Source: Candidatus Aminicenantes bacterium | Lineage (GTDB): Bacteria; Acidobacteriota; Aminicenantia; Aminicenantales; Saccharicenantaceae | Assembly: GCA_041303965.1 (NCBI GenBank) | Contig: JBFYOD010000079.1 | Location: forward strand, 10,224 to 74,223 | Reading direction: 5' to 3' | Length of the DNA stretch: 64,000 bases | Shown: positions 1 to 64,000 of the stretch, one piece after another | Layout of the letters: every line of letters begins with the position of its first letter | How positions within the stretch are numbered: position 1 is the first letter of the stretch | Made by a program: the position numbers and the translations under genes | The notes under the pieces: generated by a model | Database searches by the model: none | The model's input: the letters and a program-made list of their open reading frames with translations, nothing else | What the model was told of the DNA's origin: nothing

Positions 1-178
1 CCGAGCGGAGGTAGTCGCCGTAGGAGAATCCTCCCGGCAGGACGACGCAGTCGACGTCCTGGAGGTCGTGGTCCTTGTGCCAGAGCAGGACCGTCGGCCT
101 CTTCATGACGTTCTGCAGGGCGTGGAACGCGTCGAGGTCGCAGTTGGAACCGGGGAATTGAACGACTCCGAATTTCAT
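1..178 (-). CDS. purQ: phosphoribosylformylglycinamidine synthase glutaminase subunit PurQ (N-terminal part, gene continues beyond window start)
   Basis: Manual reverse translation from ATG at 178 gives [58 protein letters not shown], a typical PurQ N-terminus. Lies directly downstream of purS. Confidence 0.85.
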
Positions 179-189
179 GGCGGCGGCCT

Positions 190-438
190 TTACCGGCCCT
201 TGATGATCTGCCAGTCGAACTTTTCGATGATGGGGTTGGCCAGGACCCGGCGGGCGATCTCGGGGACGAGGGCCTCGGCCTCTTTCTTCGTCGCCCCTTC
301 GAACTCGAGCTCGAAGACCTTGCCCTGCCGGACGTCCTTGACGGCGGCGTAGCCCATGGTGTGGAGCGCGTTCTTCACGGTCTGCCCCTGCGGGTCGAGG
401 ACGCTGTCCTTGAACGATACGAGGATCCTAACTTTCAT
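190..438 (-). CDS. purS: phosphoribosylformylglycinamidine synthase subunit PurS
   Basis: 82-aa [33 protein letters not shown]..., PurS-like size and sequence. Located between purB and purQ. Confidence 0.9.
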
Positions 439-1729
439 CGCTGAAAACCCTTTCGAAAATATAATCTATCTTGTCGAGGTAAGGGGCCAGGGAGAAGCAG
501 CGCTCGATATCCTTAGGCCCGAGGACGCGCCCGGCGCCCGCGTCGGCGGAGACGAGCTCGCGAAAATCGAGGCCTTCCTTCCAGGCCTTGAGGCTGTTCC
601 TCTGGACGATCTGGTAGGCCTCCTCGCGGGTCAAGCCCTTCCTGGTCAGGGCCAGGAGAACGCTCTGGGAGAAGATGAGGCCCCGGGTCGCGCCGATGTT
701 GGCCTTCATGCGGTCGGGATGGACGACCCAGTTCCCGATAATGTCGGCGGCGTCGGCCAGAAGGAAATCGGTCAGGATGAACGAGTCCGGAAAAACGACG
801 CGCTCGGCCGAGGAGTGGGAGATGTCCCGCTCGTGCCAGAGGGCGACGTTCTCCAGGCCGACCTGGGCGTTGGCCCGGACGAGACGGGCCAGCCCCGAGA
901 TCCTCTCGGAGCGGACGGGGTTCTTCTTGTGGGGCATGGACGAAGACCCCTTCTGCCCCTCGGTGAAGGGCTCTTCGACTTCGAGGACCTCGGTCCGCTG
1001 GAGGTGGCGGACCTCGATGGCGAACTTTTCGATGGAGGAGGCGAGGAGGGCCAGGGCCGAGAGGACTTCGGCGTGGCGGTCGCGCTGGAGGACCTGTGTC
1101 GAAACCCTGGCCGGCTCGAGCCCGAGTTTCTTCAGGGCCATGACCTCGACCCTCGGATCGAGGTGGATGTACGTCCCCACCGAACCCGAGATCCGCCCGA
1201 CGGAGATCGTCCGCAGGGCGTATTCGAGGCGGCCGATGTGGCGCCCGACCTCTTCGTACCAGACGAGGAGCTTGAAGCCGAAGGTCACGGGCTCGGCGTG
1301 AATGCCGTGCGTCCGGCCGATGCAGACGGTCTTGCGGTGTTTGAGCGCCTGCTTTTTCAAGAGCCGCCGGAAGGCGCGGAGGTCGCCGAGGACCATTTCC
1401 AGGGACTCCTTGATGAGCAGGGATAAAGCCGTGTCGACGACGTCGTAAGAGGTCAGGCCGAGGTGAATGTAGCGGGAGTCGGGCCCGACGTTCTCGGCGA
1501 CCGAGGTCAGGAAGGCGACGATGTCGTGCTTGACGACCTTCTCGATGGCGTCGATCCTGTCCACGGAAAAACCGGCCTTGGCCCGGATCGTCCGAAGGGC
1601 GGGCCGGGGGATCTTGCCGAGCTTGGCCCAAGCGTCGCAGACGGCCAGTTCGACCTCGAGCCACTTGCGGTACCGGTTCTCTTCGGCCCATATCGCCCCC
1701 ATCCCGGGGCGGGTGTAGCGTTCGATCAT
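428..1729 (-). CDS. purB: adenylosuccinate lyase
   Basis: 433-aa ORF with N-terminus MIERYTRPGMGAIWAEENRYRKWLEVELA and SSSMPHKKNP signature of fumarate-lyase/PurB family. Confidence 0.95.
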   Translation of the reverse strand: MIERYTRPGMGAIWAEENRYRKWLEVELAVCDAWAKLGKIPRPALRTIRAKAGFSVDRIDAIEKVVKHDIVAFLTSVAENVGPDSRYIHLGLTSYDVVDTALSLLIKESLEMVLGDLRAFRRLLKKQALKHRKTVCIGRTHGIHAEPVTFGFKLLVWYEEVGRHIGRLEYALRTISVGRISGSVGTYIHLDPRVEVMALKKLGLEPARVSTQVLQRDRHAEVLSALALLASSIEKFAIEVRHLQRTEVLEVEEPFTEGQKGSSSMPHKKNPVRSERISGLARLVRANAQVGLENVALWHERDISHSSAERVVFPDSFILTDFLLADAADIIGNWVVHPDRMKANIGATRGLIFSQSVLLALTRKGLTREEAYQIVQRNSLKAWKEGLDFRELVSADAGAGRVLGPKDIERCFSLAPYLDKIDYIFERVFSDES

Positions 1730-1849
1730 GGCGCTTCAGCCTTTCGTGTGGAGGACGAAATCATAGCAGTTGGACGAAGGGCTTGTCAACGAACCTCGCC
1801 CCCGTTCAAAGGATTTTGTATAATGGCCGTCTAACCTGGTGAGAACGTG

Positions 1850-2425
1850 ATGGATGAACGCCCGGAAGACGATCTCGTGGAGGAGGCGCGGCGGGGCGGC
1901 CGGGAGGCCTTCGCCGGGCTCGTCCGTCTCTACGAGCGGAGAGTGTACGGCCTCGTCTTCCGGATGGCCGGGAATCGTTCCGACGCCGACGACCTGGCCC
2001 AGGAGGTTTTCTTGACCGCTTGGAGGTCGATCGCCTCGTTCAGACGGGGCTCGAGTTTCTACACCTGGCTCTACAGGATCGCCGTCAATACGTCGTTGAC
2101 GTTCCTGCGGAAGAGGAGCCGGGAGAAGGACAGAACGGAATTCCACGAGAATCTGGCCAGCGTCGATGCCGGCCGGGACGATTCTTATTCTCCCGAAGGA
2201 AGCTCATCGCGGGGCGAGCTCCGGGCCCGGATGGATGAGGCCATCGCTTCGCTGCCCGGCCATTTCCGGGCGTCTTTCGTTCTGGTCGTGGATCAAGGCC
2301 TGAGCCACGCCGAAGCGGCCGGTATCCTCGGCTGCTCGGAGAACACGATCTCCTGGAGGATGCATAAAGCCCGCAAGATACTCCAGGCCCGGCTCAAACC
2401 CTATCTCGGGGAGGTCCGGTCATGA
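1850..2425 (+). CDS. ECF-type RNA polymerase sigma factor (sigma-70 family group 4)
   Basis: Region 2/4 motifs (DLAQEVFLTAWRSIASF, ISWRMHKARKIL). ATG at 1850 preferred over GTG at 1847. Stop overlaps the next gene (ATGA). Confidence 0.85.
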   Translation: MDERPEDDLVEEARRGGREAFAGLVRLYERRVYGLVFRMAGNRSDADDLAQEVFLTAWRSIASFRRGSSFYTWLYRIAVNTSLTFLRKRSREKDRTEFHENLASVDAGRDDSYSPEGSSSRGELRARMDEAIASLPGHFRASFVLVVDQGLSHAEAAGILGCSENTISWRMHKARKILQARLKPYLGEVRS

Positions 2426-3030
2426 GATGCGAGACGATAAAAAAATGGCTTTCTGACGACCAGGATGGGGCCCTTGCGCCGAAAAGGAAGGCCCGTCTGG
2501 AAGCCCATCTCAGGGATTGCCGCGATTGCCGGGGCTATCGGGCCGACCTCACCCGTCTTCAGGCGGGAACCCCGCCGGCGGCGGACCGTTCACCGGATTA
2601 CTGGGCGTCCTTCGAGAGGAAGCTCGGGTCCAGACTGGCCATCGTTGAATACGGTCGGAAACCGGCCCGCGCCCCGTTTTCCGCCGGCCGGAGATGGGCT
2701 TGGGCCACGGCCGGCTTTCTGGTCGTGGCGGCCGTCGGGATCGTCTATTTCGCCGTCAACCGGCCGGGCGGGACACTGGAAACGGCCTGGGTCCCTTACG
2801 AGGATCGCCTGGCCCGGCTTCTCCAGGAAGCCGAAGCGGATCCTGAGGTCGAAAACCTTTTCAACCGGGAACTCCTGGCCTCGATCGCGGACGCGGCTCC
2901 GGATGCGGAAGATGATTATGCCGTTCCCATCGCCGCCGACCCTCTTTTCTGGGAAGGCCTGAGCGAAGAGGAACTCCAATATATTGCCGTGGAATTGGAG
3001 AGAGATACGGGTAACGGAGGTCCGAAATGA
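2422..3030 (+). CDS. putative zinc-finger (HxxxCxxC) anti-sigma factor, single-pass membrane protein
   Basis: LEAHLRDCRDC motif near the N-terminus, central hydrophobic helix (WAWATAGFLVVAAVGIVYFAV), translationally coupled to the ECF sigma gene. Confidence 0.7.
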   Translation: MRCETIKKWLSDDQDGALAPKRKARLEAHLRDCRDCRGYRADLTRLQAGTPPAADRSPDYWASFERKLGSRLAIVEYGRKPARAPFSAGRRWAWATAGFLVVAAVGIVYFAVNRPGGTLETAWVPYEDRLARLLQEAEADPEVENLFNRELLASIADAAPDAEDDYAVPIAADPLFWEGLSEEELQYIAVELERDTGNGGPK

Positions 3031-3530
3031 AAAAATGCGCGCCCATCACCGTCTTTGTTCTTATTCTAGCCCTAGTGACCTTGACCCCGGCCCAGGGATC
3101 CCAGCAGGGTGACCCGCAGGCCCGGATGAGGATCAGAGAGAACATTTCCAACCTGTATCTCCTCCGGCTCACTCGCGTCCTCGAGCTTACGGAGGAACAG
3201 ACGGCCAAGGTCTACCCCCTCCTGACCAATGTCGAAAAGGACAAGGCCGAGGTCCAGCGCCGGCTGGGTCAGGACCTCCGGGACCTCCGGGCGGAACTGG
3301 CCGAGCTCCGTCCCGACGACGCGAAAGTCCTTGAATTGGCCCTGCGGGTCAGGGAAGCCCGCCGGATCATAAGGCAAAAAGACGATGAGGTCGAGGGTGT
3401 CCTCGAAGGCGTCCTGACGCCCTGTCAGATGGGGAGATACCTCGTTTTCAGCGTCGATTTCCTCAGGGGCATAGGGGAGAAACTGGAGCGGGCCAGGGGC
3501 CTGAGGGCCCCGATAAAAAGAACCCCTTGA
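3027..3530 (+). CDS. periplasmic LTXXQ-motif protein (Spy/CpxP-like)
   Basis: Signal peptide MKKCAPITVFVLILALVTLTPAQG, LTEEQ motif, helical charged repeats. Third gene of the ECF sigma operon (ATGA overlap). Confidence 0.55.
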   Translation: MKKCAPITVFVLILALVTLTPAQGSQQGDPQARMRIRENISNLYLLRLTRVLELTEEQTAKVYPLLTNVEKDKAEVQRRLGQDLRDLRAELAELRPDDAKVLELALRVREARRIIRQKDDEVEGVLEGVLTPCQMGRYLVFSVDFLRGIGEKLERARGLRAPIKRTP

Positions 3531-3555
3531 CAAGAAATATGATTTCCTCTAGGAT
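3527..3555 (+). promoter_or_regulatory. candidate sigma-70 promoter (TTGACA-17-TAGGAT) upstream of the tRNA cluster
   Basis: Read directly: TTGACA 3527-3532, 17-nt spacer, TAGGAT 3550-3555, followed by an AT-rich region. Confidence 0.4.
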
Positions 3556-3705
3556 ATCCGTGGTCGTTCTGTATATTTCAGATTAAATCTCTGAAAAAAA
3601 GAACACATTCGAGCTCGAGGAGAGAAGGTTTTTCTTTTTTTCATCTATTTTTCCGTATTTCCCCCATATATAGTTAAGGTATTCGGACAGTCAGGTTGAG
3701 GGCAC

Positions 3706-3778
3706 GCCAGCGTAGCTCAGCAGGTAGAGCGGCTGATTTGTAATCAGCGGGTCGGGGGTTCGAGTCCCTTCGCTGGCT
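3706..3778 (+). tRNA. tRNA-Thr (anticodon TGT)
   Basis: Acceptor GCCAGCG/CGCTGGC, anticodon arm GCTGA-TTTGTAA-TCAGC, T-loop GGTTCGAGTCC. No encoded CCA. Confidence 0.9.
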
Positions 3779-3877
3779 CAGAAGCGAGGAGCGAGCGCGT
3801 TCGCTGGCTGCGGATATCCCCGAAGAGGAGGGATCGCCGGCCGGCCGATCGAGGGCGACGAAAATGCATCTTAAGAT

Positions 3878-3960
3878 GGGCAGGTTCCAGAGTGGCCAAA
3901 TGGGACGGGCTGTAAACCCGTTGCGGAAACGCTTCGGAGGTTCGAATCCTTCCCTGCCCA
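3878..3960 (+). tRNA. tRNA-Tyr (anticodon GTA), long variable arm
   Basis: Acceptor GGGCAGG/CCTGCCC, anticodon loop CTGTAAA, long variable arm, T-loop GGTTCGAATCC. No encoded CCA. Confidence 0.9.
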
Positions 3961-3964
3961 CTTC

Positions 3965-4038
<74 letters not shown>

Positions 4039-4056
4039 CTTCTTCGAGGTCGTCGG

Positions 4057-4129
4057 GCCCAAGTAGCTCAGTTGGTAGAGCACGTCCTTGGTAAGGACGG
4101 GGTCACCAGTTCAATTCTGGTCTTGGGCT
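4057..4129 (+). tRNA. tRNA-Thr (anticodon GGT)
   Basis: Acceptor GCCCAAG/CTTGGGC, anticodon arm CGTCC-TTGGTAA-GGACG, T-loop AGTTCAATTCT. No encoded CCA. Confidence 0.9.
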
Positions 4130-4224
4130 TTTTCGCGTAGGCAACGTCGGGTCCGCGGGGACCGGGTTCGAGGCGAAAGCGGCGTGACGTCCGAAAGGCC
4201 GTCCGACGGAAGGAAAGGTTGAAC

Positions 4225-4374
4225 ATGCGAGAGATCATCACGCTCCAATGCGGCGAATGCAAGCGGCGGAACTATTCCTCGACGCGGAACAAGAAAAAGC
4301 AGACGGACAAGCTCGAAACGAACAAGTTCTGCCCCTCTTGCCGGAAGCACACGGCCCACAAGGAAGCCAAATAA
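4225..4374 (+). CDS. rpmG: 50S ribosomal protein L33 (zinc-ribbon form)
   Basis: Not in ORF track (49 aa). Manual translation [58 protein letters not shown] upstream. Confidence 0.9.
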
Positions 4375-4397
4375 GCGAGCGGCCATGACGCGACGAC

Positions 4398-4473
<76 letters not shown>

Positions 4474-4545
4474 TCTTCTCCCTGCAAGACGGGCGGCGGC
4501 GAGACCGGGAAGGTCCGGCCGCGCGAGTCGGACAAAGGACATGCC

Positions 4546-4758
4546 ATGAACGACAAGATTCGCTGGTACAAACGGTTCTGGAATTTTCTCAAGGACGTCA
4601 AGACGGAGCTCAAGAAGGTCACCTGGCCCTCCAGGAACGAGGTCACCAGCACGACGATCGTCGTCATCGCCGCCACGATCTTCTTCGGATTTTACCTGTT
4701 CTTCATGGACGTGATCTTCGCCTGGGTCATCGGCCAGATCAAAACGCTGTTCGGATAA
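4546..4758 (+). CDS. secE: preprotein translocase subunit SecE
   Basis: In-frame ATG at 4546 gives a 70-aa protein MNDKIRWYKRFWNFLKDVKTELKKVTWPSRNEV plus one TM helix. The longer ORF (4444) overlaps tRNA-Trp. Confidence 0.9.
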   Translation: MNDKIRWYKRFWNFLKDVKTELKKVTWPSRNEVTSTTIVVIAATIFFGFYLFFMDVIFAWVIGQIKTLFG

Positions 4759-4775
4759 ACGCAAGGAATCGGACG

Positions 4776-5306
4776 ATGGCAAAAAACTGGTTTGTCGTTC
4801 ACACCTACTCGGGCTTCGAGAAATTCGTCGCCGAATCGATCAAGCAGAAGGCGATCGAGCTCCATCTCGAGGACCAGGTCGGGAAGATCATCATCCCGAC
4901 CGAGGACGTCATCGAGATCCGTGGCGGGAAGAAGGTCGTCTCCACGAGGAGGTCTTACCCGGGGTACATCCTCGTCGAAATGGAGATGAACGACGAAAAC
5001 TGGCTGATGATCCGCCAGGTCCCCAAGGTGACGGGCTTCGTCGGTTCCGGCCGGACCCCCACCCCCCTGAGCAAAAAAGAGGTCGACCAGATCGTCGAGC
5101 ACATGGAGACGACCTCGGAAAAACCCAAGCCCAAGCACTCCTTCGAGAAGGGTGAGGCCGTCCGGATCATCGACGGCCCCTTCTTCAACTTCAGCGGGAT
5201 CGTCGAAGAGGTCAACCCCGAGCGGAGCACGCTCAAAGTCCTGGTCACCATCTTCGGCCGGTCCACGCCCGTGGAGCTCGAGTTCCTGCAGGTGGAAAAG
5301 CTTTAG
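4776..5306 (+). CDS. nusG: transcription termination/antitermination factor NusG
   Basis: [18 protein letters not shown]... NGN plus KOW domains. Internal ATG of the 4413 ORF. Follows secE. Confidence 0.95.
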
Positions 5307-5315
5307 GAGGACGAG

Positions 5316-5747
5316 ATGTCGAAAGAAGTCATTGCCAAGATCAAGCTGGAGATCGTCGCGGGACAGGCGAGCCCCGCCCCTCCGATCGGCCCCGCCTTGG
5401 GCCAGCACGGCGTCAACATCATGGGTTTCGTCCGGGAGTTCAACGACCGGACGAAGAAGATGGACGAGGGCACCGTCGTCCCCGTCCTGATCACCGTGTT
5501 CAAGGACAAGTCGTTCAATTTCGTGGTCAAGACCCCGCCGGCGTCCTATCTCCTGAAAAAGGCGGCCGGGATCGCCAAGGGGTCCGGGGCGCCGAACAAG
5601 GAGAAGGTCGGCAAGGTCACCCCGAAGCAGATCGAGGATATCGCCCGGACGAAACTTCCCGACCTCAACGCTTACGACATCGAGGCGGCGAAGAAGATCA
5701 TCGAGGGGACCGCGAAAAACATGGGATTGGAGATCATCAGTGAGTAA
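5316..5747 (+). CDS. rplK: 50S ribosomal protein L11
   Basis: 143 aa, [29 protein letters not shown] motif. Confidence 0.97.
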
Positions 5748-6438
5748 GCACGGCAAGAACACCATCAAGGCCCGGGAGGTCAAGGGGCCGGAGCCCCGCA
5801 ATTACTCCCTGGAAGAGGCCGTCAGCCTCCTCAAGAAGGCCCATTTCGCCAAGTTCGACGAGTCCGTCGACATGGACATCCGGCTGGGGGTCAACCCCAA
5901 GCATTCCGATCAGATGGTCCGCGGCACCGTCGTCCTCCCCCACGGCACCGGTAAGACGAAGAAGATTTGCGTCATCGCCACCGGGGAGAAGCTCAGGGAG
6001 GCCGAGGCGGCCGGCGCCGACTACTTCGGCGGGGACGAGATCATCGAGAAGATCGCCGGCGGCTGGATCGACTTCGACATCGTCATCGCCACGCCCGACG
6101 TCATGCGCGGCGTCGGCAAGCTCGGCCGCATCCTGGGCACCAAGGGCCTTATGCCCAACCCCAAGTCGGGGACGGTCACGTTCGATGTCAAGAAGGCCGT
6201 CGAGGAGACCAAGGCGGGCAAGGTCGAATTCCGAGTCGACAAGACGAGCATCGTCCATTCCACCGTCGGGAAGGTCTCCTTCTCGGAGGCTAAGCTCGTC
6301 GAGAACCTGCAGACCTTCATCCAGGCCATCGTCCACGCCAAGCCGCCGGCCGCCAAGGGCAAGTACATCCGGACGATGTTCGTGTCATCGACCATGGGGC
6401 CGTCCTTCAAGATTTCCGAGGACATCTTAGAGAGCTAG
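5740..6438 (+). CDS. rplA: 50S ribosomal protein L1
   Basis: 232 aa, GTG start overlapping the rplK stop. [11 protein letters not shown] and ATPDVM motifs. Confidence 0.95.
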
Positions 6439-6449
6439 GAGCGAGCGAA

Positions 6450-6974
6450 GTGAAAAAGGAAGCCAAGCAACCCATCGTCCAGACGCTCGAGCGTCTCTTC
6501 GAAACGAACAGCACCTACTACCTGGTGGACTTCAAGAAGATGAAGGTCTCCCAGTCGGTCGAGCTGCGGAAGATCCTGCGGAAGAACGCATTCACTTACA
6601 AGGTCATCAAGAACCGGCTGGCCCTGCGGGCCCTGGGCGAGCGTTGCCCGGAGCCCCTCCGTCCCTTCTTCCAGAAGCCCACGGCCATCGCCTTCGCCGG
6701 CCAGGACCCGATCCACCTGGCCAAGATCCTCAAGGATTTCTCCAACCAGGGGAAGGTCCTGGCGGTCAAGGGCGGCCAGGTCGAGGGCCAATTCCTCGCG
6801 CCCGGCCGTTTCGACGAGGTCAGTAAGCTCACCTCCCGCGAGGACCTGGTCGGCAAGATCGCCTACATCATGGCCAATCCGCTCCACCGGCTCATGCGGA
6901 CCCTCCAGGCGCCGCTGGCCAACGTCGGGATCCTTCTCGGCGAACTCAAGAAGACGAAAACCCCCGAAAACTAA
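6450..6974 (+). CDS. rplJ: 50S ribosomal protein L10
   Basis: 174 aa, GTG start, position between rplA and rplL, L10-like sequence. Confidence 0.93.
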
Positions 6975-6993
6975 TAATAAGGAGACTCGTGAC

Positions 6994-7380
6994 ATGGAAA
7001 AACTCACCAAGGAACAGTTTTTCACCCACCTCGACACCCTGACCATCCTGGAACTCTCGGACTACATCAAGGAGTTCGAGACCCGGTACGGCATCAGCGC
7101 CGCCGCGGCCGCTCCCGTCATGGTGGCCGGCGCCGCCGCCCAGGCCGACGCCAAGCCCGCCGAAGAGAAGACCGAGTTCAGCGCCATCCTGAAAACCGTG
7201 GGCGACAAGAAGATCAACGTCATCAAGGTCGTCCGGGAAGTCACCAACCTCGGACTCAAAGAGGCCAAGGACCTCGTCGACGGCGCCCCCAAGCCGATCA
7301 AAGAGGGCGTGACCAAGGAAGAGGCCGAAGCCATCAAGGCCAAGTTCGCCGAAGTCGGAGCCGTCATCGAGCTTCAGTAA
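6994..7380 (+). CDS. rplL: 50S ribosomal protein L7/L12
   Basis: 128 aa, Ala-rich hinge, C-terminal [35 protein letters not shown]. Confidence 0.97.
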
Positions 7381-7458
7381 GTGACCCGGTTGGCTGAGCG
7401 TCCGTTTGTCCGGTCTCGGAAACGAGGACACTCCATCTCTGCTTGAGAGTGAGACAGA

Positions 7459-10400
7459 ATGCTCAAAGAACCTAAAAAACCGTACCGCGAGAGGGTCGAT
7501 TTCTCGAAGATCAGGGCGGTCTTCCCCATGCCCGACCTTCTGGACATCCAAACGAAGTCCTACGCCGAATTCCTCCAAATGGAGCTCCTGCCCGAAGAGC
7601 GCAAGGACACCGGCCTCCAGGCCGCTTTGAAGGATGTCTTCCCCATCTCCGATTTCAAGGAAACGACGGAGCTGGAGTTCCTCAGCTATTCGATCGGGAA
7701 TTGGGAATGCAAGTGCGGTCGGCTCAAGGGGGTCGAGAACTCCCGGGCCCGATGCAACGCCTGCCAGACCCTCCTCCCGGCGGACATGGAGTTCGCCGAG
7801 AAAGAGGTCTGCCCTTTCTGTGGCGCGGCCAGGAAGATCGAGCTTCCCCTGTGCGAGCACTGCGGCGACCGCGTCGGCATCAAGCTCAAGTACACGCCGA
7901 TGGAGTGCATCCAGAAGGGCTACAGCTACTCTATCCCCCTCAAACTCAAGATCCAGCTCGTGTCCTGGGAAAAGGACGCCGTGACCAAGGCCAAGCGCCT
8001 CAAGCACATCAAGCAGCAGGAGGTCTATTTCGGCGACATCCCGCTTATGACCGAGAAGGGGGCCTTCATCTTCAACGGCATCGAGCGGGTCGTCGTCAGC
8101 CAACTCCAGCGCTCGCCGGGCGTGTTCTTCCGCCAGGCTGAGAACAAGGGCTTCTTCATCGCCAAGATCATCCCGTACCGCGGCGCCTGGGTCGAGTTCG
8201 AACACGATTCGAAAAACCTCATCTGGGTCCGGCTGGACAGGAAGAAAAAGTTCCTGGCCACGGTCTTCCTGCGGGCCCTCGGCTTCGGCACGGACGAGGA
8301 GATCCTCAAGCTCTTCCACAAGACCTATACGATCGTCCCCGAAGGCGGCAAGATGTATTGGGCGGTCACGGACAGCCTCGTCGGGAAGTCCCCCGCGGAC
8401 GACGTCACCGATGCCAAAGGCCGCAAGATCCTCGCCCCCGGCAAGAAGAAGATCACCCCGGAGGTCCTGGCCGCCCTGAAGGACGCCGGCGTCACCCGGG
8501 TCCCGCTCCTTAAGAAGGAGCTCCTGGGGGCATACTCCCTCGTCGGGATCAAGGGCAAGGTCAGGGTCAACGAGGACGTCGGCGACACCCAGCTCGATCT
8601 TCTCATTGGCCGGGGAGAGCCTTTCGAGGTCTTCTTCCCCGAGGAGGACCGGGCCGGGCTCATCATGAGCACGACCCTGAAGAAGGACCTTCGCAAGGAC
8701 CAGCCGTCCGCGCTCGGCGAGATCTACCGCAAGCTGCGGCCGGGCGAGCCCCACACCCAGGAGAGCGCCCAAAATCTCTTCCGCGGCCTGTTCTTCAACC
8801 CCCAAAAGTACAACTTCTCCCGGATCGGCCGGCTCAAGTTCAACATCAAGCTCGGGCTCGAGACCTCTCTCGACGACAAGACGCTTTCGCCGCACGACTA
8901 CGTGGAGGTCCTCAAGTACCTGCTCAACCTCCGCTTTGGCGAGGGCCTGGTCGACGACATCGACCACCTGGGCAACCGGCGGGTACGTTCCGTCGGCGAA
9001 CTGGTCGAGAACGCCTTCCGCATCGGCCTGACCCGGATGGAGCGGACGATCAAGGAAAAGATGACCATCACCGCCGACCTCGCGGCGGCCATGCCCCAGG
9101 ACCTCATCAACTTCAAGCCGGTCATCGCGGCGCTCAAGGAGTTCTTCGGCAGTTCCCAGCTCTCCCAGTTCATGGACCAGATCAACTGCCTGGCCGAGAT
9201 CACCCATAAGCGGCGCCTCTCCGCCCTCGGCCCCGGCGGTCTCAGCCGCGAACGGGCCGGCTTCGAGGTCCGCGACATCCAGAACTCCCACTACGGCCGG
9301 ATCTGCCCGGTCGAGACACCGGAAGGCCCGAACATCGGCCTGATCTCTTCCCTCAGCTGTTTCGCCCGGGTCAACGAGTACGGCTTCGTCGAGACCCCTT
9401 ACCGGAAGGTCGAAAATGCCCGGATCATCGACTACGTCAAAGTCCTCCATCCCGGGACGAGCGACTACAAGATCGGTGAGATCGTCGAGAAGGACAAGAT
9501 GCACAGGGCCGTCGAACGGCTCAAGGAGCAGAAGGCCCGCCAGCTCCCGGTCGTCCAGCCCTACTGTTTCTACCTCACGGCCTGGGAGGAGGAGAAGTAC
9601 AACATCGCCCAGGCCAACGCCGTCGTCGACGAGAAGGACCGTTTGACCGACGACCTCGTCAGCGCCCGGGAACGGGGCAACTTCAAGTTCATCCCCCGCG
9701 AACAGATCCACTAGATCGATGTCTCGCAGAATCAGCTCGTCTCTCTTTCGGCTTCGCTCATCCCGTTCCTTGAGCACGACGACGCCAACCGTGCCCTGAT
9801 GGGCTCCAACATGCAACGCCAGGCCGTCCCGCTCATCCGCCCGGAGGCCCCGCTCATCGGGACCGGCATCGAGGGCCTGGTCGCCGTCGGCTCGGGCGAC
9901 GTCGTCGTCTGCCGCCGGAACGGGGTCGTCGAGTTCGTCGATGCCGAGCGGATCATCGTCCGCGTGGACGACAAGGAGGCCGGCCGGAGCTACGACGTCG
10001 GCACGGACCTCTATACCCTGGTCAAGTTCCTCCGGACCAACCAGAACACCTCCACCAACCACCGGCCCATCGTCCGGAAGGGGGACACGGTCATCCGGGG
10101 ACAGGTGCTGGCCGACAGCTCCTGCACGGACGGCGGCGAGCTCGCCCTCGGCCGCAACGTCCTCGTCGCCTTCATGCCCTGGCGGGGTTACAACTTCGAG
10201 GACGCCATCATCGTCAGCGAAAAGCTGATCAAGGAAGATATCTTCACGTCCCTCCACATCGTCGAGGAGACGATCGAGGCCCGCGATACCAAGCTCGGCC
10301 CCGAGGAGATCACCCGCGACATCCCCAACGTCCCCGAGAACCTGCTCCGCAACCTCGATGAGAACGGCATCGTCCGTATCGGCGCCCATGTCAGGTCGGG

Positions 10401-11744
10401 CGACATCCTCGTCGGGAAGGTGGCCCCCAAGGGGGAAACCCAGCTCTCGCCCGAGGAGAAGCTTCTCAAGGCGATCTTCGGAGAGAAGGCCCTCGACGTC
10501 AAGGACGCCTCACTCTCCTGCTCGCCCGGCGTCGAGGGGACCATCATCGACGTCCGCATCTTCTCGCGCCGGGGCATCGAGAAGGGCCCCCGGGCCAAGG
10601 CCATCGAGAAGGACGAGATCGCCACGCTGAAGAGGAACCTCGACGACGAGATCGTCATCATGGAGGCCGAGAAATGGGAGAAGGTCCGGGCCCTTCTCAA
10701 GGGCTCGATCGTCGAGAAGACCCAGAAGCTCGGCGGCCTGACCCTCGAAAAGGGGACCAAGCTGACCGAGAAGGTCCTTGAAACCCTGGATTTCGACGAC
10801 GCGGCCAAACTCAAGCTCAGCGACGACGCGGAGCGCGACCGCGAGATCAAGGACCTCGACAAGAAGGCCAAGCGCCAGATCGAGGCTCTCCGATCCATTT
10901 TCAAGGAAAAGGTCGACAACCTGAAAAAGGGCGACGAACTCGCCCCGGGTGTCATCCAGTCGATCAAGGTCTTCATCGCCATGAAGCGGAAGCTGTCCGT
11001 GGGCGACAAGGTCTCCGGCCGGCACGGCAACAAGGGCATCATCGCCAAGATCGTACCCATGGAGGACATGCCCCGGCTGCAGGACGGGACGCCCGTCGAG
11101 ATCGTCCTCAATCCGCTCGGCGTCCCCTCCCGCATGAACGTCGGCCAGATCCTGGAGACCCACGCCGGGTGGGCCGCCCGGACCCTCGATATCTGGATGG
11201 CCACGCCGGTCTTCGACGGCGCGAGCGAGCACGAGATCAAGGCGCTGCTCAAGAGGGCCGGACTGCCGGAGAGCGGCAAGACCCCGCTCTTCGACGGCAT
11301 GGGCGGCGAGCTCATCGACCAGGAAGTGACCGTGGGCTACATCTATATGATGAAGCTCTACCACCTCGTCGACGACAAGATCCACGCCCGTTCGACCGGA
11401 CCGTACTCCCTCATCACCCAGCAGCCGCTCGGGGGCAAGGCCCAGTTCGGCGGCCAGCGGTTCGGCGAGATGGAGGTCTGGGCCCTCGAAGCCTACGGCG
11501 CGGCCTACTGCCTCCAGGAGCTCCTAACGGTCAAGTCCGACGACGTCGAAGGCCGGGCCAAGATCTACGAAGCCATCGTCAAAGGCGACCTGGAATTCAC
11601 GCCCGGTCTCCCCGAATCCGTCAACGTCCTCATCCGAGAGCTTCAGAGCCTCTGCCTGAACGTCGAGCTCGAAAAGGGGGACAAGGAAGAAGTGCTCCCT
11701 TGGGGCATCGCCGTACCCCCCCAGGCGGGCAAAGGAGGAGCTTA

Positions 11745-11745
<1 letters not shown>
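7459..11745 (+). CDS. rpoB: DNA-directed RNA polymerase subunit beta, reading frame interrupted by one in-frame TAG at 9712-9714
   Basis: ORFs 7459-9714 and 9799-11745 are in the same frame. Translation across the TAG reads [44 protein letters not shown], colinear with canonical RpoB. Stop TAA overlaps the rpoC ATG. Confidence 0.9.
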
Positions 11746-15899
<4,154 letters not shown>

Positions 15900-15933
15900 G
15901 GCCGTTCTCGAGGCGGGAAAGCCCTTAAATTTC

Positions 15934-15962
15934 TTGACAGGGAGGCCGAATTTTGTTATTAT
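15934..15962 (+). promoter_or_regulatory. sigma-70 promoter of the str operon (TTGACA-17-TATTAT)
   Basis: Read directly: TTGACA 15934-15939, 17-nt spacer, TATTAT 15957-15962. About 80 nt upstream of rpsL. Confidence 0.6.
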
Positions 15963-16041
15963 TCGTCCATTCGTCGCGGGACTATCTTCCTGGGACTGAA
16001 TAAAACTCACGTTTGAATTTTATGTAGAGGAGTATTTTTCA

Positions 16042-16431
16042 TTGCCGACCGTTAATCAACTTGTCAGAAAAGGCCGAACGCCCAAAAAATATAAGAGCAA
16101 ATCCCCGGCCCTGGACTCCTGCCCTCAGAAGAGGGGAGTCTGCACCCGGGTCTTCACGACGACGCCCAAGAAGCCGAATTCGGCCATGCGGAAAGTGGCC
16201 CGCGTCAGGCTGACCAACAACATCGAGGTCACGGGATACATCCCCGGCGTCGGCCACAACCTCCAGGAGCACTCGATCGTCATGATCCGGGGAGGCCGCA
16301 TCAAGGACCTGCCCGGCGTCCGCTACCACATCATCCGCGGCAAGCTCGACGCCGAGGGTGTGCAGAACCGCTTCAAGGCGCGTTCCCGGTACGGGGCGAA
16401 GAGGCCGAAAGAGAAACGGGCGGCCGCCTAG
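16042..16431 (+). CDS. rpsL: 30S ribosomal protein S12
   Basis: 129 aa, TTG start, [36 protein letters not shown]. Confidence 0.95.
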
Positions 16432-16445
16432 ACAGGAGTATCCCC

Positions 16446-16916
16446 ATGCCGAGACGCGGAATCATCAAGAAGCGCAAGACCCCGGCCGACCCGTTCTACG
16501 GAAGCACGGTCGTCGCCCGGTTCATCAACCTCTTCCTCCGCCAGGGGAAAAAGACGACCGCCCAGAAGGTCGTCTATGGGACGATGGACATCCTCAAGGC
16601 CAAGACCAAGGAGGACCCTCTCAAGGTCCTCGAGAAGGCCCTGGAGAACATCCGGCCCTTCCTCGAGACGAAATCGCGGCGGGTCGGCGGCGCGAACTAC
16701 CAGGTCCCTATAGAAGTCTCGTCCGGCCGGTCCTACTCTCTGGGATTCCGCTGGCTGATCAAGTACGCCAAGGAGCGCGGCGGCAAGAGCATGCAGGAAA
16801 AGCTCTCCGCCGAGATCATCGATGCCATCAACAACCGCGGCGGCGCGGTCAAGAAACGAGAGGACACGCACAAGATGGCGGAAGCCAATCGGGCCTTCGC
16901 CCACTATAAATGGTAG
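16446..16916 (+). CDS. rpsG: 30S ribosomal protein S7
   Basis: 156 aa, MPRRGIIKKRK..., ends AFAHYKW. Confidence 0.97.
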   Translation: MPRRGIIKKRKTPADPFYGSTVVARFINLFLRQGKKTTAQKVVYGTMDILKAKTKEDPLKVLEKALENIRPFLETKSRRVGGANYQVPIEVSSGRSYSLGFRWLIKYAKERGGKSMQEKLSAEIIDAINNRGGAVKKREDTHKMAEANRAFAHYKW

Positions 16917-16970
16917 TCTCCATCGAAAGAGCTTATAGAGTGAACCGGGTCGATATGGAGAGACGGAAAT

Positions 16971-19070
16971 ATGCGGTCATACCCGATCGAGAGAGTACGG
17001 AACATCGGTATCATGGCCCATATCGACGCCGGGAAAACGACGACGACGGAGAGAATTCTTTTTTACACGGGTATGACCTACAAGATGGGCGAGGTGGACG
17101 ACGGGACAGCGGTGATGGATTGGATGCCGCAGGAGCAAGAGCGCGGGATCACCATCACCTCGGCCGCGACGACGTCCGCCTGGCGTGACCATCGTATCAA
17201 TATTATCGATACGCCGGGTCACGTGGATTTTACCGCGGAGGTTGAGCGCTCCTTACGAGTGCTCGACGGCGCAATAGCCATACTGTGTGGAGTTGGCGGC
17301 GTCGAACCGCAGTCCGAGACAGTGTGGCGCCAGGCCGACAAATATCGGGTGCCCCGCATCGTGTTCATCAACAAGATGGACCGGGTCGGGGCCGACCCGG
17401 AACGGGCCGTCCTGCAGTTGAGGACCCGGGTTGCGGCCAAGCCCCTGCCGATCCAGATTCCCCTGGGACGGGAAGACGGATTCCGCGGAGTGATCGACCT
17501 CATCGAACGCAAGGTGTACGACTGGGGTCAGGACATCCTCGGGACGGATTACGTCGTCCGCGAGGTCGCGGCGGAGAACCGTGAAGAAGTCGAAAAGAAG
17601 CGACAGGACATGCTGGAAATGCTGAGTGAACGCGACGACAGCCTGATGCAGAAGTATCTCGATGGTGTCGAGGTCTCTGCGCCGGAGCTGCGGAGCGCCG
17701 TCCGCCGGGCGACCCTCGCCCTGGAGGTCGTCCCGGTCCTCTACGGGGCCTCCTTCCGGAACAAGGGCGTCCACCCGCTCCTCGACGCCATCGTCGACTA
17801 CCTGCCTTCCCCGGCCGACGTCAGGCCCGTCGCGGGCCACCACCCGCGCACCCAGGCCGAAGAAACGCGGCCCGCTTCGGACGATGCTCCATTCTCCGGG
17901 CTAGTGTTCAAGATCGCGAGCGACCCCTTCCTGGGCAACTTGGCCTACTTCCGCGTCTATTCCGGGAAGGCCAAGGTCGGCCAGCCTGTGTATAATTCGA
18001 CCAAAGGCGAAGAGGAAAAGCTCTCCCGTCTCCTCGAGATGCACGCCAACAAACGCAAGGAGATCAAGGAGGTCTACGCCGGGGACATCGCCGCGATGGG
18101 CTCGACGAAGGCCATCTCCACGGGCGACACGCTCTGCCTCAAGAGCCACCCCATCGTTCTCGAGTCCATACGCTTCCCCGAGCCGGTCATCGCGGCGACG
18201 ATCGAGCCCAAGACCAACGCCGACCACCCCAAGCTCGCCGCCGCCCTGGCCAAGCTGACCCGGGAGGACCCCACCCTCAAGGTCAACCAGGACCCGATGA
18301 CCGGGCAGACCCTGCTCCGGGGAATGGGCGAGCTCCATCTCGAGATCGTCATGGATAGGATGGAACGGGAGTTCGGCGTCCGGGCCAACCTGGGAAAGCC
18401 CCAGGTCGCCTACAAGGAAACGATCCAGGCCGCAGCCGAAGGCGAGGGCAAGTACGCCCGCCAAGCCGGGGGGAAGGGCCTTTACGGGCACTGCGCGCTT
18501 CACCTCGAGCCCCTGGACCGCGGCCGAGGCTTCGAGTTCGTCGACAGGACCCGGGGCGGAGTCATCCCCCGCGAGTTCGTCATCGATGTCGAGAACGGCG
18601 TGCGGGAGGCCATGGAGGGGGGCATCGTGGCGGGATACCCGGTGACGGATCTCCGGGCGGCGCTCATCGGCGGATCGTACCACGAGGTCGATTCGACGCC
18701 CGTCGCCTACAAGATCGCGGGGACCCTGGCCTTCCGGGAGGCCGCCAGGAAGGCCGGCCCGGTCATCCTCGAGCCGGTCATGGACCTCGAGATCGTCGCT
18801 CCGGACGAATACCTGGGCGACATCGTCGGTGACATCAACGCCCGGCGGGGGAAGATCGAGGGCATGGAGATGCGCAGCGGCTCCCGGGTCATCAAGATCC
18901 GTATCCCCCTGGCCGGGATGTTCGGCTACGCGACGACGCTGAGGACCCTGACGCAGGGCCGGGGCGTGTTCGCCATGGAGTTTGCCCAGTACGACCGGAC
19001 GCCGGCCGGCGTCCAGGAAGAGATCGTCGCCCGGATCGAGGGCAGGACCCCGTTCCGGGCCAACGCATAA
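16971..19070 (+). CDS. fusA: elongation factor G
   Basis: 699 aa, [38 protein letters not shown] motifs. Confidence 0.97.
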
Positions 19071-19111
19071 AGCGAGTCTTTTAGGAACGTAAGCCATACA
19101 GGAGGTGAGCG

Positions 19112-20314
19112 ATGGCAAAAGAAAAGTATGCGAGGACGAAACCCCATGTCAACGTCGGCACGATCGGGCACATCGATCACGGCAAGACGACGCTGACGGC
19201 CGCCATTACCATGGTTCTGGCGACCAAAGGCCTGGCTAAGGCCAAGAGCTACGACGACGTGGCCAAGGCCGACGCCAAGATGTTCCGTCGGGACGCCACG
19301 AAGATCCTGACGGTCGCTTTGAGCCACGTGGAGTACGAGAGTGAGAAACGGCACTACGCCCACATCGACTGCCCCGGTCATGCCGACTACATCAAGAACA
19401 TGATCTCGGGCGCGGCCCAGATGGACGGCGCCGTGCTCGTCGTCTCCGCGGCCGACGGCCCGATGCCCCAGACGCGGGAGCACATCCTGCTGGCCAAGCA
19501 GGTCAACGTGCCGGCGATCGTCGTCTTCATGAACAAGTGCGACCTCGTCGATGACCCCGAGATCCTGGACCTCGTCGAGCTCGAAGTACGCGAGCTCCTC
19601 TCGAAGTACGATTTCCCCGGGGACAAGCTGCCGGTCATCCGCGGCAGCGCGACGAAGGCCATCGCCGACCTCAACGGCGAAGGCGCCAAGCCCATTTGGG
19701 ACCTGGTCAAGGCCATGGACGATTTCATCCCCGAGCCCCTTCGCGAGGTCGACAAGCCCTTCCAGATGGCCATCGAGGACGTCTTCTCGATCACCGGCCG
19801 CGGCACGGTCGTGACGGGCCGTGTCGAGCGCGGCGTCGTCAAGGTCGGCGACGAGTGCGAGATCATCGGGTTGCGCGAGACGCGCAAGACCGTCGTGACG
19901 GGCGTCGAGATGTTCCGCAAGCTCCTCGACCAGGCCCAGGCCGGCGACAACATCGGGGCCCTGCTCCGCGGCGTCGGCAAGGACGAGGTCGAACGCGGCC
20001 AGGTCCTGGCCAAGCCCGGATCGATCACCCCGCACCGGAAGTTCCGGGCCCAGATCGTCGCCCTGACCAAGGAAGAGGGCGGCCGGCACACGCCGTTCTT
20101 CAAGGGCTACCGGCCCCAGTTCTACTTCCGGACGACCGACGTGACGGGCTCCGTGAAACTCCCCGACAATGTCGAGATGGTCATGCCCGGCGACAGCATC
20201 AACCTCGAGATCGAGCTGATCACCGACGTCGCCATGGAAAAGGCCCTGCGCTTCGCCATCCGCGAGGGCGGCCGGACGGTCGGCGCCGGAACGGTCACCG
20301 ACATCATCGAGTAG
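19112..20314 (+). CDS. tuf: elongation factor Tu (atypical switch-I segment)
   Basis: 400 aa, [22 protein letters not shown] and C-terminal domains are canonical. Residues about 47-70 deviate from the canonical ...APEE.ARGITI... loop. Confidence 0.93.
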
Positions 20315-20386
20315 CGGCGGCCGCCGCCGAGGCTCCGCCGGGCCCGACGGCCCGGGAGAGGAATTCGGAGAACAGAGGAACGAACG

Positions 20387-20704
20387 ATGGAAAAAATCAG
20401 AATCCGTTTAAAGTCCTTCGACCACCGCCTGCTGGACCAATCCGTGAAGGATATCGTCGTGAAGGCGAAACGCTCGGGCGCCAGTGTCGCGGGCCCCATC
20501 CCCCTGCCGACGCGCATCCACAAGTTCTGCGTCCTCCGTTCTCCGCACGTCGACAAGAAGTCGCGTGAGCATTTCGAGATGCGGATCCACAAGCGGCTCA
20601 TCGACATCAGCGAATACAACAACGAGACGATCGAGGAGCTCCAGAAGCTGGACCTGCCGGCCGGGATCGACGTCGAGATCCAGGCCTACGGAGCGGGAGA
20701 GTGA
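20387..20704 (+). CDS. rpsJ: 30S ribosomal protein S10
   Basis: 105 aa, [16 protein letters not shown] motif. Confidence 0.97.
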
Positions 20705-20706
20705 CC

Positions 20707-21354
20707 ATGATCGAAGGATTGATCGGCAAGAAGATCGGCATGACCCAGCAGTTCGACGACGCCGGCAACGTCATTCCCGTCACCATCCTCAAGGCCGGGC
20801 CTTGCACGGTCATCCAGAAGAAGACCGTCGAGAAGGACGGTTACGTCGCGGTCCAGCTCGGGTTCGTCGAGGAGCGTGGCGTCCGCAGGCCGGGGAAGCC
20901 CCAGGTCGGCCATTTCAAGAAATCAGGCGTCCCGGTCGTCAAGAAGCTCCAGGAAGTCGGCTGCAGCGACCCCGCCGCGGTCACGGAAGGCGACCAGGTC
21001 CTCGTCGACATCTTCGAGGTCGGCGAGACGATCCATGTCGTCGGAACGAGCAAGGGCAAAGGTTTCGCTGGCGTCGTCAAGAGGCACCATTTCGCCGGTG
21101 GCGACGCCTCCCACGGTTCCATGTTCCACCGGGCGCCCGGTTCGATCGGGGCCTCGTCCTACCCCTCGCGCGTCGTCAAGGGCATGCGCATGGGCGGCCA
21201 CATGGGCGATGAACGGATCACCGTCCGGAAGCTCAAGGTCGTGGCCACGGACAAGGACAACAACCTCCTGCTGGTCAAGGGCGCGGTGCCCGGAGCCAAG
21301 GGGGGATACGTCCTGATCAAGAAAGGGACGTTCGTTTCCCCGCGGGCGAAGTGA
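20707..21354 (+). CDS. rplC: 50S ribosomal protein L3
   Basis: [16 protein letters not shown]... ATG at 20707; alternative GTG at 20701. Confidence 0.95.
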
Positions 21355-21371
21355 ACGGATAAGAGGTCACC

Positions 21372-21992
21372 ATGGAGAAACTCGATATCATCGACAGAGG
21401 CGGCCAGTTGGCCGCCCAGGTGGACCTGCCGGAGAGCATCTTCTCCCAAGCCGCGAACGACCACCTGATCTACGAGGCCGTCGTCAACTACCGGGCCAAC
21501 CAGCGCCAGGGAAATGCGGCGACGAAAACCCGGGCCTTCGTCAGCGGCGGCGGCAAGAAGCCCTGGCGGCAGAAGGGGACCGGCCGGGCCCGCGTCGGCA
21601 GCACCCGCTCACCTCTCTGGAAAAAGGGCGGCACGGTCTTCGGCCCCCATCCCCGCGATTACTCCTACGAGCTGCCGAAGAAGGCCAAGCGGAGCGCCCT
21701 CCGCGCCGCCCTGGCCGGAAAGCACGCCTCTGGGGAGCTCGTCGTCGTCAGCGAATTCGAGGTCAAGGAACCCAAGACTCGGGAGGCCGTCGCCCTGCTC
21801 AAGGCGTTCAAGCTCGACTCGGCCCTGCTCGTCGACCTTCACGACAACGCGAACCTGTTCCTGGCGATCCGGAACCTGCCCCGGGTCAAGGCGGTCGACG
21901 TCTCCGGCCTTAACATCTACGACGTCCTCGCCCACAGGCGGCTGGTCTTCAGCCGCAGGGCGTTCGAGGCCGTCCTGGAGAAATTGAAGTGA
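21372..21992 (+). CDS. rplD: 50S ribosomal protein L4
   Basis: 206 aa, GGGKKPWRQKGTGRAR motif. Confidence 0.96.
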   Translation: MEKLDIIDRGGQLAAQVDLPESIFSQAANDHLIYEAVVNYRANQRQGNAATKTRAFVSGGGKKPWRQKGTGRARVGSTRSPLWKKGGTVFGPHPRDYSYELPKKAKRSALRAALAGKHASGELVVVSEFEVKEPKTREAVALLKAFKLDSALLVDLHDNANLFLAIRNLPRVKAVDVSGLNIYDVLAHRRLVFSRRAFEAVLEKLK

Positions 21993-22285
21993 TCAAAGAC
22001 CCCCATAAAATCATCATCCGTCCGGTCATCACGGAAAAGACGACCCAGCTCAAGGGAACGAGCGGGGTCATCTGCTTCGAGGTCGCCAAGCGCGCCAACA
22101 AGATCGAGATCAAGAGCGCCATCGAGCTGCTGTTCAAGACCAAGGTGGCCGAGGTCAGGACCCAGACGAAGATAGGCAAGGTCCGCCGTGTCGGCCGGAA
22201 CATGGGCAAGACGAAAGACTGGAAGAAGGCCTACGTCCGGCTCCAGGAAGGCGAGAAGCCGATCGAATACTTCGAGGCGGTATAA
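21989..22285 (+). CDS. rplW: 50S ribosomal protein L23
   Basis: 98 aa, GTG start overlapping the rplD stop, [10 protein letters not shown] motif. Confidence 0.95.
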
Positions 22286-22286
22286 C

Positions 22287-23114
22287 ATGGCTATTAAAAC
22301 CTATAGGCCAGTGACACCCGGCTTGCGCCACAGGACGGGCAACCGGTTCGAAGAGCTGAGCGGGGATGGTCCCTACAAGCCCCTGCTCGTGTCCCTGCCC
22401 AAGTCCGGCGGCCGCGACAGCCGCGGGCACCTGTCCATGCGGAACAGGGGAGGCGGTCACAAGAGGCTCTACCGGGTCATCGATTTTAAAAGGGACAAGA
22501 TCGACATCCCGGGCACCGTGGAGACCGTCGAATACGACCCCAACCGGTCGTCCTTCATCTCCCTCGTGAAGTACCGGGACGGCGAGAGGCGCTACATCAT
22601 CTATCCCGTCGGGCTGCAGGTCGGGCAGGCGGTCGTTTCGACCGACCGTCAGGCCGACATCCTGCCGGGCAACGCCATGCCCCTGCGCTTCATCCCGCTC
22701 GGAACGGTCATCCACAACATCGAGCTCCGGAAGGACAAGGGCGGCCAGGTCGCCAAATCCGCCGGGGCCGGCGCCCAGATCCTGGCCAAGGAAGGAGACT
22801 ACGCCCAGGTCCGGATGCCGTCGTCCGAGATCCGGAAGGTCCACCTCGACTGCCGGGCGACGATCGGCCAGATCGGCAACCTCGACCATTCCAACATCAG
22901 CATCGGCAAGGCCGGCCGGAGCCGCTGGAAAGGCATCCGGCCCCACGTCCGCGGCACGGCCATGAACCCGGTCGACCATCCGCACGGCGGAGGCGAAGGC
23001 CGCTCCAAGGGCGGCCGCCATCCGGTGAGCCCGGAGGGCATCCCGACCAAGGGCTACAAGACGCGGCAGAACAAGCGCACGCAGTCCTTCATCATCCGGC
23101 GGAGGAGCAAGTAA
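22287..23114 (+). CDS. rplB: 50S ribosomal protein L2
   Basis: Internal ATG 22287: [15 protein letters not shown].., [32 protein letters not shown]. Confidence 0.96.
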
Positions 23115-23116
23115 CC

Positions 23117-23410
23117 ATGAGCAGATCATTGAAGAAGGGCCCGTTCATCGACGGCCACCTCCTGGAAAAGGTCCAGGCCCTGGCGACGCCCGCCGGCAAG
23201 CGCCAGGTCATCAAGACCTGGTCCCGCCGGTCCACGATCATTCCCGAAATGGTCAGCATGACCATCGGCGTCCACAACGGCCGGAAGTTCATCCCGGTCT
23301 TCGTCACCGAGAACATGGTCGGGCACAAGCTCGGGGAGTTCTCCCCGACCCGTTATTTCAAGGGGCACACGTCCAAGACCGCCAAACAACTCAAGGTAGG
23401 GAAGACATGA
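23117..23410 (+). CDS. rpsS: 30S ribosomal protein S19
   Basis: 97 aa, [20 protein letters not shown]. Confidence 0.97.
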
Positions 23411-23766
23411 ACGGGTCCAAACCGCTGTCCCATGCCGTCGCCCGGTACATCCGGATGAGCCCCCAGAAAGGCCGCCTCGTGGCCGACCTCATCCGGGACC
23501 GGCTCGCCGGAGAGGCCCTGACCATCCTCCGCTTCAGCGACAAGAAAAAGATCGCCGCCATACTGCAGAAGGTCCTCCGCTCGGCCATCGCCAACGCCCA
23601 GCAGAAGTCGCCGAACGTCGACGTCGACAACCTCTATATCTCGCGGATCCAGATCAACTGCGGCCCCGTGGCCAAGCGGATCCGCCCGGCGCCCATGGGT
23701 CGGGCTTACCGCGTCCAGAAGCGGACGAGCCATGTGCATATCTATCTCGACGAAAAAGGGAGATGA
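23407..23766 (+). CDS. rplV: 50S ribosomal protein L22
   Basis: 119 aa, [15 protein letters not shown] motif. Confidence 0.96.
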
Positions 23767-23769
23767 GAC

Positions 23770-24438
23770 GTGGGACAGAAAACGCATCCATACGGGTTTC
23801 GGCTCGGCTTCAACAAGCAGTGGACGTCCCGCTGGTTCGCCAAGGGCCCGGACTACCCCCGGCTCATCCATGAGGACCTGCGGATGAAGAAGGCCATCAA
23901 GGAGAAGTACTTCCACGCCGGCATCGCCGAGGTCGACGTCGAGCGCATCGGTCCGAAGATCCGCGTCATCATCCACACGGCCCGGCCGGGGATCATCATC
24001 GGCCGCGGCGGCAAGGAGATCGAGAGCCTCAAGGCCTTCCTGGAGACGATCGCCAAGAGGGATGTCTACGTCGACATCCGCGAGGTCGACCGGCCCGAGC
24101 TCAACGCCCTCCTCATCGGCGAGAGCATCGCCGTCCAGCTCGAGAAGCGGATCGCCTACCGCCGGGCCATGCGGAAGGCCGTGGAATTCGCCCTCAAGAT
24201 GGGGGCCAAGGGCATCAAGGTCATGTGCGCCGGCCGTCTCGGCGGCGTGGAGATCGCCCGCTCGGAGTGGTACCTGAGGGGGCGGCTCCCCTTGCAGACC
24301 CTGCGGGCGGACATCGACTTCGCCCGGACCGAGGCTTTCACGACCTACGGCCAGATCGGTATCAAGGTCTGGGTCTACAGGGGTGACGTCGAGAAGCCCA
24401 AAATGACCTCCCAGATGGCCGAGGTCGAGGAGATCTAG
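23770..24438 (+). CDS. rpsC: 30S ribosomal protein S3
   Basis: 222 aa, GTG start, [14 protein letters not shown] domain. Confidence 0.96.
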
Positions 24439-24440
24439 CC

Positions 24441-24863
24441 ATGTTGATGCCCGCGAAAGTCAAATTCCGCAAGCAGCAGCGCGGCCGCATGCGGGGCAAG
24501 GCCCTTCGGGGCGGCACGCTGACATTCGGAGAGTTCGGCCTGCAGGCCCTCGAGCCCGGTTGGCTGTCTTCGCGTCAGATCGAGGCCGGCCGTATCACCA
24601 TCTCCCGGCACATGAAGAGGAAGGGCAAGCTGTGGATCAGGACCTTCCCCTGGAAATCGGTCACCAAGAAACCGACCGAGGTCCGCATGGGTAAGGGCAA
24701 GGGCGACCCCGAGTTCTGGGTCGACGTCATCCGCCCGGGCAAGATCCTCTTCGAGCTCGAAGGGGTCACTCTCGAGGATGCCAAGGAGGCCATGCGCCTG
24801 GCCGGTCACAAGCTGCCCATCAAGACGCGTTTCATCTCCCGGGAAGCGAGAGAGCTCAGATGA
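24441..24863 (+). CDS. rplP: 50S ribosomal protein L16
   Basis: 140 aa, [19 protein letters not shown]. Confidence 0.96.
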
Positions 24864-25057
24864 AGATCAAAGAAATGAAAGAGATGACGGCGGACGAGCT
24901 GAAGCACAGGGAAACGGAGCTCATCGACCAGCTCTTCAAGCTCCAGTTCCAGAAGTCCCTGGGGCAGCTGGAGAGCCCGATGAAGATCAAGAACATCAAG
25001 CACGACATCGCCCGCATCAAGACGCTCTTGAACCAAACGCCGAAGGCAACGGAGTAG
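24860..25057 (+). CDS. rpmC: 50S ribosomal protein L29
   Basis: 65 aa, position and sequence ([19 protein letters not shown]). Confidence 0.93.
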
Positions 25058-25060
25058 AGC

Positions 25061-25363
25061 ATGGATACTATGGGACAGAAGCGGAAGACGACCAAGGTCG
25101 GGAAGGTCGTCGCCAAGAAGATGAAGAAGACGGTTACGGTCCAAGTGGAACGACAGATCCGTCACCCTCTCTACAAGAAGATCATCCGGAGGAAGCAGAC
25201 GTTCCTCGTCCACGACGAGACCGAGAAGTGCATTCTCGGCGACGTCGTCCGGATCGTCGAGACGCGGCCGATCAGCAAGACGAAGCGTTGGCGCGTCCTG
25301 GAGATCATCGGCCAGACGCCGGCCGCGACGGCGTCCGAGATCGTTAGCGGAGAGTTGAAATGA
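25061..25363 (+). CDS. rpsQ: 30S ribosomal protein S17
   Basis: 100 aa, [24 protein letters not shown]. Confidence 0.95.
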
Positions 25364-25728
25364 TCCAGATGAACACAATGCTCAAGGTCGCCGACAACTC
25401 CGGCGCCCGGCGCATCATGGCGATTACGCCGCTCGGCGGCAGCGTCGGCCGGATCGCCCGGATCGGGGACGTCATCTCCGCGACCGTTAAGGAAGCCGCA
25501 CCGGAGAGCAAGGTCCGGAAGGGCACGGTCATCCGGGCGGTCGTCGTCCGCACCCGCAAGGAGCTGCGCCGCAAGGACGGGTCCTACATCCGGTTCGAGG
25601 ACAACGCCGCGGTGATCATCGACAAGGCGGGAGAGCCCGTGGGGACGCGCGTGTTCGGCCCCGTGGGGCGCGAACTCCGGGAACGGAAGTTCATGAAGAT
25701 CATCTCCCTTGCCCCCGAGGTCCTGTGA
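25360..25728 (+). CDS. rplN: 50S ribosomal protein L14
   Basis: 122 aa, [17 protein letters not shown]. Confidence 0.97.
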
Positions 25729-26060
25729 TGCCTAAGATCCAGCTCAGAAAGAACGATCTCGTCGTCGTCATCCGCGGCAAGGACAAGGGGAAAACGGGCA
25801 AGGTCCTGATGCTTTTCCCCGAGACCAACCGGGTCATCGTCGAGAGGATCAATTTCAGCAAGCACTTCGTCAAGGCCGACCGCAGCCGGAACGTCCAGGG
25901 CGGGGTCATGGAGAAGGAGGCCCCGATCGCGGTGTCCAACGTCATGATCTACTGCCCGGAGTGCGCGCAGGGCGTGCGCCCCCGGAGCCGGAGGCTCGAG
26001 GACGGCAGCAAGATCCGGCTCTGCCACCGGTGCGAGACGATGATCGAGAAGCAGAAGTGA
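25728..26060 (+). CDS. rplX: 50S ribosomal protein L24 (with C-terminal CxxC...CxxC)
   Basis: ATG 25728 overlapping the rplN TGA. KOW motif [19 protein letters not shown]...CHRC near the C-terminus. Confidence 0.94.
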
Positions 26061-26070
26061 GGATGCCCCA

Positions 26071-26613
26071 ATGAGCCGCTTATATGACAGGTACCGGAAA
26101 GACGTGGTCCCCGAGCTCCAGAAGGAGCTCGGCATCACGAACATCATGGCCGTGCCCCGCATGGACAAGATCATCGTCAACGTCGGCGTCGGCGACGCCA
26201 TCCAGAACATCAAGCTCCTGGACACGGCCAAGGCCGAGCTGGCCCTGATCACCGGCCAGCTCCCGGGCATCGGGCGGGCCAAGAAATCGATCTCGTCCTT
26301 CAAGCTGAGGAAGGGCCAGCCCATTGCCTGCTACGTCACCCTCCGGAACCGGAGAATGTACGAATTCTTCGACCGGCTGGTCAACATCGTCCTGCCGCGG
26401 GTCCGGGACTTCCGCGGCGTCCCGGCCACGTCCTTCGACAGCCGGGGCAACTACACCCTGGGGATGCGCGACCAGCTCGTGTTCCCCGAGATCGATTACA
26501 CCAAGGTCGAGCGGCCGCGGGGGATGAACATCACCATCGTCACGACGGCCAGGACGGACAAGGAAGCCCGAGCTCTCCTCAAGAAGCTGGGCATGCCTTT
26601 CCGGGAAGCCTGA
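26071..26613 (+). CDS. rplE: 50S ribosomal protein L5
   Basis: 180 aa, typical L5 sequence and position. Confidence 0.96.
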
Positions 26614-26627
26614 GAAGCGAGGTCAAC

Positions 26628-26813
26628 ATGGCAACTACAGCGCGCATGGCCAAAATGGTCAGGAAACCGAAATACGAGATACGGATCCGCCGCCGCTGCC
26701 GGCTCTGCGGCCGCTCCCGGGCCTATTACCGGAAGTTCGATCTCTGCCGCCTGTGCTTCCGCGAGCTCGCCCTCAAAGGGGAGATCCCGGGCGTCACGAA
26801 GTCGTCCTGGTGA
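26628..26813 (+). CDS. rpsZ: 30S ribosomal protein S14 type Z (zinc-binding)
   Basis: 61 aa, [38 protein letters not shown]. Confidence 0.96.
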
Positions 26814-26834
26814 CATCGGAGAAAGGAACGAACC

Positions 26835-27224
26835 ATGGATTCCATTTCAGATCTGCTCACCCGGATCCGTAACGGCGCGAAATCCAAAAAGAGGGAAGTC
26901 AACATGCCCTCCTTCCGGCTGGGGATCGAGGTCGTCAAGATCCTCAGGGAGGAAGGGTACATCAAGAACTTCAAGGTCATCGACGACAACAAGCAGGGGA
27001 TCCTCAATGTGACGCTCAAGTACACCGAGGACAACAAGAACGTCATCAGCGGCATCAAGCGGGTCAGCACGCCGGGCTGCCGGATCTACTGCACGAAAGA
27101 TTCCGTTCCCAAGGTCCTGGACGGCCTGGGTCTCGTCATCGTCTCCACCTCACGGGGCGTACTGACGGGGCGGTCGTGCGAGGAGCTGGGGGCGGGCGGC
27201 GAAGTCCTCTGCAGCATCTGGTAG
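26835..27224 (+). CDS. rpsH: 30S ribosomal protein S8
   Basis: 129 aa, DSISDLLTRIRNG motif. Confidence 0.96.
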   Translation: MDSISDLLTRIRNGAKSKKREVNMPSFRLGIEVVKILREEGYIKNFKVIDDNKQGILNVTLKYTEDNKNVISGIKRVSTPGCRIYCTKDSVPKVLDGLGLVIVSTSRGVLTGRSCEELGAGGEVLCSIW

Positions 27225-27242
27225 GCACGAAGAGAGGGTACC

Positions 27243-27788
27243 ATGTCAAGAGTCGGGAAAATGCCCATTACGATACCGGCGGGCGTGACCGTCACGCTCC
27301 ACCCGGACAGGATCGATTTCGAGGGGAAGCTGGGGAAGCTTTCCTCGCCGCTCCAGCCGGGTATTTCCGCCGCCCTGGAGGGGACGACCCTCGTCCTGGC
27401 CCGGTCTGACGAAAATCAGCAGTCCCGGGCCAATCACGGCCTCTGCCGGGCCCTGGCCCGGAACGCCGCCGCCGGGGTGTCCGAAGGGTACTCCAAGAAG
27501 CTGGAGATCTTCGGCGTCGGCTACAAGGCCAAGGTCGACAAGAGCAAGCTCGAGATCAGCCTGGGCTATTCCCGGCCGATCGTCTTCATCCTTCCCGAGG
27601 GCGTCGAGGTCGTCGCCGAGAAGCCCACGCTGCTCACCGTCCGGGGTATCGACCGGCAGAAGGTGGGCCAGGTCGCCGACAACATCAAGAGACTCCGCAT
27701 CCCGGACCCCTACAAGCAGAAGGGCGTCCGCTACCTCGGCGAGAAGCTCATTAAAAAAGAACGAAAGGCGGGGGTGACCGGTGCTTAA
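27243..27788 (+). CDS. rplF: 50S ribosomal protein L6
   Basis: 181 aa, MSRVGKMPITIPAGV. Confidence 0.96.
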   Translation: MSRVGKMPITIPAGVTVTLHPDRIDFEGKLGKLSSPLQPGISAALEGTTLVLARSDENQQSRANHGLCRALARNAAAGVSEGYSKKLEIFGVGYKAKVDKSKLEISLGYSRPIVFILPEGVEVVAEKPTLLTVRGIDRQKVGQVADNIKRLRIPDPYKQKGVRYLGEKLIKKERKAGVTGA

Positions 27789-28155
27789 AGACAAGACTAC
27801 CGAAAAGAAAGTGCGGGACGACCGTCTTCGGAAAAGGATCCGGGAGAAGGTCAAGGGGACGCCCGAGCGGCCCCGGGTCCACGTGTTCAAGAGCAACGCG
27901 TATGTCTATACCCAGGTGATCAACGACCGGGAGGGCTCGGTCCTCCTGACCGCTTCGACCCTGGAGAAGGAGTTCCGCGAGAAGGCCAAGAGCACCAAGA
28001 ACAAGGACGCCTGCGTCCTTCTCGGCGAACTCCTGGGCAAGCGGCTCAAGGCGGCCAAGATCGAACAGGTCGTTTTCGACCGGGGGGTCCACCCCTACCA
28101 CGGACGCATCAAGACCCTGGCGGAAGCCATTCGGAAAGAAGGCATCCAGTTCTGA
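27781..28155 (+). CDS. rplR: 50S ribosomal protein L18
   Basis: 124 aa, GTG start overlapping the rplF end. RPRVHVFKSNAYVYTQVI, FDRGVHPYHGRIKTLAE. Confidence 0.95.
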   Translation: MLKDKTTEKKVRDDRLRKRIREKVKGTPERPRVHVFKSNAYVYTQVINDREGSVLLTASTLEKEFREKAKSTKNKDACVLLGELLGKRLKAAKIEQVVFDRGVHPYHGRIKTLAEAIRKEGIQF

Positions 28156-28183
28156 GCGGACGGCCGAATAAGGAGAGACAAGC

Positions 28184-28702
28184 GTGGACGATCGTAAACA
28201 CAGGAAAGTCGGAGTTCTCGATGAAGACGGCATGGAGCTCAAGGACCAGGTCATTTCGATCCGCCGGGTCACGAAGGTCGTCAAGGGCGGCAAGAACATG
28301 AGCTTTTCGGCCCTCGTCGCCGTCGGCGACGAAAAGGGCCGGGTCGGCATCGGCAAGGGCAAGGCCCGCGAAGTCCCCCAGGCCATCGCCAAGGGCGTCG
28401 AAGCGGCGCGGAAAAGCATGATCCGGGTGCCCCTGGCCGAAACGACCATCCCCCATCTCGTCAAAGGGATGGACGGGGCCGGGCTGGTCGTCCTGCGTCC
28501 GGCCTCGAAGGGCACGGGCGTCATCGCCGGCGGCGCGGTCCGCGTCATCATGCAGCTCGCCGGCATCCGGGACATCCTGACCAAGTCCATCCGCAGCAAC
28601 AACCCCATCAGCGTCGCCAACGCGACCTTGGACGCCTTGAAAAGGATCCGGAACCCCGAGGACGTGGCCAAGATGCGCGGAAAGGCGAAAGGTGCGCTAT
28701 GA
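28184..28702 (+). CDS. rpsE: 30S ribosomal protein S5
   Basis: 172 aa, GTG start, [27 protein letters not shown]. Confidence 0.96.
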
Positions 28703-28950
28703 CGGACAAAGAAGCCAAATCCAAGAAGACGCCGAAGCGCGCGGAGAAGCCGGCGGCCGCCACGAAGTACGTGAAGGTCACGCTCGTCCGGAGCCTCATC
28801 GGCTACCCCCGCATTCAGCATGAGACGGCCAAGGGCCTCGGCCTGCGCCGGCTCCAATCCCATGCGGTGCTCAAGGAGACTCCCGAGACGCTCGGGATGG
28901 TCCACAAGATCATCCACGTCCTCAAGGTGGAAACGGTGGAGAAGCCATGA
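28699..28950 (+). CDS. rpmD: 50S ribosomal protein L30 (with about 22-aa Lys-rich N-terminal extension if ATG 28699 is used)
   Basis: [28 protein letters not shown] core. ATGA overlap with rpsE supports the long form. An internal GTG start is possible. Confidence 0.88.
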
Positions 28951-29393
28951 ACCTCAGCAACCTGAAACCGGCCCAAGGATCGAGGAAAGACCGTAAGAGA
29001 ATAGGGCGCGGCCCCGGCTCCGGCTGGGGCAAGACCGCCGGACGCGGCAGCAAGGGCCAGCTCCAGGGAAGCGGCTATTCCCGCAAGCGGGGTTTCGAGG
29101 GCGGCCAGATGCCTCTCACTCGGCGCATCCCCAAGCGCGGCTTCACCAACATCCACCGGATCGAAGCGACGGTCGTCAATCTGGACCGCCTGGCCAAGCT
29201 CCGGAAGGAAGAGATCCGGCCCAAGGACATGGCCGATCATGGCCTGATCAAAAAGGAATCCGAGCGGGTCAAGGTCCTCGGCAGGGGCGACCTCACTTCG
29301 GCCAAGACCATCCACGCCCACGAATTCTCTGAGTCGGCCGTGAAGAAGATCGAGGCCAAGGGCGGCCAGGCCGTCGTTATCGGGAAAGACTAA
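28947..29393 (+). CDS. rplO: 50S ribosomal protein L15
   Basis: 148 aa, GRGPGSGWGKTAGRGSKGQ motif. Confidence 0.96.
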   Translation: MNLSNLKPAQGSRKDRKRIGRGPGSGWGKTAGRGSKGQLQGSGYSRKRGFEGGQMPLTRRIPKRGFTNIHRIEATVVNLDRLAKLRKEEIRPKDMADHGLIKKESERVKVLGRGDLTSAKTIHAHEFSESAVKKIEAKGGQAVVIGKD

Positions 29394-30775
29394 TGTTAGA
29401 CAGCATCCGCAACATCTTCAGCATCCCCGAGCTGCGGAAGAGGGTCATCTTCACCCTCCTCCTCCTCGCGGTCTATCGGATCGGCGGGCAGATACCGAAC
29501 CCGGGCCTGAGCGCGGTGGCCTTGCAGGAGTTCTGGCAATCCCAGAAGGGCTCGCTGTTCGGTTTCATCGACCTGTTCTCCGGCGGGAACATGTCCCGGA
29601 TGACCATCTTCGCCCTGGGCATCATGCCCTACATCAGCGCGTCCATCATCCTGCAGCTGCTGACGGTCGTCTGGCCCTACCTCGAACGCCTGTCCAAGGA
29701 AGGGGAGCTCGGCCGGAAGAAGATCACCCAGTACACGCGCTACGGCACGATCGGCATCTGCCTCATCCAGGCCATCGGCATCGCCATCTTCCTCGAGGCC
29801 CTGAGGACTCCCGCAGGGGCCCGTATCGTCCTCAATCCGGGCTGGGGTTTCAAGCTCTTGACCGTCCTGACCCTGACGACGGGGACCGTTTTCGTCATGT
29901 GGCTCGGCGAGCAGATCTCGGAGCGCGGCATCGGCAACGGCATCTCGCTCATCATCTTCGCCGGCATCGTCGTCAGCTTCCCGACCGGGCTGAATCAAAT
30001 GATCTCCGGCCTGCGGACCGGCGACATGGACCCCCTCAAGATGATCTTCCTGGGTGCCATCATGGTCGCGGTCGTCGCTTTCATCGTCTTCGTCGAACGG
30101 GGTCAGCGCCGCATCCCCGTCTCCTACGCGAAACGGGTCGTCGGCCGAAAGGTCTATGGCGGCCAGAGCACCCACCTGCCGCTCCGCGTCAACACGGGCG
30201 GCGTCATCCCCATCATTTTCGCCGCCTCGGTCATCACCATCCCGGCCACGGCGGCCAACCTCATCAAGGTCCCCGTCATCCAGGCGGTCGCCGCCCAGTT
30301 CGGGCTGGGCATGCCCCTCTACAACCTGGTCTACATCGGAGCCATCATCTTCTTCACCTATTTCTATATCTCGATCATCTTCAACCCGGTCGATGTCGCC
30401 GACAACCTCCGCAAGTACGGCGGCTTCATCCCGGGCATCCGGCCGGGGAAGACCACCTCGGACTACATCGACGACGTCCTCAGCCGGATCACTCTCGCCG
30501 GCGCGATCTACCTCGCCGCGGTGGCCATCCTGCCCGAGTTCATGATCACGGGCTTCAAGGTCCAGGCCCTGCCCTGGATCGGCCCCTTCCTCGAGGCCAA
30601 CCTGCCCAAGTTCATCACCCAGGGCCTCGGCGTCCAATTCATGTTCGGCGGCACGTCGATCCTCATCGTCGTGGGCGTGGCCATGGACACGATGCAGCAG
30701 ATCGAAGCCCAGCTCGTCATGCGCCACTACGACGGCTTCATGCGCCGGAGCCGGATCAAGGGGAGAAGGGGATGA
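29393..30775 (+). CDS. secY: preprotein translocase subunit SecY
   Basis: 460 aa, multi-TM, FALGIMPYISASIILQLL motif. Confidence 0.96.
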   Translation: MLDSIRNIFSIPELRKRVIFTLLLLAVYRIGGQIPNPGLSAVALQEFWQSQKGSLFGFIDLFSGGNMSRMTIFALGIMPYISASIILQLLTVVWPYLERLSKEGELGRKKITQYTRYGTIGICLIQAIGIAIFLEALRTPAGARIVLNPGWGFKLLTVLTLTTGTVFVMWLGEQISERGIGNGISLIIFAGIVVSFPTGLNQMISGLRTGDMDPLKMIFLGAIMVAVVAFIVFVERGQRRIPVSYAKRVVGRKVYGGQSTHLPLRVNTGGVIPIIFAASVITIPATAANLIKVPVIQAVAAQFGLGMPLYNLVYIGAIIFFTYFYISIIFNPVDVADNLRKYGGFIPGIRPGKTTSDYIDDVLSRITLAGAIYLAAVAILPEFMITGFKVQALPWIGPFLEANLPKFITQGLGVQFMFGGTSILIVVGVAMDTMQQIEAQLVMRHYDGFMRRSRIKGRRG

Positions 30776-31443
30776 GGGTCATCCTCCTGGGCGCGCCCGG
30801 AAGCGGGAAGGGGACCGTGGCCGAAGGACTTCGTTCCGCCTACGGCTTCCCCAAGATCTCCACGGGAGACCTGCTTCGCGCGGCCGTCCGGGAGCGGACT
30901 CCCCTCGGCCTGGTAGCCGAATCCCAGATGGGCAAAGGCGGCCTCGTCGACGATGCGACCGTCCTGGCCCTCCTCAGCGAGCGCCTCGCCCGCGGGGATT
31001 GCCGCGACGGGTACACCCTCGACGGGTTTCCGCGCAACATCGCCCAGGCCGAGAGCCTGGAGGCGCTCGGCGCGTCCGGGCCGGAGGTCGTCTTCGACCT
31101 CCAAGTCGGCGAGGATGTCATCTTCCGCCGCCTGACCAACCGCCGCACCTGCCCTTCGTGCGAGGCGATCTACCACCTCATCACTAGGCCGCCGAAAAAA
31201 GAGGGGATCTGCGACGTCTGCGGGGCCGCGCTCGTCCAGAGGGCCGACGACAGGCCCGAGGTCATCGCCGAGCGGCTCAAGACCCATCACCTGAAAACCG
31301 AGCCCCTGATCGCCCGTTACGCGGCCAAGGGCACTCTGCACAGGATCGACGCCGGCCGGCCGGCCGAGGCGACTTTCGCCGAGGTCCGGAAGGTCCTGGA
31401 CGCCGTCAGGGGCGGGACCGCAAGACCGCGGGATGGACGATGA
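30772..31443 (+). CDS. adk: adenylate kinase (zinc-lid type)
   Basis: Internal ATG 30772 (ATGA overlap with secY): MRVILLGAPGSGKGT. Lid CPSC...CDVCG. Confidence 0.95.
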   Translation: MRVILLGAPGSGKGTVAEGLRSAYGFPKISTGDLLRAAVRERTPLGLVAESQMGKGGLVDDATVLALLSERLARGDCRDGYTLDGFPRNIAQAESLEALGASGPEVVFDLQVGEDVIFRRLTNRRTCPSCEAIYHLITRPPKKEGICDVCGAALVQRADDRPEVIAERLKTHHLKTEPLIARYAAKGTLHRIDAGRPAEATFAEVRKVLDAVRGGTARPRDGR

Positions 31444-32240
31444 TCATTTACAAGTCCGAAGCCGAACTCGAGGCCATGCGCCAGAGCAGCCGCATCGTGG
31501 CCGCGGTGCTCGGGGAGCTCGAGCCGCTCATCCGGGCCGGGATCCGGACGCGCGACCTCGACCTCTACGCCGAGAAGCGGACCCGCGAGCTCGGGGCCGT
31601 CCCGGCGTTCAAGGGCTACCGGGGCTACCCGGCCTCGGTCTGCATCTCGGTCAACGAGGAGGTCATCCACGGCATCCCTTCGGGCAGGATCCTCCAGGAG
31701 GGCGACATCGTCAGCCTCGATTTCGGCGTCCTCTACGAGGGATTCTTCAGCGACTCGGCCCTGACCGCGCCCGTTGGCCAGACGAGCCCGGAGGCCCGCA
31801 AGCTCATCGCCGCGGTCGAACGGTCGTTCTTCAAGGGCCTCGAGCAGATGAAAGAGGGGAACCGCCTGTCCGACATCTCGGCCGCCGTCCAGGCGTCGGT
31901 CGAGAGCGAGGGCTTTTCTGTCATCCGCCAGTTCATCGGCCACGGCATCGGCCGGGCCCTCCACGAGGAGCCCCAGGTACCGAATTTCGGCGCGCCGGGG
32001 CGCGGGCCGAAGCTCCGGCCGGGTATGACCCTGGCCATCGAGCCCATGATCGCCGCCGGCGGCTACGAGGTCGAGATCCTGGAGGACGGCTGGACGGCCG
32101 TGACCCGGGACCGGAGCCTCTCGGCCCATTTCGAGCACACGGTGGCCATGACCGAGAACGGGCCGGAGATCCTGAGCGCGAGGAAGCCGGATGCCGCCCA
32201 GCCGCGGACATCCCTCCTCAAGGAGAGCCCCCATGCCTAG
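31440..32240 (+). CDS. map: type I methionine aminopeptidase
   Basis: 266 aa, metal-ligand context [20 protein letters not shown]. Confidence 0.95.
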
Positions 32241-32451
32241 ACAGGACATGTTCGAAGCAGAAGGCGTTGTCCGGGAAACACTCCCCAACGCCATGTTCCG
32301 GGTGGAACTCTCCAACAAGCACGTCATCCTGGCCCACATATCGGGCAAGATGCGCAAGCATTTCATCCGCATCCTGCCCGGCGACCGTGTCCTCCTGGAG
32401 CTTTCTCCCTACGACCTGACCAAGGGACGCATCACCTATCGATTCAAATAA
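32233..32451 (+). CDS. infA: translation initiation factor IF-1
   Basis: ATG 32233: [53 protein letters not shown]. Confidence 0.95.
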
Positions 32452-32463
32452 AAGGACGGGACG

Positions 32464-32577
32464 ATGAAAGTCAAAGCATCCGTGAAGAAGATCTGCCGGA
32501 ACTGCAAGATCGTCCGGCGCAAGGGCGTGGTGCGGGTCATCTGCTCCAACCCGAGGCATAAACAGAAACAGGGATAA
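32464..32577 (+). CDS. rpmJ: 50S ribosomal protein L36 (zinc form)
   Basis: Not in ORF track (37 aa). Manual translation [37 protein letters not shown]. Confidence 0.93.
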
Positions 32578-32588
32578 ACGAGGTCAAC

Positions 32589-32969
32589 ATGGCAAGAATC
32601 GCAGGCATCACGCTTCCCCCCGACAAACGGATCGAGGTCGGGCTGACCTACATCTACGGGATCGGCAACTCCAAGTCCCGCAAGATCCTGGACGAAGCCA
32701 AGATCGACCGGAACAAGAAGGTCAAGGCCCTGTCCGAGGACGAGGTCAACAAGATCCGCCAGATCATCGAAAAACGGGAGAAGATCGAAGGCGACCTCCG
32801 TCAGGAAGTCACCATGAACATCAAGCGGCTGGTGGACATCGGCTGCTACCGGGGCCTCCGGCACAAGAAGAAACTTCCTGTCCGGGGCCAGCGGACGAAG
32901 ACCAACGCCCGGACCCGCAAGGGCGTCCGCGGTCAGCGGATCAAGAAACTCAAAGAGAAGAAAGTGTAA
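32589..32969 (+). CDS. rpsM: 30S ribosomal protein S13
   Basis: 126 aa, [26 protein letters not shown]. Confidence 0.97.
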
Positions 32970-32984
32970 GGAGGGCCAGCGGAC

Positions 32985-33371
32985 ATGCCTAAACCCAGCG
33001 CCAAGAAGAAAAAGGTCAGGAAGGAGATCGGATTCGGGGTGGCCCACATCCAGTCCACCTTCAACAATACGATCATCACCATCGCCGACCACGTGGGCGC
33101 GACCATCGTTTGGGCCAGCGCCGGCACATCCGGTTTCAAGGGGGCCCGCAAGGGGACGCCCTTCGCCGCCCAGCTCGCGGCCAAGGATGCGGCCACCAAG
33201 GCCCGGGAGTTCGGTCTCCGCTACGTCGACGTCCGTCTCAAGGGACCGGGCGCGGGACGGGAATCCAGCATCCGCGCCATGCAGGCGGCCGGCCTCGAGA
33301 TCAAGTCCATCAAGGACGTCACGCCCATCCCGCACAACGGCTGCCGGGTCCGCCGCCGGCGGCGGGTCTGA
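32985..33371 (+). CDS. rpsK: 30S ribosomal protein S11
   Basis: 128 aa, [27 protein letters not shown]. Confidence 0.97.
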
Positions 33372-33390
33372 GGGCCGGAAGGAGAGCACC

Positions 33391-34017
33391 ATGGCGAAAT
33401 ACGAAGGAGCCGATTGCCGGCTTTGCCGCGTCGAGAAGAACAAGCTGTTTTTCAAGGGCCACAAGTGCCTGACGGAGAAGTGCCCACTCGAACGGAGGGC
33501 CTACCCTCCGGGACAGCACGGGCGCTCGAGGAAGAGAGTGCTGGGCTACGCCATCCAGCTCCGTGAGAAGCAGAAGCTCAAACGGTTCTACGGCATGTCC
33601 GAAGAGCAGTTCCGGTTCTTCTTCGAACGGGCCGAGCGCCAGAAGGGGATCACCGGCGAAAACCTCCTGTCCATGCTCGAACGGAGACTGGACAATGTCG
33701 TTTACCTGATGGGGTTTTCCCTGTCCCGGGGGCACGCCCGCCAGCTCATCGGCCACGGGCACTTCCGGCTCAATGACCATAAGGCCGACATCGCGTCCGC
33801 CCTGGTCAAGACGGGGGACGTCGTCGCCTTCCGGCCGCGGTCGGCCAAGAGCGAGGACGTCCAGGCCGTCGTCGCCTCGAACCGGTCGAAGAACGTTCCC
33901 GGCTGGCTCGAGGTGGATTGGGAGAACTTGAGGGGCAAGGTCCGTGCGCTTCCGACGCGCCAGGACGTCACCCTTCCGGTCGAGGAACACCTGGTCGTCG
34001 AGCTGTACTCCAAGTAA
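33391..34017 (+). CDS. rpsD: 30S ribosomal protein S4 (N-terminal Cys4 form)
   Basis: Internal ATG 33391: MAKYEGADCRLCRVEKNKLFFKGHKCLTEKCPLERRAYPPGQHG. S4 RNA-binding domain. Confidence 0.95.
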   Translation: MAKYEGADCRLCRVEKNKLFFKGHKCLTEKCPLERRAYPPGQHGRSRKRVLGYAIQLREKQKLKRFYGMSEEQFRFFFERAERQKGITGENLLSMLERRLDNVVYLMGFSLSRGHARQLIGHGHFRLNDHKADIASALVKTGDVVAFRPRSAKSEDVQAVVASNRSKNVPGWLEVDWENLRGKVRALPTRQDVTLPVEEHLVVELYSK

Positions 34018-34059
34018 GGTCCCCGGACCGGTTGGAGGACATCTCCCAAAGGAGGTCAC

Positions 34060-35091
34060 ATGACAGAAATGAATTTTCAGAGGCCCAAGAACTTGGAGTG
34101 CGATTTCGACACGCTGACCGGGCAGTACGGGCGCTTCCAGGCCCAGCCGTTCGAGCGGGGATACGGAGTGACCGTGGGCAACGCCCTGCGGCGGATCCTC
34201 CTTTCGTCGGTCACCGGGGCCGCCATCACGGCCGTCCGCCTCCAAGGCGTTCTCCACGAGTTCTCGACCATCCCCGGGGTCGTGGAAGACGTCACCGACA
34301 TCATCCTCAACCTCAAGAGCATCCCCCTGAAGCTCCAGGGGAACGAGCCGAAACGGATGTCCCTCAAGAAGACAGGCCCCGTCCTGGTCAAGTCGTCGGA
34401 CATCTCCCGCGACAGCGACATCGAGATCCTCGACGAGAACCTTCCCATCGCCTCCCTCGACACCGACGGAACGCTCGAGGTCGAGATGGTCGTCAAGAAC
34501 GGGCGCGGCTACATCCCGGCCGACCAGAATTTCGACGAAGAGCAAAGCCTCGACTACATCCCGCTCGACTCCTCACACTCGCCCGTCCTCAAGGTCAACT
34601 ACAAGGTCGAGCCGGCCCGCGTCGGCAAGAGGATCGATTATGAAAGCCTGACCCTGGAGATCTGGACGACCGGGGCCGTCCGGCCCATGGACGCCCTGTC
34701 CCAGGCGGCCAAGATCATGCGCGACCACCTGGGCATCTTCCTGAACATCGTCGACGAGCCCCTCGAACGGGAAACGGCCACGTCGAAGAAGGAGATCCCC
34801 TACCTGCTCCAGGCCGATATCCTGGCCAAGACGATCGACCATCTGGAGCTCTCGGTCCGGTCCAACAACTGCCTCCGCTCGGCGGGCATCGAAAGGATCT
34901 ACGAGCTCGTGCAGAAGACCGAGGACGAACTCCTCAAGACGAAGAACTTCGGGCGCAAGTCCCTGGCCGAGATCAAGGAGACCCTGGTCAATTTGAACCT
35001 CGGGCTGAACCTCGAACTCCACCCCCGGCTCATCGAGCGGATCCAGGCGGACATCAAAGAAGGCACTCCCGAGAAGGAGATCGAGGCATGA
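34060..35091 (+). CDS. rpoA: DNA-directed RNA polymerase subunit alpha
   Basis: 343 aa, [11 protein letters not shown] motif and C-terminal [16 protein letters not shown] domain. Confidence 0.96.
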
Positions 35092-35501
35092 GGCACCAGG
35101 TCAAGAAGGGAAAACTCGGAAGGAACACCGCCCACCGCCGGGCGGTCCTGCGCAACCTGGTGACGTCGTTCCTCGAGCGCGAGCGGATACGGACGACCCT
35201 GGCCAAGGCCCGGGCGACCCGCCCCATCGCGGAGAAGATGATCACCCTGGCCAAGCGGGGCACCCTCCATGCCCGCCGCCAGGCTCTATCCTACATGACC
35301 AAGGAAGAGGCCGTGCAGAAGCTATTCACGGATCTCGGCCCCCGTTTCGCCGAGAGGCCGGGCGGCTATACCCGGATCGTCAAGCTCGACAAGCGCATGG
35401 GGGACGGGGCTTCGATGGCCATGCTCGAGCTCGTCGGCGCGGAATTCAAGAAGAAGACGAAGAAGAAATCCAAGGACGGCAAAAAACCGGCCGCGAAGTA
35501 G
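35088..35501 (+). CDS. rplQ: 50S ribosomal protein L17
   Basis: 137 aa, [24 protein letters not shown]. Confidence 0.96.
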
Positions 35502-35520
35502 ATCGAACGATATTTACAGG

Positions 35521-35548
35521 GGCCAGACATTCGTCGGGCCCTTTTTTT
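35521..35548 (+). terminator. rho-independent terminator of the alpha operon
   Basis: GGCCAGAC-ATTC-GTCGGGCC hairpin (7 of 8 pairs) followed by C and T7 (35542-35548), 20 nt after the rplQ stop. Confidence 0.75.
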
Positions 35549-35556
35549 GTTTATCT

Positions 35557-35733
35557 CCCGATTGCGGGGAAGTTCCCTATTCGGCTTTGCTCAGGATATC
35601 GCCCTTTGCCCCCCGGCCCCCCCGGGGACCTGTCCCGACGGTCCCCCCACCTTCGGTGGGCCCCCCCCCGCTACGGGGGTCATCAGGGCGATATCCATCG
35701 CCGCCTCATGATGAACTTCCCGCATTTCGGGAA
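35557..35733. repeat. nested imperfect inverted-repeat element with C/G homopolymer core
   Basis: Outer arms CCCGATTGCGGGGAAGTTCC (35557-35576) vs GAACTTCCCGCATTTCGGG (35713-35733). Inner perfect 12-bp arms GGATATCGCCCT (35594-35605) / AGGGCGATATCC (35685-35696). Core has three short hairpins and C6-C9 runs. Confidence 0.6.
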
Positions 35734-35758
35734 TTGTGCCTATTGTATCGGGGTCCCC

Positions 35759-36670
35759 TTATTTAGCCCGCCGGGCGCCCTGATAGATCTTCTGCCAGTA
35801 GGCGTCCTTGAGCCGGTCGATCCGGACCGTGGGCGTTTCGTGGACCGTGGCGTTGATGAAATACTCGGCGTCGATCATCATGCCGACGTGGCCGATCTTG
35901 TTCTTGGCGCTGCCGAAGAAGACCAGATCCCCGGCCGCCTCGTCGCCCGCGGCCACTTCGGCAAGCCCGCTGCCCTCGAACTGGATGTCCGCGTCTCTCA
36001 GAATGGGGATGCCGCCCATCTTGTAGATGAGCTGGACGAACCCCGAACAGTCGAGGCCAAGAGGTGACGTCCCGCCCCAGAAGTAGGGGAGGCCGATGAA
36101 GCGCTTCGACAGGGCGACCATGTCTTCGGTCGATTTCCGCGACCAGACCAGGGGTGCCTCGCGGACCTCGCCGTCGCCCCGCTGGATCCAGACCCTAGAC
36201 CCGCAGGGGAGGTTGACCTCGAGCCAGCGCGCGTCGCGTTCTCCGACGATCTCGAGGACCGCGCTGATCGGGGCGACCTTGGCCGGCTTGCGCTTGGTGA
36301 CGTCCGGCTCGCGGTAGGTGTTGGCCAGGAGGCCAGTGACGACGAAGATCTTTCCGGAGGAGGCGTATGGTTTTTCGCCCGGCTTGAGGAGCCTCAGGGC
36401 CGAAGAGATGATCCAGCCCTTGTAGGTATCGGGCGTTTCGACCTGGTACCAGTCTTCGCCGTCGGCGTTCCTCTCTTTCTTGAGGATGCGGACGTTGTCG
36501 CCGAGCAGGGCCTGGCTGACCACGTCGGACGACGAGGTCGAGCGGCTGTGCATGTTCTCGACGGCGTTGATCACGACGGCCGCGGCCGGGTCGGCGGGCT
36601 TCTGGGCCGCCGGGAAGGCCAGGCCGGCGAGAACGGCGAACAGGACCGGGATGGTCGGTGTTTTCATCAT
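35759..36670 (-). CDS. NlpC/P60 (C40) family peptidoglycan endopeptidase with N-terminal SH3-like domains
   Basis: Signal peptide. C-terminal catalytic domain with DCSGFVQLIY...GHVGMMI... pattern, resembling YkfC-type gamma-D-Glu-L-Lys/DAP endopeptidases. Confidence 0.85.
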   Translation of the reverse strand: MMKTPTIPVLFAVLAGLAFPAAQKPADPAAAVVINAVENMHSRSTSSSDVVSQALLGDNVRILKKERNADGEDWYQVETPDTYKGWIISSALRLLKPGEKPYASSGKIFVVTGLLANTYREPDVTKRKPAKVAPISAVLEIVGERDARWLEVNLPCGSRVWIQRGDGEVREAPLVWSRKSTEDMVALSKRFIGLPYFWGGTSPLGLDCSGFVQLIYKMGGIPILRDADIQFEGSGLAEVAAGDEAAGDLVFFGSAKNKIGHVGMMIDAEYFINATVHETPTVRIDRLKDAYWQKIYQGARRAK

Positions 36671-36708
36671 CTTCGGACCTCCTTGGAGGTCATCATCATA
36701 CCAAATTT

Positions 36709-36737
36709 TCCGCTCTCAGGCGATTTCGGGTTATAAT
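36709..36737 (+). promoter_or_regulatory. candidate promoter of epimerase gene (weak -35, perfect TATAAT -10)
   Basis: TATAAT at 36732-36737. GAGAGG SD 7 nt before ATG 36757. Confidence 0.4.
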
Positions 36738-36756
36738 GCCGGCGAGAGGTGACGCC

Positions 36757-37881
36757 ATGAAACGAAAGGAATTCCTGACGCTGGCCGGAGTCGCCGCGGC
36801 GGGCTCTCTCTTCGCCCCCGGCTCCGCTGTCCGCGACGCATGGGCAGGTACGGAGGGGAAGACGACGGTCACGGTCAAGCTCTACGAGCTCAAGCTCAGG
36901 CAAGCCTGGGGCCTGTCCCGGGGGACCTGGACGACGCGGCGCAACGCCTACGTCCGTATCGAGCGGGACGGCGTCGCCGGCCTCGGCGAAGCGGCCCCGA
37001 TCGCCCGCTATAACGAAACCGCGGAAAGCGCCGCGGCCTTCATCGACAAGGCCCGCCCCGTCCTCGAACGAGACCTCTCGGAATACGCCGTCCGATTCGG
37101 CGAGGCCGACGCCGCCGGGCCCGGTGAGCACGCGGCCAAGGCCGCCCTGGACATGGCCGTCCTGGACTGGGCCGGCAGGCGGCTCAAGGTTCCGCTCTGG
37201 AAGCTCCTCGGCCTCGGCCGGGGAAAAACCGTTACGACGACCTACTCTATAGGCATCGACGAAATGCCGGTCATGCAGCAGAAGGTCAGGGATGCCGGGG
37301 ATTTCTCCGTCTATAAGATCAAGGTCGGGACCGCCGACGACCGGAAGATCATCGAGGGCATCCGGGCCGTCACCTCCAAGCCGCTCCGGACCGACGCCAA
37401 CGAGGGCTGGAAAACGAAGGAAGAAGCCCTGGACATGATCAACTGGATGGCCGGTCAGGGCGTCGAGCTCGTCGAACAGCCCCTGCCCGCTTCACAACTC
37501 GAGGACTACGCCTGGCTCAAGGAGAGAGTTAAGATCCCCGTCTTCGCCGACGAAAGCCTCATCCAGGCCTCGGACCTCCCCCGGATCGCCCCCTATTTCC
37601 ACGGCGTCAACATCAAGCTCATGAAGTGCGGCGGCGTCCAGGAGGCCGTCCGGCTGGCCGGCATGGCCAGGGCCCTGGGGCTGAAACTCATGATCGGGTG
37701 TATGATCGAGAGCTCGCTGGGGATCTCGGCCGGCTCGGCCATCGCCTCGCTCTTCGACTACGCCGACCTCGACGGGAACCTGCTCATCTCGAACGACCCG
37801 TTCCGGGGCGTCCGGACGGTGAAGGACAGGCTCGTTCTCAACGACAAGCCCGGCCTTGGCGTCGAGGGAGACCTCTTCTAG
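36757..37881 (+). CDS. enolase-superfamily dipeptide (L-Ala-D/L-Glu-type) epimerase with Tat/Sec-like N-terminal signal
   Basis: YKIKVG (KxK), DANEGW, EQP, ADES and KLMKCGG motifs of the MLE subgroup. N-terminus MKRKEFLTLAGVAAAGSLFAPGSAV. Alternative ATG 36736 lies inside the -10 box. Confidence 0.8.
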   Translation: MKRKEFLTLAGVAAAGSLFAPGSAVRDAWAGTEGKTTVTVKLYELKLRQAWGLSRGTWTTRRNAYVRIERDGVAGLGEAAPIARYNETAESAAAFIDKARPVLERDLSEYAVRFGEADAAGPGEHAAKAALDMAVLDWAGRRLKVPLWKLLGLGRGKTVTTTYSIGIDEMPVMQQKVRDAGDFSVYKIKVGTADDRKIIEGIRAVTSKPLRTDANEGWKTKEEALDMINWMAGQGVELVEQPLPASQLEDYAWLKERVKIPVFADESLIQASDLPRIAPYFHGVNIKLMKCGGVQEAVRLAGMARALGLKLMIGCMIESSLGISAGSAIASLFDYADLDGNLLISNDPFRGVRTVKDRLVLNDKPGLGVEGDLF

Positions 37882-37891
37882 CGCGGCTTTC

Positions 37892-39067
37892 TCAGAGACC
37901 CCGCAGGGCGACGGCCACGGGCCTTCGGACGGCGCGGATGGCCGGCGGGACGCCGCCCACCAAGCCCATCAAGAGCGCGAAAACCATCCCCACGGCCAGC
38001 AGGCCCGGCGTGACGCGGAAGGCGAAGGCGAGGTGGGAGAATGTCTGCCAGTTGATCGTTCCGGTCGTAAAGCCGTTCATGGGGAGAACGGCCAGGCAGC
38101 CCACAACGCCCCCCAGGAAGGCGATGAAGAGCGATTCGAGGATGAACGAGACGACGACGGCCCTGCCCCTGAAGCCGAGCGCCCGGATCGTCGCGATCTC
38201 GCGGGACCTCTCGGCCACGGCCGAGTACATCGTGTTCAGGGCGGCGAAGACGGCGCCGACGCCCATGACGAGAGCGACCAGAAAGCCGAGGATCCTGATG
38301 AGGTCGGTCAGCATTCGCGACTGCCTCTTGTAGTAATCGGTCTCCCTCTCCGCCTCGACCGAAAGCCGCGGGTCCGAGGTCAGCGCGTCCTTGAAGCGGG
38401 CCAGGGCGGACTCTGATTCGAGATGGACGGTCGCCGACTGAAAGATGTTCGTCGGGCGCTTATAGATTTCGTTGAGCACGTTGGCGTCGCACCAAATCTC
38501 GGAATCGAAGGCGCTCCCGCCGGCGTCGAAGACGCCGACCACCTGCCAGGTGCCGCCCCCGAAGCGGACCGTGTCGCCAAGGACGAAACCCTCGTACGTC
38601 TTGATGGCGCTCTTGCCGATGATGAGCTCGGCGAGTCCCGGTTGGAAGAAACGTCCCTCCGACATGCGGACGTTGTCGCGGACATCGAGGACCCGCGGCG
38701 AGACGCCGCGGACCTGGGCGTTGGCTTCGGTGCCCGTTCTCGCCAGGCGGAACGCGGCGATGACCACGACCTCGGCGGAGGAGAGCGGTCCGCGGTCGTC
38801 GCGGGCGACGCCCGAAGCGCCCTCGATCACCCGGAAATCATCCAGGCTGATCGAGCTGACGATCTCGGAATCCGCGCCGGCCCTGCGGACGATGGCGTTC
38901 CGGGGGGAGCCGGACGCCACGAGGGTGGCCTGGAAGCCCTGGGCCAGGGCCAGCATGGCGACGAAAACGCCCACGGTCCCGGCGACGCCGAGGACGGCCA
39001 CGATGGCCGAGGACCAGCGCTGGAACACGCTGCGCACGTTGTAGACGAGGGGAATGGCCATGTTCAC
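37892..39067 (-). CDS. ABC transporter permease, FtsX/MacB type
   Basis: 391 aa, N-terminal TM, large periplasmic domain, 3 C-terminal TMs. Overlaps the upstream permease stop. Confidence 0.85.
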   Translation of the reverse strand: MNMAIPLVYNVRSVFQRWSSAIVAVLGVAGTVGVFVAMLALAQGFQATLVASGSPRNAIVRRAGADSEIVSSISLDDFRVIEGASGVARDDRGPLSSAEVVVIAAFRLARTGTEANAQVRGVSPRVLDVRDNVRMSEGRFFQPGLAELIIGKSAIKTYEGFVLGDTVRFGGGTWQVVGVFDAGGSAFDSEIWCDANVLNEIYKRPTNIFQSATVHLESESALARFKDALTSDPRLSVEAERETDYYKRQSRMLTDLIRILGFLVALVMGVGAVFAALNTMYSAVAERSREIATIRALGFRGRAVVVSFILESLFIAFLGGVVGCLAVLPMNGFTTGTINWQTFSHLAFAFRVTPGLLAVGMVFALLMGLVGGVPPAIRAVRRPVAVALRGL

Positions 39068-40203
39068 ACTCTCCGCAGGGCGTCGACGACCTTGAGTCGC
39101 ATCGCGCCGACCGCCGGCAGCAGGCCCGCCGCAGTTCCCACGGCCAGGGCGAGGACGAAACCAAGGCCGAAGGTGAGCGGCGAAACATAGAGAACCCCGA
39201 GCATGGGCAGGGCGCGGGACAGACCGGGGATCATGGCCTTGGCCAGCACAAGGCCTATGAGACCGCCCTGACCGGCGATGAGGAGCGCCTCGGCCAGGAT
39301 GAGCTTGAGGACGCGGAAGTCCGAAAAACCGACGGTCTTCAGGACGGCCAGTTCTCCGTACCGCTCGCGGACAGCGATGGCCATGGTGTTGCCGGTGACG
39401 AGGAGAAGCGTCAGGAACACGACCGATCCGATGGACAGGATCAGAAGCTCGACGTTCCCCATCTGCTTGACGAATGATGCGGCGAAGGCCTTCTCCGTCT
39501 GGGTCAGGGTCTCGAAAGGCGAATTGGAGAAGAGCTCGTCGATGGCCTTGGAAACCCGGACACCGTCTTCCGGATCGTCGAGTTGGACCACATACCAGCC
39601 GACCGTGCCTTTGCCGAACGCCCGCTGCTCCTCCAGATAGTCGGAGCGGAAATACATGCCGCTCGTGTCCGCGTCGGGCTGGCTGCCGTCATAGATCCCC
39701 GCCACGTTGAACTCCCAGTTGCCCGGCCAGATGGTGCCCCGGAGGGGGATCCTGTCGCCGACCTTGAAGCCGAAGCGGTCGGCAAGGCTGCGCCCGACGA
39801 CACAGGCCTGGCGGTCGCGCAGGAAGGCTTCCCGGGCTTCCGGGGTGAGGGTATAGTCCGCGTAGACCTCGAACCAGGTGTCCTTGTCCACCGCGACCTG
39901 AGGGAAGAAATTGCGTTCGTTCTGGTAAATTCCGCCGAACCAGGTGGCGTGGGTCACAGCCTTGACCCCGGCCAATTGAAGGAGCCGGTCTCGATAGGAA
40001 AAGGGCAGGGGCAGGATCAGGGACACCGTGTTGATCACGTTGAGCCGGTCGGCGCCGGCGGCGCCGGCCCCGCCCTGAAATCCCATCCGGAGAGCCGCCA
40101 GAAGGCCGAACAGGAAGAACGCCACCAGGAAAGAGCCGATGGTCAGCGTCGTCCGGACCTTCTTGCGGCGCAGATTGGCCCAGACCAACCGGAAGGACTT
40201 CAT
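39064..40203 (-). CDS. ABC transporter permease, FtsX/MacB type (second, distinct copy)
   Basis: 379 aa, same architecture. N-terminus MKSFRLVWANLRRKKVRT typical of the MacB/LolC family. Confidence 0.85.
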   Translation of the reverse strand: MKSFRLVWANLRRKKVRTTLTIGSFLVAFFLFGLLAALRMGFQGGAGAAGADRLNVINTVSLILPLPFSYRDRLLQLAGVKAVTHATWFGGIYQNERNFFPQVAVDKDTWFEVYADYTLTPEAREAFLRDRQACVVGRSLADRFGFKVGDRIPLRGTIWPGNWEFNVAGIYDGSQPDADTSGMYFRSDYLEEQRAFGKGTVGWYVVQLDDPEDGVRVSKAIDELFSNSPFETLTQTEKAFAASFVKQMGNVELLILSIGSVVFLTLLLVTGNTMAIAVRERYGELAVLKTVGFSDFRVLKLILAEALLIAGQGGLIGLVLAKAMIPGLSRALPMLGVLYVSPLTFGLGFVLALAVGTAAGLLPAVGAMRLKVVDALRRV

Positions 40204-40919
40204 GCCCCGGCCTTGACCGCCTCCATCAGGACTCCTTTGTCCAGATGAAGGATGACCCGGGCCCGTTCGGCGGCCCGCGGGTCGTGCGTGACTATCAGGA
40301 CGGTCTTTTTATACTCCTTAACGAGACGGTCGATGATGTCCATGATCTCGTCGGCGCTCTTGCGGTCGAGGTCGCCGGTCGGTTCATCACAGAGCAGGAA
40401 GGTCGGGTCGGCGACGATGGCCCGGGCGATGGCCACCCGCTGCTCCTGTCCGCCGGACAGCTGCCGGGGGTAGTGATACATGCGGTCGGCCAGTCCGACG
40501 ACCGCCAGCGCGGTCTCGACGTGTTTCCGGCGCTCGGCCTTGGACAGCCGGGTCAGGAGAAGCGGCAGCTCCACGTTCTGAAAGGCGGTCAGGACAGGGA
40601 TGAGGTTGTACATTTGGAAAATGAAACCCACATGGCGCGCGCGCCAGCTCGTGAGCTTGCCGGCCGACATGTGCGTGATCTCGTCGCCGGCCACGGTGAT
40701 GCTTCCGGAGGTCGGAAGGTCGAGACCCCCGAGGAGATTGAGCAGGGTAGTCTTGCCGGATCCGCTGGGGCCCATGAAGGCGACAAAATCGCCCGCGTCG
40801 ACCTCCAGGTTCAAGCCCTGGAGAACGTGTATCTCCTCGCTGCCGCGGGTATAGATCTTATCCAGGTTGCGCACACAGACGAGGCACGGGCCGTTCCCTT
40901 TTCCGTCGATACTCACCAT
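40200..40919 (-). CDS. ABC transporter ATP-binding protein (MacB/LolD-like)
   Basis: Walker A GPSGSGKTT, signature LSGGQEQR, Walker B LLCDEPTGDLD. Confidence 0.93.
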   Translation of the reverse strand: MVSIDGKGNGPCLVCVRNLDKIYTRGSEEIHVLQGLNLEVDAGDFVAFMGPSGSGKTTLLNLLGGLDLPTSGSITVAGDEITHMSAGKLTSWRARHVGFIFQMYNLIPVLTAFQNVELPLLLTRLSKAERRKHVETALAVVGLADRMYHYPRQLSGGQEQRVAIARAIVADPTFLLCDEPTGDLDRKSADEIMDIIDRLVKEYKKTVLIVTHDPRAAERARVILHLDKGVLMEAVKAGA

Positions 40920-40928
40920 CTCTCCTCC

Positions 40929-42161
40929 TCAGCTTCTTTTGAGCTTGGCCCGCTGGCCGTCGCGCAGATCGGCGGGTCCCTCGACGACGACCTTGTCCCC
41001 GGGCGTGAGGCCGGCCGTGACCTGCATATCGCCGCCGATCTGGACGCCGAGGCTGACCGCCCGTCTTTCGAGGAGGCCATCCCGGAAGAGAAATACCACG
41101 GGCTTGCCGTCCAGCGTGCGCGCCGCCCCGCGGGGGATGAGGGCCTTCGCGACCGCCTGCCCCGCCGCTTGCTCTCCCGCCAGAAAGGACACCTTGACGC
41201 CCATGTCGGGCAGGATGCGGGGGTCGAGCTTGTCGAACGAGATACGGACCTTGACCGTGGCCTTCTGACGGTCGGCGGTCGGGATGACCGTCCGGACCTT
41301 GGCCGGGATTCGCCAATCCGGATAGGCGTCGAGAACCGCCTCGACCAGCTGACCCGCTTCGACCCGGGCGATATACGATTCGTTGACGTCCACTTCGATC
41401 TCGATCGAGCCCATGTCCACGATCGTGGCGATCCCGGTCCGGGTGAAGCCGCCGCCGGCCGAGATGGGGGAGACCATCTCGCCCCGCTGGGCGTCCTTGG
41501 AGACGACGACGCCGCCGAAAGGGGCGCGGACGGTGCAGTTGTCGACGTCCTGCCGGGCCATGGCGATCTGGGCTTCGGCCGCCTTGACCTGCTCTTCCGT
41601 GGCTGCGACCTGGGCCCTCAGACTTTCGGCCGTCGTGCGGGCCAGATCGAGGGCCTGGACGCTCGTGAAGCCTTCCTTCCCGAGCTCCTCCTGACGGCGG
41701 GACTCGCGTTCCGCGTTGGCCAGGTTGACCTTGAGGCTCGAGATCTGGGCGGCCGTCGCGCCGCGCTGGGCCTGGGCCGCTTGCAGGCGCCGCACCGCGT
41801 CCGAATCGTCGAGCTTGGCCAGGAGCTGGCCCTCGGTGACAGTCATCCCCTCGTCGACGAACACATCGACCACCCGGGCCGTGATCTTGGCCGCGATCGT
41901 GGCCCGGCGGCGCGGGGTGACATAGCCGCTGGCGTTCAAGAGCGCTGTCGTCTTCGGGTCGCCGGCCGGGCGGGCTTCCGCAACGACGACGACCGCGACC
42001 CTGGTCCTCAGGGCCAAGAAGGATGCTGCCGCTACCAGGACGACAACCGCGGCCAGGGCGAGGATACGCCGTTTCCCGCGGCCGCTTCCGGCCGAACGGG
42101 CCCGTTCTTCGATCCGCAATCCCGACAAGTCGGGTCCCGGGGGACTGGAATTTTCAACCAT
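40929..42161 (-). CDS. HlyD-family periplasmic adaptor (membrane fusion protein)
   Basis: 410 aa, N-terminal TM, coiled-coil hairpin segment, barrel-sandwich motifs. First gene of the ABC operon. Confidence 0.85.
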   Translation of the reverse strand: MVENSSPPGPDLSGLRIEERARSAGSGRGKRRILALAAVVVLVAAASFLALRTRVAVVVVAEARPAGDPKTTALLNASGYVTPRRRATIAAKITARVVDVFVDEGMTVTEGQLLAKLDDSDAVRRLQAAQAQRGATAAQISSLKVNLANAERESRRQEELGKEGFTSVQALDLARTTAESLRAQVAATEEQVKAAEAQIAMARQDVDNCTVRAPFGGVVVSKDAQRGEMVSPISAGGGFTRTGIATIVDMGSIEIEVDVNESYIARVEAGQLVEAVLDAYPDWRIPAKVRTVIPTADRQKATVKVRISFDKLDPRILPDMGVKVSFLAGEQAAGQAVAKALIPRGAARTLDGKPVVFLFRDGLLERRAVSLGVQIGGDMQVTAGLTPGDKVVVEGPADLRDGQRAKLKRS

Positions 42162-42225
42162 TATCTGTCTCTTTCAGGGATTTTAAGTACACCTGGATCT
42201 GCATTGCCCAGGCCCTTATCCTATT

Positions 42226-42254
42226 ATTTTAGTCGGAATGATCTATTTCGTCAA
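42226..42254 (-). promoter_or_regulatory. sigma-70 promoter of the adaptor/ABC operon (TTGACG-17-TAAAAT on minus strand)
   Basis: Reverse complement read directly: -35 at 42254-42249, -10 at 42231-42226. About 58-nt 5' UTR. Confidence 0.55.
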
Positions 42255-42342
42255 TGGCCCCGTTGGGGGAGGAAGCGGAAAAGACCCTTTCGGGGACTGA
42301 CCGGAAGGGCTTACCGTCCTCAGGCACGGATCCGGCCCGCGG

Positions 42343-43257
42343 CTATTTGTCGGAGACGACCCGGCCGATCTCGCTCGAGCGCTCGAGCCGCGAAAAATGT
42401 TCGTAGGCGAGCCGAGATATTTTGGCTATGGCCGGATTGCCGTCCGAGTCCCGCTTGAGGTAGGTCGTCATGATGCAGAGTATGTAGGGGCGGCCGGGGA
42501 GCATGACGATTCCCGAGTCGCACCTGACCGCTTCTAGCTCGCCCGGTTTCTCGGCGACGTCGACCCCTTCGGGGACACCGGAGCGGAGCGGGCTGTCCTT
42601 GGGGATGGCCAGGATGTCGAGGAAGTCCTTGCGAAACGGCTCCTTGAGAATGCCACCCTTCCAGACCTTCTCGAGGAGCGTCAGCATCTCGAGAGGGGTC
42701 GAAACATTCTCCCGGCCCTCGGCGGCGGCTTTTAGGTCCATCATCTTTCGCCGCAGACGGGTCTTGGCCAAGCTCAGACCGTCCAGCCTTTTGTTGACGG
42801 CGTCCATCCCGACCCGGTCGATGAGCAGGTTCGTGGCCGTGTTGTCCGAAAGGACGATCATCAGGACGGCGGTATCGCGGACAGAGAGCGAGAGGCTGGG
42901 ACGGCCGAGGTAGAAAAGGACGCCCGAGCCGGCGACTTTCCGGCTCTCTTCGAGAGAGATGAACTCATCGAGCTTGAGCCGTCCCTCTTCCGCCTGTTTG
43001 AGGGTTTCGAGGAGGATGGCGATCTTGATCGAGCTCGCTTGGGGAAAGACGTCGCGTTCGTTGAGGAGGAAGTTCTTTCCCGTCTTGAGGTCTTTCAGAG
43101 CGATCCCGAGGACGCCGTCAAGTCCGGCTTCGGCGTCGTGGAGCGCCGCTTGGAACTTCGCGTCGAGGACGGCCGGGAAATGGCTCTGAGCGGGGGCGGC
43201 GAGAGCCGTCAGGGCCACGAAAATGAGAATTCCGGCGGCTGTTTTTCGCGTGGTCAT
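42343..43257 (-). CDS. class A beta-lactamase-like serine hydrolase (secreted)
   Basis: Signal peptide, SSIK (SxxK), SDN, and KPG in place of K[TS]G. No obvious EPELN omega-loop motif, so beta-lactamase activity is uncertain. Confidence 0.7.
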   Translation of the reverse strand: MTTRKTAAGILIFVALTALAAPAQSHFPAVLDAKFQAALHDAEAGLDGVLGIALKDLKTGKNFLLNERDVFPQASSIKIAILLETLKQAEEGRLKLDEFISLEESRKVAGSGVLFYLGRPSLSLSVRDTAVLMIVLSDNTATNLLIDRVGMDAVNKRLDGLSLAKTRLRRKMMDLKAAAEGRENVSTPLEMLTLLEKVWKGGILKEPFRKDFLDILAIPKDSPLRSGVPEGVDVAEKPGELEAVRCDSGIVMLPGRPYILCIMTTYLKRDSDGNPAIAKISRLAYEHFSRLERSSEIGRVVSDK

Positions 43258-43353
43258 GGGGCCTCCTCGTTTCCAGCCAACATTATCTCAAGGCCGTCGG
43301 GGAAGTCAAACAAGGCGGCGTGAAAAGGGGCAAGGTGGATCCGGGAGGCCGGA

Positions 43354-44988
43354 TTATTGGGCGCGGCCGGTCTGGATGACGAGCTTCTGGCCGACGACGA
43401 GGATGTCCGAGACGAGGCCGTTGGCGGCCTTGACCTTGTCCACGGTCGTGTTGAAGGTCTTGGCGATCTGGAACAACGTGTCTCCGTTCTGGACGACGTA
43501 GGTGATTGTCTCTCCCGGTTTGGCGGCCGGCGCAGGGGCAGGCATATCGACGCCTCCCCGCGAGGGGACGCGGAGCACCTGGCGCGGATAGATCATGGTC
43601 CGGCTCCGGAGGCCGTTGAGGCGGACGAGAGCGTCGACGGAGGTGCGGTAGCGCTGGGCGATGGCGCCCAAGGTGTCGCCCTTGCGGACGGTGTAGCGGT
43701 CGGTCACGACGTCGGGAGGGATGAACTGAGGCAGGGAGGCGATGCAGGCCAGGCATTGGTCCCCATATCCGGCCGGGACGCGGAGGTCATAGGGGTAGTT
43801 CGGCGTCGAATCGTGCCTCAGCTCGGAGTTGAGGGTGACCAGGAACGCCTGGTCGAGCGCCAGGTTCTGGGAGAGCGTCGCTAGCTTGACGGCGGCGTTG
43901 ACCCGGATCGTTTCGTACTGGAGGGCCGGGTCCGGATCGGGCAGGGAGAAGCCGTACTTGTTGGGGTCGCCAACGATGAGCAGGGTGGCGATGAAGCGCG
44001 GGACGTGGCGCGCCGTCTCGTACGGGAGATTGACGAACAGGTCCCAGAAGCTGTCGAAATAACCGACTTTTTGGGCCCGGATGACCCGCTGGACCTGGCC
44101 CTCGCCGCAGTTGTATGCGGCGATGGCCGTCGTCCAGTCCCCGAAGAGGTCGTGGAGTTCGATCATGTATTGGATGGCCGCGCGGGTGGCTTTGACCGGG
44201 TCCATGCGCTCGTCGACGTACTTGTCCTGCTTGAGCCCGTAGCGGTAGCCCGTCGAGCGGATGAACTGCCACATGCCCAGGGCCCTGGCCCGGGACAGGG
44301 CGCGAGGCCGGAAGGCGCTCTCGATGAGCGGGATCCAGGCGAGCTGTTCCGGCAGCCCTTCCTTGCGGAGCTCCTCGAGGATCATCTCCCTGTAGAGGCC
44401 GGAGCGCTTAAAGGATTCCTCGAAGGCCTTTCGTTCTATCGTCTGGAAGGAGCGGATCTCCTTCATGACCCACTGGTTCTCGACGAGCGGGATAGAGCCA
44501 TTGACGGATGAGGCCAGGGTCGTTCGGGAGGCCGAGATCTTCTGGATGCGCTGGGCGACGAGGAGACGGAGATCGTTCTTTTCCTGGAGAAGGGGAGAAT
44601 CGGCCGGCAGGGACATCCTCAAAAGCAGGCCGTAGGCCTGGTCGAGCTTGGCCAAGGCGCCTTCCATGTCCTCCTGCGAGATGGCCGCCTGGGCTTCCTC
44701 GTAGGCCCCGAAGGCGTCCTCGAGAAGGACCGTGGCGTCCTTTTCGGATTCCTCGCCCTTGCCGGTCCCCGCTTGGACGCTTGCGTCGGCCCCTTCTCTG
44801 GCGACAACAGGTTCTTCGGAAACTTTAGGTTGTTCCAGGGCGGCCGGCGGGGCCGCGGCGGGTTGGGTCGGCTTGGGCGCCGGTTTGGCGATGGTTTTGG
44901 CCGGTTTGGGCGTCGAGGAGCACGCCGTCAGGAAGAGAATGAGGGAGAGAATGGGGAATAATGACGAGATGCGTCGCAAATTCTTCAT
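43354..44988 (-). CDS. MltD-like lytic transglycosylase lipoprotein with two C-terminal LysM domains
   Basis: Lipobox LFLTACSS. SLT domain (ESAFRPRALSRARALGMWQF). LysM repeats YTVRKGDTLGAIAQRY.. and YVVQNGDTLFQIAKTF.. Confidence 0.88.
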   Translation of the reverse strand: MKNLRRISSLFPILSLILFLTACSSTPKPAKTIAKPAPKPTQPAAAPPAALEQPKVSEEPVVAREGADASVQAGTGKGEESEKDATVLLEDAFGAYEEAQAAISQEDMEGALAKLDQAYGLLLRMSLPADSPLLQEKNDLRLLVAQRIQKISASRTTLASSVNGSIPLVENQWVMKEIRSFQTIERKAFEESFKRSGLYREMILEELRKEGLPEQLAWIPLIESAFRPRALSRARALGMWQFIRSTGYRYGLKQDKYVDERMDPVKATRAAIQYMIELHDLFGDWTTAIAAYNCGEGQVQRVIRAQKVGYFDSFWDLFVNLPYETARHVPRFIATLLIVGDPNKYGFSLPDPDPALQYETIRVNAAVKLATLSQNLALDQAFLVTLNSELRHDSTPNYPYDLRVPAGYGDQCLACIASLPQFIPPDVVTDRYTVRKGDTLGAIAQRYRTSVDALVRLNGLRSRTMIYPRQVLRVPSRGGVDMPAPAPAAKPGETITYVVQNGDTLFQIAKTFNTTVDKVKAANGLVSDILVVGQKLVIQTGRAQ

Positions 44989-45000
44989 GACGTAGCTTCT

Positions 45001-45029
45001 TTTATAACACAGACAGGGGAAACCGTCAA
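45001..45029 (-). promoter_or_regulatory. sigma-70 promoter (TTGACG-17-TATAAA on minus strand) only 12 nt upstream of the mltD-like ATG
   Basis: Reverse complement read directly: -35 at 45029-45024, -10 at 45006-45001. ATG at 44988. Confidence 0.55.
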
Positions 45030-45051
45030 CCGGGGGTTTCAGGCCCGGGTC

Positions 45052-46023
45052 TCACTTGGTTTGGCGGTGCCAGTTCCAGGCGGTTTCGATGATGGTCTCG
45101 AGCGAGGACAGGCGGGGCTTCCAGCCGAGGGACCTTTCAGCTCTCTCCTTGGATGCGAGAAGAACGGCCACGTCTCCCTCCCGTCTCGGCCCGACGTCGT
45201 AGGGGATGGGCCGGCCGGTCGCTTTTTCGGCCGCCTTGATGACCTCGAGAACGGAATGCCCCGATTCGGTGCCGAGATTGATGACGTCGCTCGGCCTCCC
45301 GGCTAGGAGGGCCCTAAGGGCTAGGACGTGGGCCGCGGCCAGGTCGGTGACGTGGATGTAATCCCTGACGGCCGTGCCGTCTGGAGTGGCGAAGTCGTTC
45401 CCGAAGACCCCGAGCCGGGGCCGCTTCCCGAGCAAGCTGAACAGGATGTTGGGCACAAGGTGGGTCTCCGGGTCGTGGCATTCGCCCATCTCCCCGTCGG
45501 GGTCCGCTCCGGCGGCGTTGAAGTAACGGAGCGATATCGAGCGCAGGCCGTAGGCTCGGTCGTAATCCCGGAGGATCTCCTCGACCATGAGCTTGGTCCG
45601 GCCATAGGGATTGACCGGGTTGGCCGGATGGGTTTCGGGGATGGGTGTCTCGAGAGGGTCGCCGTAAACCGCCGCCGTCGAGGAGAAAATGAGGGTCTTG
45701 ACCCCGGCCTCGAGCATGGCGTCGAAAAGGTTGAGGCTCGTCGTGATGTTATGGGCGTAGTATTTTCTGGGGTCGGCGTAGGATTCGCCGACCTGGATGA
45801 GGGATGCGAAATGGAGGACGGCCTCGACCTTATGTGTCCGGAAAACCAGCCGCAGGGCCTCCCGGTCGAGGAGGTCGCCCCGGACCCAGGGGTTGTTCCC
45901 GATGAGTTCGATCTTCCCGCTCGAGAAATTGTCGAAGACGAGGACGTCGAAGCCCTCCCGGTGGAGCTCCTTCACGGTGTGCGAGCCGATGTACCCGGCG
46001 CCGCCGGCGACGAGGATGGTCAT
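45052..46023 (-). CDS. galE: UDP-glucose 4-epimerase
   Basis: 323 aa, GGAGYIGSH Rossmann motif, YGRTK catalytic motif. Confidence 0.92.
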   Translation of the reverse strand: MTILVAGGAGYIGSHTVKELHREGFDVLVFDNFSSGKIELIGNNPWVRGDLLDREALRLVFRTHKVEAVLHFASLIQVGESYADPRKYYAHNITTSLNLFDAMLEAGVKTLIFSSTAAVYGDPLETPIPETHPANPVNPYGRTKLMVEEILRDYDRAYGLRSISLRYFNAAGADPDGEMGECHDPETHLVPNILFSLLGKRPRLGVFGNDFATPDGTAVRDYIHVTDLAAAHVLALRALLAGRPSDVINLGTESGHSVLEVIKAAEKATGRPIPYDVGPRREGDVAVLLASKERAERSLGWKPRLSSLETIIETAWNWHRQTK

Positions 46024-47465
46024 GGCGTTTTCCTTTCGACGAGCCGGCGGGCCCGTTCGAGCCCCCGGGCTTTGGTCTCGAAGCCGTTGTCGAGTTGGAG
46101 CTTATAGAGCTTCTTCAGGAGCTTGCCCATCTCCGGGCCGGGCGGGACGCCCAGCTTGAGCAGGTCCCGGCCCATGACCAGGGGCTTGATCGTCTCCCGG
46201 TTGACGCGGAGGTCGTCGAACTTCTTGAAAAGCCAGCGCGCCTGCCGGTCGAGCCCCCGGACGAGGCGCGTTCCCCGTCCAGCTCGGTCGGCGGCGTCGA
46301 GATAGACGAGGAGCTCGATCTCCCCGTCGACGTCGGCCGCGAGGCGGTTAAAGGCTTTTTTCGTAACATCCTCCCGGTTCTGCCAGAGCTCGCCGGCCCG
46401 GTGGTGCGTCCGGATGAGGAGAGGGACCATGCGGCCGATGGCGAACCCGTTCCAGGTCTGGACCTTGAAGCGGGCCAGGACGCGCCGGGCCACCCGCTCG
46501 CTTTGGATATCATGTCCACAGGAGGTCACGGCCATCCGGCCCCGCTTGTATTCCCAGCGCGTCGTCGTGCTCTTGCCCAGGTCATGGTAGAGCGCGGCGA
46601 GCATGAGGGCCAGCTTCTTCGGGGCCGGAAGGCCGGCCAGACCGGCCAGGGCGGCCGCCTGGTCGACGGAGAGCTTGGTGTGGGCCCAGACCGTGTGGTG
46701 GCCGAAGGCGTCCTTCTCCGGGTGGAAAACAGAATCCTGGATGACCAGGGCCAGGGCTTGAAGTTCGGGGAACCACTGGTCGAGGACGCCGAGCCGGAAC
46801 ATCTCCTCGAGCCCGACCGACGGCCGCGGCGATCCGAGGAGGATTTTGAACATCTCGTCGTTGACCCGCTCGACGCTGAGGCCGGAGAGGTCGACGGCCC
46901 GCGCGGCGGGGTAGATCGCCGGGTCGACCTTGAAGCCAAGGACGGAGGCGAAGCGGGCGACGCGGACTACGCGCAGGGGATCCTCGGGAAAGGCGGCCGG
47001 GTTGGTCAGGCGGATCTTTCCGGCCAGGGTGTCGGCGCGTCCTTCGAACGGGTCGATGAGCGTCCCGTCCTTGAGCCGGAGGGCCATGCTGTTCGTTCGG
47101 AAATCGCGTCTCTCCAGGTCCTTTTCGATGGGCAGGCCGGGGTCGGCGGAAACGAGGATGTCCTTGTGGCCCCGGACGCCCTCGCCTTTGGCCCGGTCGG
47201 TCCGCGGCAGGGCGACGTCGTAGGTCTTCCCGCGGGCGGTGAACTTGACGATCCCGAAGCTCTTCCCGACGAGGTCGACGCGGCCGTGCTTTTCGAGCTT
47301 GCGGACGATCGCCCCGAGCTCGTGCCGGGCGACGAGGATGTCGACGTCGGGGGACGGGTGGCGGCGGATGAGGTCGCGGACGAAGCCCCCGACGGCATAG
47401 ACGTCGCCGCCGAAGAGGCGGACGAGAAGGGCCCGGTCGGCGAAGTCGAAGGCGAGCTTCCTCAT
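46020..47465 (-). CDS. cca: CCA-adding tRNA nucleotidyltransferase / poly(A) polymerase family protein with HD domain
   Basis: GGFVRDLI..DVDI nucleotidyltransferase motif, HDLGK HD motif. Start moved to ATG 47465 (MRKLAFDF) because the longer ORF overlaps the upstream gene by 70 nt. Confidence 0.8.
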   Translation of the reverse strand: MRKLAFDFADRALLVRLFGGDVYAVGGFVRDLIRRHPSPDVDILVARHELGAIVRKLEKHGRVDLVGKSFGIVKFTARGKTYDVALPRTDRAKGEGVRGHKDILVSADPGLPIEKDLERRDFRTNSMALRLKDGTLIDPFEGRADTLAGKIRLTNPAAFPEDPLRVVRVARFASVLGFKVDPAIYPAARAVDLSGLSVERVNDEMFKILLGSPRPSVGLEEMFRLGVLDQWFPELQALALVIQDSVFHPEKDAFGHHTVWAHTKLSVDQAAALAGLAGLPAPKKLALMLAALYHDLGKSTTTRWEYKRGRMAVTSCGHDIQSERVARRVLARFKVQTWNGFAIGRMVPLLIRTHHRAGELWQNREDVTKKAFNRLAADVDGEIELLVYLDAADRAGRGTRLVRGLDRQARWLFKKFDDLRVNRETIKPLVMGRDLLKLGVPPGPEMGKLLKKLYKLQLDNGFETKARGLERARRLVERKTP

Positions 47466-47521
47466 GAGGTCTCTTATTCTAACAGGTTTCGCCTTTCCCG
47501 GAAAACCGGGGCCCGGCCGGG

Positions 47522-48748
47522 TCACCGGATGGCGGCGAACTTGTCGAGGACCTCCTTGACGGCGTCCTTGTGGGCCAGGAACATCAGACACTTCAGCCGA
47601 GTGTAATCGTCATGGTAGAAAAAGTAGCCCTTGGCCTTCCCCCAATAGGCGTTCTCCCAAGAATCCTTGATCAGGAACCAGTTGCCCTTGGCGGACTCCA
47701 GGTAGCCGACACAGTGGACCGAGTGGTCGTCGGTGGAGCTGCCGTTCGTGAACCGGTACTCCCGGCTGGACTGGTCGATATAGCTCGAGGGGATGTCGAA
47801 GGTGGGGACCACGGCGACATCGTTCGCGCCGCTGTAGCCGGGCTCGGAAAAATCGACGGCCAGAGCGGCCGTGTACCCCCGGCGAAGGGCCCGCAGGAGA
47901 GCCGTGGAGAACTCGTAGAGGGGCAGGTTATGGAACTCCCGGCTGTGCCACCAATTATCGGGGACCCGGAACTCACCCTTGGTGTAGAAAGGGAGGTACA
48001 TGAAGCTGACGAAGGCCACATAATCGCCCGGATCGAGTCCCAGGCTCTTGAGGTATTCCAGGGGAGTGAGCGACCGTCCGTCGACGGAGATCCTGTCGGG
48101 GGGCCGGCCCAGGTGCTTGTCGAGGATGGCCCGGACCCCGGCCAGCCCCCCGGCTACGTCCCATTCCTTCCTGGCGGCGAGGCCGGAGAGGTAGTCCCGG
48201 AACTCGCGGAAGAGGGGACCGTGGTCATGGGTCGTCTTCCCATCGAGAAGCCCGGAGAAATCGGAGGCCCGGACGAGGCCGTACTGCCTGATCCGCTCCA
48301 TGGCCGAGTTGGGCTCGGAGCCCTGGCCGAGGAAAGAATCGCCGTTTTCGCGGATGAACCTTCGGGCCTTCTCGACGTACTCCCAATAGACGGTGAACAT
48401 TTCGGAGAGCTTGACTTCCGCCCGACCTAGCCGCCTGAGCTCGGATTCGAGAAGGGAGGTCGCGGCGAACGACCAGCACGTCCCCGTGTTGTCCTGGCGC
48501 ACAGGCGGAAAATGGAAGTACTTGGCGAACTCGGCGGGATCGGCCGGTTTATCGAAGCCCGCGAGGTCGACCGACAGGACCGTTTGGGTCTTCCCTTCGG
48601 AAGTTTCCTGGGCGTAGAGGGCCTGGTCGTGCTTGATCGATCCGGCGGCCGGGCCGCTTCCGGCCGGCTGCCGAGGGCTGCACGAAATCGCCAGGCCCGC
48701 CGCGGCCAGGAGGACGAGGATGAGGCCGACCGATGAGCGCTTGTTCAT
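47522..48748 (-). CDS. C1-family cysteine aminopeptidase (PepC/bleomycin hydrolase-like) lipoprotein
   Basis: Lipobox LAISCS, catalytic Cys context QDNTGTCWSFAATS, HSVHCVGY His motif. Confidence 0.82.
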   Translation of the reverse strand: MNKRSSVGLILVLLAAAGLAISCSPRQPAGSGPAAGSIKHDQALYAQETSEGKTQTVLSVDLAGFDKPADPAEFAKYFHFPPVRQDNTGTCWSFAATSLLESELRRLGRAEVKLSEMFTVYWEYVEKARRFIRENGDSFLGQGSEPNSAMERIRQYGLVRASDFSGLLDGKTTHDHGPLFREFRDYLSGLAARKEWDVAGGLAGVRAILDKHLGRPPDRISVDGRSLTPLEYLKSLGLDPGDYVAFVSFMYLPFYTKGEFRVPDNWWHSREFHNLPLYEFSTALLRALRRGYTAALAVDFSEPGYSGANDVAVVPTFDIPSSYIDQSSREYRFTNGSSTDDHSVHCVGYLESAKGNWFLIKDSWENAYWGKAKGYFFYHDDYTRLKCLMFLAHKDAVKEVLDKFAAIR

Positions 48749-48787
48749 GGATATCCCTCCTTCCCCGGAATTCCGTTCGGTCCGTCC

Positions 48788-48816
48788 ATTATAAGAAACA
48801 GGGACGATAACTGCAA
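48788..48816 (-). promoter_or_regulatory. sigma-70 promoter of the pepC-like operon (TTGCAG-17-TATAAT on minus strand)
   Basis: Reverse complement read directly: -35 at 48816-48811, -10 at 48793-48788. Strong SD GGAAGGAGGG before ATG 48748. Confidence 0.55.
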
Positions 48817-48973
48817 CGCCAGGTTGATTGGCTCCCTAGTCCCGGCTCGGTCGCATGACGCCACCCTTTATGGCTCTGACGGGGACCGGCGGGGAGCAGA
48901 TTCGCTTCGGCTATTCAAAGCCCGGGTGGCGTGATCCCAAGTCCAACAAAGCGCTGTGTTTTGGAAGACTTAC

Positions 48974-49002
48974 TTGTCACTTGCCGGGGTTTTAGGTATT
49001 CT
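48974..49002 (+). promoter_or_regulatory. candidate sigma-70 promoter (TTGTCA-17-TATTCT) of the LEA_2 gene
   Basis: Read directly; -10 ends 11 nt before ATG 49014. Confidence 0.45.
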
Positions 49003-49013
49003 GGTAGGAAGAC

Positions 49014-49883
49014 ATGAGAAAGCAGACGAGGATCATCCGGCGGATGCTCGGAATCGCCTGTCTGGCGCTTTTCTCGGGGGCGCTCCTGGTACGGGCGGGC
49101 GGCGGGCCGGCCGCCAAGGACGACGTCGTCTTGGTCCTAAAGGACAAGGTCATCCGGAACCTCAGCTCCTCGGGGCTGACCCTGGCCTTCCACATCGGCC
49201 TGACGAACCCGTCATCGGCTCCGCGCGAGCTCGTCCGCTACCGTTACAGGGTGACCATCAACCAGAGGGAATTCCTCAATATGACGGTACCTCTCGACGA
49301 GCCCCTGCCGGTCCCGCCGAACGGGGAAACGCTCATCGCCCTTCCGGTCAAGATCTCCTATGACCTGCTCCGCGCCGCCGTCGGGCCGATCGAAGGCAAG
49401 GCCCTCTGCGACATCGTCGGGGACATGTTCTTCCAGAACGACCGAAGAAAAGAGCAGAGGGCCCCGTTCGCCTTCAGCGGCGAATTCCCCATCTTCCGGG
49501 ACCCCGAGATCGAGATCCTTCCCCTCAAGGTCAACGACCTGACCGTGGGCGGAGCCGACGTCGTCTTCCGTCCCACGTTCAGGAACCCCAACGGCTACGA
49601 GCTCCTCGTCGACAAGATCAGCTTCGCCCTTTTCTTCGGCGGCCGGGAAGTCCTCTCCGGGCCGATCCCGGGGGACAAGAACCTCCCGCGGGTAGGGGAG
49701 AAGACGTTCTCCCTGCCCTTCATCCTCGATTTCTTCGAGATCGGGGAGAAGATGCGGGAGGATTTCCAAAAAGCCGAGGTCGCCTGCCGTTTCACCGGCG
49801 AGATCGAGGTCATGTCGGTCTGGGGCCGGTTGCTCATCCGTTTCGACAAGGCCCAGGGCCTGCGCTTCGATAAGGTCTCTTAA
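49014..49883 (+). CDS. LEA type 2 / WHy-domain protein (two repeats), secreted
   Basis: Signal peptide. Two similar about 120-aa modules (LTLAFHIGLTNPSS.. and VVFRPTFRNPNGYE..) typical of LEA14-like proteins. Confidence 0.65.
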   Translation: MRKQTRIIRRMLGIACLALFSGALLVRAGGGPAAKDDVVLVLKDKVIRNLSSSGLTLAFHIGLTNPSSAPRELVRYRYRVTINQREFLNMTVPLDEPLPVPPNGETLIALPVKISYDLLRAAVGPIEGKALCDIVGDMFFQNDRRKEQRAPFAFSGEFPIFRDPEIEILPLKVNDLTVGGADVVFRPTFRNPNGYELLVDKISFALFFGGREVLSGPIPGDKNLPRVGEKTFSLPFILDFFEIGEKMREDFQKAEVACRFTGEIEVMSVWGRLLIRFDKAQGLRFDKVS

Positions 49884-49891
49884 AACGGGGT

Positions 49892-49920
49892 AAAAAAAGG
49901 GCCGTCCGAGCGGACGGCCC
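49892..49920 (-). terminator. rho-independent terminator (minus strand) between convergent genes
   Basis: Perfect 9-bp stem GGGCCGTCC/GGACGGCCC with 4-nt loop (49899-49920). A7 on the plus strand equals U7 after the hairpin on the minus strand. Confidence 0.8.
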
Positions 49921-49941
49921 GAACTCATCGGATGAAGAGTC

Positions 49942-50778
49942 TCAGAACCAGTAATTGAACCCGACCGTCAGCGCCAGGCCGCCGAGGTCGAAGTCGTCGA
50001 ATCCCTGGAACCAATCATTGAATTTGGCCCTGGCCGAGTGATAGCGGACCTCGGCGTCGAGGGTCGCGCGGAAGCCGATGGGGATCTGGAACCCGGCGAA
50101 AGCGTGCCAACCGAAGGCGGTCCCTTTTTCCCTGCCGTTCACGGATTCCACGGGGTAAATCAACTCGTCACGTAAATTGGGGTCCGCGGGGTTGCTATAG
50201 GCTGTATCCGTTTCAAAATCGTAGTACCAATCGACGGGATCGCCAAACTGGTCGGTGGGAGAATAGTTGACCATTTGTCCGTAAATCCGGACGCTATAGA
50301 GATAGAGCCCGCCGCCGCCGCCGAAGAAGGGGATGAGCCGCGTTTTCCGGCCCAAAGGGGTTATCTTGAAGGAAAGCTGGAGGGGCGTGCTCGAAATGCG
50401 GAAGGCGTGCTGGATGTCGTCACCGTCGTAAAATTCATAGGGGAAGGCGAAATCGCCCTCGTCCAACGCGAATTGGACATAATCGATATAATAGCCCGGC
50501 GTCTGCTTGCTGTAGGAATCGACGCTGAAGGCCAGGCTGATGTTTTTGCTGACGAAATATTCGTAGCCGACTCCGAAAGTGGTCCCCCGGAATTTGTTCT
50601 TCGAGAAGCTCATCTGGCTTAGTTCGATGGCCCAGAGGCTGTCGGGATGGGACGCGAGATAGGTATCGGATAGGGCGTGCGGCATAAAGTACCCTATCCG
50701 AAGGGAGAACGAATCGGAAAAAGCGAGCGAAGGCACGAGAAGAATCAATCCAAGGGCGAGGCCGGTCAGTTTTTTCAT
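49942..50778 (-). CDS. small outer-membrane beta-barrel protein
   Basis: Signal peptide MKKLTGLALGLILLVPSLAFS, alternating amphipathic strands, C-terminal ...VGFNYWF. Confidence 0.7.
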   Translation of the reverse strand: MKKLTGLALGLILLVPSLAFSDSFSLRIGYFMPHALSDTYLASHPDSLWAIELSQMSFSKNKFRGTTFGVGYEYFVSKNISLAFSVDSYSKQTPGYYIDYVQFALDEGDFAFPYEFYDGDDIQHAFRISSTPLQLSFKITPLGRKTRLIPFFGGGGGLYLYSVRIYGQMVNYSPTDQFGDPVDWYYDFETDTAYSNPADPNLRDELIYPVESVNGREKGTAFGWHAFAGFQIPIGFRATLDAEVRYHSARAKFNDWFQGFDDFDLGGLALTVGFNYWF

Positions 50779-50929
50779 TTCATTCCTCCTAACGACCCCT
50801 TATTATAGCAAAAAATATGCCAAGCCGGCCGGATCGCTTTTCAGGGAGGGGCCGACGCTCGGCTGTGGCCAAAACAGGTCAGGTGTCCTCCCAGCCGGGC
50901 CCGCGACGTCAGGCCGGGAGGTCCCGGGT

Positions 50930-50958
50930 TTGACTTTTGAACAGGTGCGGGCTAACAT
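50930..50958 (+). promoter_or_regulatory. candidate sigma-70 promoter (TTGACT-17-TAACAT) of tsaC
   Basis: Read directly, about 20 nt upstream of ATG 50979. Confidence 0.4.
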
Positions 50959-50978
50959 CACGAGCGGGGATTCCAGGA

Positions 50979-51620
50979 ATGACTATAACCCGCATTTTGG
51001 GGATAGACCCGTCGGGGGAGAGCCCCGAACTCATCCGGGAGGTCGCCGCGGCGCTCCTCGAGGACGCTGTCGCCGCCTACCCGACTGAGACCTTCTATGG
51101 CCTCGGCGCCGCGGCTTTTTCGAAGAGGGCCGTGGAGAAGATATTCCGGTTGAAGAAACGGGAACCCGGGAAGCCGTTGCCGGTCGTGGCCTCGGACCTG
51201 GACATGGTCAAGGCCATCTCCGCCTCCCTCCCTCCGTCCTTCCGGCCGCTGGCCGAGGAGTTCTGGCCCGGCCCCCTGACTCTCGTTCTCCCGGCCGCGG
51301 CAGGGCTTCCGGAGTTCCTGCTCGGCCCCGGCCGGACGATCGCCGTCCGGATCCCGCCGCTCTCCTGGCTGCGGGGGCTCATCCGGGAGATCAGCCAGCC
51401 TTTGACTGCCACGAGCGCCAACCTGTCGGGCGAAAAAGAGCTGGCCGATCCGGCCGAAGTGATCGCCCTCTTTCGCGGCCGGGTCGATATCATCGTCGAT
51501 GGCGGTCGAGCGCCGGGCGGCGCCCCTTCGACGATCTTGGATCTGACCTCGCCCGAACCCCGGATCCTCAGGGTAGGGGCTATCCCCGAAACCAGTATCC
51601 GGGCGGTGCTCCGATCCTGA
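50979..51620 (+). CDS. tsaC: L-threonylcarbamoyladenylate synthase, YrdC/TsaC type
   Basis: YPTETFYGLG, KKREPGKPLPV, TSANLSG motifs. ATG 50979 chosen because the TTG start at 50937 lies in the promoter. Confidence 0.85.
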   Translation: MTITRILGIDPSGESPELIREVAAALLEDAVAAYPTETFYGLGAAAFSKRAVEKIFRLKKREPGKPLPVVASDLDMVKAISASLPPSFRPLAEEFWPGPLTLVLPAAAGLPEFLLGPGRTIAVRIPPLSWLRGLIREISQPLTATSANLSGEKELADPAEVIALFRGRVDIIVDGGRAPGGAPSTILDLTSPEPRILRVGAIPETSIRAVLRS

Positions 51621-51646
51621 GGCCGTGACCGATGCCGGCGGCGGCC

Positions 51647-53611
51647 TTACTTCACGATCGCGCCCGCAGCGATATCCCGGTCGAAGAAGGGGATGACGGC
51701 TTTGTTATCCGGGGTGATGGCTGCGAGGAGCATGGCCTGGGATTCGATGCCGCGGATGACGGCGGGCTTGAGGTTGACGATGACGATGAGCTTCTTGCCG
51801 ACGAGTTCCTCGGGCGCATAGGTTTCGGCGATCCCGGCCACCATCTGCCGCTTCTCCGTCCCGATGTCGATCTGGAGCTTGAGGATCTTCGTCGCTCCGG
51901 GGACGGATTCGGCCGCCAGGACATGAGCGACCCGGAGGTCCATTCTCTTGAATTCGTCGTAAGTGATGATGTCCATCGCTTCTTTTCCCTCCTTCGTCGG
52001 TTCCGGCCGGGGGGCCGGCGGGGGGAGAGGTGTCCCTGCATCCTCTCCGAGAAAATCCTTCAAGGCGACCCTCGGGAAGAGCGCCTGTGGCATTCCGACC
52101 TTCCGGCCGGGGCCGAAGGCGTCGAACTCGATCCCGTCGTAGGGGACCTCCGAGGGTTTCTTCCCTTCGCCGAGGAAGCCCCAGATCTTTTCCGCCGATC
52201 CGGGCATGACAGGGAAGACGAGATAGCTCACGCCGCGGATGGCCGCCGCGGCCTGGAGCAGCACTCGGGCCAGCCTCGGCCTCAGGGCCGGGTCCTTGGC
52301 CATGATCCAGGGTTCGTTACCCGCGAGGTATTTGTTGACCAGGCCGATGTAGGCCCAGATCTCTTCGAGGGCCTTGTTAAGGGCGCAGGCGTCGTAGTGC
52401 TCGAAAACCCGGTCCTTGAGGTCCTCGAAATCGGTCCGGATCTTCAGGTCCGCGGCCGTCTCCTCTCCTGGGTCGATGATCCCGTCATCGAAATAGTTGC
52501 GGATCATGGTCAGCGTCCGCTGGACGAGGTTGCCGAGATCGTTGGCCAGGTCGGAGTTGACCCGGTGGAGGAAGGCCTCGTGGGAGAAGTTGCCGTCTTG
52601 CCCGATGGGGATCTCCCGGAGCAGGAAATAGCGCAGGGGGTCGGGACCGAAGACCTTCAGGATGGTCTGGGGGTCGAGGACGTTGCCTCGCGATTTGGAC
52701 ATCTTGGTGTCGTCCTTGAGCCACCAGCCGTGGCCGTAGACCGTCCGCGGCAGCGGGAGACCCGCGGCCATGAGGAAAGCGGGCCAATAGACGGCGTGGA
52801 ACCTGAGGATGTCCTTGCCGACGAGATGGATATCGGCCGGCCAGAACTTCTTGAAGAGCTCCGGGTTCCAGTCGTAGCCGATGCCCGTGACGTAGTTGTG
52901 GAGGGCGTCGAACCAGACGTAGATCGTGTGCTTGGGATCGCCCGGCACGGGGACGCCCCACTTGACCGTCGTCCGGGTGATGCTCAGGTCCTTGAGCCCG
53001 CCGCGGACGAAGCTCGTGATCTCGTTGAGGCGGCTCTGGGGCCGGACGAATTCGGGGTGCTCGGCGTATAGCGCGAGGAGCTTGTCCTGGTAGGCCGAAA
53101 GACGGAAGAAATAGGTTTCTTCGGAGACGACGGAGGCCTTTTTGCCGCAGTCCGGGCATGTCTTGCACCCTTCCGGCTCGAGCGCCACGTCGTCGGGCAG
53201 GAAATTCTCGTCGGAGACGCAGTACCAGCCCTTGTATTCGCCTTTATAGATGTCACCTTTGTCGACGAGCATCTGAAAGAGCTTCTGGACGCCCTTCTCG
53301 TGGAAGTCCATGGTCGTCCGGATGAAGAAGTCGTGCGAGATGTCGAGAGCCCGCCATAGGTCCTGGGCCCGTCCGACGACCGAGTCGGCCAGGGCCTTGG
53401 GGGTCAAGCCCCGCTCGGCCGCCGCTTTCTCGATCTTCTGGCCGTGTTCGTCGGTCCCGGTCAAGAAGAAGACGTCCTTCCCGGCCAGTTTCTGGAATCG
53501 GGCCAGGGCGTCGGCGATGATCGTCGTGTAGGCGTGCCCGATGTGGGGCACGTCGTTGACGTAGTAGATCGGCGTCGTTATGTAAAACGTTCTCTTAGAA
53601 TTCTCTTCCAC
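51647..53611 (-). CDS. metG: methionine--tRNA ligase with C-terminal tRNA-binding (Trbp111-like) domain
   Basis: 654 aa, HIGH-type motif PHIGHAY, KMSKS, zinc knuckle [10 protein letters not shown]. Confidence 0.95.
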
Positions 53612-54176
53612 TGATCGGTCCTCCTCGGATGAGCATCATGGCTTCGGCCCGCGTGGCCGGGTTCTTCCGGAACGAGCCGCGGACGGCCGAAGTGACGGTG
53701 ATGGACTTGGGCTTTTTCGCCCCGCGCATGGACATGCACATGTGCTCGGCCTCGATGACGACCATGACGCCCAGGGGCTTGAGGTGCTCGTCGAGCAGGT
53801 CGGCGATCTGTTTCGTCAACCTCTCCTGGACCTGAAGCCGCCTGGACAGGGCCTCCACCACCCGGGCGATCTTGCTCAGGCCGACGATCCGCCCGGATTT
53901 CGGTATATAGGCCACGTGGGCCACTCCCGCGAAGGGGAGAAGATGGTGCTCGCACATCGAGTAGAGGGGGATGTTCCTGATGAGGACCATTTCGTCGTGC
54001 TTTTCGTCCTCGATGACGCGGAGGTTCCGCGTCGCTTCGCGCTCCGTGCCGCCGAGGATGTCGGTGAGCATCCTGGCCACCCGGCGGGGCGTCGCCCGGA
54101 TGCCCGGACGGCGGGGGTCCTCGCCCACGCCTTCGAGGACAAGCTTCACGCCCTTTTCGATCTTCTTGATGTCCAT
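53595..54176 (-). CDS. folE: GTP cyclohydrolase I (FolE type)
   Basis: 193 aa, [19 protein letters not shown] motif. Its 3' end overlaps the metG start by 17 nt. Confidence 0.93.
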
Positions 54177-54208
54177 GATGGTTCCTCCGCCCCCGCGCCG
54201 TCCCGCCG

Positions 54209-55378
54209 TCAGCGCTTCTTGACGAACTCGCTGACGGCCAGGTGGGCGATCTCCTTGAGCGGCCGCTTCGTCTTCCGGGCGACCTTCAGAAGGTCCTCGT
54301 ATTCCGGCTGGACGTTGACCGGCCGGCCGCCGAGCGCGGCGACCTTGATGCCGACGTTCTCCCCGCCGACCCGGACGTTCCGGAATTCCCGTTCGAGGAC
54401 GCGCCGGCCGACGGGGTAGTAGCGGACGCCGATCGACGTCGTTTCCCTGAAGACGGCCTCGATGAGAGCGTCCATCTTATCGGCGCCGGCGAGCAGGGTC
54501 AGCTTCGTGCCCAGGCGGTTCTTCTTCATGACCACGGGGGATAGGGTGGCGTCCAGGGCCCCCTCTTCGAAAGCCCTCTCCAGGAAGTGGGCCAGAAGCT
54601 GAGGCGAAGCGTCGTCCAGCGTCGCCTCGACGATGTAGACTTGTTTGGCCTCGTCGAAACTCCGGGCTTCGCCGTAATAAATCCTCAGGACATTCGGGAT
54701 CTCGGGGAACTCCTTCGTCCCCGCGCCACAGCCGATCCTCTTGTAGACGAGTTCTGGGAGCTTGGTGAACCGCTTGGCCAGGGTCGAAACTATGGCTGCC
54801 CCGGTCGGCGTAACGAGCTCGGACTCGACCCAGGCCGAGTAGATTGGCGCGCTTTTCAGGAGCTCGGCCACGGCCGGGGGGGGTACGGAAAGGACGCCGT
54901 GAGATGTCTTGACCCACCCGGAACCAACGTTGAGGGGCGAAGAATAAACGTCCTCGATGCCAAGTTCGTCGAGAAGGAACGCGGCTCCGACGACATCGAC
55001 AAGGGCGTCGTCGGCCCCGGCCTCGTGGAGATGGGCCTCCTTGAACCTGCGGCCGTGGACCTTGGCCTCGGCCTCGAAGAGCCGCTTGAAGATGGCGATG
55101 GCCCGGTCCTTGACGGAAGGGGAGAATCGGGCTCGGCGGATGATGCGCTCGACATCGGCGAAGGTCCTCTCGATGTGATCGTGGCCCTTGACCTCGACGT
55201 CGACCTTGACCGCGCCGAAACCGCCGCGGCGGACGCGCCGGACGGCTATCTCCACCGGCAGACGAAGTCCGGCCATCTTCTCCTTGAAGAGAGAGGCGTC
55301 GACACCCAGGTCGAGAAGAGCGCCGAGGATCATGTCGCCGCTCAATCCCGAAGAGCCGTCAAGATAGACGTAATTCAT
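54209..55378 (-). CDS. larC: LarC-family nickel insertion protein (DUF111)
   Basis: ATG 55378 (ATGA overlap with cobB): [47 protein letters not shown] motifs. Confidence 0.85.
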
Positions 55379-56127
55379 GGACTCATCCTTTCCCTCAGCT
55401 GCCTGTCCAGAACGGAAAGGATCTCTCCGGCCGTACCCTGGAAAAAGAAGTCGGCCTGCGCTGAGAGCGGCGTCGGTTCGAGGTTGACTTCGACGATCTT
55501 GGCACCTGCCCTGGCCGCCGCCAAAGGCAGCGAGGCGGCGGGATAAACGATGGCAGACGTCCCGATGACGAACATGACCTGACAAGCCTCGCTCAAACCG
55601 TAGGCCCGGTCGAGGACGGCGGGGTCAAGCGATTCCCCGAACCAGACGATGTGGGGCCGGAAGAGAGAGCCGCAGGCCGGGCAGATGGGAGGGATGCGCG
55701 GCAGGGGAGTCGTCCGGACCTCTTCGACCGTTCCTTCCCGGGTGCACCGCAGTTTCCAGATATTGCCGTGGAGCTCGACGACGTCGCTCGAGCCGGCCTT
55801 GGCATGGAGGCCGTCGACGTTCTGGGTGATGACGGCCATCTCTCCGAATAGGCTTTCCCAGCCGGCGATGATCCGGTGCCCGGCGTTCGGCTCGACGGGT
55901 GCGATGAGGCCGCGCCGCCAGTCATACCACTCCCAGACGAGTTTCGGATCGCGCTCGAAGGCCTCGGGCGTGGCTAAGGTTTCGGCCCTGTACTGCTTCC
56001 ATAATCCGTCCGCGCCCCGAAAGGTGGGAACGCCGGACTCGGCGGAGATCCCCGCGCCCGTGAGCACGGCGACGCGGCCGGCCCCGGCCAGGATTTCCAC
56101 GACCTCTGCGATCCGATGTTCGTTCAT
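55375..56127 (-). CDS. cobB: NAD-dependent protein deacylase, Sir2 family
   Basis: GAGISAESGVPTFRG, QNVDGLH, and Zn Cys pairs C..C / CPACG. Confidence 0.92.
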   Translation of the reverse strand: MNEHRIAEVVEILAGAGRVAVLTGAGISAESGVPTFRGADGLWKQYRAETLATPEAFERDPKLVWEWYDWRRGLIAPVEPNAGHRIIAGWESLFGEMAVITQNVDGLHAKAGSSDVVELHGNIWKLRCTREGTVEEVRTTPLPRIPPICPACGSLFRPHIVWFGESLDPAVLDRAYGLSEACQVMFVIGTSAIVYPAASLPLAAARAGAKIVEVNLEPTPLSAQADFFFQGTAGEILSVLDRQLRERMSP

Positions 56128-56254
56128 AGATGTCCGTTCTGCCCCTTAGAATATCGTTTTCCCCGGCAAAAAGCAAAAGCCTGGGAGGCCCCATTGACTG
56201 CATGACCCGTTCGTATAGGCCAAGGCTCGGCATTCATGCCGGGGAGTCAAGGGG

Positions 56255-56284
56255 TTGACGCGGCCTCGCCGAAAAAGGTATATC
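56255..56284 (+). promoter_or_regulatory. candidate sigma-70 promoter (TTGACG-18-TATATC) of mtnP
   Basis: Read directly. The predicted transcript would start at about the GAGGAGG SD. Confidence 0.4.
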
Positions 56285-56300
56285 AGTCCGAGGAGGATCC

Positions 56301-57185
56301 ATGGCCGGGACGAAAAGAGCAGAGAAACCACACGCCTCCATCGGCATCCTGGGCGGGACTGGGCTCTATGAGATCGACGGGATCAAGGATACCCGCGAAG
56401 TCCGCCTCCGAACGCCGTTCGGGGAGCCCTCCGACCCCTACGTCATCGGGACGCTCGAAGGCCGGCGGGTGGCCTTTCTAGCCAGGCACGGCAAGGGGCA
56501 TAGGCACCTTCCCGCCGAGGTCAACTACCGGGCCAACATCTTCGGTTTCAAGAAGTTAGGCGTCGAACGGATCATCTCCGTCAACTCCGTTGGCTCTCTC
56601 CGCGAAGAGATCCGGCCGCGCGACATCGTCCTCGCCGACCAGTTCTTCGACCGGACCCGCCGGCCCAATACATTCTTCGGACAGGGGATCGTCGCCCACG
56701 TCAGTTTCGGCCGGCCGGTCTGCCCGGAGCTGGTCCGGGTCCTCTATGAAACCGTGGTCGGGCTGGGGATGAGGGCGCACCGCGGCGGTACCTATATCTC
56801 CATCGACGGCCCGGCCTTCTCCAGCAAGGCCGAGTCGCTCGCCTACAGGTCGTGGGGAGCGGACGTCATCGGCATGACCAGCGCCACGGAGGCCCGGCTC
56901 TGCCGCGAGGCCGAGATCTGCTACGCCACGCTGAGCCTGGCCACGGACTACGACGTCTGGCACGAAACCGAGCAGCCGGTCACTGTCGAGCTCATCCTCC
57001 AGAACCTGTCGCACAACATCGGCAACGCCAAGGCCGTGATCAAGAAAGCGCTGGCGGCGCTCGGCGGCGTCCGCGACTGCGACTGCGGCTCGTCCCTGCG
57101 GAACACCATCGTGACCGACCCGGCCGCGATCCCGGCCGCGACGCGGCGGAAGCTGGGGATCCTCGTCGATAAATACCTGCGTTAG
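56301..57185 (+). CDS. mtnP: S-methyl-5'-thioadenosine phosphorylase
   Basis: 294 aa, IGILGGTGLY, FLARHG.GH and PNP_UDP family motifs. Confidence 0.9.
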   Translation: MAGTKRAEKPHASIGILGGTGLYEIDGIKDTREVRLRTPFGEPSDPYVIGTLEGRRVAFLARHGKGHRHLPAEVNYRANIFGFKKLGVERIISVNSVGSLREEIRPRDIVLADQFFDRTRRPNTFFGQGIVAHVSFGRPVCPELVRVLYETVVGLGMRAHRGGTYISIDGPAFSSKAESLAYRSWGADVIGMTSATEARLCREAEICYATLSLATDYDVWHETEQPVTVELILQNLSHNIGNAKAVIKKALAALGGVRDCDCGSSLRNTIVTDPAAIPAATRRKLGILVDKYLR

Positions 57186-57201
57186 GTTTGGGGGAATACT
57201 C

Positions 57202-58101
57202 ATGAGTCTCGTCATCGTCGGTTCGGTCGCCTTCGACACTATCCGGACGCCCTGGGGCTCGCGCGAGAGGATCGTCGGCGGATCGGGGACCTATTGTTCG
57301 CTCGCGGCGAGCTACTTCACCCGGCCCCGCGTCGTCGGCGTCGTCGGCCGGGACTTCCCGCGAAAAACCCTGGTCCTCCTCAAGTCCCGCGGCGTCGACC
57401 TCGAAGGCCTGAAGATCAAGGCGGGGAAGACTTTCCACTGGGAAGGGATGTATGAAGAGGACCCCAACCGGCGGACGACGGTCCGGACGGAGCTCAATGT
57501 CTTCGCCGATTTCCGCCCGGAGGTCCCAGCGCGCTACAGGGGCTCGCGCATCGTCTACCTGGCCAACCTCAACCCAGAGCACCACGACTTCGTCCTCGGC
57601 CAGTTCAAAAAGCCGGCCTTGGTCGCCATGGACACCATCCGGCTCTGGATCGACACGAAGAGGGAGACCCTCCTCAAGGAACTCGGCCGGATCGACGTCT
57701 TCTTCGCCAACGACGAGGAAGCCCGGCTCGTCACCGGGGAGATGAACCTGATCAAGGCCGGCAAGGCCCTCGTCGGGCTCGGCCCGTCGCTCGTCCTTTT
57801 GAAGAAGGGGGAACACGGCGCGCTCGTCTTCGGCCGCGATTTCGTCTTCGGCGTCCTGGCCCACCCGTGCGAGCACGTCGTCGACCCGACGGGAGCCGGC
57901 GACAGCTTCGCCGGGGGTTTCCTTGGTTACCTCGACAAGACGCCCGGGCTGGCCGGAAAGGACGTCCGTCGGGCGGCCGTCTACGGCAGCGTCATGGCCT
58001 CTTTCGCCATCGAGGATTTCGGGATCGGGCGTTTCCTGACCCTCGACCAAGGCCAGGTCGAGGGACGATTCAAGCTATTCCGCAAGTTGTCGATATTCTA
58101 G
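57202..58101 (+). CDS. PfkB-family carbohydrate/nucleoside kinase
   Basis: 299 aa, GGSGTY N-terminal motif and DPTGAGDSFAGGF signature. Confidence 0.85.
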   Translation: MSLVIVGSVAFDTIRTPWGSRERIVGGSGTYCSLAASYFTRPRVVGVVGRDFPRKTLVLLKSRGVDLEGLKIKAGKTFHWEGMYEEDPNRRTTVRTELNVFADFRPEVPARYRGSRIVYLANLNPEHHDFVLGQFKKPALVAMDTIRLWIDTKRETLLKELGRIDVFFANDEEARLVTGEMNLIKAGKALVGLGPSLVLLKKGEHGALVFGRDFVFGVLAHPCEHVVDPTGAGDSFAGGFLGYLDKTPGLAGKDVRRAAVYGSVMASFAIEDFGIGRFLTLDQGQVEGRFKLFRKLSIF

Positions 58102-58149
58102 AATGCGCCGGGCCCCCGGGATCGTCGAGGGCCGCTAGGGAGGAAAGAA

Positions 58150-59532
58150 ATGGCCGACATCAAGGTCCCCATGGAGCCCTTCCGCATCAAGGTCGTGGAG
58201 TCCATCCGCACGGTCTCCCGCCGGGAGCGCGAGGCCCTGCTCAGGCAATCCGGGTTCAACATCTTTGGCATCCCGGCCGAGAAGGTCACCATCGATCTCC
58301 TGACGGATTCCGGGACCTCGGCCATGAGCGACGACCAGTGGGCCGGCATCATGTCCGGGGACGAGTCCTACGCCGGGGCGCGAAATTGGTTCCATCTTGA
58401 AGATTCGGTCCGCTCGATCTTCGGCTTCCGCCATGTCATCCCGACCCACCAGGGGAGGGCGGCGGAAAGGATCCTCTTCGGTTCGGCCGTCAAGAAGGGG
58501 GACAGCGTCCCTAACAACATCCATTTCGATACGACCCGGGCCAACGTCGAAGTCCTCGGGGCCCGGGCCGAGAACCTGGTCGCCGCCGCGGCCTATGATC
58601 CCGATTCGCCCCACCCGTTCAAGGGTGACATGGACGTCGAAACGCTCAAAAAATTCATCGACAAGCGCGGCGTCGAAAGGATCCCGCTGGTCATGATGAC
58701 GGTCACCAACAACAGTGGCGGGGGACAGCCGGTCTCCCTGAAGAATATCAAGCAGGTGAGCGAGGTCTGCGGCCACCACGGCATCCCCTTCTTCTTCGAC
58801 GCCTGCCGCTTCGCCGAGAACGCCTTTTTCATCAAGAAGCGCGAGAAGGCCTACGCCAAGAAGAGCGTCGTCGAGATCGCCCAGGAGATGTTCTCCTATG
58901 CCGACGGCGCGACCATGAGCGGCAAGAAGGACGCACTGGTCAACATCGGCGGCTTCGTCACCCTCGATGACGACGGCCTGGCCGAAAAGATCAAGAACCT
59001 GCTCATCATCAGCGAAGGCTTCCCGACCTACGGCGGCCTGGCCGGCCGCGACCTGGAGGCCATGGCCCGGGGCCTCAAGGAAGGTCTCGACGAAGACTAC
59101 CTTGAGCACCGGACCGCCCAGGTCGCCTACCTCGGCGGCCTTCTCGACCAGGCCGGCGTGCCCGTCTTCAAGCCGTTCGGGGGCCACGCCATCTACCTCC
59201 TAGCCGACCGGTTCCTGCCCCATATCCCGCGGACGAAATACCCGGGTTGGGCCCTGACGGTCGCCCTTTACAGGGAGTTCGGCATCCGGGCGGTCGAGAT
59301 CGGCGGGGTGATGTTCGGGCAGAAGACGGGCAAGGGGAAACAGGAGGTCTATCCCGAGTTGGAAATGGTCCGCCTGGCCATCCCGCGGCGGGTCTACACA
59401 GCCTCACACCTGAAGTTCGTCGCCGAGTCCCTGATCGAGCTCCACAAGAACCGCGACAAGGTCAGGGGCCTGCGCATCGTCCGCGAATCACCGTTCCTGC
59501 GGCACTTCACGGCCCAGCTCGAGGAAATCTAG
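58150..59532 (+). CDS. tryptophanase / tyrosine phenol-lyase family beta-eliminating lyase (PLP)
   Basis: 460 aa colinear with TnaA/Tpl: IDLLTDSGTSAMSDDQWAG, PTHQGR, SGKKDALVNIGGF (PLP Lys), LRHFTAQLEEI. Substrate (Trp vs Tyr) not assignable by eye. Confidence 0.88.
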   Translation: MADIKVPMEPFRIKVVESIRTVSRREREALLRQSGFNIFGIPAEKVTIDLLTDSGTSAMSDDQWAGIMSGDESYAGARNWFHLEDSVRSIFGFRHVIPTHQGRAAERILFGSAVKKGDSVPNNIHFDTTRANVEVLGARAENLVAAAAYDPDSPHPFKGDMDVETLKKFIDKRGVERIPLVMMTVTNNSGGGQPVSLKNIKQVSEVCGHHGIPFFFDACRFAENAFFIKKREKAYAKKSVVEIAQEMFSYADGATMSGKKDALVNIGGFVTLDDDGLAEKIKNLLIISEGFPTYGGLAGRDLEAMARGLKEGLDEDYLEHRTAQVAYLGGLLDQAGVPVFKPFGGHAIYLLADRFLPHIPRTKYPGWALTVALYREFGIRAVEIGGVMFGQKTGKGKQEVYPELEMVRLAIPRRVYTASHLKFVAESLIELHKNRDKVRGLRIVRESPFLRHFTAQLEEI

Positions 59533-60260
59533 ATCTTGACCCGGGCCGGAGACTCGACGCGGAGGTCGAGACTGCCGATCCCGGCGTCGACCTCGACTTC
59601 GATAGTGACGGCGCTCTTTCCGTAAGCGTCGTTGACGTAGAAGCCGCCTTGCTTGGTCAAGCCGTGGGCATCGATCGAGCCGAGGCCGCCGTCCACCTTG
59701 ACCCGCACGCCGGCCTCGGAGGGCAGGTAGATCTTGCCGCTGCCGACGCCGCCGTCGATCTTGACATTGAAACTGTCCTGGTGTGGGCCTTGGAGGTCGA
59801 GGGTCATCTCGCCGACACCCATGTCGATCTCGACCCGCTGGAGCTTCAGGCCCCGGAGGTCGATGTCGCTTTGACCGGCGCCGAGGTCGATGTCGAGGTC
59901 GAGGGGAACGGAAGTGCTCAAATGGATGTCCCAGCGGTTACGGATCCGGCCGAAGGGGATGCTGTTACGGCGGGCGCGCCGGACCTCGAGGAGGCCCTTG
60001 TCGCCGAAGCGGCGATAATCGACGATCGGCCGGTCCCTTTCCCGGCTATATTCGAACGAAGCTTCGAGAAGCGCCTCCTGGTCGGCGCCGCGGACCCGGA
60101 GCTCGCCCGCATTCATGTGCAGGCCGACTTCGGCACGGGTCGCCCCTTGGAGCGCGACCATCTGAGTATCCTTCATGACGTCGCGAGGCTCGTCGCAAGC
60201 GGCCACGAGAGCCGCGACGGCGAGAATGATCAATCCTATTCTCATGCGGGAAGAATTCAT
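59529..60260 (-). CDS. lipoprotein with toast-rack (DUF2154/DUF4097-like) beta-solenoid domain
   Basis: Start at ATG 60260 (AGGAGG 7 nt upstream): MNSSRMRIGLIILAVAALVAAC lipobox. Repeated G.G..D..... strands. Confidence 0.6.
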   Translation of the reverse strand: MNSSRMRIGLIILAVAALVAACDEPRDVMKDTQMVALQGATRAEVGLHMNAGELRVRGADQEALLEASFEYSRERDRPIVDYRRFGDKGLLEVRRARRNSIPFGRIRNRWDIHLSTSVPLDLDIDLGAGQSDIDLRGLKLQRVEIDMGVGEMTLDLQGPHQDSFNVKIDGGVGSGKIYLPSEAGVRVKVDGGLGSIDAHGLTKQGGFYVNDAYGKSAVTIEVEVDAGIGSLDLRVESPARVKI

Positions 60261-60301
60261 CGATAGGCCTCCTGATAGTCGTTTCCGTCTCATCCCTATA
60301 T

Positions 60302-60331
60302 ACGAAACAAACGGGCCCGGAGTTCCCGGGC
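60302..60331 (-). terminator. rho-independent terminator after trpB2 (minus strand)
   Basis: Minus strand GCCCGG-GAACU-CCGGGC followed by CCGUUUGUUUCG. Confidence 0.55.
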
Positions 60332-60426
60332 TCAGGGTGTCCGGCTCTTTTTCGCCTGCACATCCATTCCCCGGGACGTCGCCTGCCGCCCTTTCCTGCC
60401 CGAGCGGTCATCTTATGGCCGGATCC

Positions 60427-61716
60427 TTAAAACGAGCCGGGCTTGTGTCCGTTGTAAGCGCTGATGTCGAGGAAGCCGTGCCCGGAAAGGTTGAAAAGGA
60501 TATTCGTTTCGCGTCCGGACTCCTTGGCCTTCAAAGCTTCTTCGATGGCCACGGCGATGGCGTGGGACGATTCCGGAGCAGGCAGGATCCCTTCCGTCTT
60601 CATGAACAGCACGGCCGCCTCGAAGACCGTCTTCTGATCGACGGCCCGGGCCTCGACGATGCCTGTCGCCGCGAGATGGCTGACGAGGGGCGCCATGCCG
60701 TGGTAGCGGAGCCCGCCGGCGTGGAGAGGCGGAGGGACGAATTCCATCCCCAGGGTGTACATGTACAGAAGAGGCGTCATCCCGACGCTGTCCCCGAAGT
60801 CGTAGCGCAGCTCGCCCCGGGTCAGGGAGGGGCAGGCGTCCGGCTCGACGGCGATGAAACGGGTGTTCCGGGCCCCGGCGAGGTTGTGACGGATGAAGGG
60901 AAAAGCCAGACCGGCGAAATTCGAGCCGCCGCCGACGCAGCCGATGATCGTGTCCGGGACCGCGTCCATCTCCTCCATCTGCTTTTCGGCCTCCAGCCCG
61001 ATGACCGTCTGGTGCATGAGAACGCTGTCCAGGACCGAGCCGAGGGCGTACTTGATGCCGGGGTCCTTGACGGTGATCTCCACGGCCTCCGAGATGGCGA
61101 TCCCCAGGCTGCCCGGATGCTCGGGGTCCTTTTCGAAGAACTTCCGGCCGGCCGCGGTCGTCGGGCTGGGGCTCTCGAGGACGGTGCCGCCGAACATCTC
61201 GATAAGGACGCGCCTCCCCGGTTTCTGGCGGAAACTCGACCGGACCATGAAGACCCTGGTTTCGATCCCGAAACGGGAGCCCGCATAGGCGAGCGCGGAG
61301 CCCCATTGGCCGGCCCCGGTCTCGGTCGCGAGAGTGGTCACGCCTTCCTCCGCGGCCAAGTAGGCCTGCATGATGGCCGTGTTCGTCTTATGACTGCCGA
61401 CCGGCCCGACGCCCTCGTACTTATAGAAGATGCGGGCCGGCGTGTCGAGGTGTTTTCTGAGGGCCGTGGCCTCGACGAGGGGCGTAGGCCGGAAGACCGA
61501 ATAGGCCTCGAGCACGGGACCGGGAATGGGGACTTCGCGCGCCGTCATCCCCTCCTGGCGGATGAAGCCTTTCGGGAAAATGACTTCGAGGTCCTCCGGC
61601 TTGATGGGTTCCTTCGTCCCCGGGTGAAGGGGCGGTTTGGGCGGGGATGGCAGGTCGGCCTTGATATTGTAAAAGGCCTTCGGCAGATAGTCCGTATTCC
61701 GAGACGCGCAGCGCAT
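60427..61716 (-). CDS. trpB2: TrpB2-type tryptophan synthase beta-subunit paralog (PLP)
   Basis: ATG 61716: MRCASRNTDYLPKAFYNIKADLPSPPKPPLHP (TrpB2-type N-terminus), GSHKTN PLP-lysine motif, GGGSNFAG. Confidence 0.88.
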   Translation of the reverse strand: MRCASRNTDYLPKAFYNIKADLPSPPKPPLHPGTKEPIKPEDLEVIFPKGFIRQEGMTAREVPIPGPVLEAYSVFRPTPLVEATALRKHLDTPARIFYKYEGVGPVGSHKTNTAIMQAYLAAEEGVTTLATETGAGQWGSALAYAGSRFGIETRVFMVRSSFRQKPGRRVLIEMFGGTVLESPSPTTAAGRKFFEKDPEHPGSLGIAISEAVEITVKDPGIKYALGSVLDSVLMHQTVIGLEAEKQMEEMDAVPDTIIGCVGGGSNFAGLAFPFIRHNLAGARNTRFIAVEPDACPSLTRGELRYDFGDSVGMTPLLYMYTLGMEFVPPPLHAGGLRYHGMAPLVSHLAATGIVEARAVDQKTVFEAAVLFMKTEGILPAPESSHAIAVAIEEALKAKESGRETNILFNLSGHGFLDISAYNGHKPGSF

Positions 61717-61845
61717 GATGGTCAATGTCCTTTCACGACGTCTTTCCCGTCGTGTCCGATGGGGCTCCGGCTCTGGGGACGCGCGCGATATCGGCAGGAT
61801 TCGCACACTCGTCCCCGGGAAGGGGAATGGACGGGGGGAACGGAC

Positions 61846-61935
61846 TTATCGGGCGGGGGAGGCCGCCCACCAGTTCCAGAGGAGAAGGGAGGACAGCGCT
61901 TCCTTCGGAATCAGGAAAACGTTCAGGCTGTCCAT
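61846..61935 (-). CDS. putative Trp-rich leader peptide (29 aa, WNWW)
   Basis: MDSLNVFLIPKEALSSLLLWNWWAASPAR. ATG lies 9 nt downstream of a consensus -10. 130 nt upstream of trpB2. Confidence 0.6.
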   Translation of the reverse strand: MDSLNVFLIPKEALSSLLLWNWWAASPAR

Positions 61936-61944
61936 AATGCGCGG

Positions 61945-61973
61945 ATTATAGGCAACGTCGCGGGGCATGTCAA
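61945..61973 (-). promoter_or_regulatory. perfect consensus sigma-70 promoter TTGACA-17-TATAAT (minus strand)
   Basis: Plus strand ATTATA 61945-61950 and TGTCAA 61968-61973, 17-nt spacer. A/T-rich (CATATTCAAAATAGG) stretch immediately upstream. Confidence 0.7.
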
Positions 61974-62059
61974 TACCTATTTTGAATATGATGGCTCGAC
62001 GCGAACCATTCCGTCGGCCGCCGAAGGACCTCACCTGATCGAGGCCCCCGGCCCGGGCT

Positions 62060-62548
62060 TCAGTAGCTTTTTTTTGCCGGGAGCGAGCGCCAGGCTTCGA
62101 AGAGCGCGAGACACTCCCGCCTCATGAACGCCGGGACGAGCCTGATCCGGCTCTTGCCTAGGGACTTCATTTTCTCGTTCGAGATGCGGAGCTCGTGGAA
62201 ACCGGACCGGGCTGCGTCGCGGATGCCCGTACCGTAATGGACGGCGCTGATCCGGGCCCAGTGGATGGCCCCGAAGCACATCGGGCAGGGCTCGGTCGTC
62301 GAATAGATGTCGCACCCCGAGAGGTCGAACGTGCCCAGCTTTTTCGAGGCCTTGCGGATGGCGTTGATCTCGGCGTGGCAGGTGGCGTCGTTCTCGAGGA
62401 CCGTGTTTCTGGCCGCGGCCAGGATCTTTCCGTCCTTGACGACGCATGCGCCGAACGGCCCGCCGTCCGGGCGAACGAGGTTCTTGCGGGCCTCGGAGAT
62501 GGCTTTCTTCATGAAACGGCTGTCGTGCGAGGTCTCGATTTTCTTCAT
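62060..62548 (-). CDS. guaD: GuaD-type guanine deaminase (cytidine/dCMP deaminase fold)
   Basis: ATG 62548: 162 aa with GGPFGACVVKDG, CHAEINAI, PCPMCFGAI, and C-terminal AWRSLPAKKSY resembling B. subtilis GuaD. Confidence 0.8.
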   Translation of the reverse strand: MKKIETSHDSRFMKKAISEARKNLVRPDGGPFGACVVKDGKILAAARNTVLENDATCHAEINAIRKASKKLGTFDLSGCDIYSTTEPCPMCFGAIHWARISAVHYGTGIRDAARSGFHELRISNEKMKSLGKSRIRLVPAFMRRECLALFEAWRSLPAKKSY

Positions 62549-62672
62549 TGTTGCTCCCGAACTCATTATACCCGGCCTCGGCGGGGCGGGAAAGCCCTCC
62601 GGCGGGCGCCTTCCGCGCCGCCGTCGGTTCCAGTTGACCACCGGGTCCGAAATTTGATTAAATGGTCCTGGC

Positions 62673-64000
62673 ATGAAGAGCGCCAGGATTTTCGTCTCGG
62701 CAGTGCTGATGTCCTGCCTGCTCTTCCTCTCTTCTTTCCCGGCAAACCGGGGTCCGCTCAGCCTGATCAGGATCCCCAAGGGCCCGGATCTCCCTTCCCG
62801 TGCCCTATCTCGTCTCCAGGTCGACGTTCGGCAGGAGCTCGAGAGCTGTCTGCTGGCCCTGGCCGACCGCGAGGACATCGCTCGCCTCCGCCGGAACGGC
62901 GTCCGTTTCTCGGTCCTGGCGCGCAACGCGGCGGAGGGAGATATCCTTGTCGTTCGGACCGATTCGCCCGGCGCCCTGGCCGCTCTCCGTTCGGCCGGCA
63001 AGGCCGTCGTCGTGGAGCAGGGGACAGCGGTTTTCTGGACGGAAACGGGCAGTCCCGCCGAGGCCGTCCCCGCAGGCCTGCCGCGAAAAGTGCTCTCGTC
63101 GCGGACCGTCCGGATGGGCTTTCGGCCGGCCGCAAGCGCCGCACGGCCCGCTTCTCGGGCCGTCGCCCAGGACCCGCTTATTGATATGATCGTCGACCTG
63201 GTGTCGACGCCGAACCTCAGCTCCGGCGTCCAATCCCTCCAGGACTTCCAGACGCGCTACGCCTCGACCTCGAACTGCGAGGCCTCCGGCCAATACATCT
63301 ACAACGCCTTTTCGGGCCTCGGTCTCGACGACGTCCGTTTCGAGCCGTTCACTTTCTCCGGATCCTACAGCTCGCGTAACGTCGTCGCCGAGAAAACGGG
63401 CGAAACCTATCCGGACGACATCGTCATCATTTGCGCCCACTACGACTCGACGTCGCCCCCCGCCTCGCGCCTGACCCTGGCCCCGGGGGCCGACGACAAC
63501 GCCAGCGGAACGGCGGCTGTCCTCGAGGCGGCCAGGGTCCTCGCCTCATATCCCCTCGACTTCACGGTCCGCTTCATCGCCTTTTCGGCGGAGGAGTGGG
63601 GGCTTTACGGGAGCCGGGCCTACGCCACCGCCGCGGGCCTGGCGGGGGAGAGGATCATCGGCGTCATCAACCTGGACATGATCGCCTTCGCCGACGCGAT
63701 GCCCGAGGACCTGCAGGTGATCGTCAATCCGGCTTCGGGATGGTTGGCCGACCGCTTCCTCGACGCCGCTTCATTGTACGGGCCTCTCGGCGCCACGAAG
63801 ACGATCGACGCCTCTTTCGTCTACTCCGACCACGCCCCGTTCTGGGACGGCGGCTATCCGGCCCTTCTGGCCATCGAGGACGACCCTCTCACCAACCCCT
63901 ATTATCACCAGACGACGGACACGCTCGACAAGCTCAATCTTGATTTCATTACGAGCGCCACTCGAGCTTCGCTGGGCCTCCTGGCCGAGCTGGCCCAGCC
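62673..64000 (+). CDS. M28-family aminopeptidase, secreted (C-terminus beyond window end)
   Basis: Open frame absent from ORF track (no stop in window). Manual translation MKSARIFVSAVLMSCLLFLSS..., HYDS, GADDNASGTAAVLE, SAEEWGLYGS, NLDMI, SDHAPF motifs. Confidence 0.85.
   Translation, partial: MKSARIFVSAVLMSCLLFLSSFPANRGPLSLIRIPKGPDLPSRALSRLQVDVRQELESCLLALADREDIARLRRNGVRFSVLARNAAEGDILVVRTDSPGALAALRSAGKAVVVEQGTAVFWTETGSPAEAVPAGLPRKVLSSRTVRMGFRPAASAARPASRAVAQDPLIDMIVDLVSTPNLSSGVQSLQDFQTRYASTSNCEASGQYIYNAFSGLGLDDVRFEPFTFSGSYSSRNVVAEKTGETYPDDIVIICAHYDSTSPPASRLTLAPGADDNASGTAAVLEAARVLASYPLDFTVRFIAFSAEEWGLYGSRAYATAAGLAGERIIGVINLDMIAFADAMPEDLQVIVNPASGWLADRFLDAASLYGPLGATKTIDASFVYSDHAPFWDGGYPALLAIEDDPLTNPYYHQTTDTLDKLNLDFITSATRASLGLLAELAQ

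Follow-up and report, generated by a model that had tools for sequence, protein, structure and literature searches.

In Aminicenantes, the gene trpB2 is preceded by a leader of common layout, which is present in all 50 distinct leaders that we gathered from genomes and metagenomes of this group through TrpB2 protein homology alone (66 to 95% identity): a consensus promoter, an upstream open reading frame (uORF) that begins close to the predicted 5' end of the transcript and ends in Trp codons, a GGGCGG/CCGCCC hairpin that overlaps the last Trp codon, a stop codon within that hairpin or shortly past it, and a G-poor, C/U-rich spacer. The uORF very probably senses tryptophan through its Trp codons. 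That the leader as a whole is a lineage-specific, ribosome-mediated element that controls trpB2 by reporting charged tRNA-Trp is, in our judgment, nearly as probable as its opposite, and Rho is proposed tentatively, at close to an even chance, as the effector of its output. A literature search returned neither a trpB2 leader nor any Trp regulation in Aminicenantes.

Anatomy and conservation of the leader

The window (the whole stretch of DNA analysed, 64 kb) carries the following elements, given in the order in which the minus strand is read.

61974-61992 (minus strand): A/T-rich stretch 5' of the -35 hexamer, possible UP element; AT 0.57 versus 0.36 for the locus
61968-61973 (minus strand): -35 hexamer TTGACA of the promoter match
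61945-61950 (minus strand): -10 hexamer TATAAT, with a 17-nt spacer to the -35 hexamer
61935-61940 (minus strand): predicted transcription start, placed by promoter geometry; A61938 is the seventh nucleotide after the -10 hexamer
61846-61935 (minus strand): leader uORF MDSLNVFLIPKEALSSLLLWNWWAASPAR, 29 codons, the range including the stop; its ATG, at 61935, lies nine nucleotides past the -10 hexamer
61891-61933 (minus strand): 5' hairpin P0, beginning at the G of the uORF AUG; -16.4 kcal/mol, z -3.0
61879-61893 (minus strand): pyrimidine (CU) tract TCCTCCCTTCTCCTC, adjoining the Trp codons on their 5' side; proposed upstream half of a Rho loading site
61867-61878 (minus strand): Trp-codon cluster W-N-W-W, the proposed sensing codons; TGG at 61878-61876, 61872-61870 and 61869-61867
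61851-61868 (minus strand): hairpin P1, GGGCGG (61868-61863) and CCGCCC (61856-61851) around a 6-nt loop; overlaps the last Trp codon; -12.7 kcal/mol
61846-61848 (minus strand): uORF stop codon TAA, 2 nt past P1
61817-61894 (minus strand): C-over-G maximum of 78 nt, proposed rut site; excess 0.29; spans the CU tract, Trp codons, P1 and C-rich tract
61817-61845 (minus strand): C-rich, G-poor tract
61775-61816 (minus strand): long bulged hairpin P2, GGGGAC...GUCCCC; -25.2 kcal/mol, z -3.05; one clade only
61734-61754 (minus strand): 7-bp hairpin P3, CACGACG/CGUCGUG, abutting the SD sequence; -11.3 kcal/mol, z -4.5; one clade only
61728-61733 (minus strand): SD sequence AAAGGA of trpB2 (within GAAAGGA), 11 nt 5' of the ATG at 61716
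60427-61716 (minus strand): trpB2; product, a 429-aa stand-alone TrpB-like PLP enzyme
60305-60331 (minus strand): terminator-like hairpin with a U-rich tail, 3' of trpB2

An earlier note on this DNA had already described much of this arrangement, and all coordinates of that observation, on the minus strand, were confirmed by reading them from the sequence. The perfect TTGACA-17-TATAAT promoter that it placed at 61973-61968 and 61950-61945 proved to be the sole 12/12 promoter match in a consensus scan of the window, where 0 matches were expected by chance (100 shuffles, even with one mismatch permitted). Among the 50 independently collected leaders, the TTGACA hexamer is found in 41 and the 17-nt spacer in 42, while the distance from the -10 hexamer to the start codon, 5 to 10 nt in every one of them, leaves no space for an SD sequence. 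The transcript predicted for the window would have a 5' untranslated region of 0 to 5 nt without an SD sequence. The A/T-rich stretch upstream of the promoter (61992-61974), likewise remarked on before, is also real, and the family mean AT content at this place is 0.49 versus 0.39.

The identity of the downstream gene as trpB2 was upheld by profile scores, the product reaching 654 bits for NF009057 (cutoff, 366) and 615 bits for TIGR01415 (cutoff, 519) while falling below the cutoff for canonical trpB (TIGR00263, 143 versus 392). The GAAAGGA SD sequence and the ATG at 61716 given earlier were borne out as well, the SD sequence ending at 61728; in more distant relatives, the SD sequence is AAGGAGG, spaced as usual. 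The trpB2 neighbors and the window open reading frames that were sampled include no other trp gene. A tryptophanase-family gene is syntenic with trpB2 and convergent to it.

Direct reading of the sequence bears out the 29-codon uORF and its three Trp codons in four positions, both claimed earlier. Across relatives, the uORF varies from 25 to 47 codons, with the Trp codons near its end: 33 leaders have three of them, 16 have two and 1 has one, and in 49 of the 50, two or three lie inside the final 14 codons. The further TGG triplets in the 29 nt upstream of the last Trp codon are in the uORF frame in 86 of 87 cases, with 1 off-frame, and UGG in the uORF is under codon-level selection. The clustering of two to three tandem Trp codons fits a codon-starvation sensor. 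The stop codon keeps close to P1, ending 6 nt past the hairpin in 34 leaders, 3 nt past it in 5, in the loop in 8 and 15 nt past it in 3, and the Trp codons and the stop are 2, 5, 6 or 9 codons apart, with variable residues between them.

The earlier note had asked whether the uORF and its WxWW motif recur in relatives, and the 50 distinct leaders answer that they do: each relative with a TrpB2 of at least 66% identity carries the promoter, an in-frame start 5 to 10 nt past the -10 hexamer, the Trp cluster and the hairpin. Sensing of Trp by the uORF is well supported by this conservation together with the frame of the TGG triplets, and the earlier suggestion of a Trp-tRNA-sensing leader before trpB2 is supported, at the level of sequence, by the same two observations. 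The leader was not found 5' of TrpB2 genes in Chloroflexota, Pseudomonadota, archaea or other lineages, where TrpB2 identity is at most 62%, and a pattern scan found no second copy in the 64-kb window.

P1, the hairpin reported just past the Trp run (61868-61851), is the most conserved element of the leader, its register being fixed to the last Trp codon. We dismissed the P1 invariance seen in a first alignment as circular, because those sequences had been picked in part by an exact match to the hairpin. In a recount on the leaders found via protein alone, all 50 retain the six pairs (300 of 300 pair cells); a single compensatory change occurs, at a pair that is GC in 47 leaders and CG in 3, and there is a loop-length variant, L202 and L241 having a loop 3 nt shorter. 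The 3' arm is retained even where the stop codon sits in the loop and where, in consequence, this arm is non-coding. The folding energy of P1 is by itself unremarkable for its base composition (z -0.7).

The P0 hairpin and the CU tract, both absent from the earlier note, also belong to the conserved core. One P0 pair covaries (16 sequences with AU, 7 with GC), and the P0 segment has a family-wide folding propensity (mean z -1.47); for the CU tract, the family median empirical p value for pyrimidine content is 0.02. The two downstream hairpins reported earlier, at 61816-61775 and, abutting the SD sequence, at 61754-61734, are present in the window but form no part of the conserved core, since each is found in one clade only. 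P2 is restricted to the closest clade, with a variable distal part, and is absent from relatives with short spacers. For P3, a count by hand over the close clade gave 74% of cells paired, compared with 9 to 41% when the register was slid, and three double changes; RNAalifold predictions were poor for the whole close-clade leader and for the P3 segment owing to variable insertions. Past the stop codon, alignments show composition to be the only thing conserved across clades.

Spacer composition and a proposed Rho-dependent mechanism

The conclusion that classical attenuation at an intrinsic terminator does not fit, reached earlier from the lack of a U tract, stands: no terminator-like site occurs on the minus strand from the promoter to trpB2 (61973-61716), and none of the hairpins, whether of the window or of relatives, has a U tract after it. 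Nor does the leader match Rfam, where a permissive scan (E values up to 10) returned a chance hit to ar14 only (E value, 5.4) and nothing reached the gathering score; at gathering thresholds, the 64-kb window gave tRNAs only.

What the spacer does share across the family is an excess of C over G. The C-rich, G-poor tract that had been assigned to 61846-61818 is present at 61845-61817 and belongs to a longer region straddling the Trp codons, whose excess of 0.29 ranks it among the highest 0.04% of 78-nt segments across the 64 kb. The excess lies in the top 5% of the local background in 42 of 45 leaders, and in about 90% of a larger set, over genome G+C contents of 34 to 71%, percentiles that are not p values because the leaders have a common ancestry and because the statistic sets a sliding-window maximum against a background distribution. 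It is the sole spacer property conserved family-wide.

These features are best accommodated by a proposed Rho-dependent mechanism consisting of the following steps: (i) a strong sigma-70-type promoter would fire constitutively, and the transcript, starting on the uORF AUG or a few nucleotides from it, would have its leader peptide translated leaderless; (ii) P0 and P1 would sequester the G-containing segments, so that two G-poor pyrimidine tracts would stay single-stranded, the first just 5' of the Trp codons and the second just 3' of the stop, and could jointly form a bipartite Rho loading (rut) site, and P1 may hold RNA polymerase paused until the ribosome comes; (iii) when Trp is plentiful, the ribosome would read WNWW, melt P1, terminate 2 nt past it and depart, whereupon the exposed C-rich RNA would recruit Rho and transcription would end before trpB2 or early within it; (iv) when Trp is scarce, the ribosome would stall with a Trp codon in the A site, covering, midway in the rut region, both the CU tract and the P1 5' arm, so that Rho loading would be blocked, polymerase would continue, and TrpB2 would be made and would convert indole to Trp. 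The shielding in step iv would be only partial, since the 3' C-rich tract stays uncovered when a ribosome is stalled at the Trp codons. In this scheme, P1, the most conserved element, plays only an auxiliary part. A motif scan for rho in the sequence examined gave no match, a result that carries little weight; NusG is encoded in the 64-kb window.

Alternative explanations

The same leader can be explained in other ways, the first of which, translational attenuation by SD occlusion, we regard as unlikely. In this explanation, which follows ermC and the polycysteine leader frames of mycobacteria, the trpB2 SD sequence is bound by the CU tract or by the C-rich tract 3' of the stop until a ribosome stalled on the Trp codons covers this anti-SD sequence and sets the SD sequence free. 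Pairing partners are at hand: in 30 of 45 leaders, the best complement of the SD sequence is found 11 to 28 nt ahead of the first Trp codon, the empirical p value is <0.05 for 47% of leaders, and L008 has a perfect 9-nt anti-SD sequence; an experimental precedent exists in mycobacteria (bioRxiv 10.1101/834739). Folding models of stalling are less favorable. A mask over the Trp codons was best or near-best at freeing the SD sequence in about 11 of 45 leaders (e.g., L002, L170, L177, L193, and L156), but the family-wide probability of an unpaired SD sequence was 0.31 in the free RNA, 0.35 with the Trp mask and likewise 0.35 with equal-sized masks elsewhere (Wilcoxon p values of 0.58 and 0.52), no covariation links the tract to the SD sequence, and in L012 to L014 the SD sequence pairs with the spacer with or without the mask. 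For the window itself, SD occlusion was rejected on the basis of minimum-free-energy folding, duplex energies and ribosome-mask partition functions: the duplex between tract and SD sequence is weak (-8.6 kcal/mol; p = 0.11), and stalling lowers the modeled probability of an unpaired SD sequence from 0.48 to 0.30, which is the wrong direction. A translational component may nonetheless contribute, since in these models the Trp-codon mask frees the SD sequence in about a quarter of relatives. As between the two routes that the earlier note had left as alternatives, loading of Rho through the C-rich tract is favored by the C-over-G excess, both family-wide and in the extreme position of the window, while SD occlusion lost ground on the window and Wilcoxon results just given.

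It seems improbable, to a greater degree than for SD occlusion, that P1 itself is the stop, or a long-lived pause, acting as a non-canonical, factor-assisted terminator without a U tract that a stalled ribosome blocks so as to permit read-through. The extreme conservation of P1 and its fixed register to the last Trp codon are what such a function would call for, and the genome sample shows no enrichment of canonical hairpin-plus-U terminators (49 in 49 kb of the window versus about 47 expected), the gene ends in the window and in L004 showing GC hairpins with poor or no U tracts. The stem, however, has just six pairs, and no clade has a U tract after it. Moreover, as the stop codon lies beyond or inside P1, a translating ribosome would melt the hairpin also when Trp is plentiful, so that discrimination would hang on timing alone, and the conserved G-poor spacer would be left unexplained.

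Stabilization of mRNA by a stalled ribosome is a known concept from ermC. A ribosome halted about 60 nt from the 5' end of the trpB2 transcript could similarly guard it against 5'-end-dependent decay, as for erm leaders, and trpB2 mRNA would then build up on Trp starvation. The position of the stall site near the 5' end of a predicted leaderless transcript and the family-wide propensity for a 5' hairpin are in keeping with this, but P1, the position of the stop and the G-poor spacer are not explained by it, and we consider it very unlikely.

Two further explanations are barely credible. In the first, a W-rich nascent peptide senses free Trp as TnaC does, arresting at the stop when Trp is abundant, so that trpB2 is induced by Trp alongside the tryptophanase-like gene. 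The synteny and convergence of that gene with trpB2 would suit it, as would the essential Trp residue of TnaC and the use of Rho by the tna operon (PMC12360218). TnaC-like arrest was rejected, however, on account of the variable spacing between Trp codons and stop, the varying residues between them and the lack of a W-x3-D-x7-P motif (W12-D16-P24 in TnaC, at a fixed distance from the stop); in addition, tandem Trp codons fit a codon-starvation sensor, and induction of a Trp-forming enzyme by Trp makes little physiological sense. In the second, a protein binds the GGGCGG-N6-CCGCCC palindrome, which would be a DNA operator serving as a roadblock or a regulator-bound RNA hairpin, with the uORF secondary; its near-invariant arms, variable center and near-constant spacing are operator-like, but it lies about 70 to 90 nt downstream of the start, the in-frame TGG triplets (86 versus 1), fixed -10-to-start distance and stop at the hairpin point to translation, the GC-to-CG change in one clade keeps the pairing while altering both half-sites, the loop is shortened in L202 and L241, and four of the six 5'-arm positions are invariant owing to the W and A codons.

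Relation to known leaders and significance

The Rho-dependent mechanism and the leader on which it would act can be compared with several known systems. Classical Trp leader-peptide attenuators, such as TrpL of Proteobacteria (Rfam Trp_leader) and those of the Corynebacterium and Streptomyces trp genes (PMC1262725), similarly place a short leader frame with tandem Trp codons 5' of a Trp-biosynthetic gene, with the Trp codons within or next to a hairpin's 5' arm and the stop nearby (compare the 1:2 pause hairpin), and the logic is presumably the same, starvation causing a stall that turns expression on. They differ in having a terminator with a U tract and an alternative antiterminator, whereas no mutually exclusive antiterminator and terminator pairings are conserved in the trpB2 leader, P2 and P3 being found in one clade only. 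The trpB2 leader peptide, moreover, lacks an SD sequence and would be read from the 5' end, and its target is a stand-alone trpB2 rather than a trp operon.

Leaderless translation of leader peptides has two precedents. The polycysteine small open reading frames (sORFs) of mycobacteria, the "Cys ribulon" of Canestrari et al. (bioRxiv 10.1101/834739), whose Cys codons pair with the SD region in translational regulation, are leaderless first cistrons, as is predicted for the trpB2 uORF, with cognate codons near the 3' end, a stalled-ribosome signal such as the one proposed here and no intrinsic terminator, and they too are lineage-specific; in the trpB2 leader, by contrast, SD unmasking is unsupported for the window and for the family as a whole, and there is a rut-like composition as well as a GC hairpin that is conserved. 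In Deinococcus deserti, leaderless leader peptides have been described that include one for trpEGD with a transcription start at -1 (PMC4007540). These, as proposed here, are amino-acid-rich peptides read from a 5' end at or next to the AUG; terminator and antiterminator structures were proposed for them, and none is tied to trpB2.

For the proposed part of Rho, the closest parallels are tnaC-tnaAB, speFL-speF and cruR-bfrG, where a ribosome arrested on the uORF is proposed to shield a rut site that its release exposes, the site lying inside the uORF in the case of cruR (reviewed in PMC12360218). They share with the trpB2 leader a C-rich, G-poor region in or adjacent to the uORF, which in the trpB2 leader is a proposed rut site, but they sense small molecules via the nascent peptide and arrest at or near the stop, whereas here arrest would come from a shortage of charged tRNA-Trp at the Trp codons; relative to tna, the sign would be opposite, with Trp repressing. 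A bolder and rather unlikely extension is that the leader represents a class of amino-acid attenuator not described so far, the first Trp-repressed counterpart of tnaC and the regulatory side of a conserved TrpB2/tryptophanase indole cycle: on a leaderless transcript, a starvation-stalled ribosome would sit in the middle of a bipartite Rho site split by a pause hairpin fused to the sensing codons, trpB2 would be switched on by Trp scarcity alone, and polymerase reading through trpB2 would enter the convergent tnaA-like gene in antisense. A bipartite arrangement of this kind is known from lambda tR1, where rutA and rutB, two pyrimidine-rich half-sites, are separated by the small stable boxB hairpin (Vieu and Rahmouni 2004, cited in PMC12360218). 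The analogy is one of architecture only, since the hairpins are unrelated in sequence and no N-like protein is implied.

The leader provides the first regulatory evidence on the function of stand-alone TrpB2, as an apparent sensor of charged tRNA-Trp before the gene speaks for TrpB2 as a supplier of Trp in vivo by way of indole salvage, and a controlled indole/Trp cycle in this uncultured phylum is suggested by the conserved pairing of trpB2 with a tryptophanase-like gene. It would also add a well-sampled case, with more than 50 natural variants, to the short list of terminator-less, leaderless Trp attenuators. With its perfect sigma-70 consensus promoter and a length of just about 260 nt, the element lends itself to direct tests of the Rho and SD models in E. 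coli or in vitro. Leader-peptide regulation in poorly studied phyla escapes screens based on terminators or on Rfam. A scan of the hairpin pattern, TGGTGGGCGG-N6-CCGCCCGA, across the genome collection gave many chance matches in high-GC genomes; among the matches listed, all those that were leader-like lie 5' of trpB2.

Promoter, leader peptide and gene

Each element listed in the earlier note was borne out by reading of the minus strand, and two further features, the hairpin P0 and a pyrimidine tract, were absent from that note.

Features of the trpB2 leader and its neighborhood (promoter, uORF, Trp codons, C-rich tract and SD by sequence reading; P1, P2 and P3 by reading and folding; trpB2 by profile scores)
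61973-61968, minus strand: -35 element, TTGACA
between the -35 and -10 elements, minus strand: promoter spacer, 17 nt
61950-61945, minus strand: -10 element, TATAAT
ATG 61935 to TAA 61848-61846, minus strand: uORF, MDSLNVFLIPKEALSSLLLWNWWAASPAR
61933-61891, minus strand: P0, 5' hairpin starting on the G of AUG (-16.4 kcal/mol, z -3.0)
61893-61879, minus strand: pyrimidine tract TCCTCCCTTCTCCTC, adjoining the first Trp codon
61878-61876 and 61872-61867, minus strand: Trp codons
61868-61863 and 61856-61851, minus strand: P1, GGGCGG/CCGCCC (-12.7 kcal/mol, z -0.7)
up to 61817, minus strand: C-rich tract
61816-61775, minus strand: P2, GGGGAC...GUCCCC (-25.2 kcal/mol, z -3.05)
61754-61734, minus strand: P3, CACGACG/CGUCGUG, 7 bp (-11.3 kcal/mol, z -4.5)
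upstream of 61716, minus strand: GAAAGGA, then the trpB2 ATG at 61716
60427-61716, minus strand: trpB2
59529-60293, minus strand: LiaG/LiaF-like gene
58150-59532, plus strand: tryptophanase-family gene (NF009709, 668 bits), convergent with trpB2

The 12-of-12 promoter match is the sole one in the 64 kb, where chance would yield none even with one mismatch allowed. In profile searches the downstream gene was identified as TrpB2 (NF009057, 654 bits; TIGR01415, 615 bits; both above cutoff), while its score against the canonical trpB model fell far under the cutoff. Three other sigma-70-type promoters in the window come near the consensus (15934-15962, plus; 1760-1789, minus; 3527-3555, plus): they carry TTGACA, match at 10 to 11 of 12 positions and, in two cases, have an extended TG. 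They precede the tRNA cluster or lie among the ribosomal genes, which indicates that the organism drives highly expressed genes from promoters of this type.

Conservation of the leader in Aminicenantes

TrpB2 homology placed the window in Aminicenantes (best genome match, 92% identical). Conservation in relatives was a test set beforehand, and the same layout, judged by eye, was found upstream of trpB2 in all 16 relatives with TrpB2 at least 66% identical; the regions preceding 60 TrpB2 genes of other phyla hold nothing comparable. Scanning for exact matches to the hairpin pattern gave about 30 further leaders among the matches listed, each upstream of trpB2; since these had been chosen via the hairpin itself, sampling was redone through the protein alone in metagenomes, yielding 50 distinct leaders together with the genome set. 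In these 50, the -35 element is TTGACA in 41, the promoter spacer is 17 nt in 42, and the start codon always lies 5 to 10 nt from the -10 element. The uORF has 25 to 47 codons (median, 29), and its Trp codons number three (33 leaders), two (16) or one (1); its stop ends 6 nt (34 leaders), 3 nt (5) or 15 nt (3) past the hairpin or in the loop (8), and the spacer to trpB2 measures 57 to 161 nt.

The N-terminal leader-peptide sequences differ wholly between clades, so that conservation concerns the reading frame, Trp cluster and hairpin. Among the extra TGG triplets within 29 nt upstream of the last Trp codon, 86 share the uORF frame and 1 does not, as predicted for selection on codons rather than on a G-rich RNA segment. 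The proposal that the leader senses Trp supply for trpB2 concerns a real, conserved element and is correct in outline; we regard a Trp-sensing uORF as well supported and highly probable.

In the protein-ascertained alignment, every one of the 50 sequences retains all six P1 pairs. Of these, the outer one is GC in 44 and GU in 6, and the inner one GC in 47 and CG in 3 (leaders L210, L211 and L216, with GGGCGC/GCGCCC), a compensatory change that is probably one single event. A seventh pair is possible in about one third of the sequences, and the loop is shorter by 3 nt in two (L202 and L241). Trp and Ala codons fix four of the six 5'-arm positions, which accounts for much of the invariance; the 3' arm persists even as non-coding sequence, in leaders whose stop codon is in the loop, so the constraint acts on the RNA (or DNA), not the peptide. 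Given known ribosome footprints, the fixed register UGG-GCG-G would place the 5' arm in the mRNA channel whenever either of the last two Trp codons occupies the A site.

Throughout the family, the segment between the AUG and the Trp codons is more strongly folded than its shuffled controls (mean z, -1.47; below -1.64 in 42% of leaders), its sequence itself not being conserved; one pair covaries in the closest clade (AU in 16 sequences, GC in 7). The spacer hairpins described earlier, P2 and P3, hold up as genuine in the window and its closest clade (P3 is 74% paired versus 9 to 41% in slid registers) and are missing from short-spacer clades; they are accessories rather than core. In one sub-clade of relatives (L012, L013, L014, L015 and L228), short repeats, both tandem and inverted (CGTAATTCGTAATTCG..., TTAGACGTTAGACG... 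and complements), lie in the flanking region, 100 to 250 nt upstream of the leader promoter.

Candidate outputs

Compared with their own loci, both the tract that precedes the Trp codons and the 40 nt following the hairpin are rich in pyrimidines and poor in G (median empirical p, 0.02 and 0.04). In the window, the C-minus-G excess over 78 nt peaks at 0.29 (61894-61817), a value reached by only 0.04% of all such segments in the 64 kb; the excess centers on the Trp codons and P1. For 42 of 45 leaders, and for 90% of the protein-ascertained set, it is within the top 5% of local background, and this holds at genome G+C contents of 34 to 71%. Rho recognizes exactly such composition, and NusG is encoded in the window. 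Canonical terminators show no enrichment in this genome sample (49 found versus about 47 expected), a hint that intrinsic termination of the canonical kind is not this genome's principal mode; hairpin-plus-U sites in the window (1-40000, 55000-64000) numbered 17, 22 and 10 versus 21.2, 18.6 and 6.8 in shuffled sequence.

Rho is our best current guess for the effector, if a tentative one. When Trp is plentiful, a single ribosome loaded at the nascent 5' AUG would read through, terminate at the hairpin and depart; P0 and P1 would fold G-containing segments away, and the exposed pyrimidine tracts would load Rho, stopping transcription. When Trp is scarce, a ribosome stalled on the WNWW Trp cluster would sit over half of P1 and the upstream tract, Rho would fail to load, and trpB2 would be transcribed. 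P1 may also pause RNA polymerase, keeping transcription and leaderless translation in step. In E. coli trpL, the 1:2 hairpin pauses polymerase and keeps the two processes in step. Against an action through Rho, the 3' tract would remain exposed while the ribosome is stalled, and P1 is given an auxiliary role; a motif scan for a rho gene found none in the sequence that it covered, which carries little weight. Shielding of rut sites by stalled ribosomes is established for tnaC, speFL and cruR (PMC12360218). In the closest clade, including the window (61728-61716, minus strand), the SD sequence AAAGGA lies unusually far from the ATG (11 nt), and more distant relatives have AAGGAGG at normal spacing; weak trpB2 initiation from a distant SD would raise the sensitivity of the transcript to Rho.

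Occlusion of the SD sequence, the other output considered in the earlier note, ranks after Rho and appears unlikely from folding models. In 30 of 45 leaders it is indeed the pyrimidine tract that holds the segment most complementary to the SD, and in about 11 relatives the SD behaves as occlusion would predict. However, when a 28-nt mask represented a ribosome whose A site held the last Trp codon, the mean SD unpaired probability across the family was 0.35, against 0.31 free and 0.35 with equal masks elsewhere (Wilcoxon p, 0.58 and 0.52), and in the window masking lowered it from 0.48 to 0.30. By these models, occlusion may contribute in some lineages but is not the common denominator of the family. 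In L012-L014 and L228, a stretch of 9 to 11 nt across the uORF stop (CCUGAAAAUC) is a perfect complement of trpB2 codons 4-7 (GAUUUUCAGG), and the helix, whose register shifts among relatives, would enclose the SD and start codon; judged from complementarity, it may add a layer of translational control specific to this lineage.

A TnaC-like arrest peptide is unlikely, since the Trp-to-stop distance varies (2, 5, 6 or 9 codons). Classical terminator/antiterminator attenuation, already thought unfit, is excluded because no hairpin in the window or relatives is followed by a U tract, the leader has no Rfam match, and neither sequence nor pairing is conserved across clades downstream of the uORF stop.

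The leader resembles classical TrpL attenuators in its sensor but differs in output; it shares a terminator-less and, by prediction, leaderless design with mycobacterial polycysteine leaderless sORFs, whose output is translational (10.1101/834739), and the proposed shielding with Rho-dependent uORF attenuators, from which it differs in signal. Leaderless leader peptides are known from Deinococcus (PMC4007540). A literature search returned no description of a TrpB2 leader, in agreement with the earlier note, nor of Trp regulation in Aminicenantes.

Genomic neighborhood

trpB2 is flanked by a deaminase gene upstream and the LiaG/LiaF-like gene downstream, the latter overlapping the 3' end of the tryptophanase-family gene by 4 nt; no other trp genes were seen among the sampled window ORFs. 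The convergent trpB2-tnaA pair is kept in many relatives, distant ones included (loci L001-L004, L009, L011 and L174), and in L004 the genes are merely 44 nt apart with a GC palindrome in between. This pairing suggests a regulated indole/Trp cycle, and antisense interference is possible. Just past the trpB2 promoter, a good terminator-like hairpin followed by T8 (62041-62075, plus strand) has the tryptophanase-like gene as the only plus-strand gene within 2.5 kb upstream; the A run complementary to T8 on the minus strand forms two Lys codons of the deaminase gene, and the site may be coincidental, as it is not conserved in relative L006. A tRNA cluster (Thr, Tyr, Gly, Thr and Trp) followed by nusG occupies 3706-5306 (plus strand), and beyond nusG lie rpoB/C and ribosomal protein operons (SecY at 29393, RpoA at 34060). 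The tRNA-Trp (anticodon CCA) is at 4398-4473 (plus strand), so that the window itself also encodes the tRNA that the leader is proposed to sense.
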